DNA of 64,000 nt from Pseudomonadota bacterium. GTDB lineage: Bacteria; Pseudomonadota; Gammaproteobacteria; Burkholderiales; JABEVD01. Where the stretch lies: assembly GCA_021848825.1 (NCBI GenBank), contig JAJZTQ010000013.1, positions 672 through 64,671 of the forward strand. The letters run 5' to 3'. The position numbers were made by a program, and so were the translations under genes. The notes beneath the pieces are model-generated. The model had not been told where the DNA came from. It ran no database searches and saw only the letters and a list, made by a program, of their open reading frames with translations. This document shows, piece after piece, positions 1-64,000 of the stretch. Within the stretch, counting starts at the first letter, position 1. The number at the start of each line of letters is the position of its first letter.

Positions 1-1750
<1,750 letters not shown>

Positions 1751-2857
1751 TTAGATTCTCATCGGCATGACGACATACTTGAAGTCGTCCTTGCCTGGAA
1801 TGGAGATCAGCACGCTGCTGTTGGAATCGCCGAAATCGCAATTGATGGCTTCCGCGTCGATGTTGGTCAGCACGTCGAGCAGGTAGCTGATGTTGAAGCC
1901 TATGTCGAGGGGGCTGCCGCCATACTCGACCTCGAATTCTTCCTGCGCCTCTTCCTGCTCGGTGTTGGTGCAGATGATGCGCAGGTTGCCTTCCGTCAGC
2001 ACCAGGCGCACCCCCCTGATTTTCTCGTTCGAAAGGATGGCGGCGCGCTGCAGGGCCTGGAGAAGCGGGATCCTGCCGATGCTCATCCGCTGCTGGTAAT
2101 TCGCGGGGATGACTTTCGTGTAGTCCGGGAATTTGCCGTCGACCAGCTTGGATATCAGCGATATGCCGGAGAACTCGAACCGGATCTGGTTCTGCAATAT
2201 TTCGAGTGAAAGCGGTTCTTCGGAATCGGTCAGGAGCTTGGCGAGCTCCAGGACCGTTTTCCTCGGCAGGATCACTTCCCTGTTTTCGTATGACCGGTCC
2301 AGTTCGCTGGCTGCGAAAGCCAGCCTGTGTCCGTCGGTTGCGACGACCTTGAGCTGGTTTCCGTTTATCACGAGCAGCAGGCCGTTGAGATAGTAGCGTA
2401 TGTCCTGCTGCGCCATGGAATACTGGACGAGGGAGAGCAGCCCCTTGAGCATTTTCTGGCTGATGACCAGCTTGCCGTTCACCGCTTCTCCCTCGGCAAG
2501 CCTCGGGAAATCTTCCGATGGCAGCGTCTGGAGGTTGAAGCGGCTGGGCCCGGCCTTCACCTGGAGCCTGCTGTCCTGCGAATCGAGGGAGACTTCGGTG
2601 TTGTCTGGAAGCGACCTCAGGATGTCGTGGAGCTTTTTCGCGCCCACGGTGACGGAGAGCTTCTCCCCGCCGCTTTCGCATGGAGTTGAGGCCGTGACCT
2701 GGATTTCGAGGTCTGTCGCTGCGAAAGAAATGGCGTTCCCGCTCTTCTCGATCAGCACGTTCGCAAGTATCGGCAAGGTGTGGCGCCTCTCCACCACGCC
2801 CGTGACGGACTGGAGCGGCTTAAGCAGCAATTCCCTGTTGGCTTTGATGAGTAGCAT
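1751..2857 (-). CDS. dnaN: DNA polymerase III beta sliding clamp
   Basis: 368 aa; VERRHTLPILANV, VVATDGHRLA, LVDGKFPDY and C-terminal YVVMPMRI; lies between dnaA and gyrB. Confidence 0.99.
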   Translation of the reverse strand: MLLIKANRELLLKPLQSVTGVVERRHTLPILANVLIEKSGNAISFAATDLEIQVTASTPCESGGEKLSVTVGAKKLHDILRSLPDNTEVSLDSQDSRLQVKAGPSRFNLQTLPSEDFPRLAEGEAVNGKLVISQKMLKGLLSLVQYSMAQQDIRYYLNGLLLVINGNQLKVVATDGHRLAFAASELDRSYENREVILPRKTVLELAKLLTDSEEPLSLEILQNQIRFEFSGISLISKLVDGKFPDYTKVIPANYQQRMSIGRIPLLQALQRAAILSNEKIRGVRLVLTEGNLRIICTNTEQEEAQEEFEVEYGGSPLDIGFNISYLLDVLTNIDAEAINCDFGDSNSSVLISIPGKDDFKYVVMPMRI

Positions 2858-2879
2858 TTTTTGACCTATGTTGTTGTAT

Positions 2880-4202
2880 TCAATTTCTCAAAATCTGCAG
2901 GAGCGTGTTGAATTCCCTTGCGATCTCCGGGTTGGTCGATTTCAGCTCGACGATCTTCCTGCATGCATGGAGAACCGTGGTGTGATCCCTTCCGCCGAAG
3001 GCGTCGCCTATGTCCGGGAGGCTCAGCTGGGTCAGCTCCTTCGTCAGCGCCATCGCCATCTGGCGAGGTCTTGCCAGCACCCGCGTGCGCTTTTTCGAGT
3101 ACATTTCCGCAACCTTGATTTTATAATAATCGGCCACGGTCTTCTGTATATTTTCTATCGAAACCTGCCTGTTCTGCACCGCAAGCAGGTCCTTCAGGGC
3201 TTCCTTTGCAAGCTCGAGCGTGACGGCATGTCCGGAAAAGCGGCAATAGGCGAATACCCGCTTCAATGCGCCTTCCAGCTCCCTGATGTTGGAGCGGATA
3301 TGCTTGGCGATGAAGAATGCAACGCTTTCGTCCAGCGCCATGTTTTCGATCTCTGCCTTCTTCAGCAGGATCGCGACGCGCATTTCGAGTTCGGGCGGCT
3401 CGACGGCCACGGTGAGCCCCCAGCCGAAGCGGGAGATCAGCCTGTCCTCCACCCCTGCTATTTCCTTGGGATAGGTGTCGCAGGTGATGATGACCTGCTT
3501 GTGCGCGTCGACCAGGGCGTTGAATGCATAGAAGAACTCCTCCTGGGTCCTGGCCTTGCCGCTGAAGAACTGGATGTCGTCGATGAGGAGAAGGTCGAGG
3601 GAATGGTAATACTGCTTGAAGTCGTCGAATGCCTTGTGCCTGTAGGCCTTCACGACGTCCGACACATACTGTTCCGCATGGGTGTACCGAATCTTCGCAT
3701 CCGGATGCCGGTCGTGCACCAGATTGCCTATCGCCTGGATGAGATGGGTTTTCCCCAGTCCCACGCCGCCGTAAATGAACAGCGGATTGTAGGCGATGCC
3801 GGGATTCTCCGCGATCTGGATCGCTGCAGCCCTCGCCAGCTGGTTCGCCTTTCCAGGCACGAAGTTGTCGAAAGTGAATGATTTGTTGAGCCTGCTCTGC
3901 TCCCGGGGCGAGTACTTGCTTTGCTGCTGTGCCTGAGGAACAGCGGCCTTCTGGTTCGGATTCGGGGTCTCTGCGGAAACCAGGTCGAACTTGAACGGTT
4001 CGCCGAAGAATTCTTCCGCCATCTGTTCAATCTTGGAAAGGAACCTGTCCTTGATCCATAACGTCACAAAAGGGCTGGGCGTGACGAGCGCGTAGGACTC
4101 CCCGGTCAATTCCAGCCTGAGGGGCTTGATCCAGGTGTTGAACTGCTGCGCTGTCAATTCGCCTTTGAAGCGCTCGAGACAAGCCTGCCAGAATTTTTCC
4201 AT
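2880..4202 (-). CDS. dnaA: Chromosomal replication initiator DnaA
   Basis: [16 protein letters not shown] (Walker A), LLIDDIQF (Walker B), RELEGAL, and the domain IV motif [15 protein letters not shown]. Start is ATG 4202 (MEKFW), or the in-frame ATG at 4208. Confidence 0.99.
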
Positions 4203-4264
4203 TTGCATTTTTTCTATTTGTAAACAAATAGATGTGATTTGAATCTCGATTTGGGAATACCGGT

Positions 4265-4293
4265 ATTCTAGCCCCTTTTGGCGGACTTATCCA
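4265..4293 (-). promoter_or_regulatory. Putative sigma70 promoter of dnaA
   Basis: On the minus strand: TGGATA (4293-4288), 17 bp, TAGAAT (4270-4265). Confidence 0.55.
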
Positions 4294-4295
4294 CA
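4287..4295 (+). promoter_or_regulatory. Perfect DnaA box
   Basis: TTATCCACA in the dnaA-rpmH divergent gap; overlaps the putative dnaA -35. Confidence 0.85.
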
Positions 4296-4326
4296 GCCTG
4301 GATCGAAAATTTCGAAAAAAATAGAG

Positions 4327-4356
4327 TTGACAGGTGCGATCATAAAAGGGTGTAAT
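4327..4356 (+). promoter_or_regulatory. Putative sigma70 promoter of the rpmH operon
   Basis: TTGACA (4327-4332), 18 bp, TGTAAT (4351-4356); GGAGG RBS lies before ATG 4383. Confidence 0.65.
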
Positions 4357-4382
4357 TAATAGTTTTTCGATGGAGGTGCATT

Positions 4383-4517
4383 ATGAAGCGTACATATCAA
4401 CCTTCGGTTACCCGGCGCAAGCGTACGCATGGTTTCCTGGTCAGGATGAAAACGCGCGGCGGACGCGGTGTGATCAGGGCTCGCCGCGCGAAAGGGCGTG
4501 CCAGGCTCGGCGTTTAA
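4383..4517 (+). CDS. rpmH: 50S ribosomal protein L34
   Basis: Not in the ORF track (44 aa). Manual translation: [44 protein letters not shown]. Confidence 0.99.
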
Positions 4518-4522
4518 GGCGG

Positions 4523-4888
4523 GTGCCGTTCAAGCTTCCGAGATCGTATCGCTTGTTGAAGGCGGACGAATTTTCGTCCGTTTTTAGTTTCAGGCGGGGC
4601 GCCTCGGGGGAGTTTTTTCAGCTGCAGGTGAGGCCGAACGGGCTTCAGCATGTCAGGCTTGGAATGGTCATGGGGAAGAAGGCCGCGAGGCTCGCTGTAG
4701 ACAGGAATTATGCGAAGAGGATGGTCAGGGAATATTTCAGGACCAACCAGGCGCGTTTCGAAGGGCTGGATGTCGTCGTGAGGCTGAGGAAGGCGCTGGG
4801 GAAGACATGCCCAGCCGTCGTCCGGCAGGAATTGCGTGAATTGGCGGAGAGGGTGGCGAATGTCGCGTCTCTTGATCGGGCTGATTAG
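4523..4888 (+). CDS. rnpA: Ribonuclease P protein component
   Basis: GTG start in the frame of ORF 4370..4888; [21 protein letters not shown] and the RNR-like [13 protein letters not shown]; rpmH-rnpA-yidD-yidC synteny. Confidence 0.96.
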
Positions 4889-5069
4889 GGCTTATCAGTA
4901 TTGTCTGAGCCCCTTTCTCGGCCGTTCCTGCCGCTTCGCGCCGAGCTGTTCCGAATATGCCTGCCAGGCGCTGGGTAAGTACGGTTTTTTCAAGGGATTA
5001 TGGTTGGGGGCGAGGCGGATTTCCAGGTGCCATCCATGGCATCCCGGAGGATATGATCCCTTGCCCTGA
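4860..5069 (+). CDS. yidD: Membrane protein insertion efficiency factor YidD
   Basis: [36 protein letters not shown]. Confidence 0.97.
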
Positions 5070-5086
5070 CGTAACGGTAGATATTC

Positions 5087-6718
5087 ATGGACAATAAACG
5101 GCTGATTGTTTTCCTCATTTTTTCCCTATCCGTGCTGCTGCTCTGGCAGAAATGGGAGACTGAGCACACGCCTCCCCAGCCGCAGCAGGTCAAGCCTTCG
5201 GCGTCCGTTCCTTCACCTGATCAGAAGCTGACGGAGAAGCCTGCTTCATCGGTCGATACCGGTTCGGAACTGCTGAAAGGCAGTACCATCCATGTCAAAA
5301 CGGACGTGATGGATGTCGGCATCAGCACAGTGGGCGGCGACCTGCGCAGCCTCGATCTCTTCAAGTACCACGATTCGAAGGATCCCGAAAAGCCCTATTC
5401 ATTCTTCCACAGCGGAGGCGGGAGAACCTATGTCGCGCAGTCCGGGCTGATCGGGGAAGGGCTGCCCACACACAGAACCGTTTTCACCTCGTCTTCTTCC
5501 GAATACGAACTGAAGCCCGGGCAGGACATGCTTCAGGTCAGGCTGGAAGGGCCTGAAAATGCGGGATTCAGGGTCGAGAAGATTTATACCTTCCGCAAGG
5601 GCAGCTATGTCGTCGACGTCTCCTACGACATCAGGAACCTCGGGACATCGGCCATCCAGCCCTACGCTTATTTCCAGCTGCTGAGGGACGGAGAGGCGCC
5701 GGAAGGGGATACGCGTTTCGCGAAGACCTATACGGGGGTCGGCGTCTACACGGAAAAATCGAAATTCGTCAAAGAGAATTTCGGCGAAATCGCCAAGGGC
5801 AAGACGGACTACCCTAAAAACGACGATAACGGCTGGATCGCCATGATCCAGCATTACTTCGTCTCCGCATGGATTCCCGAGGAACATGCCAAGCGCGAGT
5901 ACTACACGAAGCAGATCGGAACCGACCTGTATTCCGCCGGCATCGTGATGCCCGTCGGCAGCATAGCCCCCGGGAAGGAAGGAAAGATAAGCGTTCCTCT
6001 CTATGTCGGTCCGCAGGAGCAGAACCTGCTTGCAGGCCTCGCCCCAGGGCTCGACCTGGTGGTCGATTACGGATGGCTCACGGTCATCGCGAAACCGCTT
6101 TTCTGGGTGCTTTCGATGTTTTACAAGTGGGTTCAGAACTGGGGCGTGGCCATCGTCTTGCTGACGGTGTGCATCAAGCTGATCTTCTTTCCGCTTTCCG
6201 CCGCAAGCTACAAGTCGATGGCGAAGATGCGGGCGCTCAATCCCAAGCTTCAGGTGCTCAAGGAACAGTACGGTGAAGACAAGCAGCGCATGAACCAGGC
6301 GATGATGGAGCTCTACAAGACTGAGAAGGTCAATCCGCTCGGGGGATGCCTGCCCATCCTCGTCCAGATTCCCGTCTTCATCGCGCTCTATACCGTGCTT
6401 CTGACCACGGTCGAGCTCAGGAACGCCCCTTTCATGCTCTGGATCAAGGATCTTTCCATCCCGGATCCCTATTATGTGTTGCCGCTGATCATGGGCGTCA
6501 CGATGCTGCTCCAGACGAAAATGAATCCTGCCCCCCCTGACCCCATCCAGGCCAAGGTGATGCAGATCATGCCTGTCGCGATGAGCATATTCTTTTTCTT
6601 CTTCCCCGCGGGGCTCGTGCTCTACTGGCTGGTGAACAATATCCTCTCGATCTCCCAGCAATGGTACATCACCAGGACGATAGGCAAGGAGACCGCTGCG
6701 CTGAATGCGAAGCGATGA
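5087..6718 (+). CDS. yidC: Membrane protein insertase YidC
   Basis: 543 aa; N-terminal TM helix, periplasmic domain, [30 protein letters not shown]. Confidence 0.98.
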
Positions 6719-8030
6719 AAGCATAGCGGCTATAGCCACGGCGCCCGGAAGGGGCGGCGTCGGAGTGGTCAGGGTTTCAGGGAGCCTTGTCCCGGCGATG
6801 ATGGAAAAGATTCTGGGAAAAAGGATAGCGCCGCGAAACGCGAGCCTCTGCGATTTTCTGGACGCCACGGGCGGCGCGATCGACAGGGGTATCGCGCTCT
6901 ATTTCAAGAACCCCCATTCCTATACAGGCGAGGATGTGCTGGAGCTCCAGGGCCACGGCGGACAGGTCGTGCTCGGCATGATCCTGGCCAGATGCATCGA
7001 ACTCGGCGCGAGAATAGCGGAACCCGGGGAATTCACGAGAAGGGCCTTCCTCAATGACAGGATAGACCTCGCCCAGGCCGAGAGCGTTGCCGACCTGATA
7101 GACGCATCGACTGCAAGCGCGGCAAGATGTGCGATGCGCTCGCTGCAGGGAGAGTTCTCGGAAAAGGTTCGTGATCTGGTGAGCGCCCTGATCAATCTCA
7201 GAATGCTGGTCGAGGCGACGCTCGATTTCCCTGAAGAGGAAATCGATTTCCTTGCGGAAGGCGATGCAGTCGGAAAGCTCGGAAGCATCAGAGACAAGGT
7301 GAATGCCGTCCTTCGCTCGGCGCAGACCGGAAGCCTTATCCGGTCGGGAATCCATGTCGTTTTCGCAGGGCAGCCCAATGTGGGCAAATCGAGCCTGCTG
7401 AACAGGCTCTCAGGCGAAGAGCACGCCATCGTCACGGACATACCGGGAACGACGCGGGATGTCATCAGGCAGTCGATAGAGATAGAGGGCATCCCCTTTC
7501 ATATCATAGACACGGCGGGGCTCAGGGAATCCGAGGATCCTGTCGAGAAGATAGGCATTGCAAGGACGAGAGAAGTGATCGAGAGATCCGACATGATCCT
7601 CTATCTCGCAGACTGCTCGAGAGGACTCGACGAGGAGGACGGGAAGATTCTGGCGAGCCTGCCCGGACTTCCTCGTTTGATCGTCTACAACAAGGCCGAT
7701 CTTTCTGGGAAGCCTGCCGGCATCGAAATGGATGGCTCGGTCCGGCTATCGGCGAAAAGCGGTGAGGGGATCGATTCCCTGAAAAGCAGGATGCTCGAAC
7801 TCTTTTCCCTTCACGAGCCGGCCGAGACGCAGTTCGTCGCGAGGCAGCGGCATGTTTCTGCGCTCAGGGATGCCGACGCCTTCCTTGAAAAAGCCGGAAA
7901 GGCGACCCAGGCGGAGGTGTTCGCGGAAGAGCTGCGTCTCGCGCAGGATTCGCTTTCGAGGATAACCGGGGAATTCACCCCTGACGATCTCCTTGGTGAA
8001 ATCTTTTCGAATTTCTGCATAGGCAAGTGA
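6705..8030 (+). CDS. mnmE: tRNA modification GTPase MnmE (TrmE)
   Basis: [18 protein letters not shown] (G1), IPGTTRD, DTAG, NKAD and C-terminal FCIGK. Confidence 0.99.
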
Positions 8031-8046
8031 TGTTTCACGTGAAACA
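8031..8046. promoter_or_regulatory. parS site, perfect 16-bp palindrome
   Basis: TGTTTCACGTGAAACA immediately after the mnmE stop codon. Confidence 0.95.
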
Positions 8047-8097
8047 GCATCAAAAGTGGAGTATCATGGCCTCCTCGATTCCACCATTCCCAGGGCA

Positions 8098-9984
8098 ATG
8101 CATCCAGTAAAGTTTGACGTCATCGTCGTCGGCGGCGGTCATGCCGGAACAGAAGCTGCGCTCGCTTCGGCGAGAATGGGCAGAAAGACCCTGCTGCTCA
8201 CGCACAACATCGAAACCCTGGGCCAGATGTCCTGCAATCCAGCAATAGGGGGGATCGGCAAGGGCCATCTGGTGAAGGAAATAGATGCCCTGGGCGGCGC
8301 GATGGCGATCGCGGCAGACGAGTCCGGGATACAGTTCAGGGTGCTCAATTCCAGCAAGGGCTATGCAGTCAGGGCGACGAGAGCGCAGGCTGACAGGATG
8401 CTCTATCGACAGGCGATCAGGAGGCGTCTGGAGTCCCAGGAAAACCTGTGGCTCTTCCAGCAGGCGGTCGACGACCTGATTCTCGAAGGGGAGAAGGTTG
8501 CGGGGGTGGTGACCCAGCTGGGAATAAAATTTTCATCGGAGACGGTCGTCCTGACTGCGGGCACATTCCTTTCCGGAATGGTTCATGTCGGGCTGAAGCA
8601 CTACCAGGCGGGAAGGGCCGGCGATCCGCCATCGCTCAGCCTCGCATCGAGGCTCCGGGAGATCGATCTTCCCGTGGGTCGGCTGAAAACCGGCACGCCG
8701 CCGAGGATACACGGCGCAAGCATAGACTTCTCTGTTTTGGCGATGCAGCCTGGAGACGAGCCGGTGCCGGTGTTTTCATTCATGGGAAATGCGCAGATGC
8801 ATCCGAGGCAGGTCCCCTGCTGGATTACCCATACGAACGAAAGAACTCACGAGATCATCAGGGCGGGGCTGGACCGCTCGCCGATGTTCACCGGCGTGAT
8901 AGAAGGGGTCGGTCCGCGCTATTGCCCCTCCATAGAAGACAAGGTGACGAGGTTCGCGGACAAGAAAAGCCACCAGATCTTCCTCGAGCCGGAAGGGCTC
9001 GATACCAACGAATTCTATCCGAACGGGATTTCCACCAGCCTTCCCTACGATGTGCAATTGGCGCTCATCCATTCGATGAAAGGGCTCGAAAATGCCCATT
9101 TGACGCGCCCGGGCTACGCCATAGAATACGACTACTTCGATCCGCAATATCTTAAAAAGTCTCTAGAAACCAAGAAGATACAGAATCTCTTCTTCGCCGG
9201 ACAGATAAACGGAACGACCGGTTACGAGGAGGCGGCAGCCCAGGGGATTCTTGCCGGAATCAATGCCGCGCTGCGTTCGGCCGGACGGGAAGCCTGGAGC
9301 CCCGGGCGCGAAGAGGCTTATATCGGCGTGATGGTGGACGACCTCGTGACGAGGGGTGTGACCGAACCGTACAGGATGTTCACCAGCCGCGCCGAATACC
9401 GGCTGCTTCTGAGGGAGGACAATGCCGACGCGAGGCTCACCGAAGAGGGAAGGAGGCTCGGCGTGGTCGGGGAAGAGAGATGGGCGAGATACTGCGAAAA
9501 AAGGGAGGCGATCGAAAGGGAAACCGAGCGCCTGAAATCGACCTGGGTGAATCCGAAAATGATTTCCGCAGCCGACTCGGAGCGGATACTGGGCAAGGCA
9601 ATCGAGCGCGAATACAGCCTTTTCGAGCTATTGAGGCGGCCCGATGTGGAATATCGCGCCCTCCTCGAGCTGGATCCGGCCGGCATGGCGGCCGATTCTG
9701 AAATCGCGAAACAGATCGAAATTCAGGCGAAATACCATGGCTATATCGAGCGGCAGGAAGCCGAGATCGAAAGCAGAAGACAGTACGAATCGCTTCCCCT
9801 GCCGGCGGATTTCGATTATCGCAAGATCAGGGGGCTTTCTGCGGAAACGCAGCAGATACTCAACAGGCACAAGCCTGAAACGATAGGGGACGCTTCCCGC
9901 CTTTCCGGCATCACGCCTGCCGCCGTATCGCTTCTTCTGGTGCACCAGAAGCGGGGTTTCGACAAGGAAAAGCTTACGGCATGA
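8098..9984 (+). CDS. mnmG: tRNA uridine 5-carboxymethylaminomethyl modification enzyme MnmG (GidA)
   Basis: [12 protein letters not shown] (FAD), [34 protein letters not shown]. Start placed at ATG 8098; the ORF track starts at 8056. Confidence 0.99.
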
Positions 9985-10583
9985 GACTGAAGGAAGGTGT
10001 GGAATCCCTCGGCCTCGATCTCCCGCCGCGCTCTATCGAAAAGCTGGAAAATTATGCGGCCCTGATCGAAAAATGGAACAGGGTTTATAATTTGACTGCG
10101 ATAAGGGAAAGGGAAAAGATCGTCACCCATCATCTCCTTGACAGCCTCTCGGTTCTGCCCTGTCTCGCTGGACGCGATTTCGCCGACGTGGGAAGCGGCG
10201 CAGGATTGCCGGGAATCGTGATGGCCATCGCAAGACCGGAATGGGAGGCAGTCCTGATAGAAAGCAACAGCAAGAAGGCCGCCTTTCTGAAACAGGTCTC
10301 CATAGAGCTCGGGCTTTCCAACGTTTCCGTATTCGAAGGAAGGGTGGAAGACCTGAAAGAAAGGCAATTCGATATCGTCATTTCGCGCGCCTTCGCGGAA
10401 ACAGGGGAATTCGCCAGGCTTTCCATGCATCTGTGCAGGGGCTGCCTCGCGGCGATGAAGGGAAGGCGTTTCGAGGACGAACTCTCGAATCTTCCTCCGG
10501 GCGTGAAGGTCGAAAGCGTCTTCCCCCTGGATGTGCCTGGCCTCGAAGGGAAAAGGCATCTTGTCATCATGAATCTGGAGTAG
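9981..10583 (+). CDS. rsmG: 16S rRNA m7G527 methyltransferase RsmG (GidB)
   Basis: [33 protein letters not shown]; ATGA overlap with mnmG. Confidence 0.98.
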
Positions 10584-10586
10584 CTT

Positions 10587-11369
10587 ATGGGCGCGAGAAT
10601 ACTGGCGATCACCAACCAGAAGGGCGGCGTTGGGAAAACCACTACAACGGTCAACCTCGGCGCGAGCCTTGCCGCTGCAAAAAAAAGGGTCCTGCTTGTC
10701 GATCTCGACCCGCAGGGAAATGCCACCATGGGCAGCGGCATCGAAAAAGGCGCGCTTTCGAAGACGGTCTATCATCTGCTGATCCTCGAGAAAAAACTCG
10801 ACGAGGTGAGGATGATGTCGCCGGCAGGCGGATACGACGTGATTCCCGCGAACAGGGAGCTAGCGGGCGCCGAGGTGGAACTCGTAGGCGAATCGGGGAG
10901 GGAAACCAGGCTCAAGGAAGCCCTTCATTCGGTATCCGGAGAATACGACTACATCCTGATAGACTGCCCCCCGGCGCTGAATCTGCTGACAGTGAACGGC
11001 CTGTGCGCGGCGCACGCCGTGATGATCCCCATGCAGTGCGAATATTACGCACTGGAAGGACTTTCCGACCTTATCAAGACCATCAAGCGGGTCAGGGCCA
11101 ACCTGAATCCCGATCTCCAGATAGAGGGCTTGCTGCGGACCATGTTCGATCCCAGGAATACCCTCGCCCAGCAGGTCTCGGATCAGCTCCAGCAGCATTT
11201 CGGAGACAAGGTGTACAGAACGGTCATACCGCGCAACGTCAGGCTTGCCGAGGCGCCGAGCTTCGGCTTGCCCGCGATGGTGCACGACAGGAATTCCAAG
11301 GGCGCCTCGGCCTATCTTACGCTCGCCGGGGAAATCCTGAACAGGCATATGCAACAGGTGAACAGATGA
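10587..11369 (+). CDS. parA: Chromosome partitioning ATPase ParA (Soj)
   Basis: NQKGGVGKTT, DLDPQGNAT, IDCPP, MQCEYYALEG, IPRNVRLAEAPSFG; follows rsmG. Confidence 0.98.
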   Translation: MGARILAITNQKGGVGKTTTTVNLGASLAAAKKRVLLVDLDPQGNATMGSGIEKGALSKTVYHLLILEKKLDEVRMMSPAGGYDVIPANRELAGAEVELVGESGRETRLKEALHSVSGEYDYILIDCPPALNLLTVNGLCAAHAVMIPMQCEYYALEGLSDLIKTIKRVRANLNPDLQIEGLLRTMFDPRNTLAQQVSDQLQQHFGDKVYRTVIPRNVRLAEAPSFGLPAMVHDRNSKGASAYLTLAGEILNRHMQQVNR

Positions 11370-12196
11370 CGAAATTGAAGGGATTGGGAAGGGGGCTTGA
11401 AGCGCTCCTGGGCGCAGAAGAAGGATCGCAGGGGGAAATGAGAAAACTTACCCTTTCTGACCTGCAGCCGGGAAAATACCAGCCCAGAAGCAGAATGGAC
11501 CAGGAATCCCTGGCGCATCTCGCGGAATCGATCAAGTCCCAGGGGGTCATGCAGCCCATACTGGTCCGCCCGATAGAGGAGGGCAAATACGAGATCATCG
11601 CAGGCGAACGGCGCTGGCGCGCATCGAAGCTTGCAGGGCTCGAGGAAGTGCCGGTTCTCGTCAGGGAAGTGCCGGATGAAGCTGCGCTCTCGATGGCCCT
11701 CATCGAGAACATCCAGAGGGAGGATCTGAATCCCCTGGAACAGGCGATAGGCATCCAAAGGCTGGTCGACGAGTTCGGCATGACCCACCAGGAAGCGGCA
11801 GATGCGGTAGGGTATTCCAGGAGCGCAACCAGCAACCTGCTTCGCCTGCTCAATCTCACCCAGCCGGTCCAGGATTTGCTGATGCAGGGAAAGATAGACA
11901 TGGGCCACGCAAGGGCACTGCTCAGCCTCGGCAACGCAGAACAGATCGAGATCGGCAACCTGATCGCGAAGAAACAGCTTTCCGTCAGGGAAGCCGAAAG
12001 AATCGTTCAGTCCCGCCTCAACGGCGAGCGCCAGGAAAAAACGCAGGATAGGGATGTGCTGAGGCTGCAGGAAGAGATAGCGAACATCCTGGGCACCGGG
12101 GTGACGATTTCCCACGGAAAGAAGGGCAAGGGAAGACTCACGATAGAATATTCGAGCCTGGAGCATCTCGACTCCATCCTCGGAAGACTGCATTGA
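11366..12196 (+). CDS. parB: Chromosome partitioning protein ParB (Spo0J)
   Basis: MTKLKGLGRGLEALLG, YQPR, GVMQPILVR, IIAGERRWRA, ENIQREDLNPLE and an HTH. Real start is ATG 11366 within ORF 10241..12196. Confidence 0.98.
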   Translation: MTKLKGLGRGLEALLGAEEGSQGEMRKLTLSDLQPGKYQPRSRMDQESLAHLAESIKSQGVMQPILVRPIEEGKYEIIAGERRWRASKLAGLEEVPVLVREVPDEAALSMALIENIQREDLNPLEQAIGIQRLVDEFGMTHQEAADAVGYSRSATSNLLRLLNLTQPVQDLLMQGKIDMGHARALLSLGNAEQIEIGNLIAKKQLSVREAERIVQSRLNGERQEKTQDRDVLRLQEEIANILGTGVTISHGKKGKGRLTIEYSSLEHLDSILGRLH

Positions 12197-12221
12197 CAGC
12201 CGATCAAAACGTTGATAACAT
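12193..12221 (+). promoter_or_regulatory. Putative sigma70 promoter of the atp operon
   Basis: TTGACA (12193-12198, overlapping the parB stop), 17 bp, TAACAT (12216-12221), with an extended -10 TG at 12213-12214. Confidence 0.7.
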
Positions 12222-12244
12222 CCCCCCGATTGTCTGATGGCGCG

Positions 12245-13712
<1,468 letters not shown>

Positions 13713-13739
13713 GCGGGACCTAACCGAAGGAGAACTTGC

Positions 13740-14210
13740 ATGAACATCAATGCAACCCTTCTCGGCCAGACGATCATGTTCGCCATGTTCGTCTGGTTCT
13801 GCATGAGATTCGTCTGGCCCCCCATCACCAATGCCATGGGCGAACGGGCAAAGAAGATTTCCGACGGCCTTGCCGCGGGCGAGCGTGGGAAAACGGAACT
13901 CGAGCTTGCTACGAAGCGCTCGCTCGAAATCCTCCACGAAGCGAAGCAGAAGGCAGCCGAGGTGATCTCGCAGGCAGAGCACCGCGCATCGCAGATCGTG
14001 GAGGAGGCCAAGAACAGCGCAAAAGAGGAAGGCGAGCGCCTCCTCTCGGGTGCAAAGGCCGAAATCGAACAGGAAGTGTTCCGTGCGCGCGAATCGCTCA
14101 GGGATCAGGTTGCCTCGCTCGCCGTTGCCGGCGCGGAGAAGATCCTGAGGCAGGAAATCGATGCCGGAAAGCATGCCGAGCTTCTCAAGACCATTCGTTC
14201 TGAGCTTTAA
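13740..14210 (+). CDS. atpF: F0F1 ATP synthase subunit b
   Basis: [28 protein letters not shown] followed by a coiled coil. Confidence 0.98.
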
Positions 14211-14219
14211 GGGATCGTC

Positions 14220-14756
14220 ATGGCGGAGATCGTTACGATAGCAAGACCTTACGCGGAGGCGGTTTTCCGTCTGGCCAAGGAAAAGGGCGCCCTGTCCGAA
14301 TGGTCGGAAAGACTCGGATATCTGGCCGCCGTCATCCAGGACAACCAGATGCAGGCCTGCATCCATGATCCCAGCATTCCGCCGAAGCAGATCGAATCGC
14401 TCCTGTTCTCGGTTTGCGGCGACAGGCTGGGCGAAATGGGAAAGAATTTCGTTCAGGCCCTCGTCCACAACGGACGCCTGCCTGTGCTGCCGCAGATAAG
14501 CGAGCTCTTCGAGGAGATGAAGGCGGCAGAAGGCGGCTTGCTCGAAGCCAGGGTGACCTCCGCCTACCCGCTTTCGAAGGCGCAGCTTGCGGATCTGGTG
14601 GATGGGCTGGAAGGAAAGTTCAAGAAGAAAATCGAAGCCACTGCGGATGTGGACCCTGAATTGATAGGCGGGGTCAGGATCGTTATCGGGGATGACGTGA
14701 TCGATGCATCGGTGCGCGGCAAGTTACAGGCGATGTCGTTCGCCCTTACAAGATAG
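14220..14756 (+). CDS. atpH: F0F1 ATP synthase subunit delta
   Basis: [33 protein letters not shown]. Confidence 0.98.
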
Positions 14757-14764
14757 GAGTTATC

Positions 14765-16306
14765 ATGCAGTTGAATGCGTCTGAAATCAGTGAACTGATA
14801 AAAAGCAAGATACAGGGCCTTGCGACGACGACGGAAGTCCGCACGCAGGGCACGGTGGTTTCCCTCACAGACGGCATCGTCAGGGTCCATGGTCTCAAGG
14901 ACGCCATGCAGGGCGAAATGCTGGAATTTCCGGGCAACACCTTTGGCCTTGCGCTCAACCTCGAGCGCGATTCCGTGGGCGCGGTTATCCTGGGCGAATA
15001 CGGCCACATTTCCGAAGGCGACATCGTCAAGTGCACCGGAAGGATCCTCGAGGTGCCTGTCGGCCCCGAACTCGTCGGACGCGTCGTCAATGCGCTCGGA
15101 CAGCCGATAGACGGCAAGGGCCCGATCAATGCGAAAGGCAGTTCGCCCATCGAAAAGATCGCCCCCGGCGTCATCGCCAGGCAGTCCGTCGATCAGCCCA
15201 TGGGAACGGGCCTGAAGTCGATCGATTCGATGGTGCCGATCGGACGCGGACAGCGTGAATTGATCATCGGCGACCGTCAGACCGGAAAAACCGCAGTGGC
15301 GGTCGACGCCATCATCAACCAGAAAGGCAACGGCGTCATCTGCATCTATGTCGCGATTGGACAGAAGGCTTCGTCCATTGCGAACGTGGTCAGGAAGCTC
15401 GAAGAGCACGGTGCGATGGACCACACCATCGTGGTCGCGGCAACCGCTTCCGAATCGGCCGCTATGCAGTATATCGCGCCCTATTCCGGCTGCACGATGG
15501 GCGAATACTTCAGGGACAGGGGAGAAGACGCGCTGATCGTTTACGACGACCTGACCAAGCAGGCATGGGCATACCGCCAGATCTCGCTTCTGCTTCGCCG
15601 TCCTCCCGGCCGCGAAGCCTATCCTGGCGACGTCTTCTATCTCCACTCGAGGCTGCTCGAGCGCGCTGCAAGGGTCAATGCCGAGTACGTGGAGCGGCTG
15701 ACCGGCGGGGAAGTGAAGGGAAAGACAGGGTCTCTTACGGCTCTCCCTATCATCGAAACCCAGGCAGGCGACGTTTCCGCATTCGTTCCGACCAACGTGA
15801 TTTCGATCACGGACGGACAGATCTTCCTTGAAACCGATCTTTTCAATGCAGGCATTCGTCCCGCCATCAACGCAGGTCTTTCCGTTTCCCGCGTCGGCGG
15901 CGCCGCACAAACCAAGGTCATCAAGAAGCTCGGCGGCGGTATCCGTCTCGCGCTTGCCCAATACAGGGAACTAGCCGCATTCGCGCAGTTCGCATCGGAC
16001 CTCGATGAAGTGACGAGAAAGCAGCTCGAGCGCGGCAAGCTCGTGACCGAGCTGATGAAGCAGACCCAGTACAGCCCGATGAAGATATCGGAAATGGCGG
16101 TCACGCTTTTCGCCGTCAACAAGGGTTATCTCGACGAAGTCGAAGTCAAGAAGGCGCTCGCTTTCGAGTCGGCCCTCCAGGCCTACATGAAGGCAAGCCA
16201 CGCAGACCTGATGGAAAAAATCGAGTCCGACAAGGACATGAAGGCGGAAACCGAAAGCGCGCTTAGCGACGCGATCGCCAAGTTCAAGGAAAGCTCGGTT
16301 TACTAA
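14765..16306 (+). CDS. atpA: F0F1 ATP synthase subunit alpha
   Basis: 513 aa; [27 protein letters not shown]. Confidence 0.99.
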
Positions 16307-16315
16307 GGAGTCATC

Positions 16316-17182
16316 ATGGCTGGCGGGAAAGAGATAAGGACGAAGATAAAGAGCGTCCAGAACACCCAGAAGATCACCCGGGCGATGGAAATGGTCGCTG
16401 CAGCGAAAATGCGCAAGGCGCAGGACAGGATGCGCACGTCCCGCCCTTACGGCGAAAAGATGAGGGTAGTCGCAGCTCACATGAGCCGCGCCCATCCCGA
16501 GTATACGCATCCGTTCATGTCAGCGCGCGAAGGAGCAAAGCGCATCGGGATCATCGTGGTCAGCTCTGACAAGGGGCTTTGCGGCGGTCTCAACACCAAT
16601 GTCCAGAGGCTCGCGCTCGGCAAGATCAAAGGCTGGGAAAAGGAAGGAACGGCGGTCGATGCCGCTGCGATAGGGAACAAAGGACTGGGCTTCCTGCAGA
16701 GGCTCGGCGCCAACGTGGTATCGAGCGTCACCGGACTCGGCGACACGCCTCATCTCGACGCGCTCATCGGGCCTGTCAAGGTAATGCTGGACGCCTATTC
16801 GGAAGGCAAGCTCGACGCCCTCTACCTGTTCTACACGAAGTTCATCAACACGATGAAGCAGGAGCCCGTCATGGAACAGCTCCTTCCGCTCACGAGCGAA
16901 AAGCTGGCAGGGAATGACGGCATCTGGGATTACATCTACGAACCGGATGCGAAGAACGTGATCGATCTCGTGCTGAGGCGCTACATCGAGGCGCTGATTT
17001 ACCAGGCAGTGGCCGAGAACATGGCCTCCGAGCAGAGCGCCCGGATGGTTGCCATGAAGGCGGCATCGGACAATGCCGGCAACGTGATAGGCGAACTCAA
17101 GCTGATTTACAACAAGACCCGCCAGGCGGCGATCACGAAGGAACTTGCGGAAATCGTCGCAGGGGCCGCTGCTGTCGGATAA
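16316..17182 (+). CDS. atpG: F0F1 ATP synthase subunit gamma
   Basis: [31 protein letters not shown]. Confidence 0.99.
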
Positions 17183-17200
17183 AGCATTTTATTAGATTAG

Positions 17201-18589
<1,389 letters not shown>

Positions 18590-18597
18590 GGGAAGAC

Positions 18598-19020
18598 ATG
18601 GCAATGACCATGCAGGTAGATATCGTGAGCGCCGAGAAGACTTACTTCTCCGGCCTCGCGGAATTCATCGCGGCGCCTTCCATACTGGGAGAGGTGGGGG
18701 TCTACCCCAGGCATGCCCCGATGCTGACAAGGCTGAAACCCGGTTCTGTCAGGGTGAAAAAGGCGATGAGCGACGAAGAGGAGCTCGTCTATGTATCCGG
18801 CGGCATCCTGGAGGTTCAGCCCGACGTCGTCACCGTCCTCGCCGATTCGGCGATCAGGGGAGCGGATCTCGACGAAGCGAAGGCGCTGGAAGCCAAGCGC
18901 CGCGCGGAAGAAGCGATGAAGGACAAGGCTGCTGCCTACGAATTCGCGAGAGCCGAGGCGGAACTTGCGGAAGCGGTCGCGCAGCTCGCTGCGATACAGA
19001 AGCTGAGAAAAAGACGCTGA
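18598..19020 (+). CDS. atpC: F0F1 ATP synthase subunit epsilon
   Basis: [34 protein letters not shown]. Confidence 0.98.
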
Positions 19021-19033
19021 GTTGGATACGGAA

Positions 19034-19062
19034 AAAAGGCAGCCTAGGCTGCCTTTTGTTTT
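19034..19062 (+). terminator. Rho-independent terminator of the atp operon
   Basis: Perfect palindrome AAAAGGCAGCCTAGGCTGCCTTTT (19034-19057) followed by GTTTT. Confidence 0.9.
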
Positions 19063-19094
19063 CTTCACCGCTAGGAAGCTGTCATAATAACACC

Positions 19095-20456
19095 ATGCCT
19101 GAATTGAACGTGGTCATCCTTGCAGCAGGAAAAGGGACAAGAATGCATTCTTCCCTGCCGAAGGTGCTGCACACCCTTGCAGGCAAGCCGCTGCTCGGCC
19201 ATGTCATCGACACCGCCTCGCAAATGGGTGAAGCGCGCCTATGCATCGTCTACGGCCATGGGGGAGAATCCGTTCCCCTGGCCTTCGATTCCGGAGATCT
19301 GAGCTTCTTTCTCCAGGAGCCGCAGCTGGGAACGGGGCATGCTGTGCAGATCGTCTCTCCCCATCTTAATGACAAGGGTTCCACGCTGATCCTCTACGGC
19401 GATGTGCCGCTCATCAAGCCTTCGACCCTGAAGAGAATGACGGAAACGACGGATTGCCTCGCGCTTCTCACTGTCGAACTGGAGAATCCCCGCGGATACG
19501 GGAGGATCGTGAGGGATATCCAGGGAAAGATAGAAAGGATAGTCGAGGAAAAGGACGCGACCGAGCAAGAGAAAAGCATAAAAGAGGTGAATACCGGCAT
19601 CATGCTGGCCCCGACAGCCAGGCTGAAATCCTGGCTGAAGAACCTCGGAAACGATAATGCGCAGAAGGAATATTACCTCACGGATATCGTGCAGATGGCC
19701 GTGAGCGAAGGACTGCCGGTGAAATCCGTTCATCCGGGGGCGATCTGGGAAGTGATGGGGATCAACGACAGGATGCAGCTCGCGGAAATGGAGCGGATAT
19801 TCCAGAAGGAGCAGGCGCTCGAACTGATGAGGAAAGGCGCAAGCCTTGCGGACCCGGCGAGGATAGACATCAGGGGCGATCTTTCAGTTGGACGCGACGT
19901 CCATGTCGACGTCAACTGCGTCTTCGAAGGAAGCGTGAAAATCGGCGACAATGTCAGGATAGGTCCGAACTGCGTGCTGAAGGACGTCGAAATAGAGGAA
20001 GGAACCGAAATAGCGCCATTCAGTCATCTGGAAGGCGCCGAGATCGGACGAAACTGCAGGATCGGTCCCTATGCCAGAATAAGGCCGGGAACGAGGATAT
20101 CCGATGGCGCGCATGTGGGCAATTTCGTGGAGATCAAGAACAGCTCGATCGGCAAGAACAGCAAGGCAAACCACCTGAGCTATGTCGGCGACGCGGATGT
20201 CGGCAGGAACGTCAACATCGGTGCAGGAACGATCACCTGCAATTACGATGGCGCGAACAAGCACAAGACGGTGATCGAGGACGAGGCCTTCATCGGCTCG
20301 GATACCCAGCTGATCGCGCCAGTCACCGTGGGAAGGGGCGCCACGATAGGCGCGGGATCGACCATCACGAAAGACACGCCTGAAGGGGGGCTGACGCTTT
20401 CCAGAACCAGGCAGGTTCATATCGATTACTGGAAACGACCCGAAAAAAAGGGGTAA
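19095..20456 (+). CDS. glmU: Bifunctional UDP-N-acetylglucosamine pyrophosphorylase / glucosamine-1-phosphate N-acetyltransferase
   Basis: [23 protein letters not shown], hexapeptide repeats and ITCNYDG. Real start is ATG 19095 within ORF 18504..20456. Confidence 0.99.
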
Positions 20457-20459
20457 GAC

Positions 20460-22283
20460 ATGTGCGGGATCATCGGCGCTGTTGCGCAAAGAAATGTGGT
20501 GCCAATACTGATAGAAGGACTCAAGCGCCTGGAATACAGGGGCTATGATTCTGCCGGGCTCGCCGTCGTCAACCAAGGGCTCTCGAGGCACAGGAGCGTC
20601 GGCAGGGTCGCCGAACTTGCCATCCTTTCAAAAAACGTGAAGGGAAACCTCGGCATCGCCCATACCCGTTGGGCGACGCATGGCGCGCCGACCGAAAGGA
20701 ACGCCCATCCCCATGCAAGCAGGGATGAAATCGCGGTCGTCCACAACGGCATCATAGAAAATCACGTCGAGCTGAGAAAAAAGCTGGAGGATCTCGGTTA
20801 CCAATTCGAGTCAGAGACCGACACGGAAGTGATCGCACATCTCGTCCACCATCATCGCCGGAGCACGGGCGACCTGCTTGCGGCTACCCTTGCCGCGATC
20901 AAGGAGCTCAAAGGCGCCTATGCAATCGCCGTAGTGAGCAGCAACTCACAAGACAGGATGGTTTGCGCGAGAGAGGGCAGCCCGCTTCTGCTCGGCCTCG
21001 GTATAGAAGAGAATTTCGTGGCATCGGATGCCTCTGCGCTGCTCCCTGTGACGAGAAAAATGGTCTATCTGGAAGACGGGGACGTCGTCGACGTCGGCCT
21101 GCTCGAATACCAGATCTACGACAGGGAAGGACGTCCTGCGGAGCGGAAGGTTTATCTCAGCGAGCTGAGCCAGGAAACCTCGGAGCTCGGAAAATACCGA
21201 CACTTCATGCAGAAGGAGATCTTCGAGCAGCCGAAGGCGATAGCCGACACCATCGATTCCGCGATAAACGAGTGCGGAATCTCCCCCAGACTCTTCGGTC
21301 AGGATGCGGAAGAAATCCTGAAGGATGCCGACAGCGTTACCATCATCGCCTGCGGGACCAGCTACCATGCCGGCCTTGTCGCGAGGTACTGGATCGAAAG
21401 CCTGGCGGGGATCGCCTGCAATGTGGAGGTGGCGAGCGAATATCGCTACAGGGAAAGCATATCGAACCCGAAATCGCTCTTCGTCACGATCTCCCAGTCG
21501 GGCGAAACAGCGGATACGCTCGCTGCACTCAATTACGCAAAGTCGAAGGGGCAGACGAAGACCCTGAGCATCTGCAACGTGGATGAAAGCGCGCTGGTCA
21601 GGCAGTCGAGGCTGCGTTTCCTGACAAGAGCCGGCCCTGAAATAGGGGTGGCATCGACGAAAGCCTTCACGACCCAACTCGCCGCGCTTTTCCTGCTCAC
21701 TCTGGTGCTCGCCAAAATCAGGGGAAAACTCGATTCTGCAATGGAAGCGGCGCATCTGGAATCGCTGAGGAGGCTACCCCATGCAATCAACCATGCGCTC
21801 GAAATAGAGCCGAAGATTGTCAGATGGGCGGAAAAATTCTCTGAAAAGCATCATGCCCTTTTCCTCGCACGCGGGGTGCATTATCCCATTGCGCTGGAAG
21901 GCGCGCTGAAGCTGAAGGAAATATCCTACATTCACGCAGAGGCCTATCCTGCCGGGGAACTCAAGCACGGGCCGCTTGCGCTCGTGGACAGCAACATGCC
22001 GGTCGTCTGCGTCGCGCCCAGCGACGGGCTTCTGGAGAAGCTGAAATCGAATCTGCAGGAAGTCAGGGCGAGGGGAGGGGAGCTGTATGTGGTCGCGGAC
22101 GAGGATTCCCATTTCCATGACGAAGAATCGATCCACGTCGTCAGGATGGCCGAGCACGCGGATCATCTGAGCCCCATCCTGCATGCGATCCCGCTTCAGC
22201 TTCTCGCCTATCATGCCGCCCTTCAGAAGGGAACGGATGTCGACAAGCCCAGGAATCTTGCGAAGTCGGTGACAGTGGAATAG
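20460..22283 (+). CDS. glmS: Glutamine-fructose-6-phosphate aminotransferase
   Basis: MCGIIG (N-terminal Cys), [27 protein letters not shown] and C-terminal [11 protein letters not shown]. Confidence 0.99.
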
Positions 22284-22318
22284 CTGTCACAAAACCGCAA
22301 CCAATCTGCTGATATAGT
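22284..22318 (+). promoter_or_regulatory. Pho-box-like PhoB site plus -10 element upstream of the GT4 gene
   Basis: CTGTCAC-AAAA-CCGCAAC (22284-22301; half-sites 7/7 and 5/7 to CTGTCAC/CTGTAAC), then 11 bp, then TATAGT (22313-22318). Confidence 0.5.
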
Positions 22319-22324
22319 TGGCGG

Positions 22325-23482
22325 ATGAATATCTTGATGATTTCAGACGTCTATTTTCCGCGCGTCAACGGCGTTTCGACATCGATCGAGACATTCAGGA
22401 CCGAGCTTTCCAAGAGAGGCGCAGAGGTCACGTTGATCGCCCCCTCGTACGGCGAGAAGGAAAACCAGCAAGGCATCGTCCGTATCCCTTCCAGGAAGGT
22501 GATGTTCGATCCTGAAGACAGGTTGATGGCTTACGGATCGATCAGGCGCCTCGCAAAGGCGCTGGGCGAAAAGCAATTCGACCTCGTCCACATCCAGACC
22601 CCATTCGTCGCCCATTATGCCGCAGTCAGCCTCGCGAAGAGGCTGAAACTGCCGATGGTCGTGACTTACCATACATTTTTCGAGGAATATCTCTACCACT
22701 ACATTCCCTTTCTCCCGGCAGCGTGGCTGAAGGGCTTTGCCAGGCGATTTTCAAGAAAGCAGTGCAATGACGTCGATGCCGTCGTGGTGCCATCGTCAGC
22801 CATGGCTCAAACGCTCGAAGCCTACGGCGTCGAAAAACCCATGCACATCATACCGACGGGCATACCCGAGAGGATGTTCGAAAACGGCAGAAGACAGGAA
22901 TTCAGGAAGAAGCACGGCATCGCAGAAGATGCGCCGGTGATGCTGTTCGTAGGCAGGGTCGCCTTCGAAAAGAACATAGGATTCCTGCTGGAAGCAACCG
23001 ATATCGCGCGGAAAACCATCCCCGGGATAATGCTCATCGTCGCAGGCGAAGGGCCGGCATTGAAGACGATAGAGAAGCAGATCAAATCGATGAGGCTCGA
23101 AAGCAATGCGATGCTGATAGGCTACATGGACAGGGAAACCCAGCTGAGGGACTGCTACAGCGCGGCAGATGCCTTCGTCTTCGCTTCCCGAACCGAGACC
23201 CAGGGCCTGGTGTTGCTGGAAGCGATGGCGGCGGGCCTTCCTGTGATTTCCACTGCCCACATGGGCACGCGCGACATCCTGAAACAGGGCTCGGGCTCCG
23301 TCGTGCCAGAAGACCATCCGGAAAGCTTCTCGGAGGAGATGGTGAGGGTCATGTCGGATGAAAAATTGCGGGCCAGACTTGGGATTGAGGCCAAAATCTA
23401 TGCGAAAGCATGGAGCTCAGGGGCGATGGCAGAAAAGATGCTGGATCTGTACAAAGAATTGGCGTCCGGTAGTTCAACCTAG
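22325..23482 (+). CDS. GT4 glycosyltransferase, diacylglycerol alpha-glycosyltransferase (UGDG/MGS-like)
   Basis: SDVYFPRVNGVSTSI, VHIQTPF, TYHTFFEEYLYHY, FVGRVAFEKN and the EX7E motif ETQGLVLLEAMAAGLP. Family assigned by recall of GT4 glycolipid synthases. Confidence 0.8.
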   Translation: MNILMISDVYFPRVNGVSTSIETFRTELSKRGAEVTLIAPSYGEKENQQGIVRIPSRKVMFDPEDRLMAYGSIRRLAKALGEKQFDLVHIQTPFVAHYAAVSLAKRLKLPMVVTYHTFFEEYLYHYIPFLPAAWLKGFARRFSRKQCNDVDAVVVPSSAMAQTLEAYGVEKPMHIIPTGIPERMFENGRRQEFRKKHGIAEDAPVMLFVGRVAFEKNIGFLLEATDIARKTIPGIMLIVAGEGPALKTIEKQIKSMRLESNAMLIGYMDRETQLRDCYSAADAFVFASRTETQGLVLLEAMAAGLPVISTAHMGTRDILKQGSGSVVPEDHPESFSEEMVRVMSDEKLRARLGIEAKIYAKAWSSGAMAEKMLDLYKELASGSST

Positions 23483-23501
23483 GCAACTATTCCGGTAAGA
23501 T
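23473..23501 (+). promoter_or_regulatory. Putative promoter of the orphan parA
   Basis: TTCAAC (23473-23478), 17 bp, TAAGAT (23496-23501). Confidence 0.4.
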
Positions 23502-23529
23502 AGCATGGTCAGGACAAGATCGGTCAGGC

Positions 23530-24291
23530 ATGGCGACCATAGCAGTCTTCAATCAAAAAGGCGGTGTCGGCAAGACGACAACCAGCCTGAACATAGCCGC
23601 AGCGCTTGCAATGCTAGAAAGGAATCCGCTCGCGATCGACCTCGATCCGCAGGCGCATCTGACGCATTCTCTCGGCGTGGACCAGGCCACCTCGATAGGC
23701 ATTTCCTCCTTTTTCAAGGATGAACGCTCGCTGCTCGATCTGATCCAGTACAGGCCTTCAGGACTCAGGGTGATCCCTTCCCATACCGATCTATCCAAGA
23801 TCGATGCCCTTTCGGGAAAGACCAGGAACGTAGCCACGAAGCTGCGCGAAGGCCTGTCCGAACATTTGGCCAGGGAAAATGCCCCCATCATCATCGATTG
23901 CTGTCCGATGCTGGGGATTCTGTCACTCAATGCCATCATTTCCGCAGACAAGGTGCTGATCCCTGTTTCAGCCGATTTCCTCTCGATGCAGGGGGTCCAG
24001 CGGGTTGTGGCCCTGCTCGACGTGCTCCATGCGCGGTTCGGCAGGGAATTCGATTTTGCCATACTCCTGACCAGATTCGACTCGAGGCGCAAGCTTTCCT
24101 ACACCACTTACGACAAGCTGAAGGAAAGATACGGGGAAAAGGTCTGCGACACCCGCATCATGGAGAACGTCAGCCTTGCCGAGAGCCCGGCATTCGGAAG
24201 GGATGTTTTCGCTCATTCGCCCGGAAGCCAGGGCGCGAGGGATTATTTCTCCCTGACTCACGAATTGCTGGAAAAAGGATTTTTCGACTAG
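23530..24291 (+). CDS. Orphan ParA/MinD-family ATPase
   Basis: NQKGGVGKTT, DLDPQAHLT, IDCCP, PVSADFLS, ENVSLAESPAFG; no adjacent parB. Confidence 0.92.
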   Translation: MATIAVFNQKGGVGKTTTSLNIAAALAMLERNPLAIDLDPQAHLTHSLGVDQATSIGISSFFKDERSLLDLIQYRPSGLRVIPSHTDLSKIDALSGKTRNVATKLREGLSEHLARENAPIIIDCCPMLGILSLNAIISADKVLIPVSADFLSMQGVQRVVALLDVLHARFGREFDFAILLTRFDSRRKLSYTTYDKLKERYGEKVCDTRIMENVSLAESPAFGRDVFAHSPGSQGARDYFSLTHELLEKGFFD

Positions 24292-25055
24292 ATTCTTCTC
24301 GGCTTGTGAGGCGCCTTGGAAAACAGCCAGGCGTGAAACCGCTTGGGAAGGATGCTCAGGATTTTCCCGACGATCATCATCTGCCAGGGGAAAGTGTAGA
24401 AAATTCTTCCTCTGGAAATGGCTTTTTCTATTCTTTTCGCGGCTGCATCGGCCTTCAGCAGAAAAGGCATTGGATAGGGATTCGATGCTGTCATGGGGGT
24501 TTCGATATAGCCAGGACAGATCGTAACCGCTTCTACGCCGCTGCCGTGAAGCTCGCATCTCAAACCTTCTAGATAGTTGATTACTGCGGCCTTTGAGGAA
24601 GAGTAAGCGCTCGCACCTGGAAGGCCCCTGAAACCCGCAACGCTGGCAATTCCCACGAGTTTTCCCTTCCTTTCAGCTTTCATGCAGCCGAGAAACGGCT
24701 GAAAGGTCCTCGCCATGCCGATCACATTCGTCTCGAAAATGACCCGGAAGGTTTCGATGTCTTCTGCATGTTCCGTCAGGTTGCCGAACCCGATGCCGGC
24801 ATTGGCCACGACGATGTCAGGACAACCGCAAAGGGAAATGAATCTGGCCGCAGCATTCTGCATGGATTCGAGGTCGCCCACGTCGGCAGGAAGAACGATC
24901 GCGCTGTCGGGCCACTTTTCTGTGAAGAAAGAGAGTTTTTCTGTTCTTCTCGAAATCAGCCCGACAACGGCGCCGCTTTCGAGATAACGCCTGGCAAGCT
25001 GGTACCCTATTCCGCTGGACGTCCCGGTGATGACGACTTTGAGCTTTCCATTCAT
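24288..25055 (-). CDS. Short-chain dehydrogenase/reductase
   Basis: TGTSSGIG, ANAG and the catalytic YSSSK; the usual neighbour of dsbA in Betaproteobacteria. Confidence 0.93.
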   Translation of the reverse strand: MNGKLKVVITGTSSGIGYQLARRYLESGAVVGLISRRTEKLSFFTEKWPDSAIVLPADVGDLESMQNAAARFISLCGCPDIVVANAGIGFGNLTEHAEDIETFRVIFETNVIGMARTFQPFLGCMKAERKGKLVGIASVAGFRGLPGASAYSSSKAAVINYLEGLRCELHGSGVEAVTICPGYIETPMTASNPYPMPFLLKADAAAKRIEKAISRGRIFYTFPWQMMIVGKILSILPKRFHAWLFSKAPHKPRRI

Positions 25056-25630
25056 TTGGCAGTCATCTCGAATAGCGAGTCGAGCAGTTCTCCATTTGCC
25101 AGATTGCCCAGCACCAGGTATCTGCCGCCCACGATCAGCGAGGGAACCCCGGTGATGCCGGCGCTAATGGCAAGCTGTTTCGACTCCTTGATCTTCACTT
25201 CGACCTGGCTGGAGCGATAGAGTTTCTTGAACTTATTCAGATCCACCCCGTGTTCGGCAAGCCATCCGAAAAGGATGTCTTCTTCGTCGAGATCTAGCCC
25301 CTGATCCTGAATTGCAGCATAAATCCTGCTTCTGAGCCGTTCTTCTTCCCCGAGAATCTGCAGCGCATAGTATGCCCTGGCAAGCGGCAGCCACGCCGTC
25401 CTGAATGCAGGAACGCGAATGAGGGTAATGTCGGGCCTCGATGCAAGCCAGTCATTCAGGAAAGGCTCGAGCTGGAGGCATTGCGGACAGCCGTAGTAGA
25501 AGAACTCGACGAGCTTCCTGTCTTGATGCGCGAGGGGAGGATCGACGTACAGATAATCCTTTCCCTTCTCGGGTCCGGCAAGGGCAAGGGATGAAACGAG
25601 CAGCAGCAGAGCCGCAAGGCATGTCTTCAA
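25052..25630 (-). CDS. DsbA-like thiol:disulfide oxidoreductase (second paralogue, CPQC)
   Basis: TTG start, signal peptide, VEFFYYGCPQC and cis-Pro loop GVPSL. Confidence 0.88.
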   Translation of the reverse strand: MKTCLAALLLLVSSLALAGPEKGKDYLYVDPPLAHQDRKLVEFFYYGCPQCLQLEPFLNDWLASRPDITLIRVPAFRTAWLPLARAYYALQILGEEERLRSRIYAAIQDQGLDLDEEDILFGWLAEHGVDLNKFKKLYRSSQVEVKIKESKQLAISAGITGVPSLIVGGRYLVLGNLANGELLDSLFEMTAK

Positions 25631-26241
25631 TGCCTCGAGGCCCTCGCCATTGCAATCAGCTTGTCGAGCTCGGTTATCGTGCCGGGGAGGGACTGGGTGA
25701 GTTCGGGGGACGTCAGGTATTTCCCGTCGACGACGAGCGAGGGCGTTCCCATGATCCCGTAGCTTCTCGTCATCTGCTTCGATTTGTTGATGTCAATCTG
25801 GGTTGAGAAGGAGGCATAGGCCTGGGCAAGCTTGGAACGGTCAATTCCCCGCTTTGCAGCCCATTCGAGTAGCGTGGCTTCGTTCCCGAGGTCGATGTTC
25901 TGCGCCTGGACGGCATCGTAAACGGCGCTGTGTATCTTCGGTTCAAGCCCCATGACGTCGAGCGCGTAATAGGTCCGCGCAAGCTTTTCCCACTGGTCGT
26001 TGAAAATGGTGGGGACATAGCGGAACTCGACGTCCTTGGGCAATTTCTTCAGCCAAGGATCGAGGTACTTCTGCAAATGATAGCAATGGGGGCAGCCGTA
26101 ATAGAAGAACTCGAGAACCTCGATCTTCTTGCCGCTGGTCGTGGGCTGCGGCGGATCGACGAGGGAATAACCCTGCCCGGCAAGGGCGGCCGAGGAGGCA
26201 AAAAGACATACCAGAAAAAAGAAGCTCCTTAAGAATTTCAT
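25627..26241 (-). CDS. dsbA: Thiol:disulfide interchange protein DsbA
   Basis: Signal peptide, VLEFFYYGCPHC, GTPSLVVDGKY. Confidence 0.95.
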   Translation of the reverse strand: MKFLRSFFFLVCLFASSAALAGQGYSLVDPPQPTTSGKKIEVLEFFYYGCPHCYHLQKYLDPWLKKLPKDVEFRYVPTIFNDQWEKLARTYYALDVMGLEPKIHSAVYDAVQAQNIDLGNEATLLEWAAKRGIDRSKLAQAYASFSTQIDINKSKQMTRSYGIMGTPSLVVDGKYLTSPELTQSLPGTITELDKLIAMARASRH

Positions 26242-26249
26242 GTATCCTC

Positions 26250-26810
26250 CTATTGGCTCGTCTCTTTGACCCTGACGATGCTCGCCGCGATCCCATTCTG
26301 CTTGAGTTCGTCCCGGATCTTGTTCATGTCTTCCTGGTTCTGGTAAGGGCCTATTCTCACCCTGTACTTGGATTCCGCTCCGCCGCCCTGGATGCCCGAT
26401 TCCAGACCGATCATGGCGAGCTTGGCCTTCATGTTGTCGGCGTCTTCCTTGTTCTGGAAAGCGCCGGCCTGAAGGTAATAGCTTTCGACAGCAGGTGCTG
26501 AAGGGCTCGCCGCCGCCTCGGCAGGAGCCGGCTTGTTGGCAGCAGCGGGCTCCTGTCCGGGAAGAATCTTGTAGAAGTCGAATTTCGGTTTCGTGGCATC
26601 ATTCGAGCCGACATCGGGAGGGGGAATGTTTCCGGGCTGCGTTTCGGCCTGCTGTCCGTGAACGACGAAGGGGCTGGGGAGCTTGTTGATGTACCAGGCC
26701 ACGCCGAGCGAAATCCCTATCCCGAGGATCAGCCCGATCAATATGCCGGCGAACATCGAGCCGCCACGGGGGGGCTTCGAGCCCGATTTCGACTTGTAAT
26801 CTCTGCTCAT
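26250..26810 (-). CDS. SPOR-domain cell division protein (FtsN-like)
   Basis: N-terminal TM helix, FDFYKILP and a SPOR domain (YYLQAGAF, YRVRIGPY); downstream of argS. Confidence 0.9.
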   Translation of the reverse strand: MSRDYKSKSGSKPPRGGSMFAGILIGLILGIGISLGVAWYINKLPSPFVVHGQQAETQPGNIPPPDVGSNDATKPKFDFYKILPGQEPAAANKPAPAEAAASPSAPAVESYYLQAGAFQNKEDADNMKAKLAMIGLESGIQGGGAESKYRVRIGPYQNQEDMNKIRDELKQNGIAASIVRVKETSQ

Positions 26811-26823
26811 AAAAGAACCTTCT

Positions 26824-28551
26824 TCACATTTTTTCCGGTGCGCTCACCCCGAGCAGCCCGAGTCCGTTGCGGATGACTTGCTGCACGCAGGCAATGAGAC
26901 AGAGCCTTGCAAGCTTCACTGCCTCGTCCTCGACCAGGAAATGAGAAGCATTGTAGTAGCTGTGGAACCCGGATGCCAGGTCTTTGAGGTAGAAGGCAAT
27001 CAGATGCGGTGAAAGTTCCTTTGCCGCACTTTCTATCAGGGCTGGATAATCGATGAGCTGCTGCATCAATTCGAGCTCATGAACGGCATCGAGGCTCGAT
27101 GCGTCTGCTTCCGCAAGGATTCCCTGATCCCCGCCCCATTGCTCGAGGACGCTCGCAATTCGCGCATGCGCATACTGAACGTAATAAACGGGATTCTCGT
27201 TGCTTTGCGATTTTGCAAGATCGAGATCAAAGTCCAGATGCTGATCGCATTTCCTCAATACATAGAAAAACCTTGCTGCATCGTTCCCTACTTCTTTCCT
27301 CAACTCTCTCAGCGTAACGAAGTCGCCGCTCCTCGTCGACATCGAAGCCTTCTTCCCTTCGCGGTAAAGTACGGCGAACTGAACGAGCGCAATCTCCAGT
27401 TTTTCAGCAGGCGCTCCCGCCGCAGTGAGCGCTCCCTTCACCCTGGCGATATAGCCATGATGGTCGGCTCCCCAGATGTCGATGACGCGGTCGAAGCTGC
27501 GTTCGAACTTGTTCAGGTGATAGGCGATGTCCGAGGCGAAATAGGTGTAGAGGCCGTTTTCCCGCTGCACGACCCTGTCCTTTTCATCTCCGAATTCGGT
27601 AGATCTGAACCATTTGGCCCCGTCCTGAATGTAGATGTGGCCAGCTTCCTCGAGCGTCCTTACCGCCTTCTCGACCATGCCGCTGTCGAAAAGCGATTGC
27701 TCGGAGAACCAGGTATCGAAAACCACGCCGAATTCGAGCAGATCGTTCCTGCAGTCCCCCAGTTGTTCGTTGAGGACGAAGTCGTGGATGTAATGGTAAT
27801 CCGGACCGAGCAGCCTTTTCGCATTCGCGATCAGGCTGTCGAGATAGGCATCTTCGTTGGACATTTCGACAGGGATCCCGAAAAGCACGGCGCCCTGGGG
27901 GTGCTTGTAGCGATCCCCATGCGCTTCGTGTATCAGCTTCGCCATGTCACGAACATAGCTTCCCTGGTAGGCGTTCGGCGGGAAAAGAATGTCCACCCCG
28001 ACAAGTTCGAGATAGCGTAGCCAGGTGGAGAGCGTCAGGATATCCATCTGCCGCCCTGCATCGTTCACGTAATATTCCCTCGAGACTTTGAACCCTGCGG
28101 CCTCCAGAAGATTGGAAAGGCTTGCGCCGAATGCAGCGCCCCTTCCGTGGCCGACATGCAGGGGGCCGGTCGGGTTGGCCGAAACGAATTCGACCTGGAC
28201 TTTGCTGCCTTTGCCAAGATCCGATTTCCCGAAGGCTTCCCTCGCCTCCAGGATATGCCTCAGAAACAGCTGCTTGGAGGATTTCCTGATGAAAACGTTT
28301 ATGAAACCCGCCCCGGCAATTTCCAGCTTTTCGACATGTTCGGAAGCCGGGAAGGCTGCCAGTATTTCCGATGCGACCTGCCTCGGATTTTTCTTCAGCG
28401 ATTTCGCAAGCTGCATTGCGATATTGCAGGCGTAGTCGCCGTGAGCGGCAAGCTTGGGGCGCTCGAGATGGATTTCAGGCGCAGAAGGAGAAATCTTTTC
28501 TGCAGCCTCGGAAAAAAGCTTGGCGAGATGGAATTTGAAGTCAGGGATCAT
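26824..28551 (-). CDS. argS: Arginine-tRNA ligase
   Basis: HGDYACN, EFVSANPTGPLHVGHGRG, WGADHHGY, MSTRSG, VYYVQYAHAR. Confidence 0.99.
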   Translation of the reverse strand: MIPDFKFHLAKLFSEAAEKISPSAPEIHLERPKLAAHGDYACNIAMQLAKSLKKNPRQVASEILAAFPASEHVEKLEIAGAGFINVFIRKSSKQLFLRHILEAREAFGKSDLGKGSKVQVEFVSANPTGPLHVGHGRGAAFGASLSNLLEAAGFKVSREYYVNDAGRQMDILTLSTWLRYLELVGVDILFPPNAYQGSYVRDMAKLIHEAHGDRYKHPQGAVLFGIPVEMSNEDAYLDSLIANAKRLLGPDYHYIHDFVLNEQLGDCRNDLLEFGVVFDTWFSEQSLFDSGMVEKAVRTLEEAGHIYIQDGAKWFRSTEFGDEKDRVVQRENGLYTYFASDIAYHLNKFERSFDRVIDIWGADHHGYIARVKGALTAAGAPAEKLEIALVQFAVLYREGKKASMSTRSGDFVTLRELRKEVGNDAARFFYVLRKCDQHLDFDLDLAKSQSNENPVYYVQYAHARIASVLEQWGGDQGILAEADASSLDAVHELELMQQLIDYPALIESAAKELSPHLIAFYLKDLASGFHSYYNASHFLVEDEAVKLARLCLIACVQQVIRNGLGLLGVSAPEKM

Positions 28552-28589
28552 GATTGTGCTCGGTTATGCAATTATATCTTTACAACAGG

Positions 28590-30767
28590 CTAAAACTCTA
28601 GCGGATCGACATCGACATGCCACCTGACAGTCCTGTTCGAAGCGTTCAGGAGCGGCAGAAGCGCTTTCAGAAAATGCTGCAGGTTCTGGCGCGATGAAGA
28701 CTGGAACAGGATCTGCGCCCTTTCCAGATTCCCGAGCCGCTCCATCGAGGCTGTGACAGGATCGAACACGGCGACGCCATCCTGAAGGCCTGTGGCGACC
28801 CCGAACACGTGGTCGAGAAAGGCCATTGCAGCCTCGAGGGAGCGAGATTCCGCCCGGATCAATGCCTGATGGACATAGGGCGGAAAGCCCGCTGTCCTCC
28901 TTTCTTCCAGCAGCAGTTCAGCCATCGTTCTGTAGTCGTGATGCTTGAGTGCAGAATAAAGAGGATGATCCATGAATTCCGTCTGGATCATGACTTCGCC
29001 TTTCTGCCCGGCCCTTCCCGCTCTTCCGGAGACCTGGGTGAGCTGGGAGAAAAGCCTTTCGGACGCCCGGAAATCGCTGCTGTAGAGGGAAGCATCCGGA
29101 TTCAGGATGCCCACGAGCGTGAGGTTGGGAAAATCATGCCCTTTTGCGAGAATCTGTGTCCCGACAAGAATGTCCACCTCGTTTTGCCTGATCTTCTGCA
29201 GCATCTCGTTCCAGGATTGCTTCCTCCTTATGCTGTCCCTGTCGATCCTGAGTATTCTGGCATCCGGAAAGATGATCCCGAGTTCCGATTCAAGGCGCTG
29301 CGTGCCGTGCCCCAAAGGCCTGAGATCGACATTGCCGCATTGCCGGCAGGAACTCATGATCTTTTCCTCGAAACCGCAATAATGGCACTTCAGGCGCTTA
29401 TCCTTCAGATGCAGCACGAGCTTGGAAGAGCACCTTCTGCAGGAAGGAGTCCAGGAGCAGGCGCTGCAGATCAGCGCAGGGGAATAGCCTCTCCTGTTCA
29501 GGAAGATCAGGCTCTGCTCGCCTCTTTCGATTCTCTCCCCGACAGCCTTGATGAGCTTCCCGCTCAGCCCTGTTCTCTTCCTTTCGAGCCTCATGTCTAT
29601 GAAGCTGATTTCAGGCAGGCTCGCCTCCGGAACGGCCCTGCCGCGGAGCTCCAGCATGCCGTAACGACCTTTCACCGCGCTGAAATAGCTCTCCAGGGAA
29701 GGCGTGGCCGAGCCGAGAATGACGGGAACGGCCTCCTGCTTCGCCCTCATCACGGCGACGTCCCTTGCGCTGTAGCGCAGTCCCTCCTGCTGCTTGAATG
29801 AGGGGTCGTGCTCCTCGTCGACCACGATCAGTCCTAGGGAAGAAAAAGGGGCGAATACGGCGAGCCGGGTGCCGAGAACGATCCTCGCTTCCCCGCTCTG
29901 GGCGCGCATCCAGTTCGCCATTCTTTCCCCGTCGCTCAGACCGCTGTGCAGGCTCGCCATGCCTGTTCCGGGAAATCTCGATCTGAAAACCTGTTCGAGA
30001 TGAGGGGTGAGATTGATTTCAGGCACGAGGAAGAGCGCCTGCCTTCCTGATCGGAGCACTTCGGCGATGACCTGAAGGTAGACTTCCGTCTTTCCGCTGC
30101 CGGTGATGCCGAACAGCAGCCAGGGATGAAATCCTTCCAGGTTTTCGAGAATTCGGGATGCGGCCTTTTCCTGTTCCTCGTTGAGGCAAGGATGATCCGC
30201 GATTTCCAGCGCTGCAGGCTTCTTCTCCGCTGCCTCCGCGTAGCCCAGGTCGAAAAGCTTTCTGACGACCGTGGAGGGAAATTCGGCGCGCAGTCCTTCC
30301 ATGGAAGCGCCCGGGTTCATTTTCAGGAATTCGACCAGCGCGTTGAGTTTCCGGCTTCTCTGGGGAAGAACGGCGGTCTTTCCCGCCTCCGAAAGGGCAT
30401 AGAATCTCTCGGGTTCAACGGGCTTTGCGCGCTTCAGTCTGGCAGGAAGGGCGTTCAGGATCACCGGCCCGATCGGGTAATGGTAATAGTCGCTGCAGAA
30501 CCTGAAAAGTTCGATGAGCTTCTGGTGCAGGGGGGGGATATCCCTGAAGATCGTTGAAACCGACTTGAGTCTGGATGGGCAAACCTCCGAATGCAGTCCC
30601 TTATCGAGGACGACGCCGACAGCCTCCTTCTTTCCGAAAGGCACGGCCACCCTGGCGCCGATGGGCGTTTCCTTTTCTCCCAGGTAATCGAAGAGCTCGA
30701 AGACCGGGACGTCAAGGGCCACCCTGATGATGTCGGGAGAGGTTTCCAATTTCGAGTTACATCGCAT
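28590..30767 (-). CDS. priA: Primosomal protein N' (replication restart helicase)
   Basis: GITGSGKTEVY, DEEHD, GSATPSLES, four CxxC zinc ligands, GTQILAKGHDFP. Confidence 0.98.
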   Translation of the reverse strand: MRCNSKLETSPDIIRVALDVPVFELFDYLGEKETPIGARVAVPFGKKEAVGVVLDKGLHSEVCPSRLKSVSTIFRDIPPLHQKLIELFRFCSDYYHYPIGPVILNALPARLKRAKPVEPERFYALSEAGKTAVLPQRSRKLNALVEFLKMNPGASMEGLRAEFPSTVVRKLFDLGYAEAAEKKPAALEIADHPCLNEEQEKAASRILENLEGFHPWLLFGITGSGKTEVYLQVIAEVLRSGRQALFLVPEINLTPHLEQVFRSRFPGTGMASLHSGLSDGERMANWMRAQSGEARIVLGTRLAVFAPFSSLGLIVVDEEHDPSFKQQEGLRYSARDVAVMRAKQEAVPVILGSATPSLESYFSAVKGRYGMLELRGRAVPEASLPEISFIDMRLERKRTGLSGKLIKAVGERIERGEQSLIFLNRRGYSPALICSACSWTPSCRRCSSKLVLHLKDKRLKCHYCGFEEKIMSSCRQCGNVDLRPLGHGTQRLESELGIIFPDARILRIDRDSIRRKQSWNEMLQKIRQNEVDILVGTQILAKGHDFPNLTLVGILNPDASLYSSDFRASERLFSQLTQVSGRAGRAGQKGEVMIQTEFMDHPLYSALKHHDYRTMAELLLEERRTAGFPPYVHQALIRAESRSLEAAMAFLDHVFGVATGLQDGVAVFDPVTASMERLGNLERAQILFQSSSRQNLQHFLKALLPLLNASNRTVRWHVDVDPLEF

Positions 30768-30823
30768 CCTTGTCGTCGATTCTAGGAAATACGTGCAACA
30801 TGCTTATTTAAAAGAATAAAAAG

Positions 30824-30858
30824 TTACTCACAAAACCTGTTGATAACTTTGTGGATTA
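30824..30858. promoter_or_regulatory. Cluster of three DnaA boxes (DARS-like geometry)
   Basis: TTACTCACA (30824-30832), 5 bp, TGTTGATAA (30838-30846), 3 bp, TGTGGATTA (30850-30858). Each box has 1 mismatch to TTWTNCACA. Confidence 0.75.
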
Positions 30859-31000
30859 TGCGCCATGCCGCTACGGCGTTTTTGCCAAAAAGGACGGCAA
30901 TCCCGTCATTCCCCGCAATGATTCAAAAAATACTCTTTATAATCAGAGTGATGAAATGGTATATCAGAATAGGCTGATTGTCTTCCGGCTTGCGGAAAGC

Positions 31001-31009
31001 TGTGCATAA
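31001..31009 (-). promoter_or_regulatory. DnaA box
   Basis: TGTGCATAA, reverse complement TTATGCACA, matches TTWTNCACA exactly. Confidence 0.6.
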
Positions 31010-31050
31010 GTCGGAATTGATGCTGCGGCAATGGATGTTTGGAAACCCGC

Positions 31051-32127
31051 CTATTGCGAAGCCACTTCGTGATATTTCCGGCTAGCCGAATGAACCGTCT
31101 CGACCATGATCCGTGCGTGCTCAGGATCGGTGTACTGGGAGATGCCGTGGCCGAGATTGAAGACATGCCCGCTTCCATGGCCGAAGCTCTCGAGGACCTT
31201 TTCCGTTTCCGCGACGATGTTTTCGGGGGAGGAAAAAAGCACGAAAGGATCCAGATTTCCCTGCAGCGCGATTTTTTCGCCAACCAGGCGTCTTGCCCTG
31301 CCTATGTCCATGGTCCAGTCCAGTCCAGCCGCATCGCACCCTATCGATGCGATGCTCTCCAGCCAGAGTCCGCCTCCCTTGGTGAAAACGATGTTCGGCA
31401 CCCTTCTTCCCTCTCTCGTCTTGTGCAGCGAAGAAACGATCTTTTCCATGTAGGAAAGCGAAAATTCGGCATAGGCGGATTCGGACAATGCCCCTCCCCA
31501 GGAATCGAATATCATCACCGCCTGGGCGCCGCTTTCTATCTGCGCGTTGAGATAATCCGTAACGGCCTTGGTATTCACTTCGAGGATATGATGGAGGAGG
31601 TCCGGCCTGCGGTAGAGCATGGTCTTCGTGTGCAGGAAATCGCTGCTGCTTCCGCCTTCTATCATGTAGCAGGCGAGCGTGAAAGGGCTTCCCGAAAAGC
31701 CGATCAAAGGAACCGAGTTGGCCAGAGCCTTCCTGATCTGCCTGACCGCATCCATGACATAGCCCAGGTGGGCGGATGGGTCCGGCGAAGAAAGGTTCTT
31801 GATCTCCCATTCGTCCCTGAGGGGTCTTTCGAATTTCGGCCCTTCTCCTTCGGCGAAATAGAGGCCGAGCCCCATCGCGTCGGGAACAGTCAGGATGTCG
31901 GAAAAAAGGATGGCGGCATCGAGCGGGAAGCGGGCAAGCGGCTGAAGCGTCACTTCGGTCGCAAGATCAGGGTTCTTGCAGAGCGAAAGGAAGCTTCCTG
32001 CACGGGCTCGGGTCTGGTTGTATTCAGGGAGATAGCGTCCCGCCTGCCTCATCATCCACACCGGCGTATAGGGAACGGGCTCGCGGAGCAGCGCCCGCAA
32101 AAAAGTGTCGTTCTTGAGCTGGATCAT
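31051..32127 (-). CDS. hemE: Uroporphyrinogen decarboxylase
   Basis: [47 protein letters not shown]. Confidence 0.99.
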
Positions 32128-33557
32128 CTCGGCAGCTCCGATCGCCCCATCAGGAATTCGTCGACCGCGCGTGCGGCCTGCCTGCCTTCACGGATTGCCC
32201 ATACCACGAGCGATTGCCCCCTTCTCATGTCGCCTGCCGCGAAAACCTTGGAAACGGATGTCTGGTATTTCGTCGTGTCTGCCTTCACGTTGCCCCTCTG
32301 GTCGAGTTCCACGCCGAGTTCGGCGAGCATGCCGGCATGCACCGGGTGTAGATAGCCCATCGCAAGGAGAACGAGATCGGCGGGGAGCTCGAATTCTGAT
32401 CCGGGGATTTCCTGCATCTTCATGCCGCCTTTTTCGTCCCTGACCCATTCCACCTGAACGCCATGGAGCGTCTGTACCTTTTTACCGCCCGAGAACTCAT
32501 TCGTCACCACGCTCCATTCCCGCTCGCAGCCCTCTTCCTGGGAACTCGATGTGCGGAGCTTGAGCGGCCAGTTTGGCCAGGTGAGCGGCCTGTTTTCCTG
32601 CTCCGGCGGCTTCGGCATGACCTCGAGCTGGGTCACCGAAAGCGCGCCGTGCCTGATCGATGTGCCCACGCAGTCGGAGCCTGTATCGCCCCCGCCTATG
32701 ACAATGACATGCTTGCCTTTTGCGGAGATCTGGTCCCGGATTTCGTCTCCAGCATTCTTCTTGTTCTGCGGAATGAGGAAATCGAGTGCGAAATGAACGC
32801 CCGGGAGTTCCCTGCCCGGGATGGGAAGATCTCGGGGCGTTTCGCTTCCTCCGGTCAAGACGACGGCGTCAAATTCGTCGACCAGCTTTTTTGCAGGAAA
32901 ATCGACCCCGACATGCTGCTTCACCCTGAATTCGACGCCTTCAGCCCTCATCTGCTCGATGCGCCTGTCGATATGATGCTTTTCCATCTTGAAGTCGGGA
33001 ATGCCGTACCTCAGGAGGCCGCCTATCCTGTCGTTCTTTTCGAAAAGAACGACATCGTGCCCGGCCCTAGCAAGCTGCTGGGAACAGGCAAGGCCCGCAG
33101 GGCCCGATCCGACGACGGCGACCTTTCTCCCTGTCTTCGCGAGCGGGATCTGCGGCTTCACCCATCCTTCTTCCCAGGCGCGGTCTATGATGGCGTGCTC
33201 GATCGATTTGATCGTCACCGCGTCGTCGTTGATGTTGAGGGTGCAGGCTGCTTCGCATGGAGCGGGGCAGATCCTCCCGGTGAAATCGGGAAAATTGTTC
33301 GTCGAATGCAGCACTTCGATCGCCTCCGCCCACCTTCCCCTGTAGACGAGATCGTTCCAGTCCGGAATGATGTTGTTCACCGGGCAGCCCGAATGGCAGA
33401 ACGGGATGCCGCAATCCATGCATCTCGCACCCTGCATCCTGATCTTTTCCTCGGGAAGCGGCGTCACAAATTCGCGGTAATGATGAATGCGTTCTTCGAC
33501 CGGGGCGGACTCGTCGTTCACCCGGCCGATCTCCATGAATCCAGTCGGCTTACCCAT
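32124..33557 (-). CDS. gltD: Glutamate synthase small subunit
   Basis: [52 protein letters not shown]. Confidence 0.99.
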
Positions 33558-36500
33558 TGACAGACTCCAGTGTTGCTTTCTTGTTCGCCATTTCAGTCAG
33601 TGCGCGCCTGTATTCGGTCGGCATGACCTTCACGAATTTCGGCAGGTAGCGCGCCCAGTTGTCGAGTATTTCCTTTGCACGGGTGCTTCCCGTGTAGGCT
33701 TGATGATTCGAGATCAGCTTTTTCAGAAGGGCCTGGTCGCCCTTGCCGAGATGGTTCACCTTGACCTTGCCGTGGGATTCGAGCTCTTCCGTCTCGTCCA
33801 GGCTCGCCTCCTCTTCAGGCAGAGGCTCAAGCTCCACCATCGCCATGTTGCAGCGTTCCTCGAAGTTGCCTTGTTCGTCCAGCACATAGGCTATCCCGCC
33901 GCTCATTCCAGCTGCGAAATTCCGGCCTGTCTGGCCCAGGACAACCACGATTCCGCCGGTCATGTATTCGCAGCCATGGTCACCCACGCCCTCGACGACG
34001 GTCGTGCAGCCAGAATTTCGAACGGCGAACCGCTCCCCGGCCACACCCCTGAAATAGGCTTCCCCGCTTATCGCTCCATAGAGGACCGTATTGCCCACGA
34101 CGATGTTCTCTTCGGGAACGATCCTGCATTGGGAATCGGGATAGATCACGACCCTTCCGCCCGAGAGCCCTTTTCCGACATAGTCGTTGCCGTCTCCTTC
34201 CAGCTCGAAGGTGATTCCCGAGGCGAGGAATGCGCCGAAGCTCTGCCCTGCAGTGCCTTTGAACTTGACATGGATGGTGTCGTCAGGAAGCCCCGAATGG
34301 CCATGCCTGAGGGCGACGGCGCCGGAAAGCATCGCCCCGACTGAACGATTCACGTTGCATATCGAGGTTTCTATCCTGACTGCAGTCCTGTTCTCTATTG
34401 CCGGCCTCGCCTTTTCGATGAGCTCGTGGTCGAGCGCCTTTTCGATGCCGTGATCCTGCGTTTCCTGATGATAGCGCGCGACATTCTCGGGAACCTCAGG
34501 CTGGTGGAGCACCCTGGAGAAGTCCAGTCCCTTTGCCTTCCAGTGGCTGACAGCGCGCCTGACGTCGATCAGGTCCGTCCTGCCTATCAGCTCGTCGAAT
34601 TTCCTGATGCCCATCTGCGCCATGTATTCCCTGACTTCCTCAGCGACGAAGAAGAAATAATTGACGACATGCTCTGGCTGCCCGGTAAATTTCTTCCTAA
34701 GCGTCTCGTCCTGCGTCGCAACCCCTACCGGGCAGGTATTGAGATGGCATTTCCGCATCATGATGCAGCCTTCCACGACGAGCGGAGCGGTGGAGAACCC
34801 GAATTCGTCCGCGCCGAGAAGCGCGCCGATCAGCACATCCCTTCCGGTCTTCAGCTGTCCGTCGACCTGGACGGCAACCCTTCCCCTCAGGCGATTCAAG
34901 ACGAGGGTCTGCTGGGTTTCGGACAGGCCGAGCTCCCAGGGCGTCCCTGCGTGCTTGATCGAACTCAGCGGGCTCGCGCCTGTTCCGCCGTCGTATCCGG
35001 AAATCGTGATATGGTCGGCTTTCGCCTTGGCCACGCCAGCTGCAACCGTACCCACCCCGACTTCGGAAACGAGCTTCACGCTGACGCTCGCGCGAGGATT
35101 GACGTTCTTGAGGTCGTGGATCAGCTGAGCGAGGTCCTCGATCGAATAGATGTCGTGATGAGGCGGAGGCGAGATGAGCCCCACCCCTGGCACGGAATGC
35201 CTCACTTTCGCGATGTATTCGCTGACCTTGTGGCCGGGAAGCTGTCCGCCTTCTCCGGGTTTTGCCCCCTGGGCCATCTTGATCTGCAGCTGGTCAGCAT
35301 TGACGAGATATTCCGCGCTGACGCCGAACCGGCCTGCAGCGACCTGCTTGATCGCCGAGCGCATCGAATCGCCGTTCGGCAGCGGCTTGAAGCGTATCGG
35401 ATCTTCACCGCCCTCGCCGGTATTGGATTTCCCGCCTATCCTGTTCATGGCGATGGCGAGCGTGCTGTGGGCTTCCTTCGAAATGGAGCCCAGGGACATC
35501 GCGCCTGTGGCGAAGCGCTTGACGATATCCTTTGCAGGCTCCACTTCCTCGATCGGAATCGGATTTCCCTTTCTGATCTCGAAAAGGCCGCGCAAGGTCA
35601 TCAGCTGTTCGCTCTGGTCATTGATGAGCTTCGCATATTCCTTGTAGGTGCCGAAACTGCCGGATCGGGTTGCATGCTGAAGCTTCGAAATGCTTTCGGG
35701 TGTCCAAAGGTGGGCTTCGCCTCTAGTCCTGTAGGCATATTCTCCGCCCACGTCCAGAGCGGATTCGTAAAGAGGCGAATGCCCGAAGGCGAGGCGGTGG
35801 ATTTCCGCGGCTTCTTCGGCGATTTCCTTGAGCCCTATCCCTTCCACCTTGCTCGACGTGCCGGGGAAATAGCGCTGGATGAATTCGGTATTGAGCCCTA
35901 TGGCTTCGAAAATCTGTGCGCCGCAATAGGACTGATAGGTCGAGATGCCCATTTTGGACATCACCTTCAGCAGCCCTTTCGATACGGCCTTGACGAAGCG
36001 CTTCTTCGCCTCATGAGAAGAAAGGTCTCCCGGAAGGAGTTCGGTCATGTTCTCTATGGTTTCGAACGCGAGCCAGGGATGGACCGCCTCTGCCCCGTAT
36101 CCCGCAAGAAGCGCGAAGTGATGCACTTCCCTTGCCGAACCCGTATCGACGACCAGCCCCGAATTCGTCCTCAATCCATTCCTGACGAGATGATGGTGAA
36201 CCGTCGAAGTGGCGAGAAGCGCCGGGATGGGGATGTTATTCCCGCTCACCTTCCTGTCGGAAAGGATCAGGATGGTGACGCCTTCCCTGACCGATTTTTC
36301 TGCAGCTGCGCAGAGTTCCGCGAGCGCCGACTCCATGCCCTGGGCGCCTTTCGACGAAGGGTAGCAGATGTCGAGCACCCTCGAGCTGAATTTTCCTTTC
36401 GTCAGCCCCGATATGTTCGCGAGCTTGTCGAAGTCCGCCGAAGAAAGAACAGGCTGGCTCACTTCCAGCCTGGGCTGAGGCTCTGTGTCTTCTATGCCGA

Positions 36501-38130
36501 GAAGATTGGGTTTCGGGCCGATGAAGGAAACGAGCGACATCACCAGTTCTTCCCTGATCGGATCGATAGGGGGATTGGTCACCTGGGCGAAAAGCTGCTT
36601 GAAATAATTGTAGAGGGGCTTCAGCTTGTTCGACATCACGGCAAGCGGAGAATCGTTCCCCATCGATCCAGTCGCTTCCTGCCCGGTTGCCGCCATGGGC
36701 TGGAGAAGGAACTTGACGTCCTCCTGGGTATAGTCGAATGCCTGCTGCCTGTCGAGAAGAGGGACTTCGAATTTTTCGGACGAATCTCCTGCTTCGGGAA
36801 GGTCGGAGAGCAGCAGCCTGGATTGTTCCAGCCATTTTCCGTATGGCTTCCCGCCCGCGAGCGTGTCCTTGATTTCCTTGTCGTCTATGATCCGTCCGGC
36901 CTCGAGATCGATGAGGAACATCTTTCCTGGCTGAAGGCGCCATTTCTTGACGATGGTTTGCTGGGGAATGGCAAGCACGCCCATTTCGGAAGCCATGACG
37001 ACAAGATCGTCGTCGGTGATCAGGTAGCGCGCAGGCCTCAGTCCATTCCTGTCAAGCGTCGCGCCGATCTGCCTTCCGTCCGTGAATGCCACTGCGGCAG
37101 GGCCATCCCACGGCTCCATCAGGGCGGCATGGTATTCGTAAAAGGCGCGCCTTTCCTCGTCCATCAGCGGATTTCCGGCCCATGCCTCGGGGATCAGCAT
37201 CATCATCGCATGGGCAAGGGAATAGCCCCCGGCGACGAGCAGCTCGAGCGCATTGTCGAAACAGGCCGAATCGGACTGCCCTTCCACGATCAGCGGCCAT
37301 ATTTTCTCGAGATCTTCTCCCAGCACAGGGGAAGACATCGCTTCATGGCGGGCCGTCATCCAGTTCACGTTTCCGCGCATCGTGTTGATTTCGCCGTTGT
37401 GGGCGATCATCCTGAAGGGATGGGCAAGATCCCATGTCGGGAAGGTATTGGTCGAGAAGCGCTGATGCACGAGCGCGAGCGCGGAGACGGTATGCTCGTC
37501 CATGAGGTCCGGATAATATTCCCCGACCTGGTTGGCAAGCAGCATGCCCTTGTAGACGACAGTCCTGGAAGACATCGAGGGAATGTAGAAGGCTTCACTG
37601 AGATCGAGCTTCTTCACGGCATGTTCTATGCTCTTCCTGATGACGAAGAGCCTGCGCTCGAAGCTGTCCTGGTCCCTGCATGAGCTCCCTATGAAGACCT
37701 GGCGGACGCGAGGCTCGACTTTCTTGACGCCTTCCCCCAGCCCTGAATTCACCGTCGGCACGTCGCGCCAGCCGATGATCGATTGCCCTTCCTCCGCGAC
37801 ATGCTTTGCGATGATCGCTTCGCATGCCGCCCGCATTTCATTGTCTTGCGGCAGAAAGAGCATGCCCACCCCGTATTGTCCGGAAGCAGGGAGCGCAAAT
37901 CCGCATTGGCTCCTGAAGAAATCGTCCGGGATCTGGATCAGGATGCCTGCGCCATCGCCCGCAAGGGGGTCGGCGCCTGTCGCTCCCCTGTGGGTGAGAT
38001 TCTTGAGGATCTGAAGTCCCTGGGTGACGATGTCGTGACGCTTCAAACCCTTGATATGGGCGATGAATCCCACCCCGCAGGCATCATGCTCGTAATCCGG
38101 GTCGTACATCCCTTCAGGCAACTGGCTCAA
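33550..38130 (-). CDS. gltB: Glutamate synthase large subunit
   Basis: 1526 aa; [56 protein letters not shown]. Confidence 0.99.
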
Positions 38131-38209
38131 GTTCTACCTCTTAAATCTGTTCAGCAATGAAAAATGCAGCAGACGCCGCAACCCCCGTATCCGCAAGGGA
38201 AAGTTTTTG

Positions 38210-38238
38210 ATTCTACCTTTTCCGGTAAATCACTTCAA
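38210..38238 (-). promoter_or_regulatory. Putative promoter of gltB-gltD-hemE
   Basis: On the minus strand: TTGAAG (38238-38233), 17 bp, TAGAAT (38215-38210). Confidence 0.6.
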
Positions 38239-38247
38239 CCTTGCGAT

Positions 38248-39381
38248 TCAGAGGGCGATTTCCTCGACTGCGAAAAGGCGGCGATGCTCCCTGATCGCGT
38301 AGCGGTCGGTCATTCCTGCGATGTAGTCCGAGGTGACCCGCATGATATTGCCGCTTTCTTCCGCCGTTTCCTGGAATTGCGCGGGGAGCAGGCGGACATC
38401 CGATGTGAAGGCATGGAAAAGATCTGAGACGATGCGGCGCGCCTTGGCGCTCATCCTCGTCACCTTGTAATGCTGGTAAAGCCGGGTTCTCAGGAACTGC
38501 TTGAGCTCATGCTGCGCCTTCTTCATCTCCGCGCTGAAGGTGATGAGCTGGGGGGATTCCCTCACCGCGTCGATGTCCCCGGGACCCGTTTTTTCTATGT
38601 TGGCAAGACTCTGCCTGGTCAGATCGATGACCTGGGAATTGATCATCCTTCTCACCGTTTCATGGATCAGCCGCCTGCCCGAGATTTCAGGGAAGGCGGC
38701 CCGGGCCATTTCGACATGCCGCTCGAAAATCGGGACGGAACGCAGTTCCTCGAGCGTGATGAGGCCTGAGCGCAGGCCGTCGTCGACATCGTGGTTGTTG
38801 TAGGCGACTTCGTCCGCGAGGTTGGCGAGCTGCGCCTCCAGCCCCGGCTGCCTCCCTTTCAGGAAGCGTTCGCCTATTTCACCGAGAAGCGCCGCGTTTT
38901 TCGCGGAGCAGTGCTTCAATATGCCCTCCCTGGTTTCGAAGCTCAGGTTGAGGCCGTCGAAAGCGCCATAGCGCTCTTCCAGCAGGTCCACGACCCTCAG
39001 CGATTGAAGGTTGTGCTCGAATCCGCCATGGGAAGCCATGCATTCGTTGAGCGCGTCCTGCCCTGCATGGCCGAAAGGGGTATGTCCGAGATCGTGGGCG
39101 AGCGAAATGGCTTCCACGAGGTCTTCGTTGAGCGCGAGGTTTCTGGCGATGGATCGGGCGATCTGGGCGACTTCTATGCTGTGGGTGAGCCTCGTGCGGA
39201 AAAGATCCCCTTCATGGTTCACGAAAACCTGGGTCTTGTATTCCAGCCTTCTGAATGCCGAAGAATGAATGATCCTGTCCCGATCCCTCTGGAATTCGGT
39301 CCTTCCCTCGGGGCGATCTTCGGCTATCCGCCTGCCCCTGCTTTTTTCGGGGTTCGCGGCATAGGGGGCGAGTTCAGCCAT
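38248..39381 (-). CDS. dgt: Deoxyguanosinetriphosphate triphosphohydrolase
   Basis: [25 protein letters not shown] motif [23 protein letters not shown]. Confidence 0.95.
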
Positions 39382-40453
39382 GGCTTTCCAGAGTCCTGGA
39401 AAGGGCTTCCTTCGGAACGTCCGACCTGACCCTCGCTTTTCCTATTTTCTCAAGCAACACGAAGCGCATTTTTCCGTCCTCGACCTTCTTGTCGAGCTCC
39501 ATGAGCTGGATATACCGTTCCGTTCCGATTTCGGGAGACCGGGTCGGAAGCCCCGCCTTTTCGAACAAGGCCAGAATGCGAGCCAGGTCGGGTTCGGTCA
39601 GCATGCCCATGAAAAGAGAAAGCCTTGCTGCCAGAACCGTTCCTGCCGCGACCGCTTCTCCGTGCAGCCAGTTGCCGTAACCCATTGCGTTTTCTATGGC
39701 ATGACCGAAAGTGTGGCCGAGATTGAGGAGCGCCCTTTCTCCCGATTCCCTTTCATCCCTCGCCACCACTTCAGCCTTGTTCTCGCAGGATCTCGAGATC
39801 GCGTAGCCGAGCGCTTCGGGGTTCCGCTCAAGCAGTTTTCCGATATTGAGTTCCAGCCATTCGAAGAAGGGAAGGTCGCGTATCAATCCGTACTTGATGA
39901 CCTCAGCGATGCCTGCCTTGAGCTCTCTTTCGGGAAGCGTGTCTAGGGTATTGATGTCTGCCAGGACGAGCTTCGGCTGGTAGAAAGCCCCTATCATGTT
40001 CTTGCCAAGCGGATGGTTGATCGCCGTTTTGCCCCCGACGGAAGAATCGACCTGGGCAAGCAGCGTGGTGGGAACCTGTATGAAAGGGACGCCTCGCTGG
40101 TAGGTTGCCGCAGCGAATCCTGCAATATCCCCGATCACGCCGCCGCCCAGTGCGATGATGGCCGTGTTTCGCTCGCAGCGATTCTCGAGCAGCGAATCGT
40201 ATATCAGGTTCAGTGTTTCCCAGTTCTTGTACTGTTCCCCGTCAGGCAGGATGATGGAGATGGCGGCAACCTTGCTTTTTTCTAGCGCATTTTTCAGCCT
40301 CTCCAGATAGAGCGGGCCGACCGTGGTGTTGGTGACGATCGCGACCTTCTTCTGGGAAAGGGTGGGCAGCACCAATTCCGCCTGATCGAGCAGATTCGGC
40401 CCGATATGGATGGGGTAGCTGCGTTGATCCAGTTCTACTTTCAGCGTGCGCAT
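39374..40453 (-). CDS. aroB: 3-dehydroquinate synthase
   Basis: [40 protein letters not shown]. Confidence 0.99.
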
Positions 40454-40968
40454 GACTTTTCGAGCATGTATAGAATGTGGTGGGCGAGGCTGCTGACGCT
40501 TTGTCTGCTTGTATCGATGACGAAATCGGCGACCTCCTTGTAGAGAGGGTCGCGTAAGGTAAAAAGTTCAGAAAGCTTGGCATGGGGATTCTCGGTCTGG
40601 AGAAGCGGCCTGTTCTTGTCATGCCGGGTTCTTGCCCAGAGATCGTCTATCGATGCCCTGAGATAGATGACTGTTCCGTTGTGCTTCAGGAGCGCCCTGT
40701 TTTCTTCCGAAAGAACCGCCCCTCCCCCCGTTGCCAGCACGATGTTGCTGAGTTGGGTCAGTTCCTTCAGGACGGAGGATTCCCTTGCCCTGAATCCTGA
40801 TTCCCCTTCGACTTCGAAGATATGGGAGATCGATACGCCCGTCCTTTGCTTGATTTCCTGGTCGGAATCGAAGAACGCCTTCCCTGTCTGTTTCGCCAGC
40901 TGCTTCCCTACAGTCGTCTTGCCCGCTCCCATGAGGCCCACCAGGTAGATGTTTTCGGCAGGCTTCAT
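40441..40968 (-). CDS. aroK: Shikimate kinase
   Basis: [26 protein letters not shown]. Confidence 0.98.
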
Positions 40969-40974
40969 GGGAAA

Positions 40975-43095
40975 TCAAAGCTGGTTGAGACTGCTCTGCA
41001 GCACCTTGGGTGAAACGAAGATCAGCAGTTCGGATTTCTGATCGAGCGCCGCGTTGCCCTTGAACAGGTTGCCGAGGAAGGGAATGTCGCCAAGGAAAGG
41101 CACCTTGTTGACGGTATTGCTGATGTTCTGGGTATGGATTCCGCCTATGACCACCGTTCCGCCGTTGTCGACCAGCACCTGGGTCTGGATCTTCTTCGTG
41201 CTGATGGAGGGAGGCGCGCCGAGCGCCGCTGCAGCAAGAGGGGAATCCTGCGTGACGGTCAGATCCATGATGATGCTGTTGTTGGGCGTGATCTGGGGCT
41301 TCACCTTGAGGCTCAGCACCGCCTTCTTGAAGGCGTAGGTCGGGATCGTCGTTCCCCCGGAAACCTGGGTCGTCTGATAGGGGATTTCCTGGCCTGATTC
41401 GATCGTGGCCTCCACATTGTTGGCAGTCACGACGCGCGGGCTGGAGATGATCTTGCCTGTCCCGTCAGTTTCGAGCGCATCGATTTCCAGGTTCAGGAAT
41501 TTCGTTGCCGAAGAATTGAAGAGCAGGAAGGAAAGCGCACCCTGCCCGGCAGACCCTGTGATGTTGGGCTGGGTGAAGGGGATGTTGACATTGGTGTTGT
41601 TGGCATAGGTCGGCGTGTTCGTGCCGTTGAAGCCTTGCGCACCCGAACCGGCAGTGTTGCTTCCGCCTAGGGTCATGACCGGGTTTCCGCTGTTCTGGGG
41701 CGTTCCGCCGTTTGTGGCAGAATAGCCGAGCTTGACCCCGATGTTCCTGCCGAAATCATTGTTCGCCTGAACGATTCTGGCCTCGATCATGACCTGACGG
41801 GTCGGCGTGTCTATCTTCTGGATGAATTTCCTGATTTCCTCCAGTTTGGTCGGCGTGTCCTGGACGAAAAGCGTGTTTGTCACGGGGTCCACGACCACGC
41901 TTCCGCGCTTGGAGAGTATCCGCTGCTTTTCGTCGCCGAGTATTTTCTGCACGTCGGCGGCTTTCTGGTAGTTGAGCTGCATGCTCTCCGTCCTGGTTTC
42001 CTCGAGTTCGGAGATCTTCTGCTTGCCCTCGAGGTCGCTCTTTTCGCGGGCAGCTATTTCGGCCTTGGGCGCGATCATGATGACGTTGCCCTTCTTCTGC
42101 ATGCCGAGCCCTTTCTGCTCCAGGATGATATCGAGCGCCTGGTCCCATGGCACATCCTTGAGGCGGAGGGTAAGGTTTCCTGAAACGGTGTCGCTGATGA
42201 CGATATTGAGCCCGGTGAAGTCCGCTATGGCGAAAAGCAGGGAGCGCACATCGGTATTCCTGAAGTCGAGCGAAAGCTTGTTGCCGCCGTAGCCAGGTTT
42301 CGAACCCTGGACGAGCTTGTCGGGATTGTAGGCGACGGGCCTCACCTCGAGGATGAATTTGTCGTCAGCCTGATAGGCGGACTGTTCCCAAAGCCCTTTC
42401 GGTTGGATCACCATCCGGACATTGTCGCCCTGGGTGTAGGTGTCGATGGTGTTGACGGGCGTGCCGAAGTCGATGACGTCCAGTCTGCGCTCGAGATTGC
42501 TGGGGAGCTTGGTCTTGATGAACTGGATGACGATGGATTTGCCCTGCTGGCTGACATCGATGCCGGTATTGGAGTCGGAGAGATCGACCTCGACCTTCGC
42601 CTCGCCGCTCGTTCCGCGGTGGAATCCGATGTTCCTTATGGCATGGGTTTGATCGCCGGGCTGGGGCGCTGCGAAAAGGGTGCTCGCGCTGGTCCCTGTT
42701 CCAGCCAAGGTGATCGCATGCAGGGTGACGAGGAGATTGTTTCCTTCTATTTTCGATTCATAGGTGACGGGGCGCACCAGATTCATCACCAGCCTTGTTC
42801 TCTCTCCCGCCTGGACGATATTGATGCTTCTCAGGTCTCCCTTTCCGATTTCGACAGTGTTCTTGTCGAGCGCATTTCCAGTATCCTTAAAGTCGAATGC
42901 GATTCTCGCGGGATTGTTGATCGCGAACGAAGAAGGGAGCGCAGGCGGTTTCTGCTTCAGGGCGATCTTGACCACCAGCCCGCCCCCTTCGAGGCTTGCC
43001 ACCCCGACTGAATTGATGCTGTTGGCTGCCGCCGCCGCAACAGAAAGCGACAGGCTGAGCATCAGCCCGAGAATGTGAGTGAATAATCGCTTCAT
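40975..43095 (-). CDS. pilQ: Type IV pilus secretin PilQ
   Basis: Signal peptide, AMIN-like repeats, LSLDF, VPWDQALD, QVMIEARIV, VPFLGDIPFLG. Confidence 0.97.
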   Translation of the reverse strand: MKRLFTHILGLMLSLSLSVAAAAANSINSVGVASLEGGGLVVKIALKQKPPALPSSFAINNPARIAFDFKDTGNALDKNTVEIGKGDLRSINIVQAGERTRLVMNLVRPVTYESKIEGNNLLVTLHAITLAGTGTSASTLFAAPQPGDQTHAIRNIGFHRGTSGEAKVEVDLSDSNTGIDVSQQGKSIVIQFIKTKLPSNLERRLDVIDFGTPVNTIDTYTQGDNVRMVIQPKGLWEQSAYQADDKFILEVRPVAYNPDKLVQGSKPGYGGNKLSLDFRNTDVRSLLFAIADFTGLNIVISDTVSGNLTLRLKDVPWDQALDIILEQKGLGMQKKGNVIMIAPKAEIAAREKSDLEGKQKISELEETRTESMQLNYQKAADVQKILGDEKQRILSKRGSVVVDPVTNTLFVQDTPTKLEEIRKFIQKIDTPTRQVMIEARIVQANNDFGRNIGVKLGYSATNGGTPQNSGNPVMTLGGSNTAGSGAQGFNGTNTPTYANNTNVNIPFTQPNITGSAGQGALSFLLFNSSATKFLNLEIDALETDGTGKIISSPRVVTANNVEATIESGQEIPYQTTQVSGGTTIPTYAFKKAVLSLKVKPQITPNNSIIMDLTVTQDSPLAAAALGAPPSISTKKIQTQVLVDNGGTVVIGGIHTQNISNTVNKVPFLGDIPFLGNLFKGNAALDQKSELLIFVSPKVLQSSLNQL

Positions 43096-43107
43096 CGTTG
43101 ACTCCTG

Positions 43108-43614
43108 TTAATCAACCAGCTGCATGGTGCTGGTTCTCTCTGTCCAGTCCCCTGTGCTGTCCTGGACGAGTTCCTTGATCTTGATCGTCTTTTCGGTGAT
43201 TTCGACGACCTTGCCGAAATTCTGGCCAAGATAGCTGCCTTTCGTGACGCGGTAAAGCGTATTGTCCGGCGCCTTGATCAGGGCATAGATGGTATCGCCC
43301 TGCTTGATCGTGCCCACCATCTGCAGCCCGTCGAGAGGGAACGATTCAAGCGGCTCCTTGCGCCTGTTCATGTCGGGCTGAAGGCCTCCGGCCTTGCCCA
43401 TTCTCGCCATCTCGAGCTTCTTCGGATTGAAGGGGTCCGTCAGTTCGAAATCGTTGTATGTGAAAGGCTCGTAAGGCTTCACTTCAGGCGTGGGCTCGAC
43501 CCTTCCCCTGAGATTGGCCCCCGAATTCTTCACGAATGCCTTGAGATCGTTGAATTCTCCCTGACCGCACCCGGCCAGCATCAACAGCAGAAAAAGCGGG
43601 ATCAGGATCTTCAT
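43108..43614 (-). CDS. pilP: Type IV pilus assembly lipoprotein PilP
   Basis: Lipobox LAGC, RRKEPLESFPLD, GSYLGQNFG. Confidence 0.96.
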   Translation of the reverse strand: MKILIPLFLLLMLAGCGQGEFNDLKAFVKNSGANLRGRVEPTPEVKPYEPFTYNDFELTDPFNPKKLEMARMGKAGGLQPDMNRRKEPLESFPLDGLQMVGTIKQGDTIYALIKAPDNTLYRVTKGSYLGQNFGKVVEITEKTIKIKELVQDSTGDWTERTSTMQLVD

Positions 43615-44222
43615 TTCTTCTTGACCGCCTTGGGCTTGTCGGATGCATCCGGATAACGGTAGGTGCTGACGACGGCATTCATCGTCAAGAGCCCGCTATC
43701 CTTCGCCGGAGTGATGCTGATGTCGTTGAGGGTGACGATCCTCGGAAGCTGGGCAAGGTCGCTGGCGAATGCGCCGATGTCATGATAGCTTCCGGTGACC
43801 TTGATGGAGATGGGCAGTTCGGCATAATACTCGGTGACATTTTCCTTGGGTGCAGGCCTGAAGAGGTCGAACTGGAGCCCTCGTCCCAACCCCGCCTGGT
43901 TGATGTCGACAAGCAGCGCCTCCATTTCCGAGCGGTTGGGAAGCTGCTTCAGGAGCGCTCCGAAAGATTTCTCTATTTCGCTCAGCTGGCGCTTGTAGAA
44001 ATCCAGATTGACGGCTTCCTTCTTCTTCGCAAGGAAGGTCTGCTTCAGGCGCACTTCCTCGTTCTGCGCATTGTCCAGGTCATTCCACTCGCCTTTCCAG
44101 TCGAGGAAGAAGCCGAGGACCAGCATGACAGCGAGGATGCCGCCCAACAGCATCAATTTGGGCGGCCATGGCCAGGATCCGGGATCCTTCAGGTTGAGCT
44201 TTTTGAGTTCTTCCAAATTCAT
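43611..44222 (-). CDS. pilO: Type IV pilus assembly protein PilO
   Basis: DPGSWPWPPK, LLKQLP, YAELPI, GSYHDIGAF. Start is ATG 44222. Confidence 0.96.
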   Translation of the reverse strand: MNLEELKKLNLKDPGSWPWPPKLMLLGGILAVMLVLGFFLDWKGEWNDLDNAQNEEVRLKQTFLAKKKEAVNLDFYKRQLSEIEKSFGALLKQLPNRSEMEALLVDINQAGLGRGLQFDLFRPAPKENVTEYYAELPISIKVTGSYHDIGAFASDLAQLPRIVTLNDISITPAKDSGLLTMNAVVSTYRYPDASDKPKAVKKK

Positions 44223-44785
44223 GGTTTCGCCGCCTTGTGTGCGACCGTGACGTAGAGGCTGAATTCGCTCAGGCGCTGGTTGTTCCGGGTCACGCTGTGG
44301 ATCTCGATGAGGTTCGGCGAAGAGAGCCACTGTGAATCATCCAGGCTGCTCATCAGGGTGGATACCCTTGCGTTCGACTGAGCATAACCGTTCAGCAGGA
44401 TTCTCGTGACATTGCCCTGGCTTTCCTCCCGGAGCGACGAGAGATAAATGCCGTCGGGAACCCGCTTCGCAAACTGGTCGAGCAGATGAACCACCTCCGA
44501 GCGATTGTTCTGAAGCTTTTCCACGACCTGCTTTCTCGCCAGCAATGCCCGAGTCTGCTGCTGGAGCTTCTTGATGTCGGCGATCTGCCGATCCAGTATG
44601 GCGATCTGCCCTTTCAGATAGTCGTTTCGCTCTTTCTGGTAGCTGATGCGGGATGCGATGGCGACATGGACTGCGAATATAATGACGATGCCCAGGACTG
44701 CGGTCATGCCTGCGAGCATGATGATCTGCTTGCGAAGGGCTTCCCTTTTTCTTTCGCGGTGGGGGAGGAGATTGATTCTGATCAT
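44219..44785 (-). CDS. pilN: Type IV pilus assembly protein PilN
   Basis: MIRINLLPHRE, one TM helix, GYAQSNARVSTLM. Confidence 0.96.
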   Translation of the reverse strand: MIRINLLPHRERKREALRKQIIMLAGMTAVLGIVIIFAVHVAIASRISYQKERNDYLKGQIAILDRQIADIKKLQQQTRALLARKQVVEKLQNNRSEVVHLLDQFAKRVPDGIYLSSLREESQGNVTRILLNGYAQSNARVSTLMSSLDDSQWLSSPNLIEIHSVTRNNQRLSEFSLYVTVAHKAAKP

Positions 44786-44798
44786 CGTGAAAACCCGA

Positions 44799-45893
44799 TC
44801 ATGTCGGATCGAAGCCTCGTAGCGAGAGGCCGCAGGCGATCATCAGCATGGGCGCTTCAGTCGCGAGCTGTCTGGGATTGATCCTGTTCGAAAGCTCCAT
44901 GCCTGCGAAAGGATTGGCGATAGAGGTGCTCACCTGCGTTCTGCTCGAAACCGTATCGTCCAGGCCCTGGATCGTCGCGCACCCGCCGGCCAGCACGATA
45001 TGATCGACTTCGTTGAAAGGGGTGGAGGTGAAAAAGAACTGCAGGGCGCGGGACACTTCCAGCGCGAGATTTTCCCTGAAAGGCCTGAGGATCTCGGTTT
45101 CGTAATTGTCGGGAAGCCCGCCTTTTCTTTTTGCCATTTCAGCTTCGTCGAGCGTCAGGTTGTAGAAATGCTGGATATCGTATGTCAGCTGATTTCCGCC
45201 GAAAGGCTGGTCCCTCATGTAAACGGACTGGCCGTTTCTGAGCACGTTGATGCTCATCAGGCTCGCACCGATGTCGACCAGGGTGATGGTCCTGTCCCTG
45301 CCGCCGTTGGGCAGCTGCCGCTGGATCAATTCGAAGGCGGTTTGCGAGGCGTAGGGCTCGACATCCATCACGATCGCCGTGAGGCCCGAAGCTTCGGCGG
45401 TGGCCACCCTGTCTTCGACCTTTTCCTTTCTCGATGCGGCGATCAGCACTTCGACTTCGTCGGGGTTTGCAGGCGCAGGCCCGATCACCTGGAAATCGAG
45501 ATTGACCTCGTCGAGCGCGAAAGGGATATACTGGTTGGCTTCCGTTTCAACGAGAAAACCCAGGTCTTCCTCGCTCTGTCCGGCCGGAACGACGATCTTC
45601 TTCGTGATGACGGCCGCAGCGGGCAGGGCCATCGCCACGTTCTTGTTTCTTGTCCCGAGCTTCTTCCAGGCCCGCCCGACGCATTCGCTCACGACATCGA
45701 AATTGTTTATGTTTCCGTCCAGAACGGCTTCCTTGGGAAGCGATTCGATGGCATAGCGTTCTACGCGGTGCGTCTCGCCCGTCTTGGAGAGTTCGACCAT
45801 TTTCACCGCCGAAGAACTGATGTCGATTCCGATCAGTGGAACCGATCTGATCTTCCAGAAGCTCAGGTCGATATCGAAATTTCCCTTGAACAT
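44799..45893 (-). CDS. pilM: Type IV pilus assembly protein PilM
   Basis: GIDISSSAVKMVEL, YIPFALDEV, IDIGA-like VDIGAS, LAGG, ACGLSLR. Confidence 0.97.
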   Translation of the reverse strand: MFKGNFDIDLSFWKIRSVPLIGIDISSSAVKMVELSKTGETHRVERYAIESLPKEAVLDGNINNFDVVSECVGRAWKKLGTRNKNVAMALPAAAVITKKIVVPAGQSEEDLGFLVETEANQYIPFALDEVNLDFQVIGPAPANPDEVEVLIAASRKEKVEDRVATAEASGLTAIVMDVEPYASQTAFELIQRQLPNGGRDRTITLVDIGASLMSINVLRNGQSVYMRDQPFGGNQLTYDIQHFYNLTLDEAEMAKRKGGLPDNYETEILRPFRENLALEVSRALQFFFTSTPFNEVDHIVLAGGCATIQGLDDTVSSRTQVSTSIANPFAGMELSNRINPRQLATEAPMLMIACGLSLRGFDPT

Positions 45894-46036
45894 AGGCTGC
45901 TTATGCGCACTTTCGGATAATTCGCATCAGATGCTAGCAGCAACGCCGCGATATGTAAAGAAAATTGTCTTTAGCTTCTTTTGTCAAGCGGCAGACCATA
46001 TAATACCCAATTGAATACATTCGAGACTGACTCTTC

Positions 46037-48316
46037 ATGTTTCCGCGTTGGCTGCTTTACCTATTTCTGAGCGTGCTGGGCGTGGGTCTGGTTCTGGCCG
46101 GCCTGATCGCCTTTGCCGCCGTGATGACCTATCCCAACCTGCCTTCCCTCGAAGTGCTGAAAGACTACAGGCCCAAGATTCCCCTCAGGGTGTACAGCGA
46201 GGAGGGGGTGCTGATAGGCGAGTTCGGCGAGGAGCGGCGCGCAGTGGTTTCGATCAATCAAGTGCCGAAGCTGATGAAGGAGGCGATACTCGCGGCAGAG
46301 GACGAGCGCTTCTACGAGCATGGCGGGATCGATTACCAGGGCGTGATGAGAGCGGCTTTGGTCAATTTCGTCCATGGCGGATCTCGCCAAGGGGCGAGCA
46401 CGATCACCATGCAGGTCGCGCGAAATTTCTTCCTCTCCAAGGAGAAGACTTTCTCCCGGAAATTCAACGAGGCGCTGCTTTCCTTCAAGATCGAGCAGAA
46501 CCTGACGAAGGACGAGATACTTCAGCTTTACATCAACCAGATCTATCTCGGCCAGAAGGCTTACGGTTTCGCTGCCGCGGCCCAGGCCTATTTCGGAAAG
46601 CCCATGGACAAATTGAGCGTGGGAGAAATGGCGGTGCTTGCAGGGCTTCCCAAGGCCCCATCCAGCTACAATCCGATCGCCAATCCGAAGCGGGCGAAGC
46701 TTCGCCAGCTCTACGTGCTGCACCGGATGCGCGTGCTCGGCTACATCACGGAAGACCAGTATCAGAAGGCTTCGAAGGATCCCATCAAAGTGAGGCACGA
46801 GCGGCACGATTACCCGGTGAAGGCTGAATATCTCGCGGAAATGGTGCGCAAGGACATGTACGACAGGTACAGGGACGCCGCCTATACGCAGGGATACAAG
46901 GTTTACACGACATTGCGCTGGGCCGATCAGGTTGCAGCCTACGATGCGGTGCGCAAGGGGGTGATGGATTACGACGCCAGGCACAGCTACAGGGGCCCCG
47001 AGAAATACGTCGACATTCCGGAGGAAGGGGGCGACAACAAGCTTGACGAGATTCTCGACGATTACGATGCGAGCGGCGAAATCCTGCCCGCCATCGTGCT
47101 CAGGGCTTCGCCTGCAGTGGTGAGAGCTTACGTCAAGGGAGTCGGCCGCGTTTCCATCGAATCGGACGGACTGAAGTACGCAAGGAGGCTGCTCCAGGAA
47201 AATCCTTCCAGGATAAGGCGAAGCGCCATCATCCGGGTGATCAAGGATGCCAGGGGCAAATGGGCCATCACGGAATTGCCTGTTGTCGAGGCAGCGCTCA
47301 TCTCGGTCTCTCCCCAGACGGGAGCGGTCAGGGCGCTCGTCGGAGGATTCGATTTCACCCAGAACCAGTTCAATCACGTGACCCAGGCCTGGCGGCAGCC
47401 GGGTTCGAGCTTCAAGCCCTTCATCTATTCTGCAGCGCTGGAGAAGGGGTTCACGCCTGCAACGATAGTCGATGACGCGCCGCTGGTTTTCACCGCGGAG
47501 CAGACGGGAAGCGTGCCATGGGAGCCGAAGAATTACGAGGGAACCTATTCGGGCCCGATGAGGATCAGGGTTGCGCTCGCTGAATCGAAAAACCTGGTGG
47601 CGATCAGGATACTCCAGGCTATCGGAGCCAATTATGCGCAGGATTACATCACCCGCTTCGGATTCGACCCGAAGATGCATCCGCCCTATCTCACGATGGC
47701 GCTCGGGGCGGGACTCGTGACGCCCTGGCAGATGGCGGGCGCCTATTCCGTTTTCGCAAACGGCGGATACAAGCTCGATCCCTATTACATCGAGCGCATC
47801 GAGGATCAGGAAGGGCATGTCCTTGCCAAGGCTTCCCCTGTCGTCGCTGGTGCAGCCGGGACTTCCCCGGTGATCGATCCGAGGAACGCATTCATCATGA
47901 CGAGCATGATGCAGGATGTGATCAAGTATGGAACGGGGGCGCACGCCATGCAGTTGGGGCGGGCCGATCTCGCCGGAAAGACGGGAACCACCAACGACCA
48001 GGTGGATGCCTGGTTCGCGGGATTCCAGCCGACCCTGACCACGATCGCATGGATAGGCTATGATCAGCCAAAGACATTGGGAAGGGGGGAGACGGGGGCA
48101 CAGGCAGCGCTTCCCATCTGGATGGGCTATATGGGCAAGGCACTGAACGGTGTGCCGGAAGCGACCTTCACCATGCCGCAAGGCGTGGTCGAGGCCAAGA
48201 TCGATCCGCAGACGGGGAAAATCATGACGGGAGACGGCGGCATGGACGAGTATTTTTACCAGGAACTCTTGCCCAAGGCTCAGGTCGCCGGCAAGGTTGC
48301 AGATCCGCTTTTCTGA
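46037..48316 (+). CDS. mrcA: Penicillin-binding protein 1A
   Basis: Transglycosylase motifs AAEDERFYEH and GASTITMQ; transpeptidase motifs SSFK, SKN and KTGT; divergent from pilM. Confidence 0.97.
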   Translation: MFPRWLLYLFLSVLGVGLVLAGLIAFAAVMTYPNLPSLEVLKDYRPKIPLRVYSEEGVLIGEFGEERRAVVSINQVPKLMKEAILAAEDERFYEHGGIDYQGVMRAALVNFVHGGSRQGASTITMQVARNFFLSKEKTFSRKFNEALLSFKIEQNLTKDEILQLYINQIYLGQKAYGFAAAAQAYFGKPMDKLSVGEMAVLAGLPKAPSSYNPIANPKRAKLRQLYVLHRMRVLGYITEDQYQKASKDPIKVRHERHDYPVKAEYLAEMVRKDMYDRYRDAAYTQGYKVYTTLRWADQVAAYDAVRKGVMDYDARHSYRGPEKYVDIPEEGGDNKLDEILDDYDASGEILPAIVLRASPAVVRAYVKGVGRVSIESDGLKYARRLLQENPSRIRRSAIIRVIKDARGKWAITELPVVEAALISVSPQTGAVRALVGGFDFTQNQFNHVTQAWRQPGSSFKPFIYSAALEKGFTPATIVDDAPLVFTAEQTGSVPWEPKNYEGTYSGPMRIRVALAESKNLVAIRILQAIGANYAQDYITRFGFDPKMHPPYLTMALGAGLVTPWQMAGAYSVFANGGYKLDPYYIERIEDQEGHVLAKASPVVAGAAGTSPVIDPRNAFIMTSMMQDVIKYGTGAHAMQLGRADLAGKTGTTNDQVDAWFAGFQPTLTTIAWIGYDQPKTLGRGETGAQAALPIWMGYMGKALNGVPEATFTMPQGVVEAKIDPQTGKIMTGDGGMDEYFYQELLPKAQVAGKVADPLF

Positions 48317-48317
48317 C

Positions 48318-48899
48318 GTGGCCAAGGAGCGCTCGAAAAAATACGAGCAGATGAGGGAACGGATCGCCTATCTCGCCGCAAGGCTTATCGCCGAGGACGG
48401 CATGGACGACTTTTCCCAGGCGAAAAGGAAGGCCGCCCAGCAGATCGGCGCGCCTGACACCCACTGCCTTCCGAACAATGGCGAAATAGAAAAGGCCCTC
48501 AGGACGTTCAGGAATCTCTATCAGCAGGATGAGCATCAGGCGCAGCTCGTTCAGCTCAGGCTTGCAGCGCTCGACCTGATGCGCCTTTTGAATCGCTTCA
48601 ATCCCTACCTTTCAGGGCCCGTTCTGACCGGAACTGCAGGAAAATATTCCGAAATCGATCTTCAGCTCTATACGGACAGCGTCAAGGACGTCGAATTCTT
48701 CCTGATCAACAACAGGATTCCCTATCGATCAGGCGAAATCAGGACGGGATGGGGTTCCGTTCCGGTTTTCAAGCTGGAGCGGGGCGGCATCGAGGCGAAT
48801 GTCGCTGTCTATGCCGAGAATGATCTTCATGCCGTATGGAATCCGCGGATCGCCCGCGCGAAGCTCTCCCAGGTGGAAGAGCTTCTTTCCGAAGGATAA
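48318..48899 (+). CDS. Conserved uncharacterised protein, predicted nucleotidyltransferase fold
   Basis: GTG start just after the mrcA stop; RERIAYLAARLIAEDG, AKRKAA, LSGPVLTGTAGKYSEIDLQL (degenerate hG[GS]x9-13DhD-type motif). Confidence 0.7.
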   Translation: MAKERSKKYEQMRERIAYLAARLIAEDGMDDFSQAKRKAAQQIGAPDTHCLPNNGEIEKALRTFRNLYQQDEHQAQLVQLRLAALDLMRLLNRFNPYLSGPVLTGTAGKYSEIDLQLYTDSVKDVEFFLINNRIPYRSGEIRTGWGSVPVFKLERGGIEANVAVYAENDLHAVWNPRIARAKLSQVEELLSEG

Positions 48900-48900
48900 G

Positions 48901-49908
<1,008 letters not shown>

Positions 49909-49946
49909 TCAAGAATTTTAAAACATAGGGAACTATACTGTAATCC

Positions 49947-50033
49947 ATACGGTCTATTTGCACAGATGATGCTTAATCATCCCCGCTTTCCCCTCTATGA
50001 GCGGGCGTCTTAACTCCAAATAAGACGTTTTTT
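49947..50033 (+). ncRNA. Candidate small RNA, anti-hemB-like motif
   Basis: Two hairpins (GATGAT/ATCATC, 49965-49981; CCCGCT/AGCGGG, 49982-50005) then a terminator (CGTCTTA/TAAGACG, 50006-50027, plus T6). It is on the strand opposite hemB with TATACT at 49934-49939 upstream. No plus-strand CDS lies here. The 5' end is estimated. Confidence 0.55.
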
Positions 50034-50036
50034 ACC

Positions 50037-50083
50037 CCCCTTTCCGGCTTTCTTCCCCTTTTTCCGGAAAGGGGTTTCTTTTT
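50037..50083 (+). terminator. Second plus-strand terminator-like hairpin
   Basis: 11-bp stem CCCCTTTCCGG/CCGGAAAGGGG (50037-50074) followed by TTTCTTTTT. Confidence 0.65.
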
Positions 50084-50672
50084 ATGCCAGCCATTTTCCT
50101 ATGACGAGCTCCGCCTCTTCGATTCCCGTCTTCTTGAGACTGGAAAAAAGCTGGATGGTGCAATTGGGATAATTCTTTTCCAGGAATTGCCGGGCTTCCC
50201 TCAGAACCTTCGTCCCCTGCTGCCTGCTCAGCTTGTCGGATTTCGTGAGCAGGATGTGGATGGGTTTCCCTGTCGGGCCGAACCAGTCGAGCATCTTCAG
50301 GTCGAGCGGCGTGAAGGGATGGCGGGAATCCATGATGAGCACCAGCCCGTGAAGCTGGTTCCGCTCCTGCAGATACCGGCCAAGCAGCGTTTCCCAGTGC
50401 AGCCTGATATCCTCGGGCACTTTTGCGAAGCCGTATCCGGGAAGATCGACCAGGAAGCTTCCTTCACCCAGGCTGAAGTAGTTGATGTGCTGGGTCCGCC
50501 CGGGCGTCTTGCTGACGAAGGCGAGCCTGGTTCTGCCTGAGAGCGTGTTGATCGCGCTCGACTTTCCCGCGTTGGACCTTCCCGCGAAGGCGACTTCGGC
50601 CCTGGAATCCGGGGGAAGATCGCGGAAATGGTTTACCGTGATATGGAATGCTGCATTTCTGAAAAGCGTCAT
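50082..50672 (-). CDS. engB: Ribosome biogenesis GTP-binding protein YihA/EngB
   Basis: [28 protein letters not shown]. Confidence 0.97.
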
Positions 50673-51946
50673 GCTTTGGAAAAATATTTCCTGGCAGCCG
50701 AAAGCGTCTTTTCCATTTCGGCTTCTTCATGCGCGATCGAGACGAATCCGGCTTCGAATGCCGATGGGGCGAAATAGATTCCCTCGTCCAGCATGAAATG
50801 GAAGAAGCGGTTGAATGCCTCTTTGTCGCATTGCATGACTTCCGCATAGCTTTCCGGCGGTGTTTCCCTGAAATAAAGGCCGAACATGCCGCCCACCGAT
50901 TGGGCGGAGAAGGCGATTCCCGCATCCTTCGCAATCGATGCAAGTCCTTCGGTGAGGATCCTCGTCTTTTCGGAAAGCTTTTCGAAGAATCCCGGCGCCT
51001 GGAGAAGCTTCAAAGTGGCAAGCCCTGCCGCCATCGCGACGGGATTTCCTGAGAGCGTTCCCGCCTGATAGACGGGTCCGAGCGGGGCGAGAGATTGCAT
51101 GATTTCCTTCTTTCCGCCGAATGCGCCTACGGGCATGCCGCCCCCTATGACCTTCCCGAGCGTGGTGAGGTCGGGCCTGATGCCGTAAAGACCCTGCGCC
51201 GAGGCGAGCCCGACCCTGAATCCTGTCATCACTTCGTCGAAAATCAGAACGGAGCCGTACTTCGTGCAGCAGTTCCTCAGTGTTTCCAGGAAAGCCTGCT
51301 TCGGTGCGACGAGATTCATGTTCCCAGCAACGGGCTCGATGATCACGGCGGCTATTTTTTCGCCCAGCTTGTCGAATGTTTCCTCGAGCTTTCCGGCATC
51401 GTTGTAATCGAGAACGAGGGTATGCTGGGCAGTTTCAGGAGGAACGCCTGCGGAGCTGGGATTGCCGAAGGTCAGTGCGCCCGAGCCCGCCTTGACGAGG
51501 AGGGAATCCGCATGGCCGTGATAGCATCCCTCGAACTTGACGATCGCGCTCCGCCCGGTATAGCCGCGGGCAAGCCTGATCGCGCTCATGGTCGCTTCCG
51601 TTCCGGAGCTCACCAGCCTCACCTGGTCCATGGAAGGGAGGAGCTCGCAAAGGAGATCGGCCATTTCGAGCTCCAGCCTTGTCGGCGCGCCGAAGCTCAA
51701 GCCGAGCTCAGCCGTTTCGCATACCGCGCGTATCACTTCCGGATGGGCATGCCCGAGTATCATCGGACCCCATGATCCGACATAATCGACATAACATTTT
51801 CCATCTTCGTCCCAGACATGGGCCCCTTTCCCTTTCTTGAAGAAGAGGGGGCTTCCGCCTACCGAACCGAATGCTCGAACGGGCGAATTGACTCCGCCTG
51901 GGATGTGGATGCGGGATTTTTCGAAAAGATTCTGATTGTTCGTCAT
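50669..51946 (-). CDS. hemL: Glutamate-1-semialdehyde 2,1-aminomutase
   Basis: [33 protein letters not shown]-lysine motif TLGKVIGGG. Confidence 0.99.
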
Positions 51947-52551
51947 TTTTCGTAGAAAAGTTCTGAAAATTGTCTTGCGGATGCGGTTATGTCGGGAGCG
52001 TCGAAAAGAGATGAGATGACGGCGAGCGCATCCGCTCCGGATTCTATCAGAAGCTCCCCGTTTTCGGGGGTAATTCCGCCTATCGCTACGACAGGTATCT
52101 TGATCGAAAGTTTTGACATTTGCAACAGACCGGGCGAGGCCTTCACCGCATCAGGCTTCGTGCTGGATGGGAAGAAGCTGCCGAAGGCGACATAGTCGGC
52201 CCCAAGATATTGCGCCTGAACAGCGAGCTCGATGCTGTCGTAGCAGGAAACGCCGAGGAGCTTCTTTTTCAGCCTTCTTCTCGCCAGGCCGATTTCAAGA
52301 TCGTCGGAACCGACATGGGCGCCGTCGGCATCGATCTCGATGGCAAGATCGATGTCGTCGTTGATGATCAGGGGGACGCCATGAGCCTTGCAGAGTTTCT
52401 TCAGGGAAAGCGCCTGTTCCATCTTCTTCTGATGATCCGCCGACTTGTTCCTGTATTGCAGCACTCTTGCGCCGCCTTTCAGCGCCGACTCGACCTTCCG
52501 AGCGAGGCCTTCATCGCAGTCAGGCGTGATGGCGTAAAGCCCGGATATCAC
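51943..52551 (-). CDS. thiE: Thiamine-phosphate synthase
   Basis: GTG start overlapping the thiD stop; [39 protein letters not shown]. Confidence 0.96.
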
Positions 52552-53351
52552 GCTTCTTCGCGGGCCCAGAAGAACCTGTCCGGGAGATACTGGCCCATTC
52601 CCGGGCGGAAACCCGCTTCCAGCGTGTTCCAGGTGTATTCCTGGGCCTTCTCCACGGCCGTTTCGATGTCGAGACCCAATGCGATCGCTGCCGAAATGGA
52701 AGAAGCCAGCGTGCAGCCGGAACCGTGATAGGAATGGGGGAGCCTTTCCCAAGAATCGACCCGCAATATGCCCGAGTCGCCGTAAAGCGTATTGACGACC
52801 TTGGGTGAATTTTCATGCGTGCCGGTGATCAGCACATATTCCGAGCCCATTTCTAGAAGTCGCTCCGCGCACCGGGCGAGGGTTCCCTCTTCCTGTTCGT
52901 CGAGGGCCAGATATCTCGCCTCGATGCTGTTGGGCGTGACGATCGTGGTCTGGGAAACGAGCAGGCTTCTCATGGCGTCTATCATTTCCTCCGTGGCGAA
53001 GCTGTCCCCTCTTCCCGACGAAAGAACCGGGTCGAGTATCAGCGGGATGTCGGGATAATCCGACACGACTTCCGCTATCGCCGCGATGTTTTCCACGCTT
53101 CCCATGACCCCGATCTTGAAGGCGTGAACAGCCATGTCTTCGAGCACGCTTCTCGCCTGATCCGCCACCCAGTCCGGATCGATCGCCATCATGTCTTCCA
53201 CCCCCATCGTGTCCTGGATGGTTATCCCGGTCACGACGGAAAGGGGATGGCAGCCCATGCTGGCGATGGTCATGATGTCTGCCTGCAGGCCCGCCCCTCC
53301 GGAGGGATCGGTTGCGGAAAAACAGAGCACGACAGGCGGGGGCTGATTCAT
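52548..53351 (-). CDS. thiD: Hydroxymethylpyrimidine/phosphomethylpyrimidine kinase
   Basis: DPSGGAGLQAD, ILDPVL, TPNSIEA, YHGSGCTLAS. Real start is ATG 53351 within ORF 52548..53882. Confidence 0.95.
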   Translation of the reverse strand: MNQPPPVVLCFSATDPSGGAGLQADIMTIASMGCHPLSVVTGITIQDTMGVEDMMAIDPDWVADQARSVLEDMAVHAFKIGVMGSVENIAAIAEVVSDYPDIPLILDPVLSSGRGDSFATEEMIDAMRSLLVSQTTIVTPNSIEARYLALDEQEEGTLARCAERLLEMGSEYVLITGTHENSPKVVNTLYGDSGILRVDSWERLPHSYHGSGCTLASSISAAIALGLDIETAVEKAQEYTWNTLEAGFRPGMGQYLPDRFFWAREEA

Positions 53352-53401
53352 GGGAAAATATGCATTAAAATTCGATTTTACCCCAAGAAAAAGGCGACCG
53401 C

Positions 53402-53566
53402 TTGAGAAAATATCTTTGCCTGATCTGCGGCTATATCTACGACGAGGCTTTGGGATGTCCTGAAGACGGGATACCCCCGGGAACCCTCTGGGAAGACGTG
53501 CCGATGAACTGGACCTGTCCCGAGTGCGGCGCGCGCAAGGAAGATTTCGAACTCCTGGAGGGATGA
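53402..53566 (+). CDS. Rubredoxin
   Basis: Not in the ORF track (TTG start, 54 aa). Manual translation: [54 protein letters not shown], with two CxxC motifs. Confidence 0.97.
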
Positions 53567-53567
53567 A

Positions 53568-53948
53568 ATGAGGCTGCTGCACACCATGCTGAGGGTCGGG
53601 AATCTCGATCGATCCCTCGAATTCTATACCCATGTCCTGGGCATGAAGCTCTTGAGGAAAAAGGATTACCCTGAAGGGCGATTCACCCTCGCCTTCGTGG
53701 GCTACGGGGACGAGTCCGAACACGCCGTGATCGAACTCACCCACAACTGGGACACTTCCTCTTATGACCCGGGAAGCGGCTTCGGCCACATCGCGGTCGA
53801 AGTCGATGACGCCTACAGGGCCTGCGAGGAAGTGAAGAAGCTCGGAGGCCGCGTCGTCAGGGAGGCGGGGCCGATGAAGCACGGCACGACAGTCATCGCT
53901 TTCGTGGAAGACCCTGACGGCTACAAGATAGAATTCATACAGCGTTAG
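53568..53948 (+). CDS. gloA: Lactoylglutathione lyase (glyoxalase I)
   Basis: [44 protein letters not shown]. Confidence 0.97.
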
Positions 53949-53955
53949 CAGCCTG

Positions 53956-54378
53956 TCAGTATTCGGCTTCGCGAACGATAGGCAGCCCTTCCGATTCCCA
54001 GCGCGAAAATCCGCCCGCCACGTTGATCACCTTCCTGAATCCCATCATCTGCAGCACAGCTGCAGCCATGGCCGAGCGGCCGCTCGTGGCGCAGTAGACG
54101 GCGATCTGTTTTTCCCTTGCGCCTGAAAGGGGAGGGTAATGCTTGGGATAGCTCGTGTCGGCAGCAGCTTCGATGATTCCGCGTGGAACGAGATGGGCTC
54201 CGCCGATATGGCCGTGCTCGAATTCAGCTGCCTCGCGAACGTCTATGAGCAGAAGGTCTTCTCCCGCATCCAGCCTTGCCTTGAGCTCTGCCGGGGTGAT
54301 CTCGGTGATGCAGGATTTTGCCGCCCTGACGAAATCCATCAGGCCAACAGGCTGTTCGGGTTTGAAAAGGTTGTACAT
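53956..54378 (-). CDS. Single-domain rhodanese-like sulfurtransferase
   Basis: LIDVRE, GHIGGA, active-site loop YCATSGRS, VAGGFSRW; GGAGG RBS before ATG 54378. Confidence 0.92.
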   Translation of the reverse strand: MYNLFKPEQPVGLMDFVRAAKSCITEITPAELKARLDAGEDLLLIDVREAAEFEHGHIGGAHLVPRGIIEAAADTSYPKHYPPLSGAREKQIAVYCATSGRSAMAAAVLQMMGFRKVINVAGGFSRWESEGLPIVREAEY

Positions 54379-54440
54379 CTCTCCTCCATTATTTTGGAAA
54401 GGGAGCATTTTAGCTTCAGGAAGGAAGCGATGGAAGACGG

Positions 54441-55457
54441 CTATTTCCAGACAGGAAGGGAAACGCCCACTCCCCAGACGGATTGCCTGTAGTTGTAATC
54501 GATAAGGCTTTCCCCGTAGCCCGTGAAATACTGGAGATGCAGATCGAAATCGCTGTGCCAGTCGGGCGAAAAATACTTCATTATCCCGTCCAGCGGATAG
54601 GAATAGTCGAGCTGAATCGACCTGATGCGCGCAATCGCGGAAATCGAGTAACGGTTCACATAGATCAGCTGAACGTCGCCGTAGCCCAGATAATGGGTGA
54701 TGTCCGGATTGTCGTCCTGGAGAGGATCCCTTTCCTTGAATATCCTCGTCCAGAGCCTGGGCAGAAGGATCAGCTTGCCATCATGGAAATCGTCATCCTC
54801 GACTCCAGCCTGAACGTAAAGCCTGTTCCAGCTTCTCGACCTAGGGTCGCTCTGCCCGTTCGACTGATGATCCACCGCGATATTGACGAGGCGAGGTTCG
54901 AGGCCCTGCCCATCGCCGAAAAGCCTTTTCGAAAGAATGAGCTCTGGTTCGTAATTGGTTTCCCTGAAAGGGCGGGAGTGCGATGGATCGTAGAACTGCC
55001 AGAATGAAAGCTGGGTATAGCCGAACCATGCCGCCCAGTCCCGGCTGTCAGCGGTCCAAAGTTTCGATTTGAAGCTGAACTGGAATTTCGCTTCGGTGTT
55101 GTCCAGAGGGTAGCTGTATGGGACGCTGTTGCTTGGATTCGGGCTAGTCGGCGCATTGTTGGGATTCGAAGAATTTGAGATGGGAAGGAAATAGCTCTGC
55201 CTGTAAGTGGAAATGGGATTGCGCTGCTCCGGATCCCATTCGGAAAGAAGGATGGAATCCTGGGCCGCCTTCGCGATCCCGGGTGAAGGGGCCTCATGCG
55301 CCTGAGGCTCGGCCCTCGATGCCAGGTTCTTGTAGCAGTCGCGCTGGGCTGCGAGCGGCGCATTGCTTTTTTCCAGGTTCAGGCAGTCCTGGAAATCCAG
55401 CGCGTGAACAGGCATGGAAATGAATGCCAGAGCCAGAAGCATCAATATCCTGATCAT
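54441..55457 (-). CDS. pldA: Outer membrane phospholipase A (OMPLA)
   Basis: Signal peptide, EAKFQFSFK, FGYTQLSFWQ, FRETNYEPEL, catalytic HQSNG and SWNRLY, GYGESLIDYN. Confidence 0.93.
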   Translation of the reverse strand: MIRILMLLALAFISMPVHALDFQDCLNLEKSNAPLAAQRDCYKNLASRAEPQAHEAPSPGIAKAAQDSILLSEWDPEQRNPISTYRQSYFLPISNSSNPNNAPTSPNPSNSVPYSYPLDNTEAKFQFSFKSKLWTADSRDWAAWFGYTQLSFWQFYDPSHSRPFRETNYEPELILSKRLFGDGQGLEPRLVNIAVDHQSNGQSDPRSRSWNRLYVQAGVEDDDFHDGKLILLPRLWTRIFKERDPLQDDNPDITHYLGYGDVQLIYVNRYSISAIARIRSIQLDYSYPLDGIMKYFSPDWHSDFDLHLQYFTGYGESLIDYNYRQSVWGVGVSLPVWK

Positions 55458-56212
55458 TTTTTGGCAAGCCAGTCCGATATCTTCGCGAAATCCGATACGG
55501 AAAGATTCTCCGCCCTATCATTCTGGTCTATTTTCAGGAAATTGAAATCTTCCGGAGAAAGAAAAGGCTTCAGGGTATTCCTGAGCGTCTTCCTTCGCTG
55601 GGAGAATGCGGCAAGGACGATTTTCGAAAAGAGCGCCTCACTCTTCGCGACAGGGGAAGAAAGCGGAACCATCCGGACGATTGCCGAATCGACTTTCGGT
55701 TCCGGATAGAAGCATTCGGGCGGCACTTCGAAACACTTCTCCATGGCAAACCTGTTCTGAAGCATCACCGAAAGCCTGCCGTAGTCGGGAGAAGAAGGAT
55801 CCGCAGTCATTCTGTCGACCACTTCCTTCTGCAGCATGAAATGCATGTCCTTTATATGGGAGGAAAACCCGGAAAGATGGAAGAGCAGGGGGGTGGAAAT
55901 GTTGTAGGGGAGATTGCCCACTATCCTGAGACCGCTTCCCAATTCTGAGAAATCGAATTTCAGCGCATCGGCCTGGTGAATGACGAGTTTTTCGATGGAA
56001 AAGCGCTTCGAAAGCCTCTCGACTATGTCCCTGTCTATCTCGATCACTTCCAGCCTGTCGAGGATTCCGAGGAGAGGGATGGTGAGGGCGCCCAATCCCG
56101 GTCCGATCTCGACCATCCTGTCCTTCGCTTCCGGGCGGATCGCATCGATGATCCTCGATATGACTTCCTGATCCTTCAGGAAATTCTGGCCGAAGCGCTT
56201 CCTGGGCTTCAT
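55454..56212 (-). CDS. rsmA: 16S rRNA m6(2)A1518/1519 dimethyltransferase RsmA (KsgA)
   Basis: RKRFGQNFL, EIGPGLG, GNLPYNIS, MLQKEV, FSQRRKTL. Start is ATG 56212. Confidence 0.98.
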   Translation of the reverse strand: MKPRKRFGQNFLKDQEVISRIIDAIRPEAKDRMVEIGPGLGALTIPLLGILDRLEVIEIDRDIVERLSKRFSIEKLVIHQADALKFDFSELGSGLRIVGNLPYNISTPLLFHLSGFSSHIKDMHFMLQKEVVDRMTADPSSPDYGRLSVMLQNRFAMEKCFEVPPECFYPEPKVDSAIVRMVPLSSPVAKSEALFSKIVLAAFSQRRKTLRNTLKPFLSPEDFNFLKIDQNDRAENLSVSDFAKISDWLAKK

Positions 56213-57186
56213 CTTCCGACCATTTCCATGGCGGCATGAATAGCCGCCCTGAGGCTTCCCCTGTCTATTCTTCCCGTACCGGCGAGGCTGAGCGCCGTGC
56301 CGTGGTCGACCGAAGTCCTGACTATGGGAAGCCCGAGGGTGACATTGACGCCCTGCCCGAAGCTCGCATATTTCAAGACAGGAAGCCCCTGGTCGTGATA
56401 CATGGCGAGCACGCAATCGACGCCTGAAAGATGGTTGAAGAGCGTGTCGGCAGGCAGCGGGCCGGAAAGGTTCATCCCTTCCGTTCTCAGCGAATCGAGC
56501 GCGGGCTCGATGACGTCCATTTCCTCTCGCCCGAGATAACCCGACTCCCCTGCATGGGGGTTGAGCCCTGCCACGACGATATTGGGTGAAGGGATGCCGA
56601 ATCTTCTTTTCAGGTCGCGATCGATGATTCTGAGGGTGCGTTCTAGCGTTTCCCTGGTGATTGCATCCGGCACTGCTCTCAACGGAAGATGGGTGGTCGC
56701 AAGGGCGACTTTCATCCCCCCGCCCATCAGCATCATGACGACATGGTCAGTTTCGGTGAGTTCGGCAAGATATTCGGTGTGACCGCTGAAATGGAAACCC
56801 GCATCGTTGATGACCCCCTTGTGAACGGGAGCAGTGACGATTCCGTCGAATTCGCCGTTCATGCAGCCCTCGGCGGCCCGCCTTATGGTCTCGAGAACAT
56901 AGCCGCCGTTGGATGGATCAAGCTTCCCGGGAACGGCCTTTGACCGAAGGGGAACATGAAGGATGGAAAGCCTGCCTGCATTTGCAGGATCGTAATCCGG
57001 GATTCCGAAGGAAAGGCCGAGCATTTCGCATCTTTCCCTGATCATTTCCCTGTCCGCGACGACCACGATATTCGCGGAAAAGCCTTCATGGAAGAGAAAG
57101 GCGCAGAGATCTGGACCTATCCCTGCCGGCTCTCCAGCGGTGACCGCCAGGACGATTTCATTGGTTGTCGAGATGGTATTCGACAT
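56209..57186 (-). CDS. pdxA: 4-hydroxythreonine-4-phosphate dehydrogenase
   Basis: GEPAGIGPD, TAPVHK, GHTEYL, GLNPHAGE, GPLPADT, MYHDQGL, RTSVDHGTA. Confidence 0.98.
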   Translation of the reverse strand: MSNTISTTNEIVLAVTAGEPAGIGPDLCAFLFHEGFSANIVVVADREMIRERCEMLGLSFGIPDYDPANAGRLSILHVPLRSKAVPGKLDPSNGGYVLETIRRAAEGCMNGEFDGIVTAPVHKGVINDAGFHFSGHTEYLAELTETDHVVMMLMGGGMKVALATTHLPLRAVPDAITRETLERTLRIIDRDLKRRFGIPSPNIVVAGLNPHAGESGYLGREEMDVIEPALDSLRTEGMNLSGPLPADTLFNHLSGVDCVLAMYHDQGLPVLKYASFGQGVNVTLGLPIVRTSVDHGTALSLAGTGRIDRGSLRAAIHAAMEMVGR

Positions 57187-58447
57187 AGGCCTGGTCCCGC
57201 AGCTGCCTCAGCCATTCCTGATAGGCTTCGTCCGACTTTCTCGCTGCGAGCGCCTTGCGCGCTTCGGTTGTCCTCTTTTCCTTGCCTACGTCTTCGCTTC
57301 GCCTGCCCAGGACCTGTATCAGGTGCCAGCCGAAAGGCGTATGGACAGGTTCGCTGATCTCCCCGGGCTTCAATGCATCCATGGCCTTCTGGAATTCGGG
57401 AACGGTGTCTCCAGGAGAAACCCATCCCAGATCGCCGCCGCTGGACGCGCTCGGGTCGTCGGAATGGAGTTTGGCTTCTTGCGCGAAATCAGCTCCCTTT
57501 TCTATCCTGTCCCGGATTTCCTGCAGCTTGCGCTTCGCGTCGTCCTCCGATACATCCTCTCCGGTCTTGATCAGGATATGCCTGACATGCGTTTGCGTCA
57601 CGACTGAATGGGAACTCGCATCGCGTTTGTCCACGAGCTTGATGATGTGGAATCCGTTGGGGCTCCTGATGATGCCGCTGATCTCCCCGGGATGCATTTT
57701 CTGCAGCATCTCGGTGAAGGCCGTGGGCAATTGTCCTGCAGGCTTCCAGCCGATCGAGCCGCCCTGGAGCGCATCGGGTGCGTCCGAGAAGGAAGCGGCA
57801 ACCTGCCCGAAATCGGCGCCTTCCTTCAGCTTGGTCAGCGCTGTTTCGGCTTTTCTGAGCTGCGCCTGGATCTGCTCGGCATTCGCCTGTTCGGGGAGCC
57901 CGATGAAGATGTGGGAAAGATTGTACTCCTCGGCCCTGCCCTGTTGTTCCTGGTTCTTGAGGTAATTGTTGATTTCGCTGTCGGTGACGACAATCTTGCT
58001 GTCGACTTCGCGCTGCCTCAGCCTGGACTTGATGATCTCCGTCCTGATCTGTTCCTTGAAATCGTCGAATGAAATGCCGTCCTTCTCGACAGCATCCCTG
58101 AATTGCGAGGGGGAGAGGTTGTTGTCTGAAGCGATTCTGTCGATGGCCTTGTTGAGCTGGTCGTCGTCGACCTTGAGGCCGACCTCCTTGGCATACTGGA
58201 GCTGGACCTTGTCCATGATCATCTGCTCGAGAACCTGCTTTTTCAGGACGTCGGGGGGGGGGAGCGGGATGCCCCGCTTCTCGATCTGCTTCGAGATCGC
58301 CTTGATCTGGTTGTCGAGTTCGACCTGTGTGATCACGCCGTCGTTGACGACTGCGACGATGCGGTTGATCAGTTCCTGGCTTTCGGCCGAATTTGCGGCG
58401 AGCAGAAAGGCTAGGAAGAAAAAAAGCCTGAAAAATTTGTTTGTCAT
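57158..58447 (-). CDS. surA: Periplasmic chaperone/peptidyl-prolyl isomerase SurA
   Basis: Signal peptide, RIVAVVNDGVIT and two parvulin domains (YNLSHIF, THVRHILIK, SGGDLGW). Start is probably ATG 58447 (ORF track 58474). Confidence 0.96.
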   Translation of the reverse strand: MTNKFFRLFFFLAFLLAANSAESQELINRIVAVVNDGVITQVELDNQIKAISKQIEKRGIPLPPPDVLKKQVLEQMIMDKVQLQYAKEVGLKVDDDQLNKAIDRIASDNNLSPSQFRDAVEKDGISFDDFKEQIRTEIIKSRLRQREVDSKIVVTDSEINNYLKNQEQQGRAEEYNLSHIFIGLPEQANAEQIQAQLRKAETALTKLKEGADFGQVAASFSDAPDALQGGSIGWKPAGQLPTAFTEMLQKMHPGEISGIIRSPNGFHIIKLVDKRDASSHSVVTQTHVRHILIKTGEDVSEDDAKRKLQEIRDRIEKGADFAQEAKLHSDDPSASSGGDLGWVSPGDTVPEFQKAMDALKPGEISEPVHTPFGWHLIQVLGRRSEDVGKEKRTTEARKALAARKSDEAYQEWLRQLRDQAYVEYHLDNQ

Positions 58448-58483
58448 CACGCGACCCTGAAGAACAGCTCTCATTCTAACCCA

Positions 58484-59575
58484 TCAGACATTGAATCTGA
58501 AATGCATGACGTCGCCGTCCTGCACCACGTAATCCTTCCCTTCGAGGCGCATCTTGCCGGCTTCCTTTGCGCCCTGTTCGCCCTTGAAGGCGACGAAGTC
58601 GTCGTAGGCGATCACTTCCGCGCGTATGAAGCCGTGCTCGAAGTCGGTATGGATGACGCCTGCAGCCTTCGGCGCGGTGTCTCCCTTGTGTATGGTCCAG
58701 GCCCTGACTTCCTTGACCCCTGCGGTGAAATAGGTCTGGAGCCCGAGGAGCGTGTATCCGGCCCTGATCACCCTGTCCAGCCCGGGCTCGGAGAGCCCCA
58801 TGTCCTTGAGGAAATCAGCCTTGTCTTCCTCATCGAGATCGGCTATTTCAGCCTCTATCGCGGCGCACACGGCAACCACGGGGGCATGCTCCCCTTCGGC
58901 ATACCGGTTCACGGCGTCCAGAAGGGGATTGTTCGCGAATCCGCTTTCGCTGACGTTGGCGACATACATGGCTGGTTTTGCGGTCAGAAGGCAGAGCGGT
59001 TTCAGGAGATGAATTTCCTCTTCTTCTAGATCCATGCTTCTCACGGGCTGCCCGCCATCGAGATGGGCCTGCACCTTTTCCAGCAGGGAAACGAGCTTCA
59101 GCGCTTCCTTGTCCCCGCTTTTCGCAGTCTTGCCATGCCTTGCAAGCGCCTTTTCGACAGTGGAAAGGTCCGCGAGGCCGAGTTCGGTATTGATGGTCTC
59201 GATGTCGGAAATTGGATCGACCCTGTTCGCCACGTGGACCACATTGGCGTCCTCGAAGCAGCGAACCACATGGACGATGCCGTCCGTCTCCCTGATGTTG
59301 GCGAGGAACTGGTTTCCGAGCCCTTCGCCCTTGGATGCGCCTGCGACGAGACCCGCTATGTCGACGAATTCGACGATCGCGGGCTGGATTTTCTGCGGCC
59401 TGACTATTTCGGAAAGCCTGGCAATCCTCGAATCCGGGACCTCCACGATGCCCACATTCGGCTCTATCGTGCAGAAGGGATAGTTTTCGGCGGCGATCCC
59501 CGATTTCGTCAGGGCATTGAAGAGGGTGGACTTGCCGACATTGGGCAAACCCACGATTCCGCATTTGAGGCTCAT
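58484..59575 (-). CDS. ychF: Redox-regulated ATPase YchF
   Basis: [44 protein letters not shown]-terminal HFRFNV. Confidence 0.99.
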
Positions 59576-59843
59576 GCTTGAAGATTCTCGAAAAACATGA
59601 ATTATAACCCTATCCTGAGCCTTGCTCCAAAGCCTTATTGGCGAAGAAGGCATCAGCGCTGAACGCTGTTTTCCGGCAACCTTTCTTCGGATTCGAGGAA
59701 CGGGGATCATTGCCCTCGCCGCGTCATAGAGATCCCCTCTTGTTCTGGCATGGGTGATAATGTTTTATTAAGGTTGAATATTTACTATCTGGAAGTTTGT
59801 CATCCATACTATTGATCATACCCTCTTCATCTAGAGGCAATTG

Positions 59844-61541
59844 ATGGTTCCCGAGTTCAGCGAAGATTTTTATCGCTCGGTTTACGAGCACAGCATGGAC
59901 GCCGTATTGCTTGCCGGGCCGGAGGGGAAGGTTCTGGGCGCCAACCAGGCGGCCTGTCGATTGTTTCAGCGCACCGAGGAAGAAATAATCCGATTGGGCC
60001 GGGCCGGACTTGTCGATGCCGGTTCTCCGACCATCGAAGTATTCGTCGAGGAAAGGGCTCGAACAGGCAGTACGAAGGGACAGCTCGTCTATGTCCGCAG
60101 TGACGGCACGCGATTTCCGGGAGAGTTGAGTTCGGTGGTGTTCGCAAACGGTAGCGGGGAGCTCAGGGCGGTCGTCACGATAAGAGATATCAGCGAGCTC
60201 AGGAAAGCCGCGCAGTTGCAGGAAGACCTGCTTTCGAAGGTGACTCGCGAAGCCGCCGAGATCGAAGCCATTCTCGAAGCCCAGGATGACGTCATCCTGC
60301 TCTACGATCTCGAAATGAACGTGCGGCACGCAAATTCCTCTTTCAGGAAAAATTACGGCTTCGATCCTTCCGGGATCAATGTCGTCGAAATCATCGGCAG
60401 GGTTTCCTGCAGGCATCTGGACGGGCGCCCGCTCATCCTGAGCGAGCAGCCCACACCGCGGGCCCTGAGGGGGGAGAAGGTGGTGAATATCCAGTACAGG
60501 GTCATCAAGGCGGATGGAAAGGAGGCGATAGTCGAGACCTCTTCGAACCCGCTTTACGTGAATGGCGCAATCTCGGGAACGGTGACGGTCTGGCATGACA
60601 TCTCCGAACTGAAGCATAAGGAAGATGCATTGCGCAGGTCTTCCGAGGAAATCGAGGATCTCTATAACCATGCGCCCTGCGGATACCATTCTCTCGACAG
60701 GAATGGTTTTTTCCTGAGGATAAACGATACGGAATTGTCATGGCTGGGTTATGAAAGAGAAGAAGTCGTGGGGAAGATGAGCTGGAAGGACATCATTACA
60801 CCCGCCTGCTACGGCATCCTGAAAGACAATTTCCCCTTGTTCCTGAAACAGGGATATATCCGCGATCTCGAATACGAAATGCTCAGGAAGGACGGCACGA
60901 AATTCATCGGGCTCCTCAATGCGACTGCGGTTTACGATGAAGACGGAAATTATCTGCACAGCAGAGGGATGGTTCTGGACATAACAGAGAGAAAGCGGCT
61001 TGAAACCGAGCTTGAATGGCAGGCCAGAATCGACAGCCTGGCCGGGGTCAATAACAGGCGCCATTTCTACGAACTCGCCAGTCATGAAGTTTCTCGAAGC
61101 AAGCGTTTCGGAAGTCCGCTCGCCTTGCTGATGATCGACATCGACCATTTCAAGCATTTCAACGACACCTATGGACACGATGCAGGCGACATGGTCCTGA
61201 AGGAGATGGGCGGAATCTGCACCCATGCGATGAGGGAGATCGACATCATCGGGCGCGTCGGCGGAGAGGAGTTTGCAGCTGTCTTGCCCGGGCTTGATCT
61301 TCCTCTTGCCGTTGAAGCAGCCGAACGCCTGAGGCTGGTGATCTCCGGTTCGCCCGTGAAGCTGAAAGGCGGGGAAATCGTCCACTTCACGGTCTCCATC
61401 GGCGCGGCTTGCCTTCTCGACGAAAATGAATCGCTCGAGGCCTTGTTCAAGCGGGCAGACAATGCCCTTTATATGGCGAAGGGCGCGGGAAGAAATTGCG
61501 TGCGCTATCAGGATCCCGAAAGACAGTGGCTGGATGCCTGA
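59844..61541 (+). CDS. PAS-domain diguanylate cyclase (three PAS domains plus GGDEF)
   Basis: PAS/PAC ends VTIRDI, VWHDI and MVLDIT; DSLAGVNNRR, DIDHFKHFNDTYGHDAGD, I-site REID, active site GGEEF. Confidence 0.93.
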   Translation: MVPEFSEDFYRSVYEHSMDAVLLAGPEGKVLGANQAACRLFQRTEEEIIRLGRAGLVDAGSPTIEVFVEERARTGSTKGQLVYVRSDGTRFPGELSSVVFANGSGELRAVVTIRDISELRKAAQLQEDLLSKVTREAAEIEAILEAQDDVILLYDLEMNVRHANSSFRKNYGFDPSGINVVEIIGRVSCRHLDGRPLILSEQPTPRALRGEKVVNIQYRVIKADGKEAIVETSSNPLYVNGAISGTVTVWHDISELKHKEDALRRSSEEIEDLYNHAPCGYHSLDRNGFFLRINDTELSWLGYEREEVVGKMSWKDIITPACYGILKDNFPLFLKQGYIRDLEYEMLRKDGTKFIGLLNATAVYDEDGNYLHSRGMVLDITERKRLETELEWQARIDSLAGVNNRRHFYELASHEVSRSKRFGSPLALLMIDIDHFKHFNDTYGHDAGDMVLKEMGGICTHAMREIDIIGRVGGEEFAAVLPGLDLPLAVEAAERLRLVISGSPVKLKGGEIVHFTVSIGAACLLDENESLEALFKRADNALYMAKGAGRNCVRYQDPERQWLDA

Positions 61542-61561
61542 CGGGTATGCATGGGCTGACC

Positions 61562-62950
61562 CTAAAGGTTTGCCTCGAAAAATTCGAATATGCGCGGATC
61601 GTTCATCTGCGAGACATTGAACCGCATGAGACTGCCGGCGGACTGGGAAATGCTGAACACGTTGCCCGGCGCCAATATGATGCCTGCCTGCAGCGCCTTT
61701 CCCGCCATATCTGCCGCATCCGTTTCGCCCGGAAGCGTGCACCAGAGGAACATCCCTCCTTTCGGCTCCAGCCAGGGATCGATCCCGAACGATTGCAGTC
61801 TTGCGCTGACCCTTCTCATGTCCTTGCCCAATCGCCGGCGCAGCCCTTCGACATGTTTCCGGTAACTGCCGTCCCTCAGGATCGAAAAGACAAGTTCCGA
61901 AGACAGGCGATTGCCGCCAAATGAAGTGGCGATCTTGAGGTCGGTCAGCTCTTCTATCCATTCGCGCCTTGCCGCGACATATCCGCAGCGCAGCGAAGAG
62001 GAAAGCGTCTTCGAAAAGCTGCTGATCTGGATTACCCGGTTCAGCCCGTCGAAGGCGGCGAAGCGGGGCGCCGGTTCATATTCGAAGTCGGAAAAAATGT
62101 CATCCTCGATGATGGTCAGGTCGTGCTCCTCGGCGAGCTTGAGAATCCTGTGCGTGACGACCGGCGAGAGCGATGCGCCTGTCGGGTTCTGAAGTCCGGA
62201 ATTGGTGATGTATAGGCGGGGTTTTCGCTCCGCCAGGACGCGGGCAAAATGGTCGACATCGGGACCGGATGGCGTGCAAGGCACGCCGGCGACATCGGCC
62301 CGATGGGCTCGCATCAGGGCGAGGAAATTGAAATAGCAGGGATCGTCCACCAGGACCGTGGCGCCGGGCTCGATCAGGAAACGGCACAGCAGATCGATCG
62401 CCTGGGTTCCCGAATCTGTCAGCAATATCTGGTCAGGGCTTGCCTGAATCCCCCGCTCGTCGAGGCGCCGGGAGAGCAATTGACGCAAGGGAGGCAGGCC
62501 GAGCGGCGTAGCGTAATCGGCCAAAGCGGAATCATCGGCGCGCGCAAGCCTACGCAGCGTGCGGCGAAGGCTGTCCTGGGGCAGCCACGAAGCGGGCAGC
62601 CAGCCGCAGCCCGGCATCAGAACCGTATCGGACGACTCGAGAGATTGCCTCGACACCCAGAACGGATCGATCGCGCGATCGATACGGGGGCCGATTTCGC
62701 TCAGGGAAAGCGGCGCGACATGCCCCGCCACGAAGAACCCCGAACCGGGCCTGGACCTGATCGCACCTTCTGCGGCAAGCCTGTCATAGGCGTCGACGAC
62801 GGTCGATTTCGAAACCCGCATGCTTTCCGCCATTCCTCGGATGGAAGGCAGTTTCGAGCCGGGCACCAGAATCCTCGCCGCGATGCGGCTACGTATCGCC
62901 TGCATGACCTGCCCGACCAGGGTGCGGCTCGATTCATCCCGAATGTTCAC
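61562..62950 (-). CDS. MocR-family (GntR HTH plus PLP-dependent aminotransferase) transcriptional regulator
   Basis: KLPSIRGMA...VSKSTVVDAY (wHTH), PLGLPPLR, IIEDD, SFSKTL, PKGGMFLW. Confidence 0.95.
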   Translation of the reverse strand: MNIRDESSRTLVGQVMQAIRSRIAARILVPGSKLPSIRGMAESMRVSKSTVVDAYDRLAAEGAIRSRPGSGFFVAGHVAPLSLSEIGPRIDRAIDPFWVSRQSLESSDTVLMPGCGWLPASWLPQDSLRRTLRRLARADDSALADYATPLGLPPLRQLLSRRLDERGIQASPDQILLTDSGTQAIDLLCRFLIEPGATVLVDDPCYFNFLALMRAHRADVAGVPCTPSGPDVDHFARVLAERKPRLYITNSGLQNPTGASLSPVVTHRILKLAEEHDLTIIEDDIFSDFEYEPAPRFAAFDGLNRVIQISSFSKTLSSSLRCGYVAARREWIEELTDLKIATSFGGNRLSSELVFSILRDGSYRKHVEGLRRRLGKDMRRVSARLQSFGIDPWLEPKGGMFLWCTLPGETDAADMAGKALQAGIILAPGNVFSISQSAGSLMRFNVSQMNDPRIFEFFEANL

Positions 62951-63050
62951 GTACCGGTCTCCTTGCCATTACAGTTCATTAGAATTGTACCTGTCCGTAC
63001 CTGGCGATTCCATGTCCCAGGCCCGATACTCCTGGAAAAGGAGGTTTGCC

Positions 63051-63911
63051 ATGAAGAATGGAGGCAGCTGGCTGAGCGGGTTTATCGGCATGTTGATTTT
63101 CAGCGGGTCCCTGCCTGCAACGAGGATCGCGGTTGCCGGTTTCGATCCGCTGTTCCTGACCGTCGCGCGGGCGAGCATTGCAGGCATCCTCGGCATCCTT
63201 CTTCTTCTCGTGTTCCGACAGAAATTCCCGGAAAGGGGGGATTTCATTTCCCTTGCTCTGGTGTCTTGCGGGGTGGTCGTCGGGTATCCATTGCTGAGTG
63301 CGCTTGCGCTCGAGCACATCACCGCCGCCCATTCCAGCCTGTTCGCAGCGCTCCTGCCGCTTGCCACCACGATGTTCGGCTTGATGAGGGGAGAATCGCG
63401 GCCACGTCTCCCCTTCTGGGCATTTTCCATCGCAGGGAGCGCCATCGTCGGCGTCTTCGCTCTCAGCAGGGGAACAGGCGAATCGAACGCCGGAGACCTG
63501 CTGATGCTCGCGGCTGTCGCGGTCTGCGGACTGGGTTATGCCGAGGGAGCGAGGCTCACGCGAAAGCTCGGCGGATGGCAGGTGATTTCGTGGGCGTTGG
63601 CGCTTTCGTTGCCTGTGACCTTGCTCCTTGCGCTCGCGAGGATGCCAAATTCCTTCGATGGGGTCAGGCCTTCCGCATGGTGGGGGCTTTTCTATGTTTC
63701 GATATTCAGCATGCTGCTCGGATTCGTCTTCTGGTATCAGGGGCTGGCGAAGGGGGGCATTGCGGCAGTCGGGCAGCTGCAGCTCCTGCAGCCATTTTTC
63801 GCCCTTCTTCTTGCCTCCTTCCTGCTTCACGAACCCGTCAGCGCTACGATGCTTGCATCTGCAGCCGCGACCGCAATCTGCGTGGCGGGAGCCAGGCGGT
63901 ACGCTTTTTGA
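63051..63911 (+). CDS. EamA/DMT family transporter
   Basis: AGGAGG RBS before ATG 63051; about 10 TM helices, SGSLPATR, GDLLML, GIAAVGQLQLLQPFF; divergent from the MocR regulator. Confidence 0.93.
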   Translation: MKNGGSWLSGFIGMLIFSGSLPATRIAVAGFDPLFLTVARASIAGILGILLLLVFRQKFPERGDFISLALVSCGVVVGYPLLSALALEHITAAHSSLFAALLPLATTMFGLMRGESRPRLPFWAFSIAGSAIVGVFALSRGTGESNAGDLLMLAAVAVCGLGYAEGARLTRKLGGWQVISWALALSLPVTLLLALARMPNSFDGVRPSAWWGLFYVSIFSMLLGFVFWYQGLAKGGIAAVGQLQLLQPFFALLLASFLLHEPVSATMLASAAATAICVAGARRYAF

Positions 63912-64000
63912 GAAATGACGCGGCCGAATAGGGGGAATAGGCAGTTCGGCCTATCCACCATCGATTTTCTGCAACATTTCTTTAATAGAATGGACACGGT

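Follow-up and report, generated by a model that had tools for sequence, protein, structure and literature searches.

The locus examined here raises the question of whether the short spacer between glmS and the glycosyltransferase gene that follows it is a promoter responsive to phosphate and, if so, what the enzyme would make. The reading preferred here, to which a probability of about two in three is given, is that the spacer is a PhoB-dependent promoter of an Agt-type GT4 enzyme, which would make phosphorus-free glycolipids when phosphate is scarce.

In the window, i.e., the whole 64,000-nt stretch of DNA that was analysed, the element stands at the end of the gene row atpGDC-glmU-glmS. The glmS gene (glutamine--fructose-6-phosphate transaminase, 20460-22283, forward strand) is identified by TIGR01135 (851.6 bits, cut-off 418) and by the Pfam SIS and GATase domains, and its stop codon TAG occupies 22281-22283. 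The sequence of the spacer, which extends over 41 bp from the glmS stop to the next ATG (22284-22324), was read base by base. It opens with a putative Pho box on the forward strand (22284-22301), a predicted site for a PhoB dimer, in which AAAA (22291-22294) separates a first 7-bp repeat, CTGTCAC (22284-22290), from a second one in direct orientation, CCGCAAC (22295-22301). A -10 hexamer, TATAGT (22313-22318, forward strand), follows 11 bp past the box (caatctgctga), and 6 bp (tggcgg) lie between the hexamer and the ATG at 22325. This order of box, 11 bp, TATAGT, 6 bp and ATG behind glmS had been described in the initial annotation and is exact to the base. The box thus takes up the -35 position relative to the -10 hexamer, and there is no canonical -35 element.

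The gene that begins at this ATG (22325-23482, forward strand) encodes a retaining GT4 glycosyltransferase of 385 aa, predicted to be an Agt-type diacylglycerol glycosyltransferase. It is referred to as GT4a, and a second GT4 gene with a Pho box in the same genome as GT4b. A gene for a ParA/BcsQ-like P-loop ATPase (23530-24291, forward strand; PF13614) lies 47 bp 3′ of GT4a; no terminator was found at this junction in a scan of 21800-24000. The ATPase gene is possibly co-transcribed with GT4a, with an uncertain part in the element. By tblastn it follows GT4a in 5/5 loci of the genus, and its start was read after the GT4 gene in all nine genus genomes; it is near the GT4a orthologue in only 4 of 75 loci outside the genus. 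A Pfam search of the neighbours shows SDR and DsbA-like genes in addition to glmS and the ParA-like ATPase.

The predicted Pho box and the Pho genes of the genus

A plain count of matches to the E. coli consensus, CTGTCATAWAWCTGTCAY, gives the candidate site 14/18, with 6/7 in the half-site CTGTCAC and 4/7 in CCGCAAC. It should be noted that this count alone is a weak test, since 36 other sites in the genome score equal or higher. A scan with a position weight matrix, as proposed in the initial annotation, was carried out with a matrix made from 14 Pho boxes that precede phoB and pstS in the genus, with all GT4 sites left out. The candidate site scores 24.6 bits and ranks third among all positions when the two strands of the 2.74-Mb genome are scanned. 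Above it are only the pstS (27.7 bits) and phoB (26.3 bits) boxes, which are training sites. Thus the candidate is the best non-training site, the next site down scoring 18.7 bits, and it is among the few matrix sites with a TAnnnT hexamer at the correct distance. As judged by these scores, the match of the site to a Pho box is not due to chance. The matrix is narrow, because it was built from closely related sites, and the genome scan did not recover the clearly repeated Pho box of GT4b or that of olsB; the sites ranked lower by it do not constitute a list of the regulon.

The genome encodes PhoB (TIGR02154, 359 bits, cut-off 296), together with a PhoR-like sensor kinase whose ORF, judged by eye from the sequence, is directly 3′ of phoB. 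PhoU is also encoded, as is a PstS-type protein (Pfam PBP_like_2, PF12849, 130.5 bits), the first in a row of four ORFs read as pstSCAB, where the family match pertains to the first gene only. The promoter of phoB reads CTGTCAC-AATG-CCGTAAT, 10 bp, TAATAT, and that of pstS reads CTGTAAC-AATA-GTGAAAC, 10 bp, TATGAT. The candidate box matches the phoB box at 15 of 18 positions, and the layout of the GT4a promoter is the same as that of these two promoters. A generic promoter scan of 21800-24000 did not find a sigma-70 -35/-10 pair, which fits an activator-dependent promoter but does not by itself count as evidence for one.

All nine genomes of the genus display the same series of elements: the glmS stop, C[TC]GTCAC, a 4-bp spacer, a second half-site, 10-11 bp and TATAGT. 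The spacer is AAAA in eight genomes and ACAA in one. The second half-site is variable and ends in AA plus one base, a T in 7/9, and TATAGT is invariant (9/9) at 10-11 bp beyond the box. Among relatives the box shifts by 1-2 nt relative to the glmS stop, yet it persists. The distance from the -10 hexamer to the ATG is 6 nt in six genomes and 26-28 nt in the other three. The Pho box of the genus is thereby defined as C[TC]GTCAC, AAAA and a half-site that closes with AA and one further base.

Outside the genus the comparison covered 80 loci whose proteins are 51-73% identical to GT4a, 75 of them from other genera, and a box was scored at 11/14 or better within 150 nt upstream. At this threshold a forward-strand box is present upstream in 28 of the 80 loci, whereas the same loci gave no such box in reverse orientation or within the gene. 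Where plcP stands ahead of the orthologue, the box is located about 40-60 nt before plcP. Culturable strains in which orthologue and box occur together are Sulfuriferula multivorans TTN, Sulfuriferula sp. GW1, Novimethylophilus kurashikiensis La2-4 and Thiothrix caldifontis DSM 21228. By this count, orthologues from other families of Beta- and Gammaproteobacteria show an enrichment of Pho boxes in their upstream regions. The Pho-box-like promoter proposed in the initial annotation thus finds support in its match to the phoB and pstS boxes of the genus, in its presence in every genus genome and in the boxes before orthologues, all of it comparative.

The glycosyltransferase and its orthologues

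GT4a has an N-terminal PF13439 domain (129 bits) and a C-terminal PF00534 domain (141 bits), with an EX7E motif at E291-E299. The protein has a basic N-terminal domain (pI 9.3) and no transmembrane segment. An AF2 model (pLDDT 88) displays the GT-B fold, with TM-scores of 0.77-0.80 to MshA, BshA and PimB′. The top three NCBIfam matches all represent lipid glycosyltransferases: MGlcDAG synthase (153.4 bits), GlcNAc-PG synthase (133.8 bits) and IagA/BgsA (104 bits). The first of these, NF049988, represents the Acholeplasma-type alpha-monoglucosyldiacylglycerol synthase (EC 2.4.1.337) and is the best-scoring curated family; the alignment runs end to end, with residues 1-380 of GT4a on positions 1-388 of a profile of 398. 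It should be noted that none of the NCBIfam models for glycolipid synthases gives GT4a a score that reaches its curated cut-off, and that GT4a is not an equivalog member of NF049988, because its 153.4 bits compare with a cut-off of 400. Many homologues with 55-58% identity carry the JGI name 1,2-diacylglycerol 3-alpha-glucosyltransferase.

Important is the gene neighbourhood of the orthologues. A tblastn search for genes no more than 4 kb from the 75 outgroup orthologues revealed a PlcP-like metallophosphoesterase near 18, PAP2 near 17, DgkA near 8 and an OlsB-like protein near 8, and at least one of plcP, PAP2, dgkA and olsB is near 31 of them. These neighbourhoods mirror the plcP-agt(-dagK) operons that have been characterised in P. 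aeruginosa and B. cenocepacia. In P. aeruginosa a Pho box is predicted for the agt operons, and in B. cenocepacia the proteins rise on phosphate depletion (PMC8528852, PMC13691135, PMC4796936).

A PhoB-dependent promoter could also drive an enzyme with another acceptor, i.e., the core of LPS, a primer of exopolysaccharide or some small molecule in place of diacylglycerol. Such an acceptor would agree with scores that stay under all equivalog cut-offs, and with the lack of PlcP in the genus (see below). Glycosylation of LPS under Pho control is known in E. coli O157. A Pho-regulated modification of LPS has been described (bioRxiv 10.1101/536201). In addition, sequence and fold searches of the PDB return generic GT4 enzymes only (BshA, MshA, PimA/PimB′ and WaaG), and the nearest solved structures, BshA, MshA and PimA/PimB′, act on malate, inositol phosphate or phosphatidylinositol and not on diacylglycerol. 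However no Agt or alMGS-type structure is deposited in the PDB, and thus the structural matches do not discriminate between donors or acceptors. Against a different acceptor are the neighbourhoods, since the orthologues adjoin plcP, dgkA, PAP2 and olsB and are not in polysaccharide or LPS clusters, and the family models, of which the best three all describe glycosyltransferases of membrane lipids. An acceptor other than diacylglycerol is considered unlikely.

Orthology with Agt is argued from gene context and family scores, and the assignment of GT4a as a PhoB-activated, Agt-type diacylglycerol glycosyltransferase is, as a prediction, well supported by comparative evidence. The proposal of the initial annotation that this is a glycolipid-synthase-like GT4 of phosphate starvation is in keeping with the conserved box and with the orthologues beside genes of lipid metabolism, and the core of that reading holds.

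The inverted repeat and the start of transcription

The first half-site of the box is also one arm of an inverted repeat (22269-22290, forward strand), GTGACAG (22269-22275)-N8-CTGTCAC (22284-22290), the 7-nt arms of which are 100% complementary. The initial annotation had named this repeat as an alternative explanation. Accordingly the motif could be something other than a working PhoB site: CTGTCAC would belong to a stem loop at the 3′ end of glmS with a role in RNA stability or termination, and GT4a would be transcribed by read-through from the atp-glmUS genes. The repeat is real and perfect in the window, the 70-nt RNA that includes it (22255-22324) folds at -23.3 kcal/mol (z = -2.6), and in one relative (L010) the pairing is kept via changes in both arms. 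Moreover the gap between glmS and GT4a is just 41 bp, and since there is no terminator after glmS, read-through from atp-glmUS could also transcribe GT4a.

However the repeat is perfect in only 3/9 genomes of the genus. Its left arm consists of the glmS codons for Val-Thr-Val, the universally conserved C-terminus of GlmS, and at the wobble position of the Thr codon all four bases occur across the genus; thus the pairing is not selected. An intrinsic terminator of glmS was not found, as the stem is followed by AAAACC without a U-tract and the scan of 21800-24000 made no plus-strand call. A hairpin also accounts neither for the second half-site and its spacing nor for the TATAGT that never varies, and the box is kept despite its shifts of 1-2 nt and in families that have no glmS neighbour. 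Following the wobble-position analysis the inverted repeat was rejected as the main feature; it is mostly an incidental by-product of the Val-Thr-Val codons, and a role for the stem loop instead of a PhoB site is quite improbable.

With the PhoB-dependent promoter as the preferred reading, the position of the -10 hexamer has a consequence for translation. Transcription is predicted to start on the A of the ATG or on a neighbouring base (22324-22326, forward strand). No Shine-Dalgarno sequence is present in the 6 nt between the -10 hexamer and the ATG, and the GT4a mRNA is probably leaderless or nearly so. Leaderless translation, which is uncommon, would be required because the hexamer is only 6 nt from the ATG.

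The mechanism that we infer from the sequence includes PhoB binding, induction at low phosphate, the start site, the diacylglycerol acceptor and the donor sugar. At low phosphate, phosphorylated PhoB is predicted to bind the 11-bp-phased repeats CTGTCAC-AAAA-CCGCAAC in place of a -35 element, and the bound PhoB would recruit RNA polymerase to TATAGT. Transcription would start at or within one base of the GT4a ATG and yield a leaderless or nearly leaderless mRNA. GT4a, as a soluble or monotopic enzyme, would then attach to diacylglycerol a hexose or hexuronic acid taken from UDP-glucose or UDP-glucuronate, and the products, MGDG and GADG, would be phosphorus-free glycolipids that take the place of phospholipids.

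Donor sugar, diacylglycerol source and known systems

The position of GT4a behind glmU-glmS had led to the suggestion of an amino-sugar donor, whereby GT4a would take UDP-GlcNAc from the pathway of its neighbours and make GlcNAc-diacylglycerol or GlcNAc-phosphatidylglycerol. GT4a directly follows glmU-glmS in 9/9 genus genomes, its best PDB sequence matches are BshA enzymes, which use UDP-GlcNAc, and its second-best NCBIfam model is the GlcNAc-PG synthase GpgS. However the adjacency is confined to the genus, as tblastn found glmS next to the orthologue in 0/75 outgroup loci. Of 111 columns conserved in the outgroup orthologues from plcP-type operons, 108 are unchanged in the genus proteins, and the three that changed show Leu/Ile/Met/Phe swaps only; because the conserved columns are kept, nothing points to a switch of donor. 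GpgS of P. aeruginosa, a GT4 lipid glycosyltransferase as GT4a is predicted to be, is an N-acetylglucosaminyl-phosphatidylglycerol synthase from a gpgSDF operon, with a gpgD deacetylase and a gpgF flippase (PMC12713373). The score of 133.8 bits for the GpgS model (NF053787) is far below its cut-off of 480, and a Pfam search of the neighbours found no gpgD or gpgF-like partner near GT4a. A GpgS-type amino-sugar lipid synthase was rejected on the score and the missing partners, and the suggestion of an amino-sugar donor, very improbable on these comparisons, was not upheld.

The source of diacylglycerol for an Agt-type enzyme has also to be considered. PlcP was searched for in the genus: the own genome has only an LpxH-like weak match (34.6 bits), and all eight relatives in the genus have at most a weak match (E 1e-9 or worse), G006 among them having none. 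In the same comparison a clear PlcP with 49-71% identity is found in four outgroup genomes (G011, G033, G035 and G036). As the genus is without PlcP, diacylglycerol would need another source, for which the PAP2 phosphatase whose gene (own genome, C41:41456-41995) lies beside GT4b is the most obvious candidate. GT4b, 31% identical to GT4a, is located between dgkA and PAP2, and it has three tandem Pho repeats that are conserved across the genus. A very improbable reading combines these features into a PlcP-independent remodelling of lipids at phosphate starvation by the glmS-linked GT4a and by GT4b, in which PAP2 would release diacylglycerol from phosphatidate, instead of head groups being cleaved from phospholipids, and GT4a would use UDP-GlcNAc to form an amino-sugar diacylglycerol lipid.

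The value of the locus is one of annotation. A confident functional and regulatory prediction can be attached to a gene that carries no label beyond "glycosyltransferase" in this uncultured lineage of Burkholderiales, and the same prediction extends to its many relatives in Thiothrix, in methylotrophs and in oxidisers of sulfur and iron. Should phosphate limitation be of importance in the habitats of these organisms, GT4a could be used as a marker of phosphorus stress in metatranscriptomes.

In the PhoB promoters of E. coli (pstS, phoA and phoB), CTGTCAT-N4-CTGTCAT is situated about 10 bp before the -10 element. The GT4a promoter is similar to these in that its 7-bp repeats have an 11-bp period, replace the -35 element and stand 10-11 bp before TAnnnT. 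In E. coli the pstS promoter with its Pho box likewise lies just 3′ of glmS. The GT4a promoter differs in that the second half-site of the genus, ending in AA plus one base, is far from CTGTCAT, and in that GT4a has a single box and a predicted leaderless transcript, whereas E. coli pstS has several repeats.

The characterised members of the PlcP-Agt systems are Agt of Agrobacterium tumefaciens (Atu2297) and SAR11 HTCC7211 (PB7211_960), Agt1 (PA3218/PA14_22600) and Agt2 (PA0842) of Pseudomonas aeruginosa, and the plcP-agt-dagK genes of Burkholderia cenocepacia (BCAL2364-2366, with agt as BCAL2365). Their characterised enzymes are lipid glycosyltransferases; GT4a is a GT4 enzyme, and its orthologues are found in operons with PlcP-like and DgkA genes, often with OlsB. 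The two Pho-box GT4 genes of this genome also resemble the pair Agt1 and Agt2. Unlike the PlcP-Agt systems, the genus lacks PlcP, GT4a has relocated to a place behind the 3′ end of glmS, and its promoter is squeezed into the spacer with the -10 hexamer almost at the ATG. The Pho-box-controlled exchange of phospholipids for Agt glycolipids is already established in Alpha-, Beta- and Gammaproteobacteria. Thus the locus is an ordinary example without a new principle, with two modestly interesting deviations, i.e., PlcP has been lost, with PAP2 as a possible alternative route to diacylglycerol, and the PhoB-dependent transcript is probably leaderless.

The predicted Pho box between glmS and the GT4 gene

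The glmS stop codon (TAG, 22281-22283, plus strand) is followed on the same strand by CTGTCAC (22284-22290), the spacer AAAA (22291-22294) and CCGCAAC (22295-22301), which form the two half-sites of a candidate Pho box starting 1 nt past the stop. The -10 hexamer TATAGT (22313-22318) lies 11 bases 3′ of the box, and another 6 bases separate it from the ATG (22325) of the 385-codon GT4 glycosyltransferase gene, which ends at 23482. The layout described in the initial annotation is thus confirmed at the base level. The gene order is atpG, atpD, atpC, glmU, glmS, the GT4 gene and a ParA/BcsQ-like ATPase gene; the 650-aa frame called over glmU is too long, with the GlmU match starting at about residue 200. 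The genome, of which the window is contig C42, is 2.74 Mb with 56% G+C and 99.7% completeness, and its closest public relatives are MAGs labeled uncultured Burkholderiales or 'Proteobacteria bacterium'. The 47-bp spacer between the GT4 and ParA-like genes (23483-23529) contains the blocks GGTAAGATAGC and GGACAAGATC, kept across most of the genus, which suggests a promoter or regulatory site belonging to the ParA-like gene.

The candidate matches the E. coli Pho consensus at 14/18 positions, but 36 other genome positions reach that level, so this score is not convincing alone. A weight matrix, as proposed in the initial annotation, was built from 14 phoB and pstS sites of the genus, with promoters fetched from the eight other genomes and every GT4 site left out, and was run over both strands of the whole genome. 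The candidate (24.6 bits) ranks third, after the genome's own pstS and phoB training sites (27.7 and 26.3 bits), and the next best site has 18.7 bits. Thus it is the best Pho-box-like site of the genome outside the two training promoters.

PhoB is encoded in this genome (TIGR02154, 359 bits in a profile search, over the curated cut-off), and the ORF directly 3′ of phoB resembles a PhoR sensor kinase, judged by eye. A PstS-type gene (Pfam PBP_like_2) is first in a row of four ORFs read as a putative pstSCAB operon (contig C21:40699-44410), the family match being for the first gene only. phoU lies apart (C8:98811-101014), adjoining a 498-aa ppx-like ORF and 3′ of an rpiA-like ORF, both identified by eye. 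The phoB promoter reads CTGTCAC-AATG-CCGTAAT, 10 bp, TAATAT, and the pstS promoter CTGTAAC-AATA-GTGAAAC, 10 bp, TATGAT. The candidate has the same architecture as the phoB box and is identical to it at 15/18 positions.

Pho-like sequences are also present elsewhere in the genome. A strong E. coli-type box, CTGTCATGCGCCTGTCAC, is found at C8:97994-98011 in the divergent gap that separates a pyruvate-kinase-like gene from one of the metallo-beta-lactamase fold. Overlapping repeats, CTGTAAC AAAC CCGTCAC AATT CTTTCAT (C13:~27100-27190, minus strand), precede a 739-aa ORF with the appearance, by eye, of an outer-membrane, TonB-dependent-type receptor, and CCGTCAC AAAA CTGCAAT (C14:7292, 18.7 bits) precedes an ORF that by eye is methyl-accepting-chemotaxis-protein-like. 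The receptor-like and chemotaxis-like ORFs are plausible further members of the Pho regulon.

Each of the other eight genus genomes has a GT4 orthologue with 60-77% identity, directly 3′ of glmS. All nine genomes display C[TC]GTCAC, followed after 4 bp (AAAA in eight genomes and ACAA in the ninth) by a second half-site that is variable but ends in AA plus one base; TATAGT comes 10-11 bp later and is invariant. Outside the genus, orthologues with 51-61% identity were found at 75 loci, in Sulfuriferula, Sulfuricella, Gallionella, Thauera, Dechloromonas, Novimethylophilus, Thiothrix, Competibacter and many MAGs. Matches of at least 11/14 to CTGTCAT-N4-CTGTCAY were sought within 150 nt 5′ of the orthologue in 80 fetched loci (5 genus, 75 outside), which are phylogenetically non-independent, yet drawn from many families and, in the outgroup, never neighbored by glmS; forward-strand matches are present in 28 of the 80. 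No match at this threshold was found in any of the 80 on the reverse strand or within the gene. Examples are CTGACATGTTGCTGTCAT (Novimethylophilus), CTGTCATACGTTCGTCAC (Sulfuriferula) and CCGTCATCAGTCCGTCAT (outgroup genome G035). Where a same-direction plcP lies 5′ of the orthologue, the box is instead about 40-60 nt before plcP. The predicted Pho-box promoter is thereby well supported by comparative evidence.

The inverted repeat at the glmS end

The initial annotation had raised as an alternative explanation that CTGTCAC is one arm of an inverted repeat. The GTGACAG/CTGTCAC repeat (22269-22275 and 22284-22290) is real, and the surrounding RNA has a predicted fold of -23.3 kcal/mol over 70 nt (z = -2.6), with an outer stem that is unconserved. 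However, the left arm consists of the codons for Val-Thr-Val at the C-terminus of GlmS (SVTVE, then stop), which is universally conserved, and GTGAC of the Val-Thr codons is complementary to GTCAC of the Pho half-site; the repeat is therefore probably for the most part a by-product. The left arm pairs perfectly with the half-site in only three of the nine genomes, and at the Thr wobble position every one of the four bases is seen (A, G, G, C, C, T, G, A, C). One relative (L010) retains perfect pairing because both arms have changed, possibly by coincidence. The stem is not followed by a U-tract, and no terminator on the plus strand was called in the scan.

The GT4 protein and its sugar donor

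In Pfam the protein matches the two domains that make up a GT4 enzyme (PF13439 and PF00534), and it has an EX7E motif at E291-E299. Its top three NCBIfam models are all membrane-lipid glycosyltransferases, all far under their cut-offs: alpha-monoglucosyldiacylglycerol synthase (153 bits), GlcNAc-phosphatidylglycerol synthase (134 bits) and IagA/BgsA (104 bits). Many homologues with 55-58% identity bear the automated JGI name 1,2-diacylglycerol 3-alpha-glucosyltransferase. The AlphaFold model (pLDDT 88) has a GT-B fold, with TM 0.7-0.8 to MshA, BshA, PimB', GlgM, PimA and WaaG. To our knowledge there is no solved structure of the Agt (diacylglycerol glycosyltransferase) or alMGS type, so these matches confirm the fold and are silent on substrate. 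The basic N-terminal domain (pI 9.3, vs 6.0 for the C-terminal domain) and the lack of a transmembrane segment would fit a peripheral membrane enzyme.

An amino-sugar donor, suggested in the initial annotation from the glmU-glmS neighborhood, appears very improbable. glmS adjoins the orthologue in 9/9 genus genomes but in 0/75 loci outside. Among 74 aligned outgroup orthologues, 111 columns are shared by at least 93%; the genus retains 108 of these and differs at the other three by Leu/Ile/Met/Phe swaps, so that nothing in the alignment indicates a donor change. For GpgS, a characterized GlcNAc-lipid synthase whose operon also encodes its partners, a deacetylase and a putative flippase (PMC12713373), the model score is 134 vs a cut-off of 480, and neither partner lies near the GT4 gene.

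Family gene context and known systems

The strongest functional evidence is the gene context of the family. In tblastn searches of about 4 kb around the 75 outgroup orthologues, neighbors include a PlcP-like metallophosphoesterase (18 loci), PAP2 phosphatase (17), prokaryotic diacylglycerol kinase, DgkA (8), and an OlsB-like ornithine-lipid acyltransferase (8), with at least one of these four at 31 loci; a further GT4, from a separate subfamily (GT4b), is found at about 13 and a PhoB-like response regulator at 9. This comparative evidence supports well a probable role in lipid remodeling under phosphate starvation. The combined regulatory and enzymatic reading, a Pho-regulated Agt-type glycolipid synthase, has a probability of roughly two in three.

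The genus itself has only weak LpxH-like matches to PlcP, and no PlcP was found in its nine genomes. A clear PlcP (49-71% identity) is present in outgroup genomes G011, G033, G035 and G036; counted by family, PlcP is present in 4/5 checked outgroup families that carry the orthologue. The distance from -10 hexamer to ATG is 6 nt in six of the nine genomes, with no Shine-Dalgarno sequence, and a leaderless GT4 mRNA is therefore predicted; the other three have 26-28-nt leaders.

GT4b of this genome (C41:40303-41490), 31% identical to the GT4 described here, is flanked by dgkA and a PAP2 phosphatase gene, in a cluster spanning C41:39848-41995, outside the window. Three 11-bp Pho repeats, GTGTCAC AAAA CGGTCAA GAAA CCTTCAT, begin 14 nt past the dgkA stop; in seven genus relatives CTGTCAC AAAA CGGTCAA CAAA GCGTCAT abuts that stop. 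A -10-like hexamer follows the repeats in all eight. GT4b thus has the appearance of a second lipid glycosyltransferase under Pho control, and PAP2 would be the obvious candidate supplier of diacylglycerol, from phosphatidate. Both GT-linked boxes (22284 in the window; C41:40239) lie in very short spacers just past the upstream stop codon, so the predicted PhoB promoters are tightly fitted between genes of the same direction, with no terminators. In every genome of the genus the GT4b start codon lies within an imperfect palindrome, GTGTGCTTTC-ATG-GAAAGyGCAC, of about 9-10 bp (C41:40285-40320; loci L140-L146); by eye, the L144 variant is still close to palindromic. A hairpin that masks the start codon is one possibility, an operator another. 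At C3:2228-3064 (minus strand), an OlsB-like ornithine-lipid N-acyltransferase gene, 59% identical to the one that neighbors GT4 orthologues elsewhere, is preceded at a distance of about 50-70 nt by a Pho-like box, ATGTAATCAAAGTGTCAC; the gene may be another phosphorus-free-lipid member of the regulon.

The orders olsB-plcP-dgkA-GT4 (outgroup locus L100) and plcP-dgkA-GT4 (L082, Gallionella) mirror the characterized plcP-agt systems of Burkholderia cenocepacia, Pseudomonas aeruginosa and SAR11/roseobacters. In B. cenocepacia the plcP-agt-dagK proteins (BCAL2364-2366) increase on phosphate depletion, and in E. coli agt alone is enough for the phosphorus-free glycolipids MGDG and GADG to be made (PMC13691135). 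plcP-agt is also present in SAR11 and roseobacters (PMC4796936). P. aeruginosa has predicted Pho boxes at both plcP-agt1 and agt2 (PMC8528852), and the genus likewise has two Pho-box lipid glycosyltransferase genes. Pho-regulated Agt-type glycolipid synthases are thus an already known kind, and what would set this locus apart are its lineage-specific traits: the apparent move to behind glmS, the apparent loss of PlcP and the probable leaderless start.

Follow-up and report, generated by a model that had tools for sequence, protein, structure and literature searches.

A cluster of three DnaA boxes upstream of priA raises the question of what such an element does in a betaproteobacterium. In an initial annotation of the window (the whole stretch of DNA analysed here, 64,000 nucleotides), it was read as a DARS-like, DnaA-reactivating locus, with oriC itself, a datA-like sink and DnaA control of priA named as alternatives. 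DARS sequences promote ADP release from ADP-DnaA, and extra copies of them lead to over-initiation. To our knowledge, E. coli is the only species for which the role of non-coding loci in the DnaA ATP/ADP cycle has been worked out. In the literature we found DARS-like sequences mentioned for relatives of E. coli, for V. cholerae and, loosely, for "many proteobacterial species", and found no betaproteobacterial analysis. The element in the hemE–priA gap is probably a DnaA/IHF control module located outside the origin and built around a DARS-type core, one of three copies in the genome.

The core is located in the 283-bp gap between hemE and priA (30768-31050). The three-box layout claimed in the initial annotation was confirmed: positions 30822-30858 read AG-TTACTCACA-AAACC-TGTTGATAA-CTT-TGTGGATTA, with the spacing 9-5-9-3-9. 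Compared with TTATCCACA, box I (TTACTCACA, 30824-30832, plus strand) contains two mismatches, and box II (TTATCAACA on the minus strand, 30838-30846) and box III (TAATCCACA on the minus strand, 30850-30858) contain one each. Box I is inverted relative to box II across a 5-bp spacer, and box III is a direct repeat of box II across a 3-bp spacer. In genomes of the same genus box I is conserved as TTAC(T/C)CACA; the form of box II is genus-specific, and in nearly all other families box II is a perfect TTATCCACA. Six DnaA boxes with at most one mismatch were found in the 64-kb window, three of them within 172 bp. On the priA side, box I is flanked by an AT-rich tract (30795-30823, about 25% GC) where relatives carry a run of five to seven A; GC is 0.25-0.32 across 30770-30859, and the A-run after box I is present in most modules.

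The gene priA, encoding primosomal protein N' (the replication-restart helicase), is located at 28590-30767 on the minus strand (NF004067, 926 bits), with its start 56 nt from box I. The upstream neighbour hemE, encoding uroporphyrinogen decarboxylase, is located at 31051-32127 on the minus strand, and its stop borders the gap. Both genes scored above the NCBIfam equivalog cut-offs, and the hemE-to-priA order is retained in Gallionellaceae, Sulfuriferula and at least one further family. dnaA (2880-4208, minus strand) lies 26.6 kb from the element, in agreement with the distance of about 26 kb given before. The genes run dnaA–dnaN–gyrB leftward from 4208, and rpmH–rnpA–yidC–mnmE–mnmG–rsmG–parAB–atp rightward from 4384.

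Across the whole 2.74-Mb draft genome, exactly three loci showed the 9-5-9-3-9 arrangement with at most 7 mismatches of 27 (3, 4 and 4 mismatches). As a chance control, ten first-order-Markov random genomes of the same size were scored in the same way and gave zero loci; the three-box arrangement is beyond chance. The hemE–priA core has 4 mismatches of 27. The module at C49:53963-53997, TAATCCACA-AATTC-TGTGGATAA-GTT-TGTTGACAA, has 3 mismatches and is located between two GGDEF/EAL-type signalling genes. The module at C29:48659-48693 (minus strand), CTATCCACA-TTTTT-TGTGGATAA-GTT-TGTTTGTAA, has 4 mismatches and is located in a divergent xseA/exbB gap. In both, an IHF-like site is present at -97, and position -66 matches the Fis consensus exactly.

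Searched as a degenerate pattern, the arrangement was present in 184 of 201 genomes taken from this GTDB order, which appears, from named relatives, to be the classical Betaproteobacteria; the reversed control pattern gave 6 matches in total in that order. Usually one to three copies per genome were found across the order, and complete relatives contained two to five modules per genome. We further took 80 priA loci from named genomes, 78 of which were usable. The closest PriA relatives belonged to Gallionellaceae, Sulfuriferula, Nitrosomonadaceae and Thiobacillus, with about 50% PriA identity. A high-quality trio was found at a near-constant distance from the priA start in about 43 of the 78 loci; those bearing the trio came from Gallionellaceae, Sulfuriferula and Thiobacillus, plus the same-genus copies. 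The 9-5-9-3-9 spacing was invariant in at least 40 priA-linked relatives.

The conserved region extends beyond the core. An IHF-like site (YAANNNNYTGWTW, mostly TAANNNNTTGTTT) was located 82-86 nt from box III in one orientation in 40 of 41 priA-linked loci, and about 24 of those loci contained a box TTAT(A/G)CACA 154-156 nt from box III. The geometry in relatives is thus box IV, 57-58 nt, IHF, 84-85 nt, III-3-II-5-I. In the window, the IHF-like site is AATCAGAGTGATG at 30941-30953 (plus strand, 1 mismatch to WATCARNNNNTTR), 82 nt from box III, and box IV is TTATGCACA on the minus strand (TGTGCATAA) at 31001-31009, with 1 mismatch and oriented as boxes II and III. Box IV follows the IHF site after 47 nt here and after 57-59 nt in other families, so that the first of the two window intervals (47 and 82 nt) is one helical turn shorter than in relatives. 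In same-genus genomes the gap keeps the trio, the IHF consensus, the fourth box and little besides, and the IHF site has 0 mismatches in four same-genus copies. Toward priA, the order of the module is box IV, about 47-58 nt, the IHF site, about 84 nt (with a Fis-like site in most copies), III-3-II-5-I, the A/T tract and the gene start.

No Fis consensus was found at the canonical place in the window copy, whereas the same-genus genomes G001, G007 and G008 retain it. A hairpin with a T-run resembling an intrinsic terminator (GACGGGATTGCCGTC CTTTTT, 30893-30907, minus strand), which is probably the hemE terminator, fills the interval of the Fis-consensus site of the paralogues and same-genus copies, and this accounts for its absence here. 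With two mismatches in box I, a non-consensus box II and no Fis consensus at the canonical place, the window copy reads as a degenerate member of the module. A second small hairpin with a plus-strand T-run (GCCGCTACGGCG TTTTT) was found at 30868-30887, between box III and the hemE terminator, where relatives carry an A-run (AAAACC); it may be a bidirectional terminator, or a stop for a short transcript reading through the boxes. No known RNA family matched the gap.

The same scaffold is common to copies in different gene contexts. Among 33 order-wide loci, 17-18 were located in the divergent xseA/exbB gap and 4 upstream of priA; other contexts were the fabF–pabC gap, a place beside an ABC-F gene, and the GGDEF-type genes around the C49 copy. 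Across contexts the start of the IHF-like site is found between -95 and -99 relative to box III. The exact Fis consensus (GNNYANNNNNTRNNC, typically GCC(T/C)A-N5-TGGGC) was found at -66 (+/-1) in 27 of 63 de-duplicated modules, against 12 scattered matches over all other positions combined; other copies have a Fis-like site at -64 to -66, and most paralogues carry such a site. With one scaffold kept in differing gene contexts, the module and not the neighbouring gene is the conserved unit. The window copy has the same composite build as the xseA/exbB modules of Betaproteobacteria, with equal spacings (IHF start near -97, Fis-like site at -66, trio III-3-II-5-I), but differs from them in its hemE–priA gap, its origin-proximal place, the missing Fis consensus and the lineage-specific box II (TTATCAACA). 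We found no publication describing the xseA/exbB modules of Betaproteobacteria as DARS-like elements.

Does the gap contain an origin of replication? With its AT-rich tract, DnaA boxes, IHF site and additional box, the gap is similar in architecture to E. coli oriC in its left half, and the usual rpmH–dnaA and dnaA–dnaN gaps are without a DnaA-box array, the former holding one box. In Alphaproteobacteria, hemE adjoins the origin. That the hemE–priA gap is the chromosomal oriC or a second origin is nevertheless most improbable. GC3 skew was split into a replication and a transcription component (gene-strand-corrected). The contigs of this genome formed two clean skew classes, and the contig of the window (C42) was of leading-strand type throughout, with a replication component of +0.048 (SE 0.013) at 4.3-30.8 kb and +0.049 (SE 0.012) at 30.9-64 kb. 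There is no GC3 inversion at the gap, which agrees with the non-origin reading of the initial annotation; the AT-rich tract is present, but it comes with no minus-to-plus switch and not as a single site, three equivalent modules existing in this genome and up to five in relatives. An origin at 30.9 kb is incompatible with the strongly positive replication component of the segment 4.3-14 kb (+0.105). The parS sites noted before were found again at 1733-1748 and 8031-8046, and they flank 4.3 kb rather than 30.9 kb.

The other two modules (C49 and C29) are also inside uniformly signed contigs. The sole skew switch seen, on contig C13 at about 225-255 kb, runs from plus to minus and represents the terminus; for the true oriC of the draft genome, no contig with a minus-to-plus switch was found. 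The 4 kb left of the rpmH–dnaA gap gave an ambiguous replication component (+0.025, SE 0.028). The complete Sulfuriferula sp. GW1 genome contains the hemE–priA module too, at 3,117 kb. The component there is mostly negative over 3,050-3,363 kb and near zero in two windows flanking the gap, and it turns positive just past dnaA, which places the origin at dnaA, 245 kb from the module. In a complete Nitrotoga-like chromosome both flanks of the gap are negative, again without an inversion, and in G013 each of three modules has the same sign on both sides. The skew signal of G126 was too weak for use. The oriC reading was discarded on the corrected GC3 skew of the window contig and of three complete or near-complete relatives, plus the copy number.

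Some further observations concern origins in this group. The rpmH–dnaA gap of the window (4209-4383) contains a single perfect DnaA box at 4287, and the dnaA–dnaN gap is tiny. Sulfuriferula sp. GW1 has an equally sparse rpmH–dnaA layout yet its skew switches directly at dnaA, pointing to an origin in this group that is unusually poor in boxes. In the complete 3.63-Mb chromosome G013:C1, the minus-to-plus switch is located at about 1.62-1.70 Mb and dnaA at 1.28 Mb, roughly 0.35-0.4 Mb apart; in that family either origin and dnaA have become separated or there was a recent inversion. At C37:10594-10668, four close DnaA-box-like repeats, namely TGTGGATAA and then TTACCCACA(G)ATTA three times, are located directly upstream of a 414-aa gene. 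This site was considered as an origin candidate or DnaA locus and rejected, as it resembles iterons or arm sites of an integrated putative mobile element.

Through comparison with the E. coli cores, we found the layout of the window core identical to both DARS1 and DARS2: three 9-bp boxes, with I and II inverted over 5 bp and II and III direct over 3 bp. The DARS1 core given in the initial annotation proved exact; 5424 E. coli genomes contain it at 99% identity or more (100% among the matches listed), in the bioD–uvrB gap. The claimed identity of 28/37 between the window and the true DARS1 core was reproduced by hand count. The DARS2 core of MG1655 is TTATTCACC-TTTTC-TGTGGATAG-AGT-TGTGAAGAA, in the rppH/ygdT–mutH gap. 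The window element is further similar to DARS in being chromosomal, intergenic, outside oriC and, probably, part of a promoter region. In DARS, the spacings of 5 bp and 3 bp are a conserved and functionally important feature (PMC6868365), and the inverted I/II pair with its 5 bp, together with the conserved spacers, matters for ADP release (PMC6868365; PMC5742627). In E. coli, 52 box pairs are similarly arranged and only two of them are DARS (PMC5835720), so that the layout is a weak predictor of reactivation.

Beside its core, DARS2 also has IHF sites (58 and 74 nt from box III) and a Fis consensus beyond them, at 110 nt; the betaproteobacterial module likewise has IHF-like and, in the paralogues, Fis-like sites beside the core, and its IHF site is in a shared helical phase with that of DARS2 (84 versus 74 nt). 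However, the order of sites is different: core, IBS and FBS in E. coli DARS2, and core, Fis-like site, IHF and box IV in the betaproteobacterial module. The module also differs from DARS in its neighbours (priA, exbB/xseA), in the fixed fourth box beyond IHF and, in this genus, in the non-consensus box II.

The genome encodes Hda (over cut-off), IHF alpha and beta, HU and a Fis homologue; the cofactors needed by a DARS system, including Hda/RIDA as the source of ADP-DnaA, are thus encoded. The DnaA protein is 57% identical to that of E. coli, and L290, D269, R285, R334, F239 and K243 are kept, of which L290, D269 and R334 belong to the residues employed on DARS. A Ser is found at the position of E. 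coli Gln208, a head-to-head contact residue needed specifically for the release of ADP that depends on DARS in E. coli (PMC6868365).

The earlier reading as a DnaA-reactivating locus stands in part. The core layout, the conservation in relatives, the non-origin position and the encoded cofactors agree with it; the DARS-type link to DNA-repair genes, which had been drawn through priA, is weak, the same module adjoining exbB, pabC and GGDEF genes elsewhere. Because of the core layout we tentatively favour DARS-type ADP release, by which the module would regenerate ATP-DnaA. Stimulation of ATP hydrolysis as by datA, or plain titration of DnaA, is ranked second and seems rather unlikely. From sequence, activation and inactivation of DnaA cannot be told apart.

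The case for the opposite direction comes mainly from the outer part of the module. The datA locus is located in the glyVXY–queG gap, where IHF bending joins two DnaA-bound segments and hydrolysis of DnaA-ATP is IHF-dependent. In MG1655, box 2 (1245-1253 of L175) is followed by 56 nt, the IBS (TAACCTATTGATA), 84 nt and box 3, all in one orientation, and after box 3 an inverted box 4 follows at 3 nt; no match to the Fis consensus was found in the scanned datA stretch. The element analysed here resembles it in the box–IHF–box series in one orientation (57-58 and 84-85 nt in relatives, 47 and 82 nt in the window), in another box 3 bp beyond, and in its origin-proximal position. This spacing and orientation, equal to those of box 2, IBS and box 3, would fit a datA-type locus repressing re-initiation rather than promoting it. 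The essential datA boxes all have one direction (PMC5742627), and boxes IV, III and II share a direction in the same manner. The priA-linked copy is also origin-proximal, as datA is: its distance from dnaA is 26.6 kb in the window, 245 kb in Sulfuriferula and 82 kb in G170. Such an IHF geometry (box–57–IHF–84–box), matching datA rather than DARS2, together with the origin-proximal copy, keeps the datA-like alternative live.

The two elements are nevertheless unlike on either side of the IHF site. In datA, a low-affinity box 7 with box 2 is located on one side, and box 3 with box 4 (inverted, 3-bp spacer) on the other; in the window element these places are taken by box IV alone and by a DARS-type trio. 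An inverted box I at 5 bp is the hallmark of DARS, whereas the inverted box 4 of datA has a 3-bp spacer and is dispensable in vivo. At 74 nt, the IHF site of DARS2 shares this helical phase, so the box–IHF spacing is not unique to datA. We consider a datA-type function rather unlikely for these reasons, and ADP release continues to be the reading that we prefer.

A further possibility is that the element acts on priA only. The distance from box I to priA residue 13 is 76-77 nt in most relatives, 85-97 nt in Sulfuriferula and 92 nt here, and a near-invariant distance to the priA start is expected of a plain DnaA-controlled promoter. Box I faces a nearby gene start elsewhere too, at about 85 nt from exbB and about 44 nt from pabC. 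DnaA is known to act as a transcription factor, and each E. coli DARS is itself located in a promoter region (PMC5835720, PMC6015884). In this case the boxes would be a DnaA-dependent operator or activator of priA, with IHF in an architectural role and no effect on the nucleotide state of DnaA, and expression of the restart helicase might be coupled to initiator status. We regard it as unlikely that this is the whole function. The five-part geometry is kept before unrelated genes and also where box I faces the 3' end of a gene, as in C49 of this genome and in G027; and a scaffold of 200 bp for DnaA, IHF and Fis with helically phased spacing far exceeds the needs of an operator. A sigma-70 promoter scan of the gap gave no sigma-70-like promoter. 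The sequence was present only in DNA metagenomes from mine drainage, and three metatranscriptomes of the same study contained zero reads on the gap or on priA. The roles as operator and in DnaA control are mutually compatible, and the fixed distance of box I from the priA start in several families makes a promoter role likely too.

Returning to the control module, we infer binding by DnaA and IHF, and each functional step of the following scheme, from the sites and from E. coli. DnaA would occupy box II first. From there it might recruit further DnaA, head-to-tail on box III and head-to-head on box I, in the manner of the E. coli DARS core. An IHF bend could bring DnaA at box IV into contact with the resulting oligomer, as happens between boxes 2 and 3 of datA. 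The off-origin complex would alter the nucleotide state or the availability of DnaA, and through this the timing of initiation. Modulation of the neighbouring priA promoter by the bound DnaA is probable as well, in parallel with DARS1 at uvrB and DARS2 at mutH.

Considering the mixture of features, we might speculate that Betaproteobacteria carry two to five DnaA–Fis–IHF modules per chromosome in which the DARS trio is fused to the datA scaffold, and that whether a module recharges or discharges DnaA is set by its position and cofactor occupancy, not by its sequence class. The origin-proximal priA copy would then act soon after initiation, as datA does, and tie priA expression to initiator status, and the mid-replichore xseA/exbB copies would be DARS-like. 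We regard this proposal as rather unlikely.

The priA-linked origin-proximal member, the fourth box with its datA-like spacing and the exact three-copy census are new here, as are the skew tests in complete relatives and the Gln208-to-Ser difference in DnaA. The module is sharply defined and near-universal in Betaproteobacteria, with a fixed DnaA/IHF/Fis geometry at few conserved chromosomal sites; this makes the generality of DARS/datA control, and a shared ancestral design, directly testable. The DARS and datA types possibly come from one such design, a point open to test, and cultivable carriers exist in Sulfuriferula, Ferriphaselus and Cupriavidus. The linkage to priA suggests a tie between initiator status and the replication-restart machinery.

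Several minor features were also found in the modules. A uniform orientation of the module relative to fork direction was considered and rejected by hand comparison: the three copies here agree with it, and copies in G013, G076 and G205 disagree. A TTAGC motif, often as part of GCTTAGC (palindrome GCTNAGC), was located 27-28 nt after box I in 28 of the 63 de-duplicated modules (e.g. L053, L044 and L011), with no -10 partner at sigma-70 spacing. A second TTAGC was found about 20 nt before box III in 26 of the 63 modules, and the window has TTGCA in place of TTAGC at 30786-30790. In some families the modules form tandem arrays, which might act as amplified control loci, with four or five modules spaced 120-200 bp apart (G126:C1:2426919-2427589, G169:C1:249535-250477, G017:C3:16630-17178 and G170:C1:735459-736558). 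The xseA/exbB gap is the site of L036 and L037, and those upstream of priA are L039 and L040.

Follow-up and report, generated by a model that had tools for sequence, protein, structure and literature searches.

A divergent member of the anti-hemB small RNA family opposite hemB in a Burkholderiales genome and its predicted sigma-E-type promoter

The anti-hemB RNA (Rfam family RF02837, "Burkholderia RNA 7"), the hemB/anti-hemB motif of Weinberg et al. (PMC1950547), entered the catalogues in 2007. It is expressed and bound to Hfq in Burkholderia, and no regulator or target of this family was found in the literature searched. In the stretch of 64,000 nucleotides analysed here (the window; contig JAJZTQ010000013.1) a gap of 194 bp at positions 49888-50081 is flanked by two minus-strand genes, exactly as the original prediction had described it, and the question is whether the plus strand of this gap carries a small RNA (sRNA) gene of that family, where such an RNA begins and ends, and what drives its transcription.

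The flanking genes are hemB (porphobilinogen synthase; 48901-49887, minus strand; NF006762, 510 bits), which is divergent from the sRNA, and the GTPase gene engB/yihA (50082-50672, minus strand; TIGR03598, 229 bits), which is convergent with it. Upstream of engB lies hemL (50669-51946), preceded by an ORF which we take to be thiE from our own reading of the ORF and not from a family scan; ATGA overlaps at 50669-50672 and 51943-51946 join the thiE, hemL, and engB ORFs. Elsewhere in the genome (2.74 Mb, 56% G+C) there is no second copy of the gap sequence, for which reason a repeat element was rejected.

Membership in the anti-hemB family

The default Rfam scan of the window at gathering thresholds returned no match. 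In a permissive scan of positions 49800-50200 the RF02837 model aligned to 49980-50082 of the plus strand along its full length (model positions 1-81 of 81) with 44.1 bits and an E-value of 3.2e-9 for the region, and the default scan misses this copy because the score lies below the gathering cut-off of 49.5 bits. The cmscan against the anti-hemB model, proposed as a check in the original prediction, thus gave the full-length match, but with a score under the threshold. The next Rfam family in the same interval reached an E-value of only 0.36, and when RF02837 was run against the whole genome this locus was the sole strong match (E-value 5.1e-9). The weak second matches (Rfam/R1, the latter model being described below) had 26.6 bits at C23, which was the runner-up, and 26 bits at C2 (L003:1499-1606, minus strand); on inspection the C2 match possessed neither a sigma-E promoter nor a U-tract.

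The gathering threshold is an operational cut-off and not a biological feature. A match to RF02837 was present in 37 of 41 related genomes, 25 of which were above the cut-off, and all nine genomes of the genus had 37.7-46.5 bits at the syntenic site; since it is common to these nine genomes, the sub-threshold score is a trait of the lineage and not noise. It is explained by three differences from the family. The near-invariant loop 1 of the family, CCUCCCUGA, reads CCCCUCUAUGA in the window, and in the window and the eight other genus genomes it has the form C(U/A)UCCCCUCUA(U/C)GA, which retains a C-rich, CCUC-containing character, while outside the genus almost every relative has CCUCCCUGA, and point variants such as CCUCCUCGA are rare. 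The terminator stem of the genus carries a UUU/AAA insertion, and the terminator loop has 16 nt versus roughly 12 nt in typical relatives, as counted from the alignment. Default Rfam annotation therefore misses the orthologues of whole genera, their scores being under the gathering cut-off, and the changed loop, which is otherwise invariant, offers a natural experiment for target finding.

Immediately 5' of the region covered by the Rfam model nearly all relatives have a further hairpin, and a covariance model including it (R1) was built with hand-specified structure and covariance-model realignment; the preceding attempt with MAFFT and RNAalifold on raw sequences mis-paired the first stem-loop of the Rfam model (HP2 below) and was superseded by the hand-specified structure. 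Of 98 loci searched, R1 matched 65, of which 30 are named ones situated upstream of hemB, in Sideroxydans, Gallionella, Nitrosomonas, Dechloromonas, Rhodocyclaceae, Paucimonas, Variovorax, and Rubrivivax; a second R1 search added 4 loci, one of them from a Cupriavidus. In the 65-sequence alignment, which includes the 25 relatives above the Rfam cut-off, 91.4% of cells are paired as compared with 75.7% for shuffles and 30-48% for slid partners. Compensatory double changes occur in 29 of 31 pairs, so that the covariation in relatives which the original prediction had named as a check is found; all four helices covary, including the 5' hairpin (8 of 8 pairs with compensatory changes) and the third hairpin (all 7 pairs). 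The alignment was fitted to R1 with the window among the training sequences, which makes the R1 scores of the window circular, and the R1 E-values are rough; because the window trained the model, these figures support the fold of the family but do not independently prove the membership of the window, for which the Rfam match and synteny are the independent evidence.

As to synteny, hemB lies divergent upstream and engB convergent downstream of the sRNA in 22 of 29 relatives; in 4 of the 29 the sRNA follows engB in the same orientation, and hemB is not in the vicinity. In other relatives hemB or engB is absent, and the loops are conserved nonetheless.

The same arrangement is known from the sRNA ncS04 of Burkholderia cenocepacia J2315, which lies between BCAL0264 (hemB) and BCAL0265 (engB), both leftward, and is transcribed rightward; it has 105 nt, with the transcription start determined by dRNA-seq and the 3' end by 3'RACE, and was detected by Northern blot (Sass et al. 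2017, PMC5688073). Its Hfq binding is attributed to Ramos 2013 as cited by Sass et al. 2017. The RNA starts 1 nt ahead of a 5' hairpin, which is followed by CCCGC, and among its 3'RACE clones shorter 3' ends within the third hairpin also occur (PMC5688073). The window element resembles anti-hemB and ncS04 in the full-length model alignment, the same order of stem-loops and terminator, C/U-rich loops, and a U-rich linker and tail, and it shares with ncS04 the 5' hairpin ahead of the Rfam model and the layout of leftward hemB, rightward sRNA, and leftward engB. It differs by its score of 44.1 bits, by loop 1 and the stem insertion described above, and by a predicted length of about 120 nt.

The sRNA gene of the window is real and conserved and belongs to the known anti-hemB family as a divergent member: it agrees with the family in homology, structure, strand, and synteny, and it is very probable that the hemB-engB gap encodes a family member. 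The claim of an anti-hemB-like sRNA gene opposite hemB is thus borne out by the full-length RF02837 alignment, synteny, covariation, and the ncS04 layout. The element in itself is ordinary and brings no field-changing surprise; the added value of the analysis is the inferred sigma-E input and the genus-specific remodelling of a seed-like loop.

Hairpins of the RNA and its predicted promoter

The plus strand of the gap folds with -54.6 kcal/mol as compared with -35.5 +/- 3.8 for shuffles (z = -5.07) into four consecutive hairpins, designated HP1-HP4. The three back-to-back hairpins noticed originally are all present, but the fourth, which is by far the strongest, had been overlooked. HP1 (49965-49981; GAUGAU-GCUUA-AUCAUC; -4.9 kcal/mol) is the 5' hairpin outside the Rfam model and is directly followed by HP2 (49982-50005; -10.2 kcal/mol), which exposes the C/U-rich loop 1 UCCCCUCUAU at 49989-49998. 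Next comes HP3 (50006-50027; CGUCUUA-ACUCCAAA-UAAGACG; -6.1 kcal/mol), the second stem-loop of the Rfam model, followed on the plus strand by the six T residues that had been reported there (50028-50033). In the RNA this U6 opens a U-rich linker, UUUUUUACC (50028-50036, read from the sequence), in which U5-6 is conserved in the genus and which may serve as an Hfq site or as a weak internal terminator. The last element, HP4, is an intrinsic terminator (50037-50083) with an 11-bp stem and a 16-nt loop, CUUUCUUCCCCUUUUU, identical across all nine genus genomes; its hairpin (50037-50074) has -18.7 kcal/mol and its tail, UUUCUUUUU, occupies 50075-50083. In the layout of the RF02837 model HP2 and HP3 are the two stem-loops and HP4 with UUUCUUUU is the terminator, and all of them pair, so that the scheme of two stem-loops plus a terminator, which had been read into HP1-HP3, belongs to HP2-HP4. 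The accessible C/U-rich regions are three in number, namely, loop 1, the HP3 loop, and the HP4 loop.

The predicted transcript of about 120 nt spans approximately 49964-50083 of the plus strand, the R1 match extending over 49960-50085. Its start is placed at A49964/G49965 from the position of the -10 element and the 5' end of ncS04, and its 3' end should fall in the U-tract at about 50083 by homology with ncS04; the last 2 nt of the tail overlap the engB stop codon. A small peptide was considered separately and rejected: the 15-codon ORF MMLNHPRFPLYERAS over HP1-HP3 is absent in 28 of 65 relatives and lies in three frames in the others.

Upstream of this start motif conservation delineates a promoter of the sigma-E (RpoE/ECF02) type on the plus strand, with the -35 element GGAACTA at 49929-49935 and the -10 element GTCTAT at 49952-49957 (GGAACTA-N16-GTCTAT, 18 nt between GAACT and TCT), the latter being situated 6-7 nt upstream of the inferred start. 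The pattern GAAC(T/C)-N16-18-TC(T/A) at a constant distance from the RNA was found at 31 of 35 and then at 54 of 65 loci versus 2 of 1155 control windows drawn from the same loci; most loci that depart from it are Comamonadaceae and Rubrivivax-type loci with TAAAGT or TATAAT-like hexamers. With a position weight matrix (PWM) derived from the sRNA promoters outside the genus, the window site ranked 23rd of about 5.5 million genome positions, although its 15.1 bits are moderate against 25.2 for the top site and its -10 is GTCTAT and not TCTnA. Other top PWM sites precede genes identified by family scans as rpoH, dsbC-like, and yccA-like, and one precedes a gene for what is presumably a bepA-like peptidase, labelled so from a reading of its N-terminal sequence and not by a family scan.

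The genome itself possesses the corresponding regulator: rpoE (TIGR02939, 314.8 bits) is divergent from nadB and is followed by rseA and rseB, recognized by RseA_N and MucB_RseB domains, and upstream of rpoE stands GTGAACTAA-N-GTCTCT (GAACT-N17-GTCTCT). Among the relatives rpoE was found in 38 of 41 genomes, in 36 of them above the family cut-off, and of the four genomes that lack the sRNA, two (G020 and G032) have no rpoE either. At the motif level, then, the consensus-type promoter and the presence of rpoE-rseA-rseB fit the class of sigma-E sRNAs, and transcription of the sRNA is probably driven by sigma-E. In the literature searched neither RpoE dependence of anti-hemB/ncS04 nor a sigma-E-type promoter was found. 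The level of ncS04 by qPCR did not change in any condition of Table 2 in PMC5688073, osmotic stress and low pH included; the conditions of that table include no specific sigma-E inducer. A promoter of this type, conserved across most of the order, gives a testable hypothesis for the timing of sRNA expression and, as far as the sequence motif goes, would put anti-hemB in the functional class of ErsA, MicA, and RybB.

Proposed mode of action, targets, and relation to hemB

The best explanation, to which we assign a probability of about 65%, is that the element is an anti-hemB/ncS04 orthologue predicted to be driven by sigma-E and to act in trans with Hfq. Envelope stress would activate sigma-E (RpoE), which from the GGAACTA-N16-GTCTAT promoter would induce the sRNA, and this RNA would work in trans with Hfq by analogy with ncS04, ErsA, MicA, and RybB. 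Its C-rich, anti-Shine-Dalgarno-like loops might pair with G-rich ribosome-binding sites and reduce translation; for such pairing as the main mode of action, which rests on the analogy, the odds fall slightly short of even.

The target scan used crude home-made gene calls (2577 genes) and duplex energies of four accessible regions against 6748 translation initiation regions (TIRs), and no TIR went beyond the chance tail, the best z-scores among the 6748 being -3.3 to -4.4. Among the best matches with plausible starts were pfp (PPi-phosphofructokinase), with 16 bp and one bulge across the Shine-Dalgarno (SD) sequence and AUG, and glmM, with 13 bp across the SD. The glmM product is of the same phosphohexomutase family as AlgC. 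Although the strongest candidate, glmM was rejected as a conserved target: its complementarity ranked between the 7th and the 69th percentile in most genomes of the genus and near the median in relatives outside it, and in the part of the supplement text of Sass et al. 2017 that was accessible glmM was not found.

A further known counterpart is ErsA of Pseudomonas aeruginosa, which is encoded in the polA-engB gap and depends on sigma-22/AlgU and Hfq (PMC8575079, with Ferrara 2015 as cited there); it represses algC and oprD, its targets being algC, oprD, amrZ, and anr (PMC8575079). Both RNAs adjoin engB, both are small multi-hairpin RNAs thought to act at ribosome-binding sites, and both have a promoter of the envelope-stress ECF sigma type, which is proven for ErsA and is a sequence motif in the window. 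They differ in the other neighbour, which is polA for ErsA and hemB in the window, and in that the sole target parallel, glmM, failed the conservation check; in permissive cmscan of 49800-50200 with E-values up to 10 there was no match to the ErsA or Spot 42 model. With MicA, RybB, and MicL the window RNA shares the promoter type GGAACTT-N16-TCTnA and the proposed logic, by which envelope stress would lead to Hfq-dependent translational repression, but it is unrelated to them in sequence and fold, and their seeds are single-stranded 5' ends, while the C-rich candidate seeds of the window lie in hairpin loops. Two further RNAs, for neither of which a link to anti-hemB was found, were rejected as the same RNA: MtvR, which is restricted to the B. 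cepacia complex, and CT_532 of B. pertussis (the "MicA homologue"), which is RpoE-independent and is linked to MicA via its 3' 46 nt.

In addition to the action in trans, induction of the sRNA would probably lower hemB expression in cis as a side effect, since its promoter overlaps the probable hemB promoter and the gene is antisense along its whole length to any read-through from engB to hemB. A candidate sigma-70 promoter of hemB was located by consensus scan on the minus strand at 49915-49944 (-35 ATTACA at 49944-49939, -10 TAAAAT at 49920-49915); its -10 hexamer, TAAAAT/TAATAT, is retained in 7 of 9 genus genomes, and it interleaves with the sigma-E-type promoter. The competition with the hemB promoter that had been proposed earlier is plausible in this modified form, as one between a sigma-70-like hemB promoter and a sigma-E promoter, and firing of the sRNA promoter could lower hemB through occlusion, collision, or duplex cleavage.

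A stronger form of the same idea holds that the RNA is mainly cis-acting, an antisense RNA to the spacer of an engB-hemB operon whose sigma-E-driven transcription would lower hemB by interference from convergent transcription, by occlusion of the promoter, or by RNase III cutting the perfect duplex. It is compatible with the trans model and, if true, would tie heme synthesis to envelope stress. The ATGA overlaps that link thiE, hemL, and engB speak for it, as do the interleaved promoters, the overlap of the sRNA tail with the engB stop codon, the retention of hemB/engB adjacency in 22 of 29 relatives, and the fact that no minus-strand terminator between engB and hemB was found in 49500-50500, where the minus-strand side of the HP4 hairpin is followed by GGUAAAAAAC and no U-tract. 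However, in the 4 of 29 relatives with the sRNA downstream of engB and no hemB nearby the loops are still conserved, and a purely cis antisense RNA needs neither a near-invariant loop 1 nor covarying stems. We consider a mainly cis-acting RNA unlikely, and an orthologue of ncS04 acting in trans with Hfq is preferred.

Going beyond this preferred reading, one may speculate, with the odds tilted against it, that anti-hemB is the general sigma-E sRNA of Betaproteobacteria, possibly of shared origin with ErsA, with rewired targets and a heme-stress link. If this were true, anti-hemB would have been kept beside engB like ErsA in Pseudomonas, the replacement of seed loop CCUCCCUGA by CCCCUCUAUGA together with the larger terminator loop would imply a rewired target set, and induction would throttle porphobilinogen synthase too, tying envelope stress to heme supply.

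Length and strand of the transcript

The original prediction had read the element as an RNA of about 87 nt transcribed from a sigma-70 promoter with TATACT as the -10 hexamer and terminated at HP3 with T6, with its end at 50033. The overlapping hexamers on which it was based, TATACT (plus strand, 49934-49939) and TATAGT (minus strand, 49937-49932), are both present, as is T6, and HP3 with U6 resembles a weak terminator; a short isoform is conceivable from the ncS04 3'RACE clones that end within HP3. The -35 for TATACT, already called weak, proved not to be usable. The hexamer itself drifts in the genus to TATTCT, TATTCA, TATTTC, and TATTTT and overlaps the conserved sigma-E-type -35; GGAACT and GTCT, by contrast, are kept throughout the order. 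HP4 together with its U-tract (50037-50083) forms the main terminator (-18.7 versus -6.1 kcal/mol for HP3); it is the terminator of the Rfam model and its loop is genus-invariant, so the element continues about 50 nt further than 50033, through HP4 and UUUCUUUUU, and the predicted length is about 120 nt. The short sigma-70 transcript is thus quite improbable, and HP3 with U6 may be a weak terminator-like module that yields a minor short form or serves as an Hfq site.

The strand of the RNA was ambiguous in the family from the beginning, since Weinberg et al. 2007 found the covariation of the hemB/anti-hemB motif to be comparable whichever way it was read (PMC1950547), and in the gap the minus strand also folds well (z = -3.69). 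In the 65-sequence alignment G-U/U-G pairs number 131 versus 27 A-C/C-A, and each G-U becomes an A-C mismatch on the minus strand; U-tracts follow the hairpins on the plus strand only, and HP4 is not a terminator for engB because GGUAAAAAAC comes after the hairpin on the minus strand. The possibility that the minus strand carries the structure, as a cis-regulatory leader of hemB (the "hemB motif" orientation) or as an engB terminator, draws on the two-way covariation and the minus-strand fold just mentioned and is nearly negligible in view of the G-U excess, the missing U-tracts after every minus-strand hairpin, the conserved promoter pointing to the plus strand, and the mapped B. cenocepacia transcript, which is of the anti-hemB strand. 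The G-U excess, the U-tract, and the promoter direction favour the plus strand as the RNA strand, and the orientation ambiguity of Weinberg et al. 2007 is hereby settled toward anti-hemB.

Promoter and Distribution of the sRNA among Relatives

The sigma-E motif is absent from the sRNA loci of Burkholderiaceae/Comamonadaceae/Rubrivivax-type (L084, L099, L090, L083, and L088), where hexamers like TAAAGT, TATAAT, or TAAATT occupy the -10 position and the hairpins HP1 and HP3 carry a long insertion. This combination of the missing motif, the -10 hexamers, and the HP1/HP3 insertion suggests a promoter switch in the lineage of these loci.

The relatives G020 and G032 possess neither rpoE (TIGR02939) nor the sRNA; in G010 and G029 rpoE is present and no sRNA match was obtained. 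Also, the search with R1, the covariance model of the sRNA, gave no match upstream of hemB in the Methylophilaceae loci L051–L053, L055, L057, and L059.

Gene Order around hemB

On the minus strand of the window hemL is joined by ATGA overlaps both to engB (50669–50672) and to an ORF which was read from its sequence as thiE-like (51943–51946), and no minus-strand terminator was found between engB and hemB. Thus, hemL and hemB, both of them heme genes, may be co-transcribed around engB, and the sRNA gene would then lie antisense in the spacer. Convergent with hemB and separated from it by only one base (48900) is a 200-aa ORF on the plus strand (48297–48899), for which the NCBIfam search gave no match.

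Related Sites Elsewhere in the Genome

A weak match to R1 (26 bits; 23.7 bits with the Rfam model) was located on the minus strand at L003:1499–1606 (G000:C2:39132–39239). It contains the loop-1-like CUUCACUUCCCUGGGCGGG, was found on inspection to have neither a sigma-E promoter nor a U-tract, and is either a chance match or a decayed relic.

The highest-scoring sigma-E-type promoter match genome-wide (25.2 bits), TGTGAACTTTT-N17-CAGTCTGAAT, is situated outside the window on the plus strand (L156:386–415; G000:C16:24685). No ORF follows it on the same strand; it points into a gene whose translated N-terminus appears prepilin-like, entering the 3′ end in the antisense direction. Downstream the C/U-rich stretch ACUCCUCCCUCC was observed and neither terminator nor Rfam match was found, and the site may be considered as the promoter of a candidate antisense RNA.

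A candidate pairing site, likewise outside the window, is the TIR GCUCAUGAGAGGGGAAAAAUG of a plus-strand 420-aa gene (G000:C29:52474), whose translated sequence was read as PPi-dependent phosphofructokinase (pfp). This TIR is complementary, with one bulge, to 16 nt of sRNA loop 1 (the HP2 loop) and its 3′ arm, and the complementarity covers both SD and AUG.
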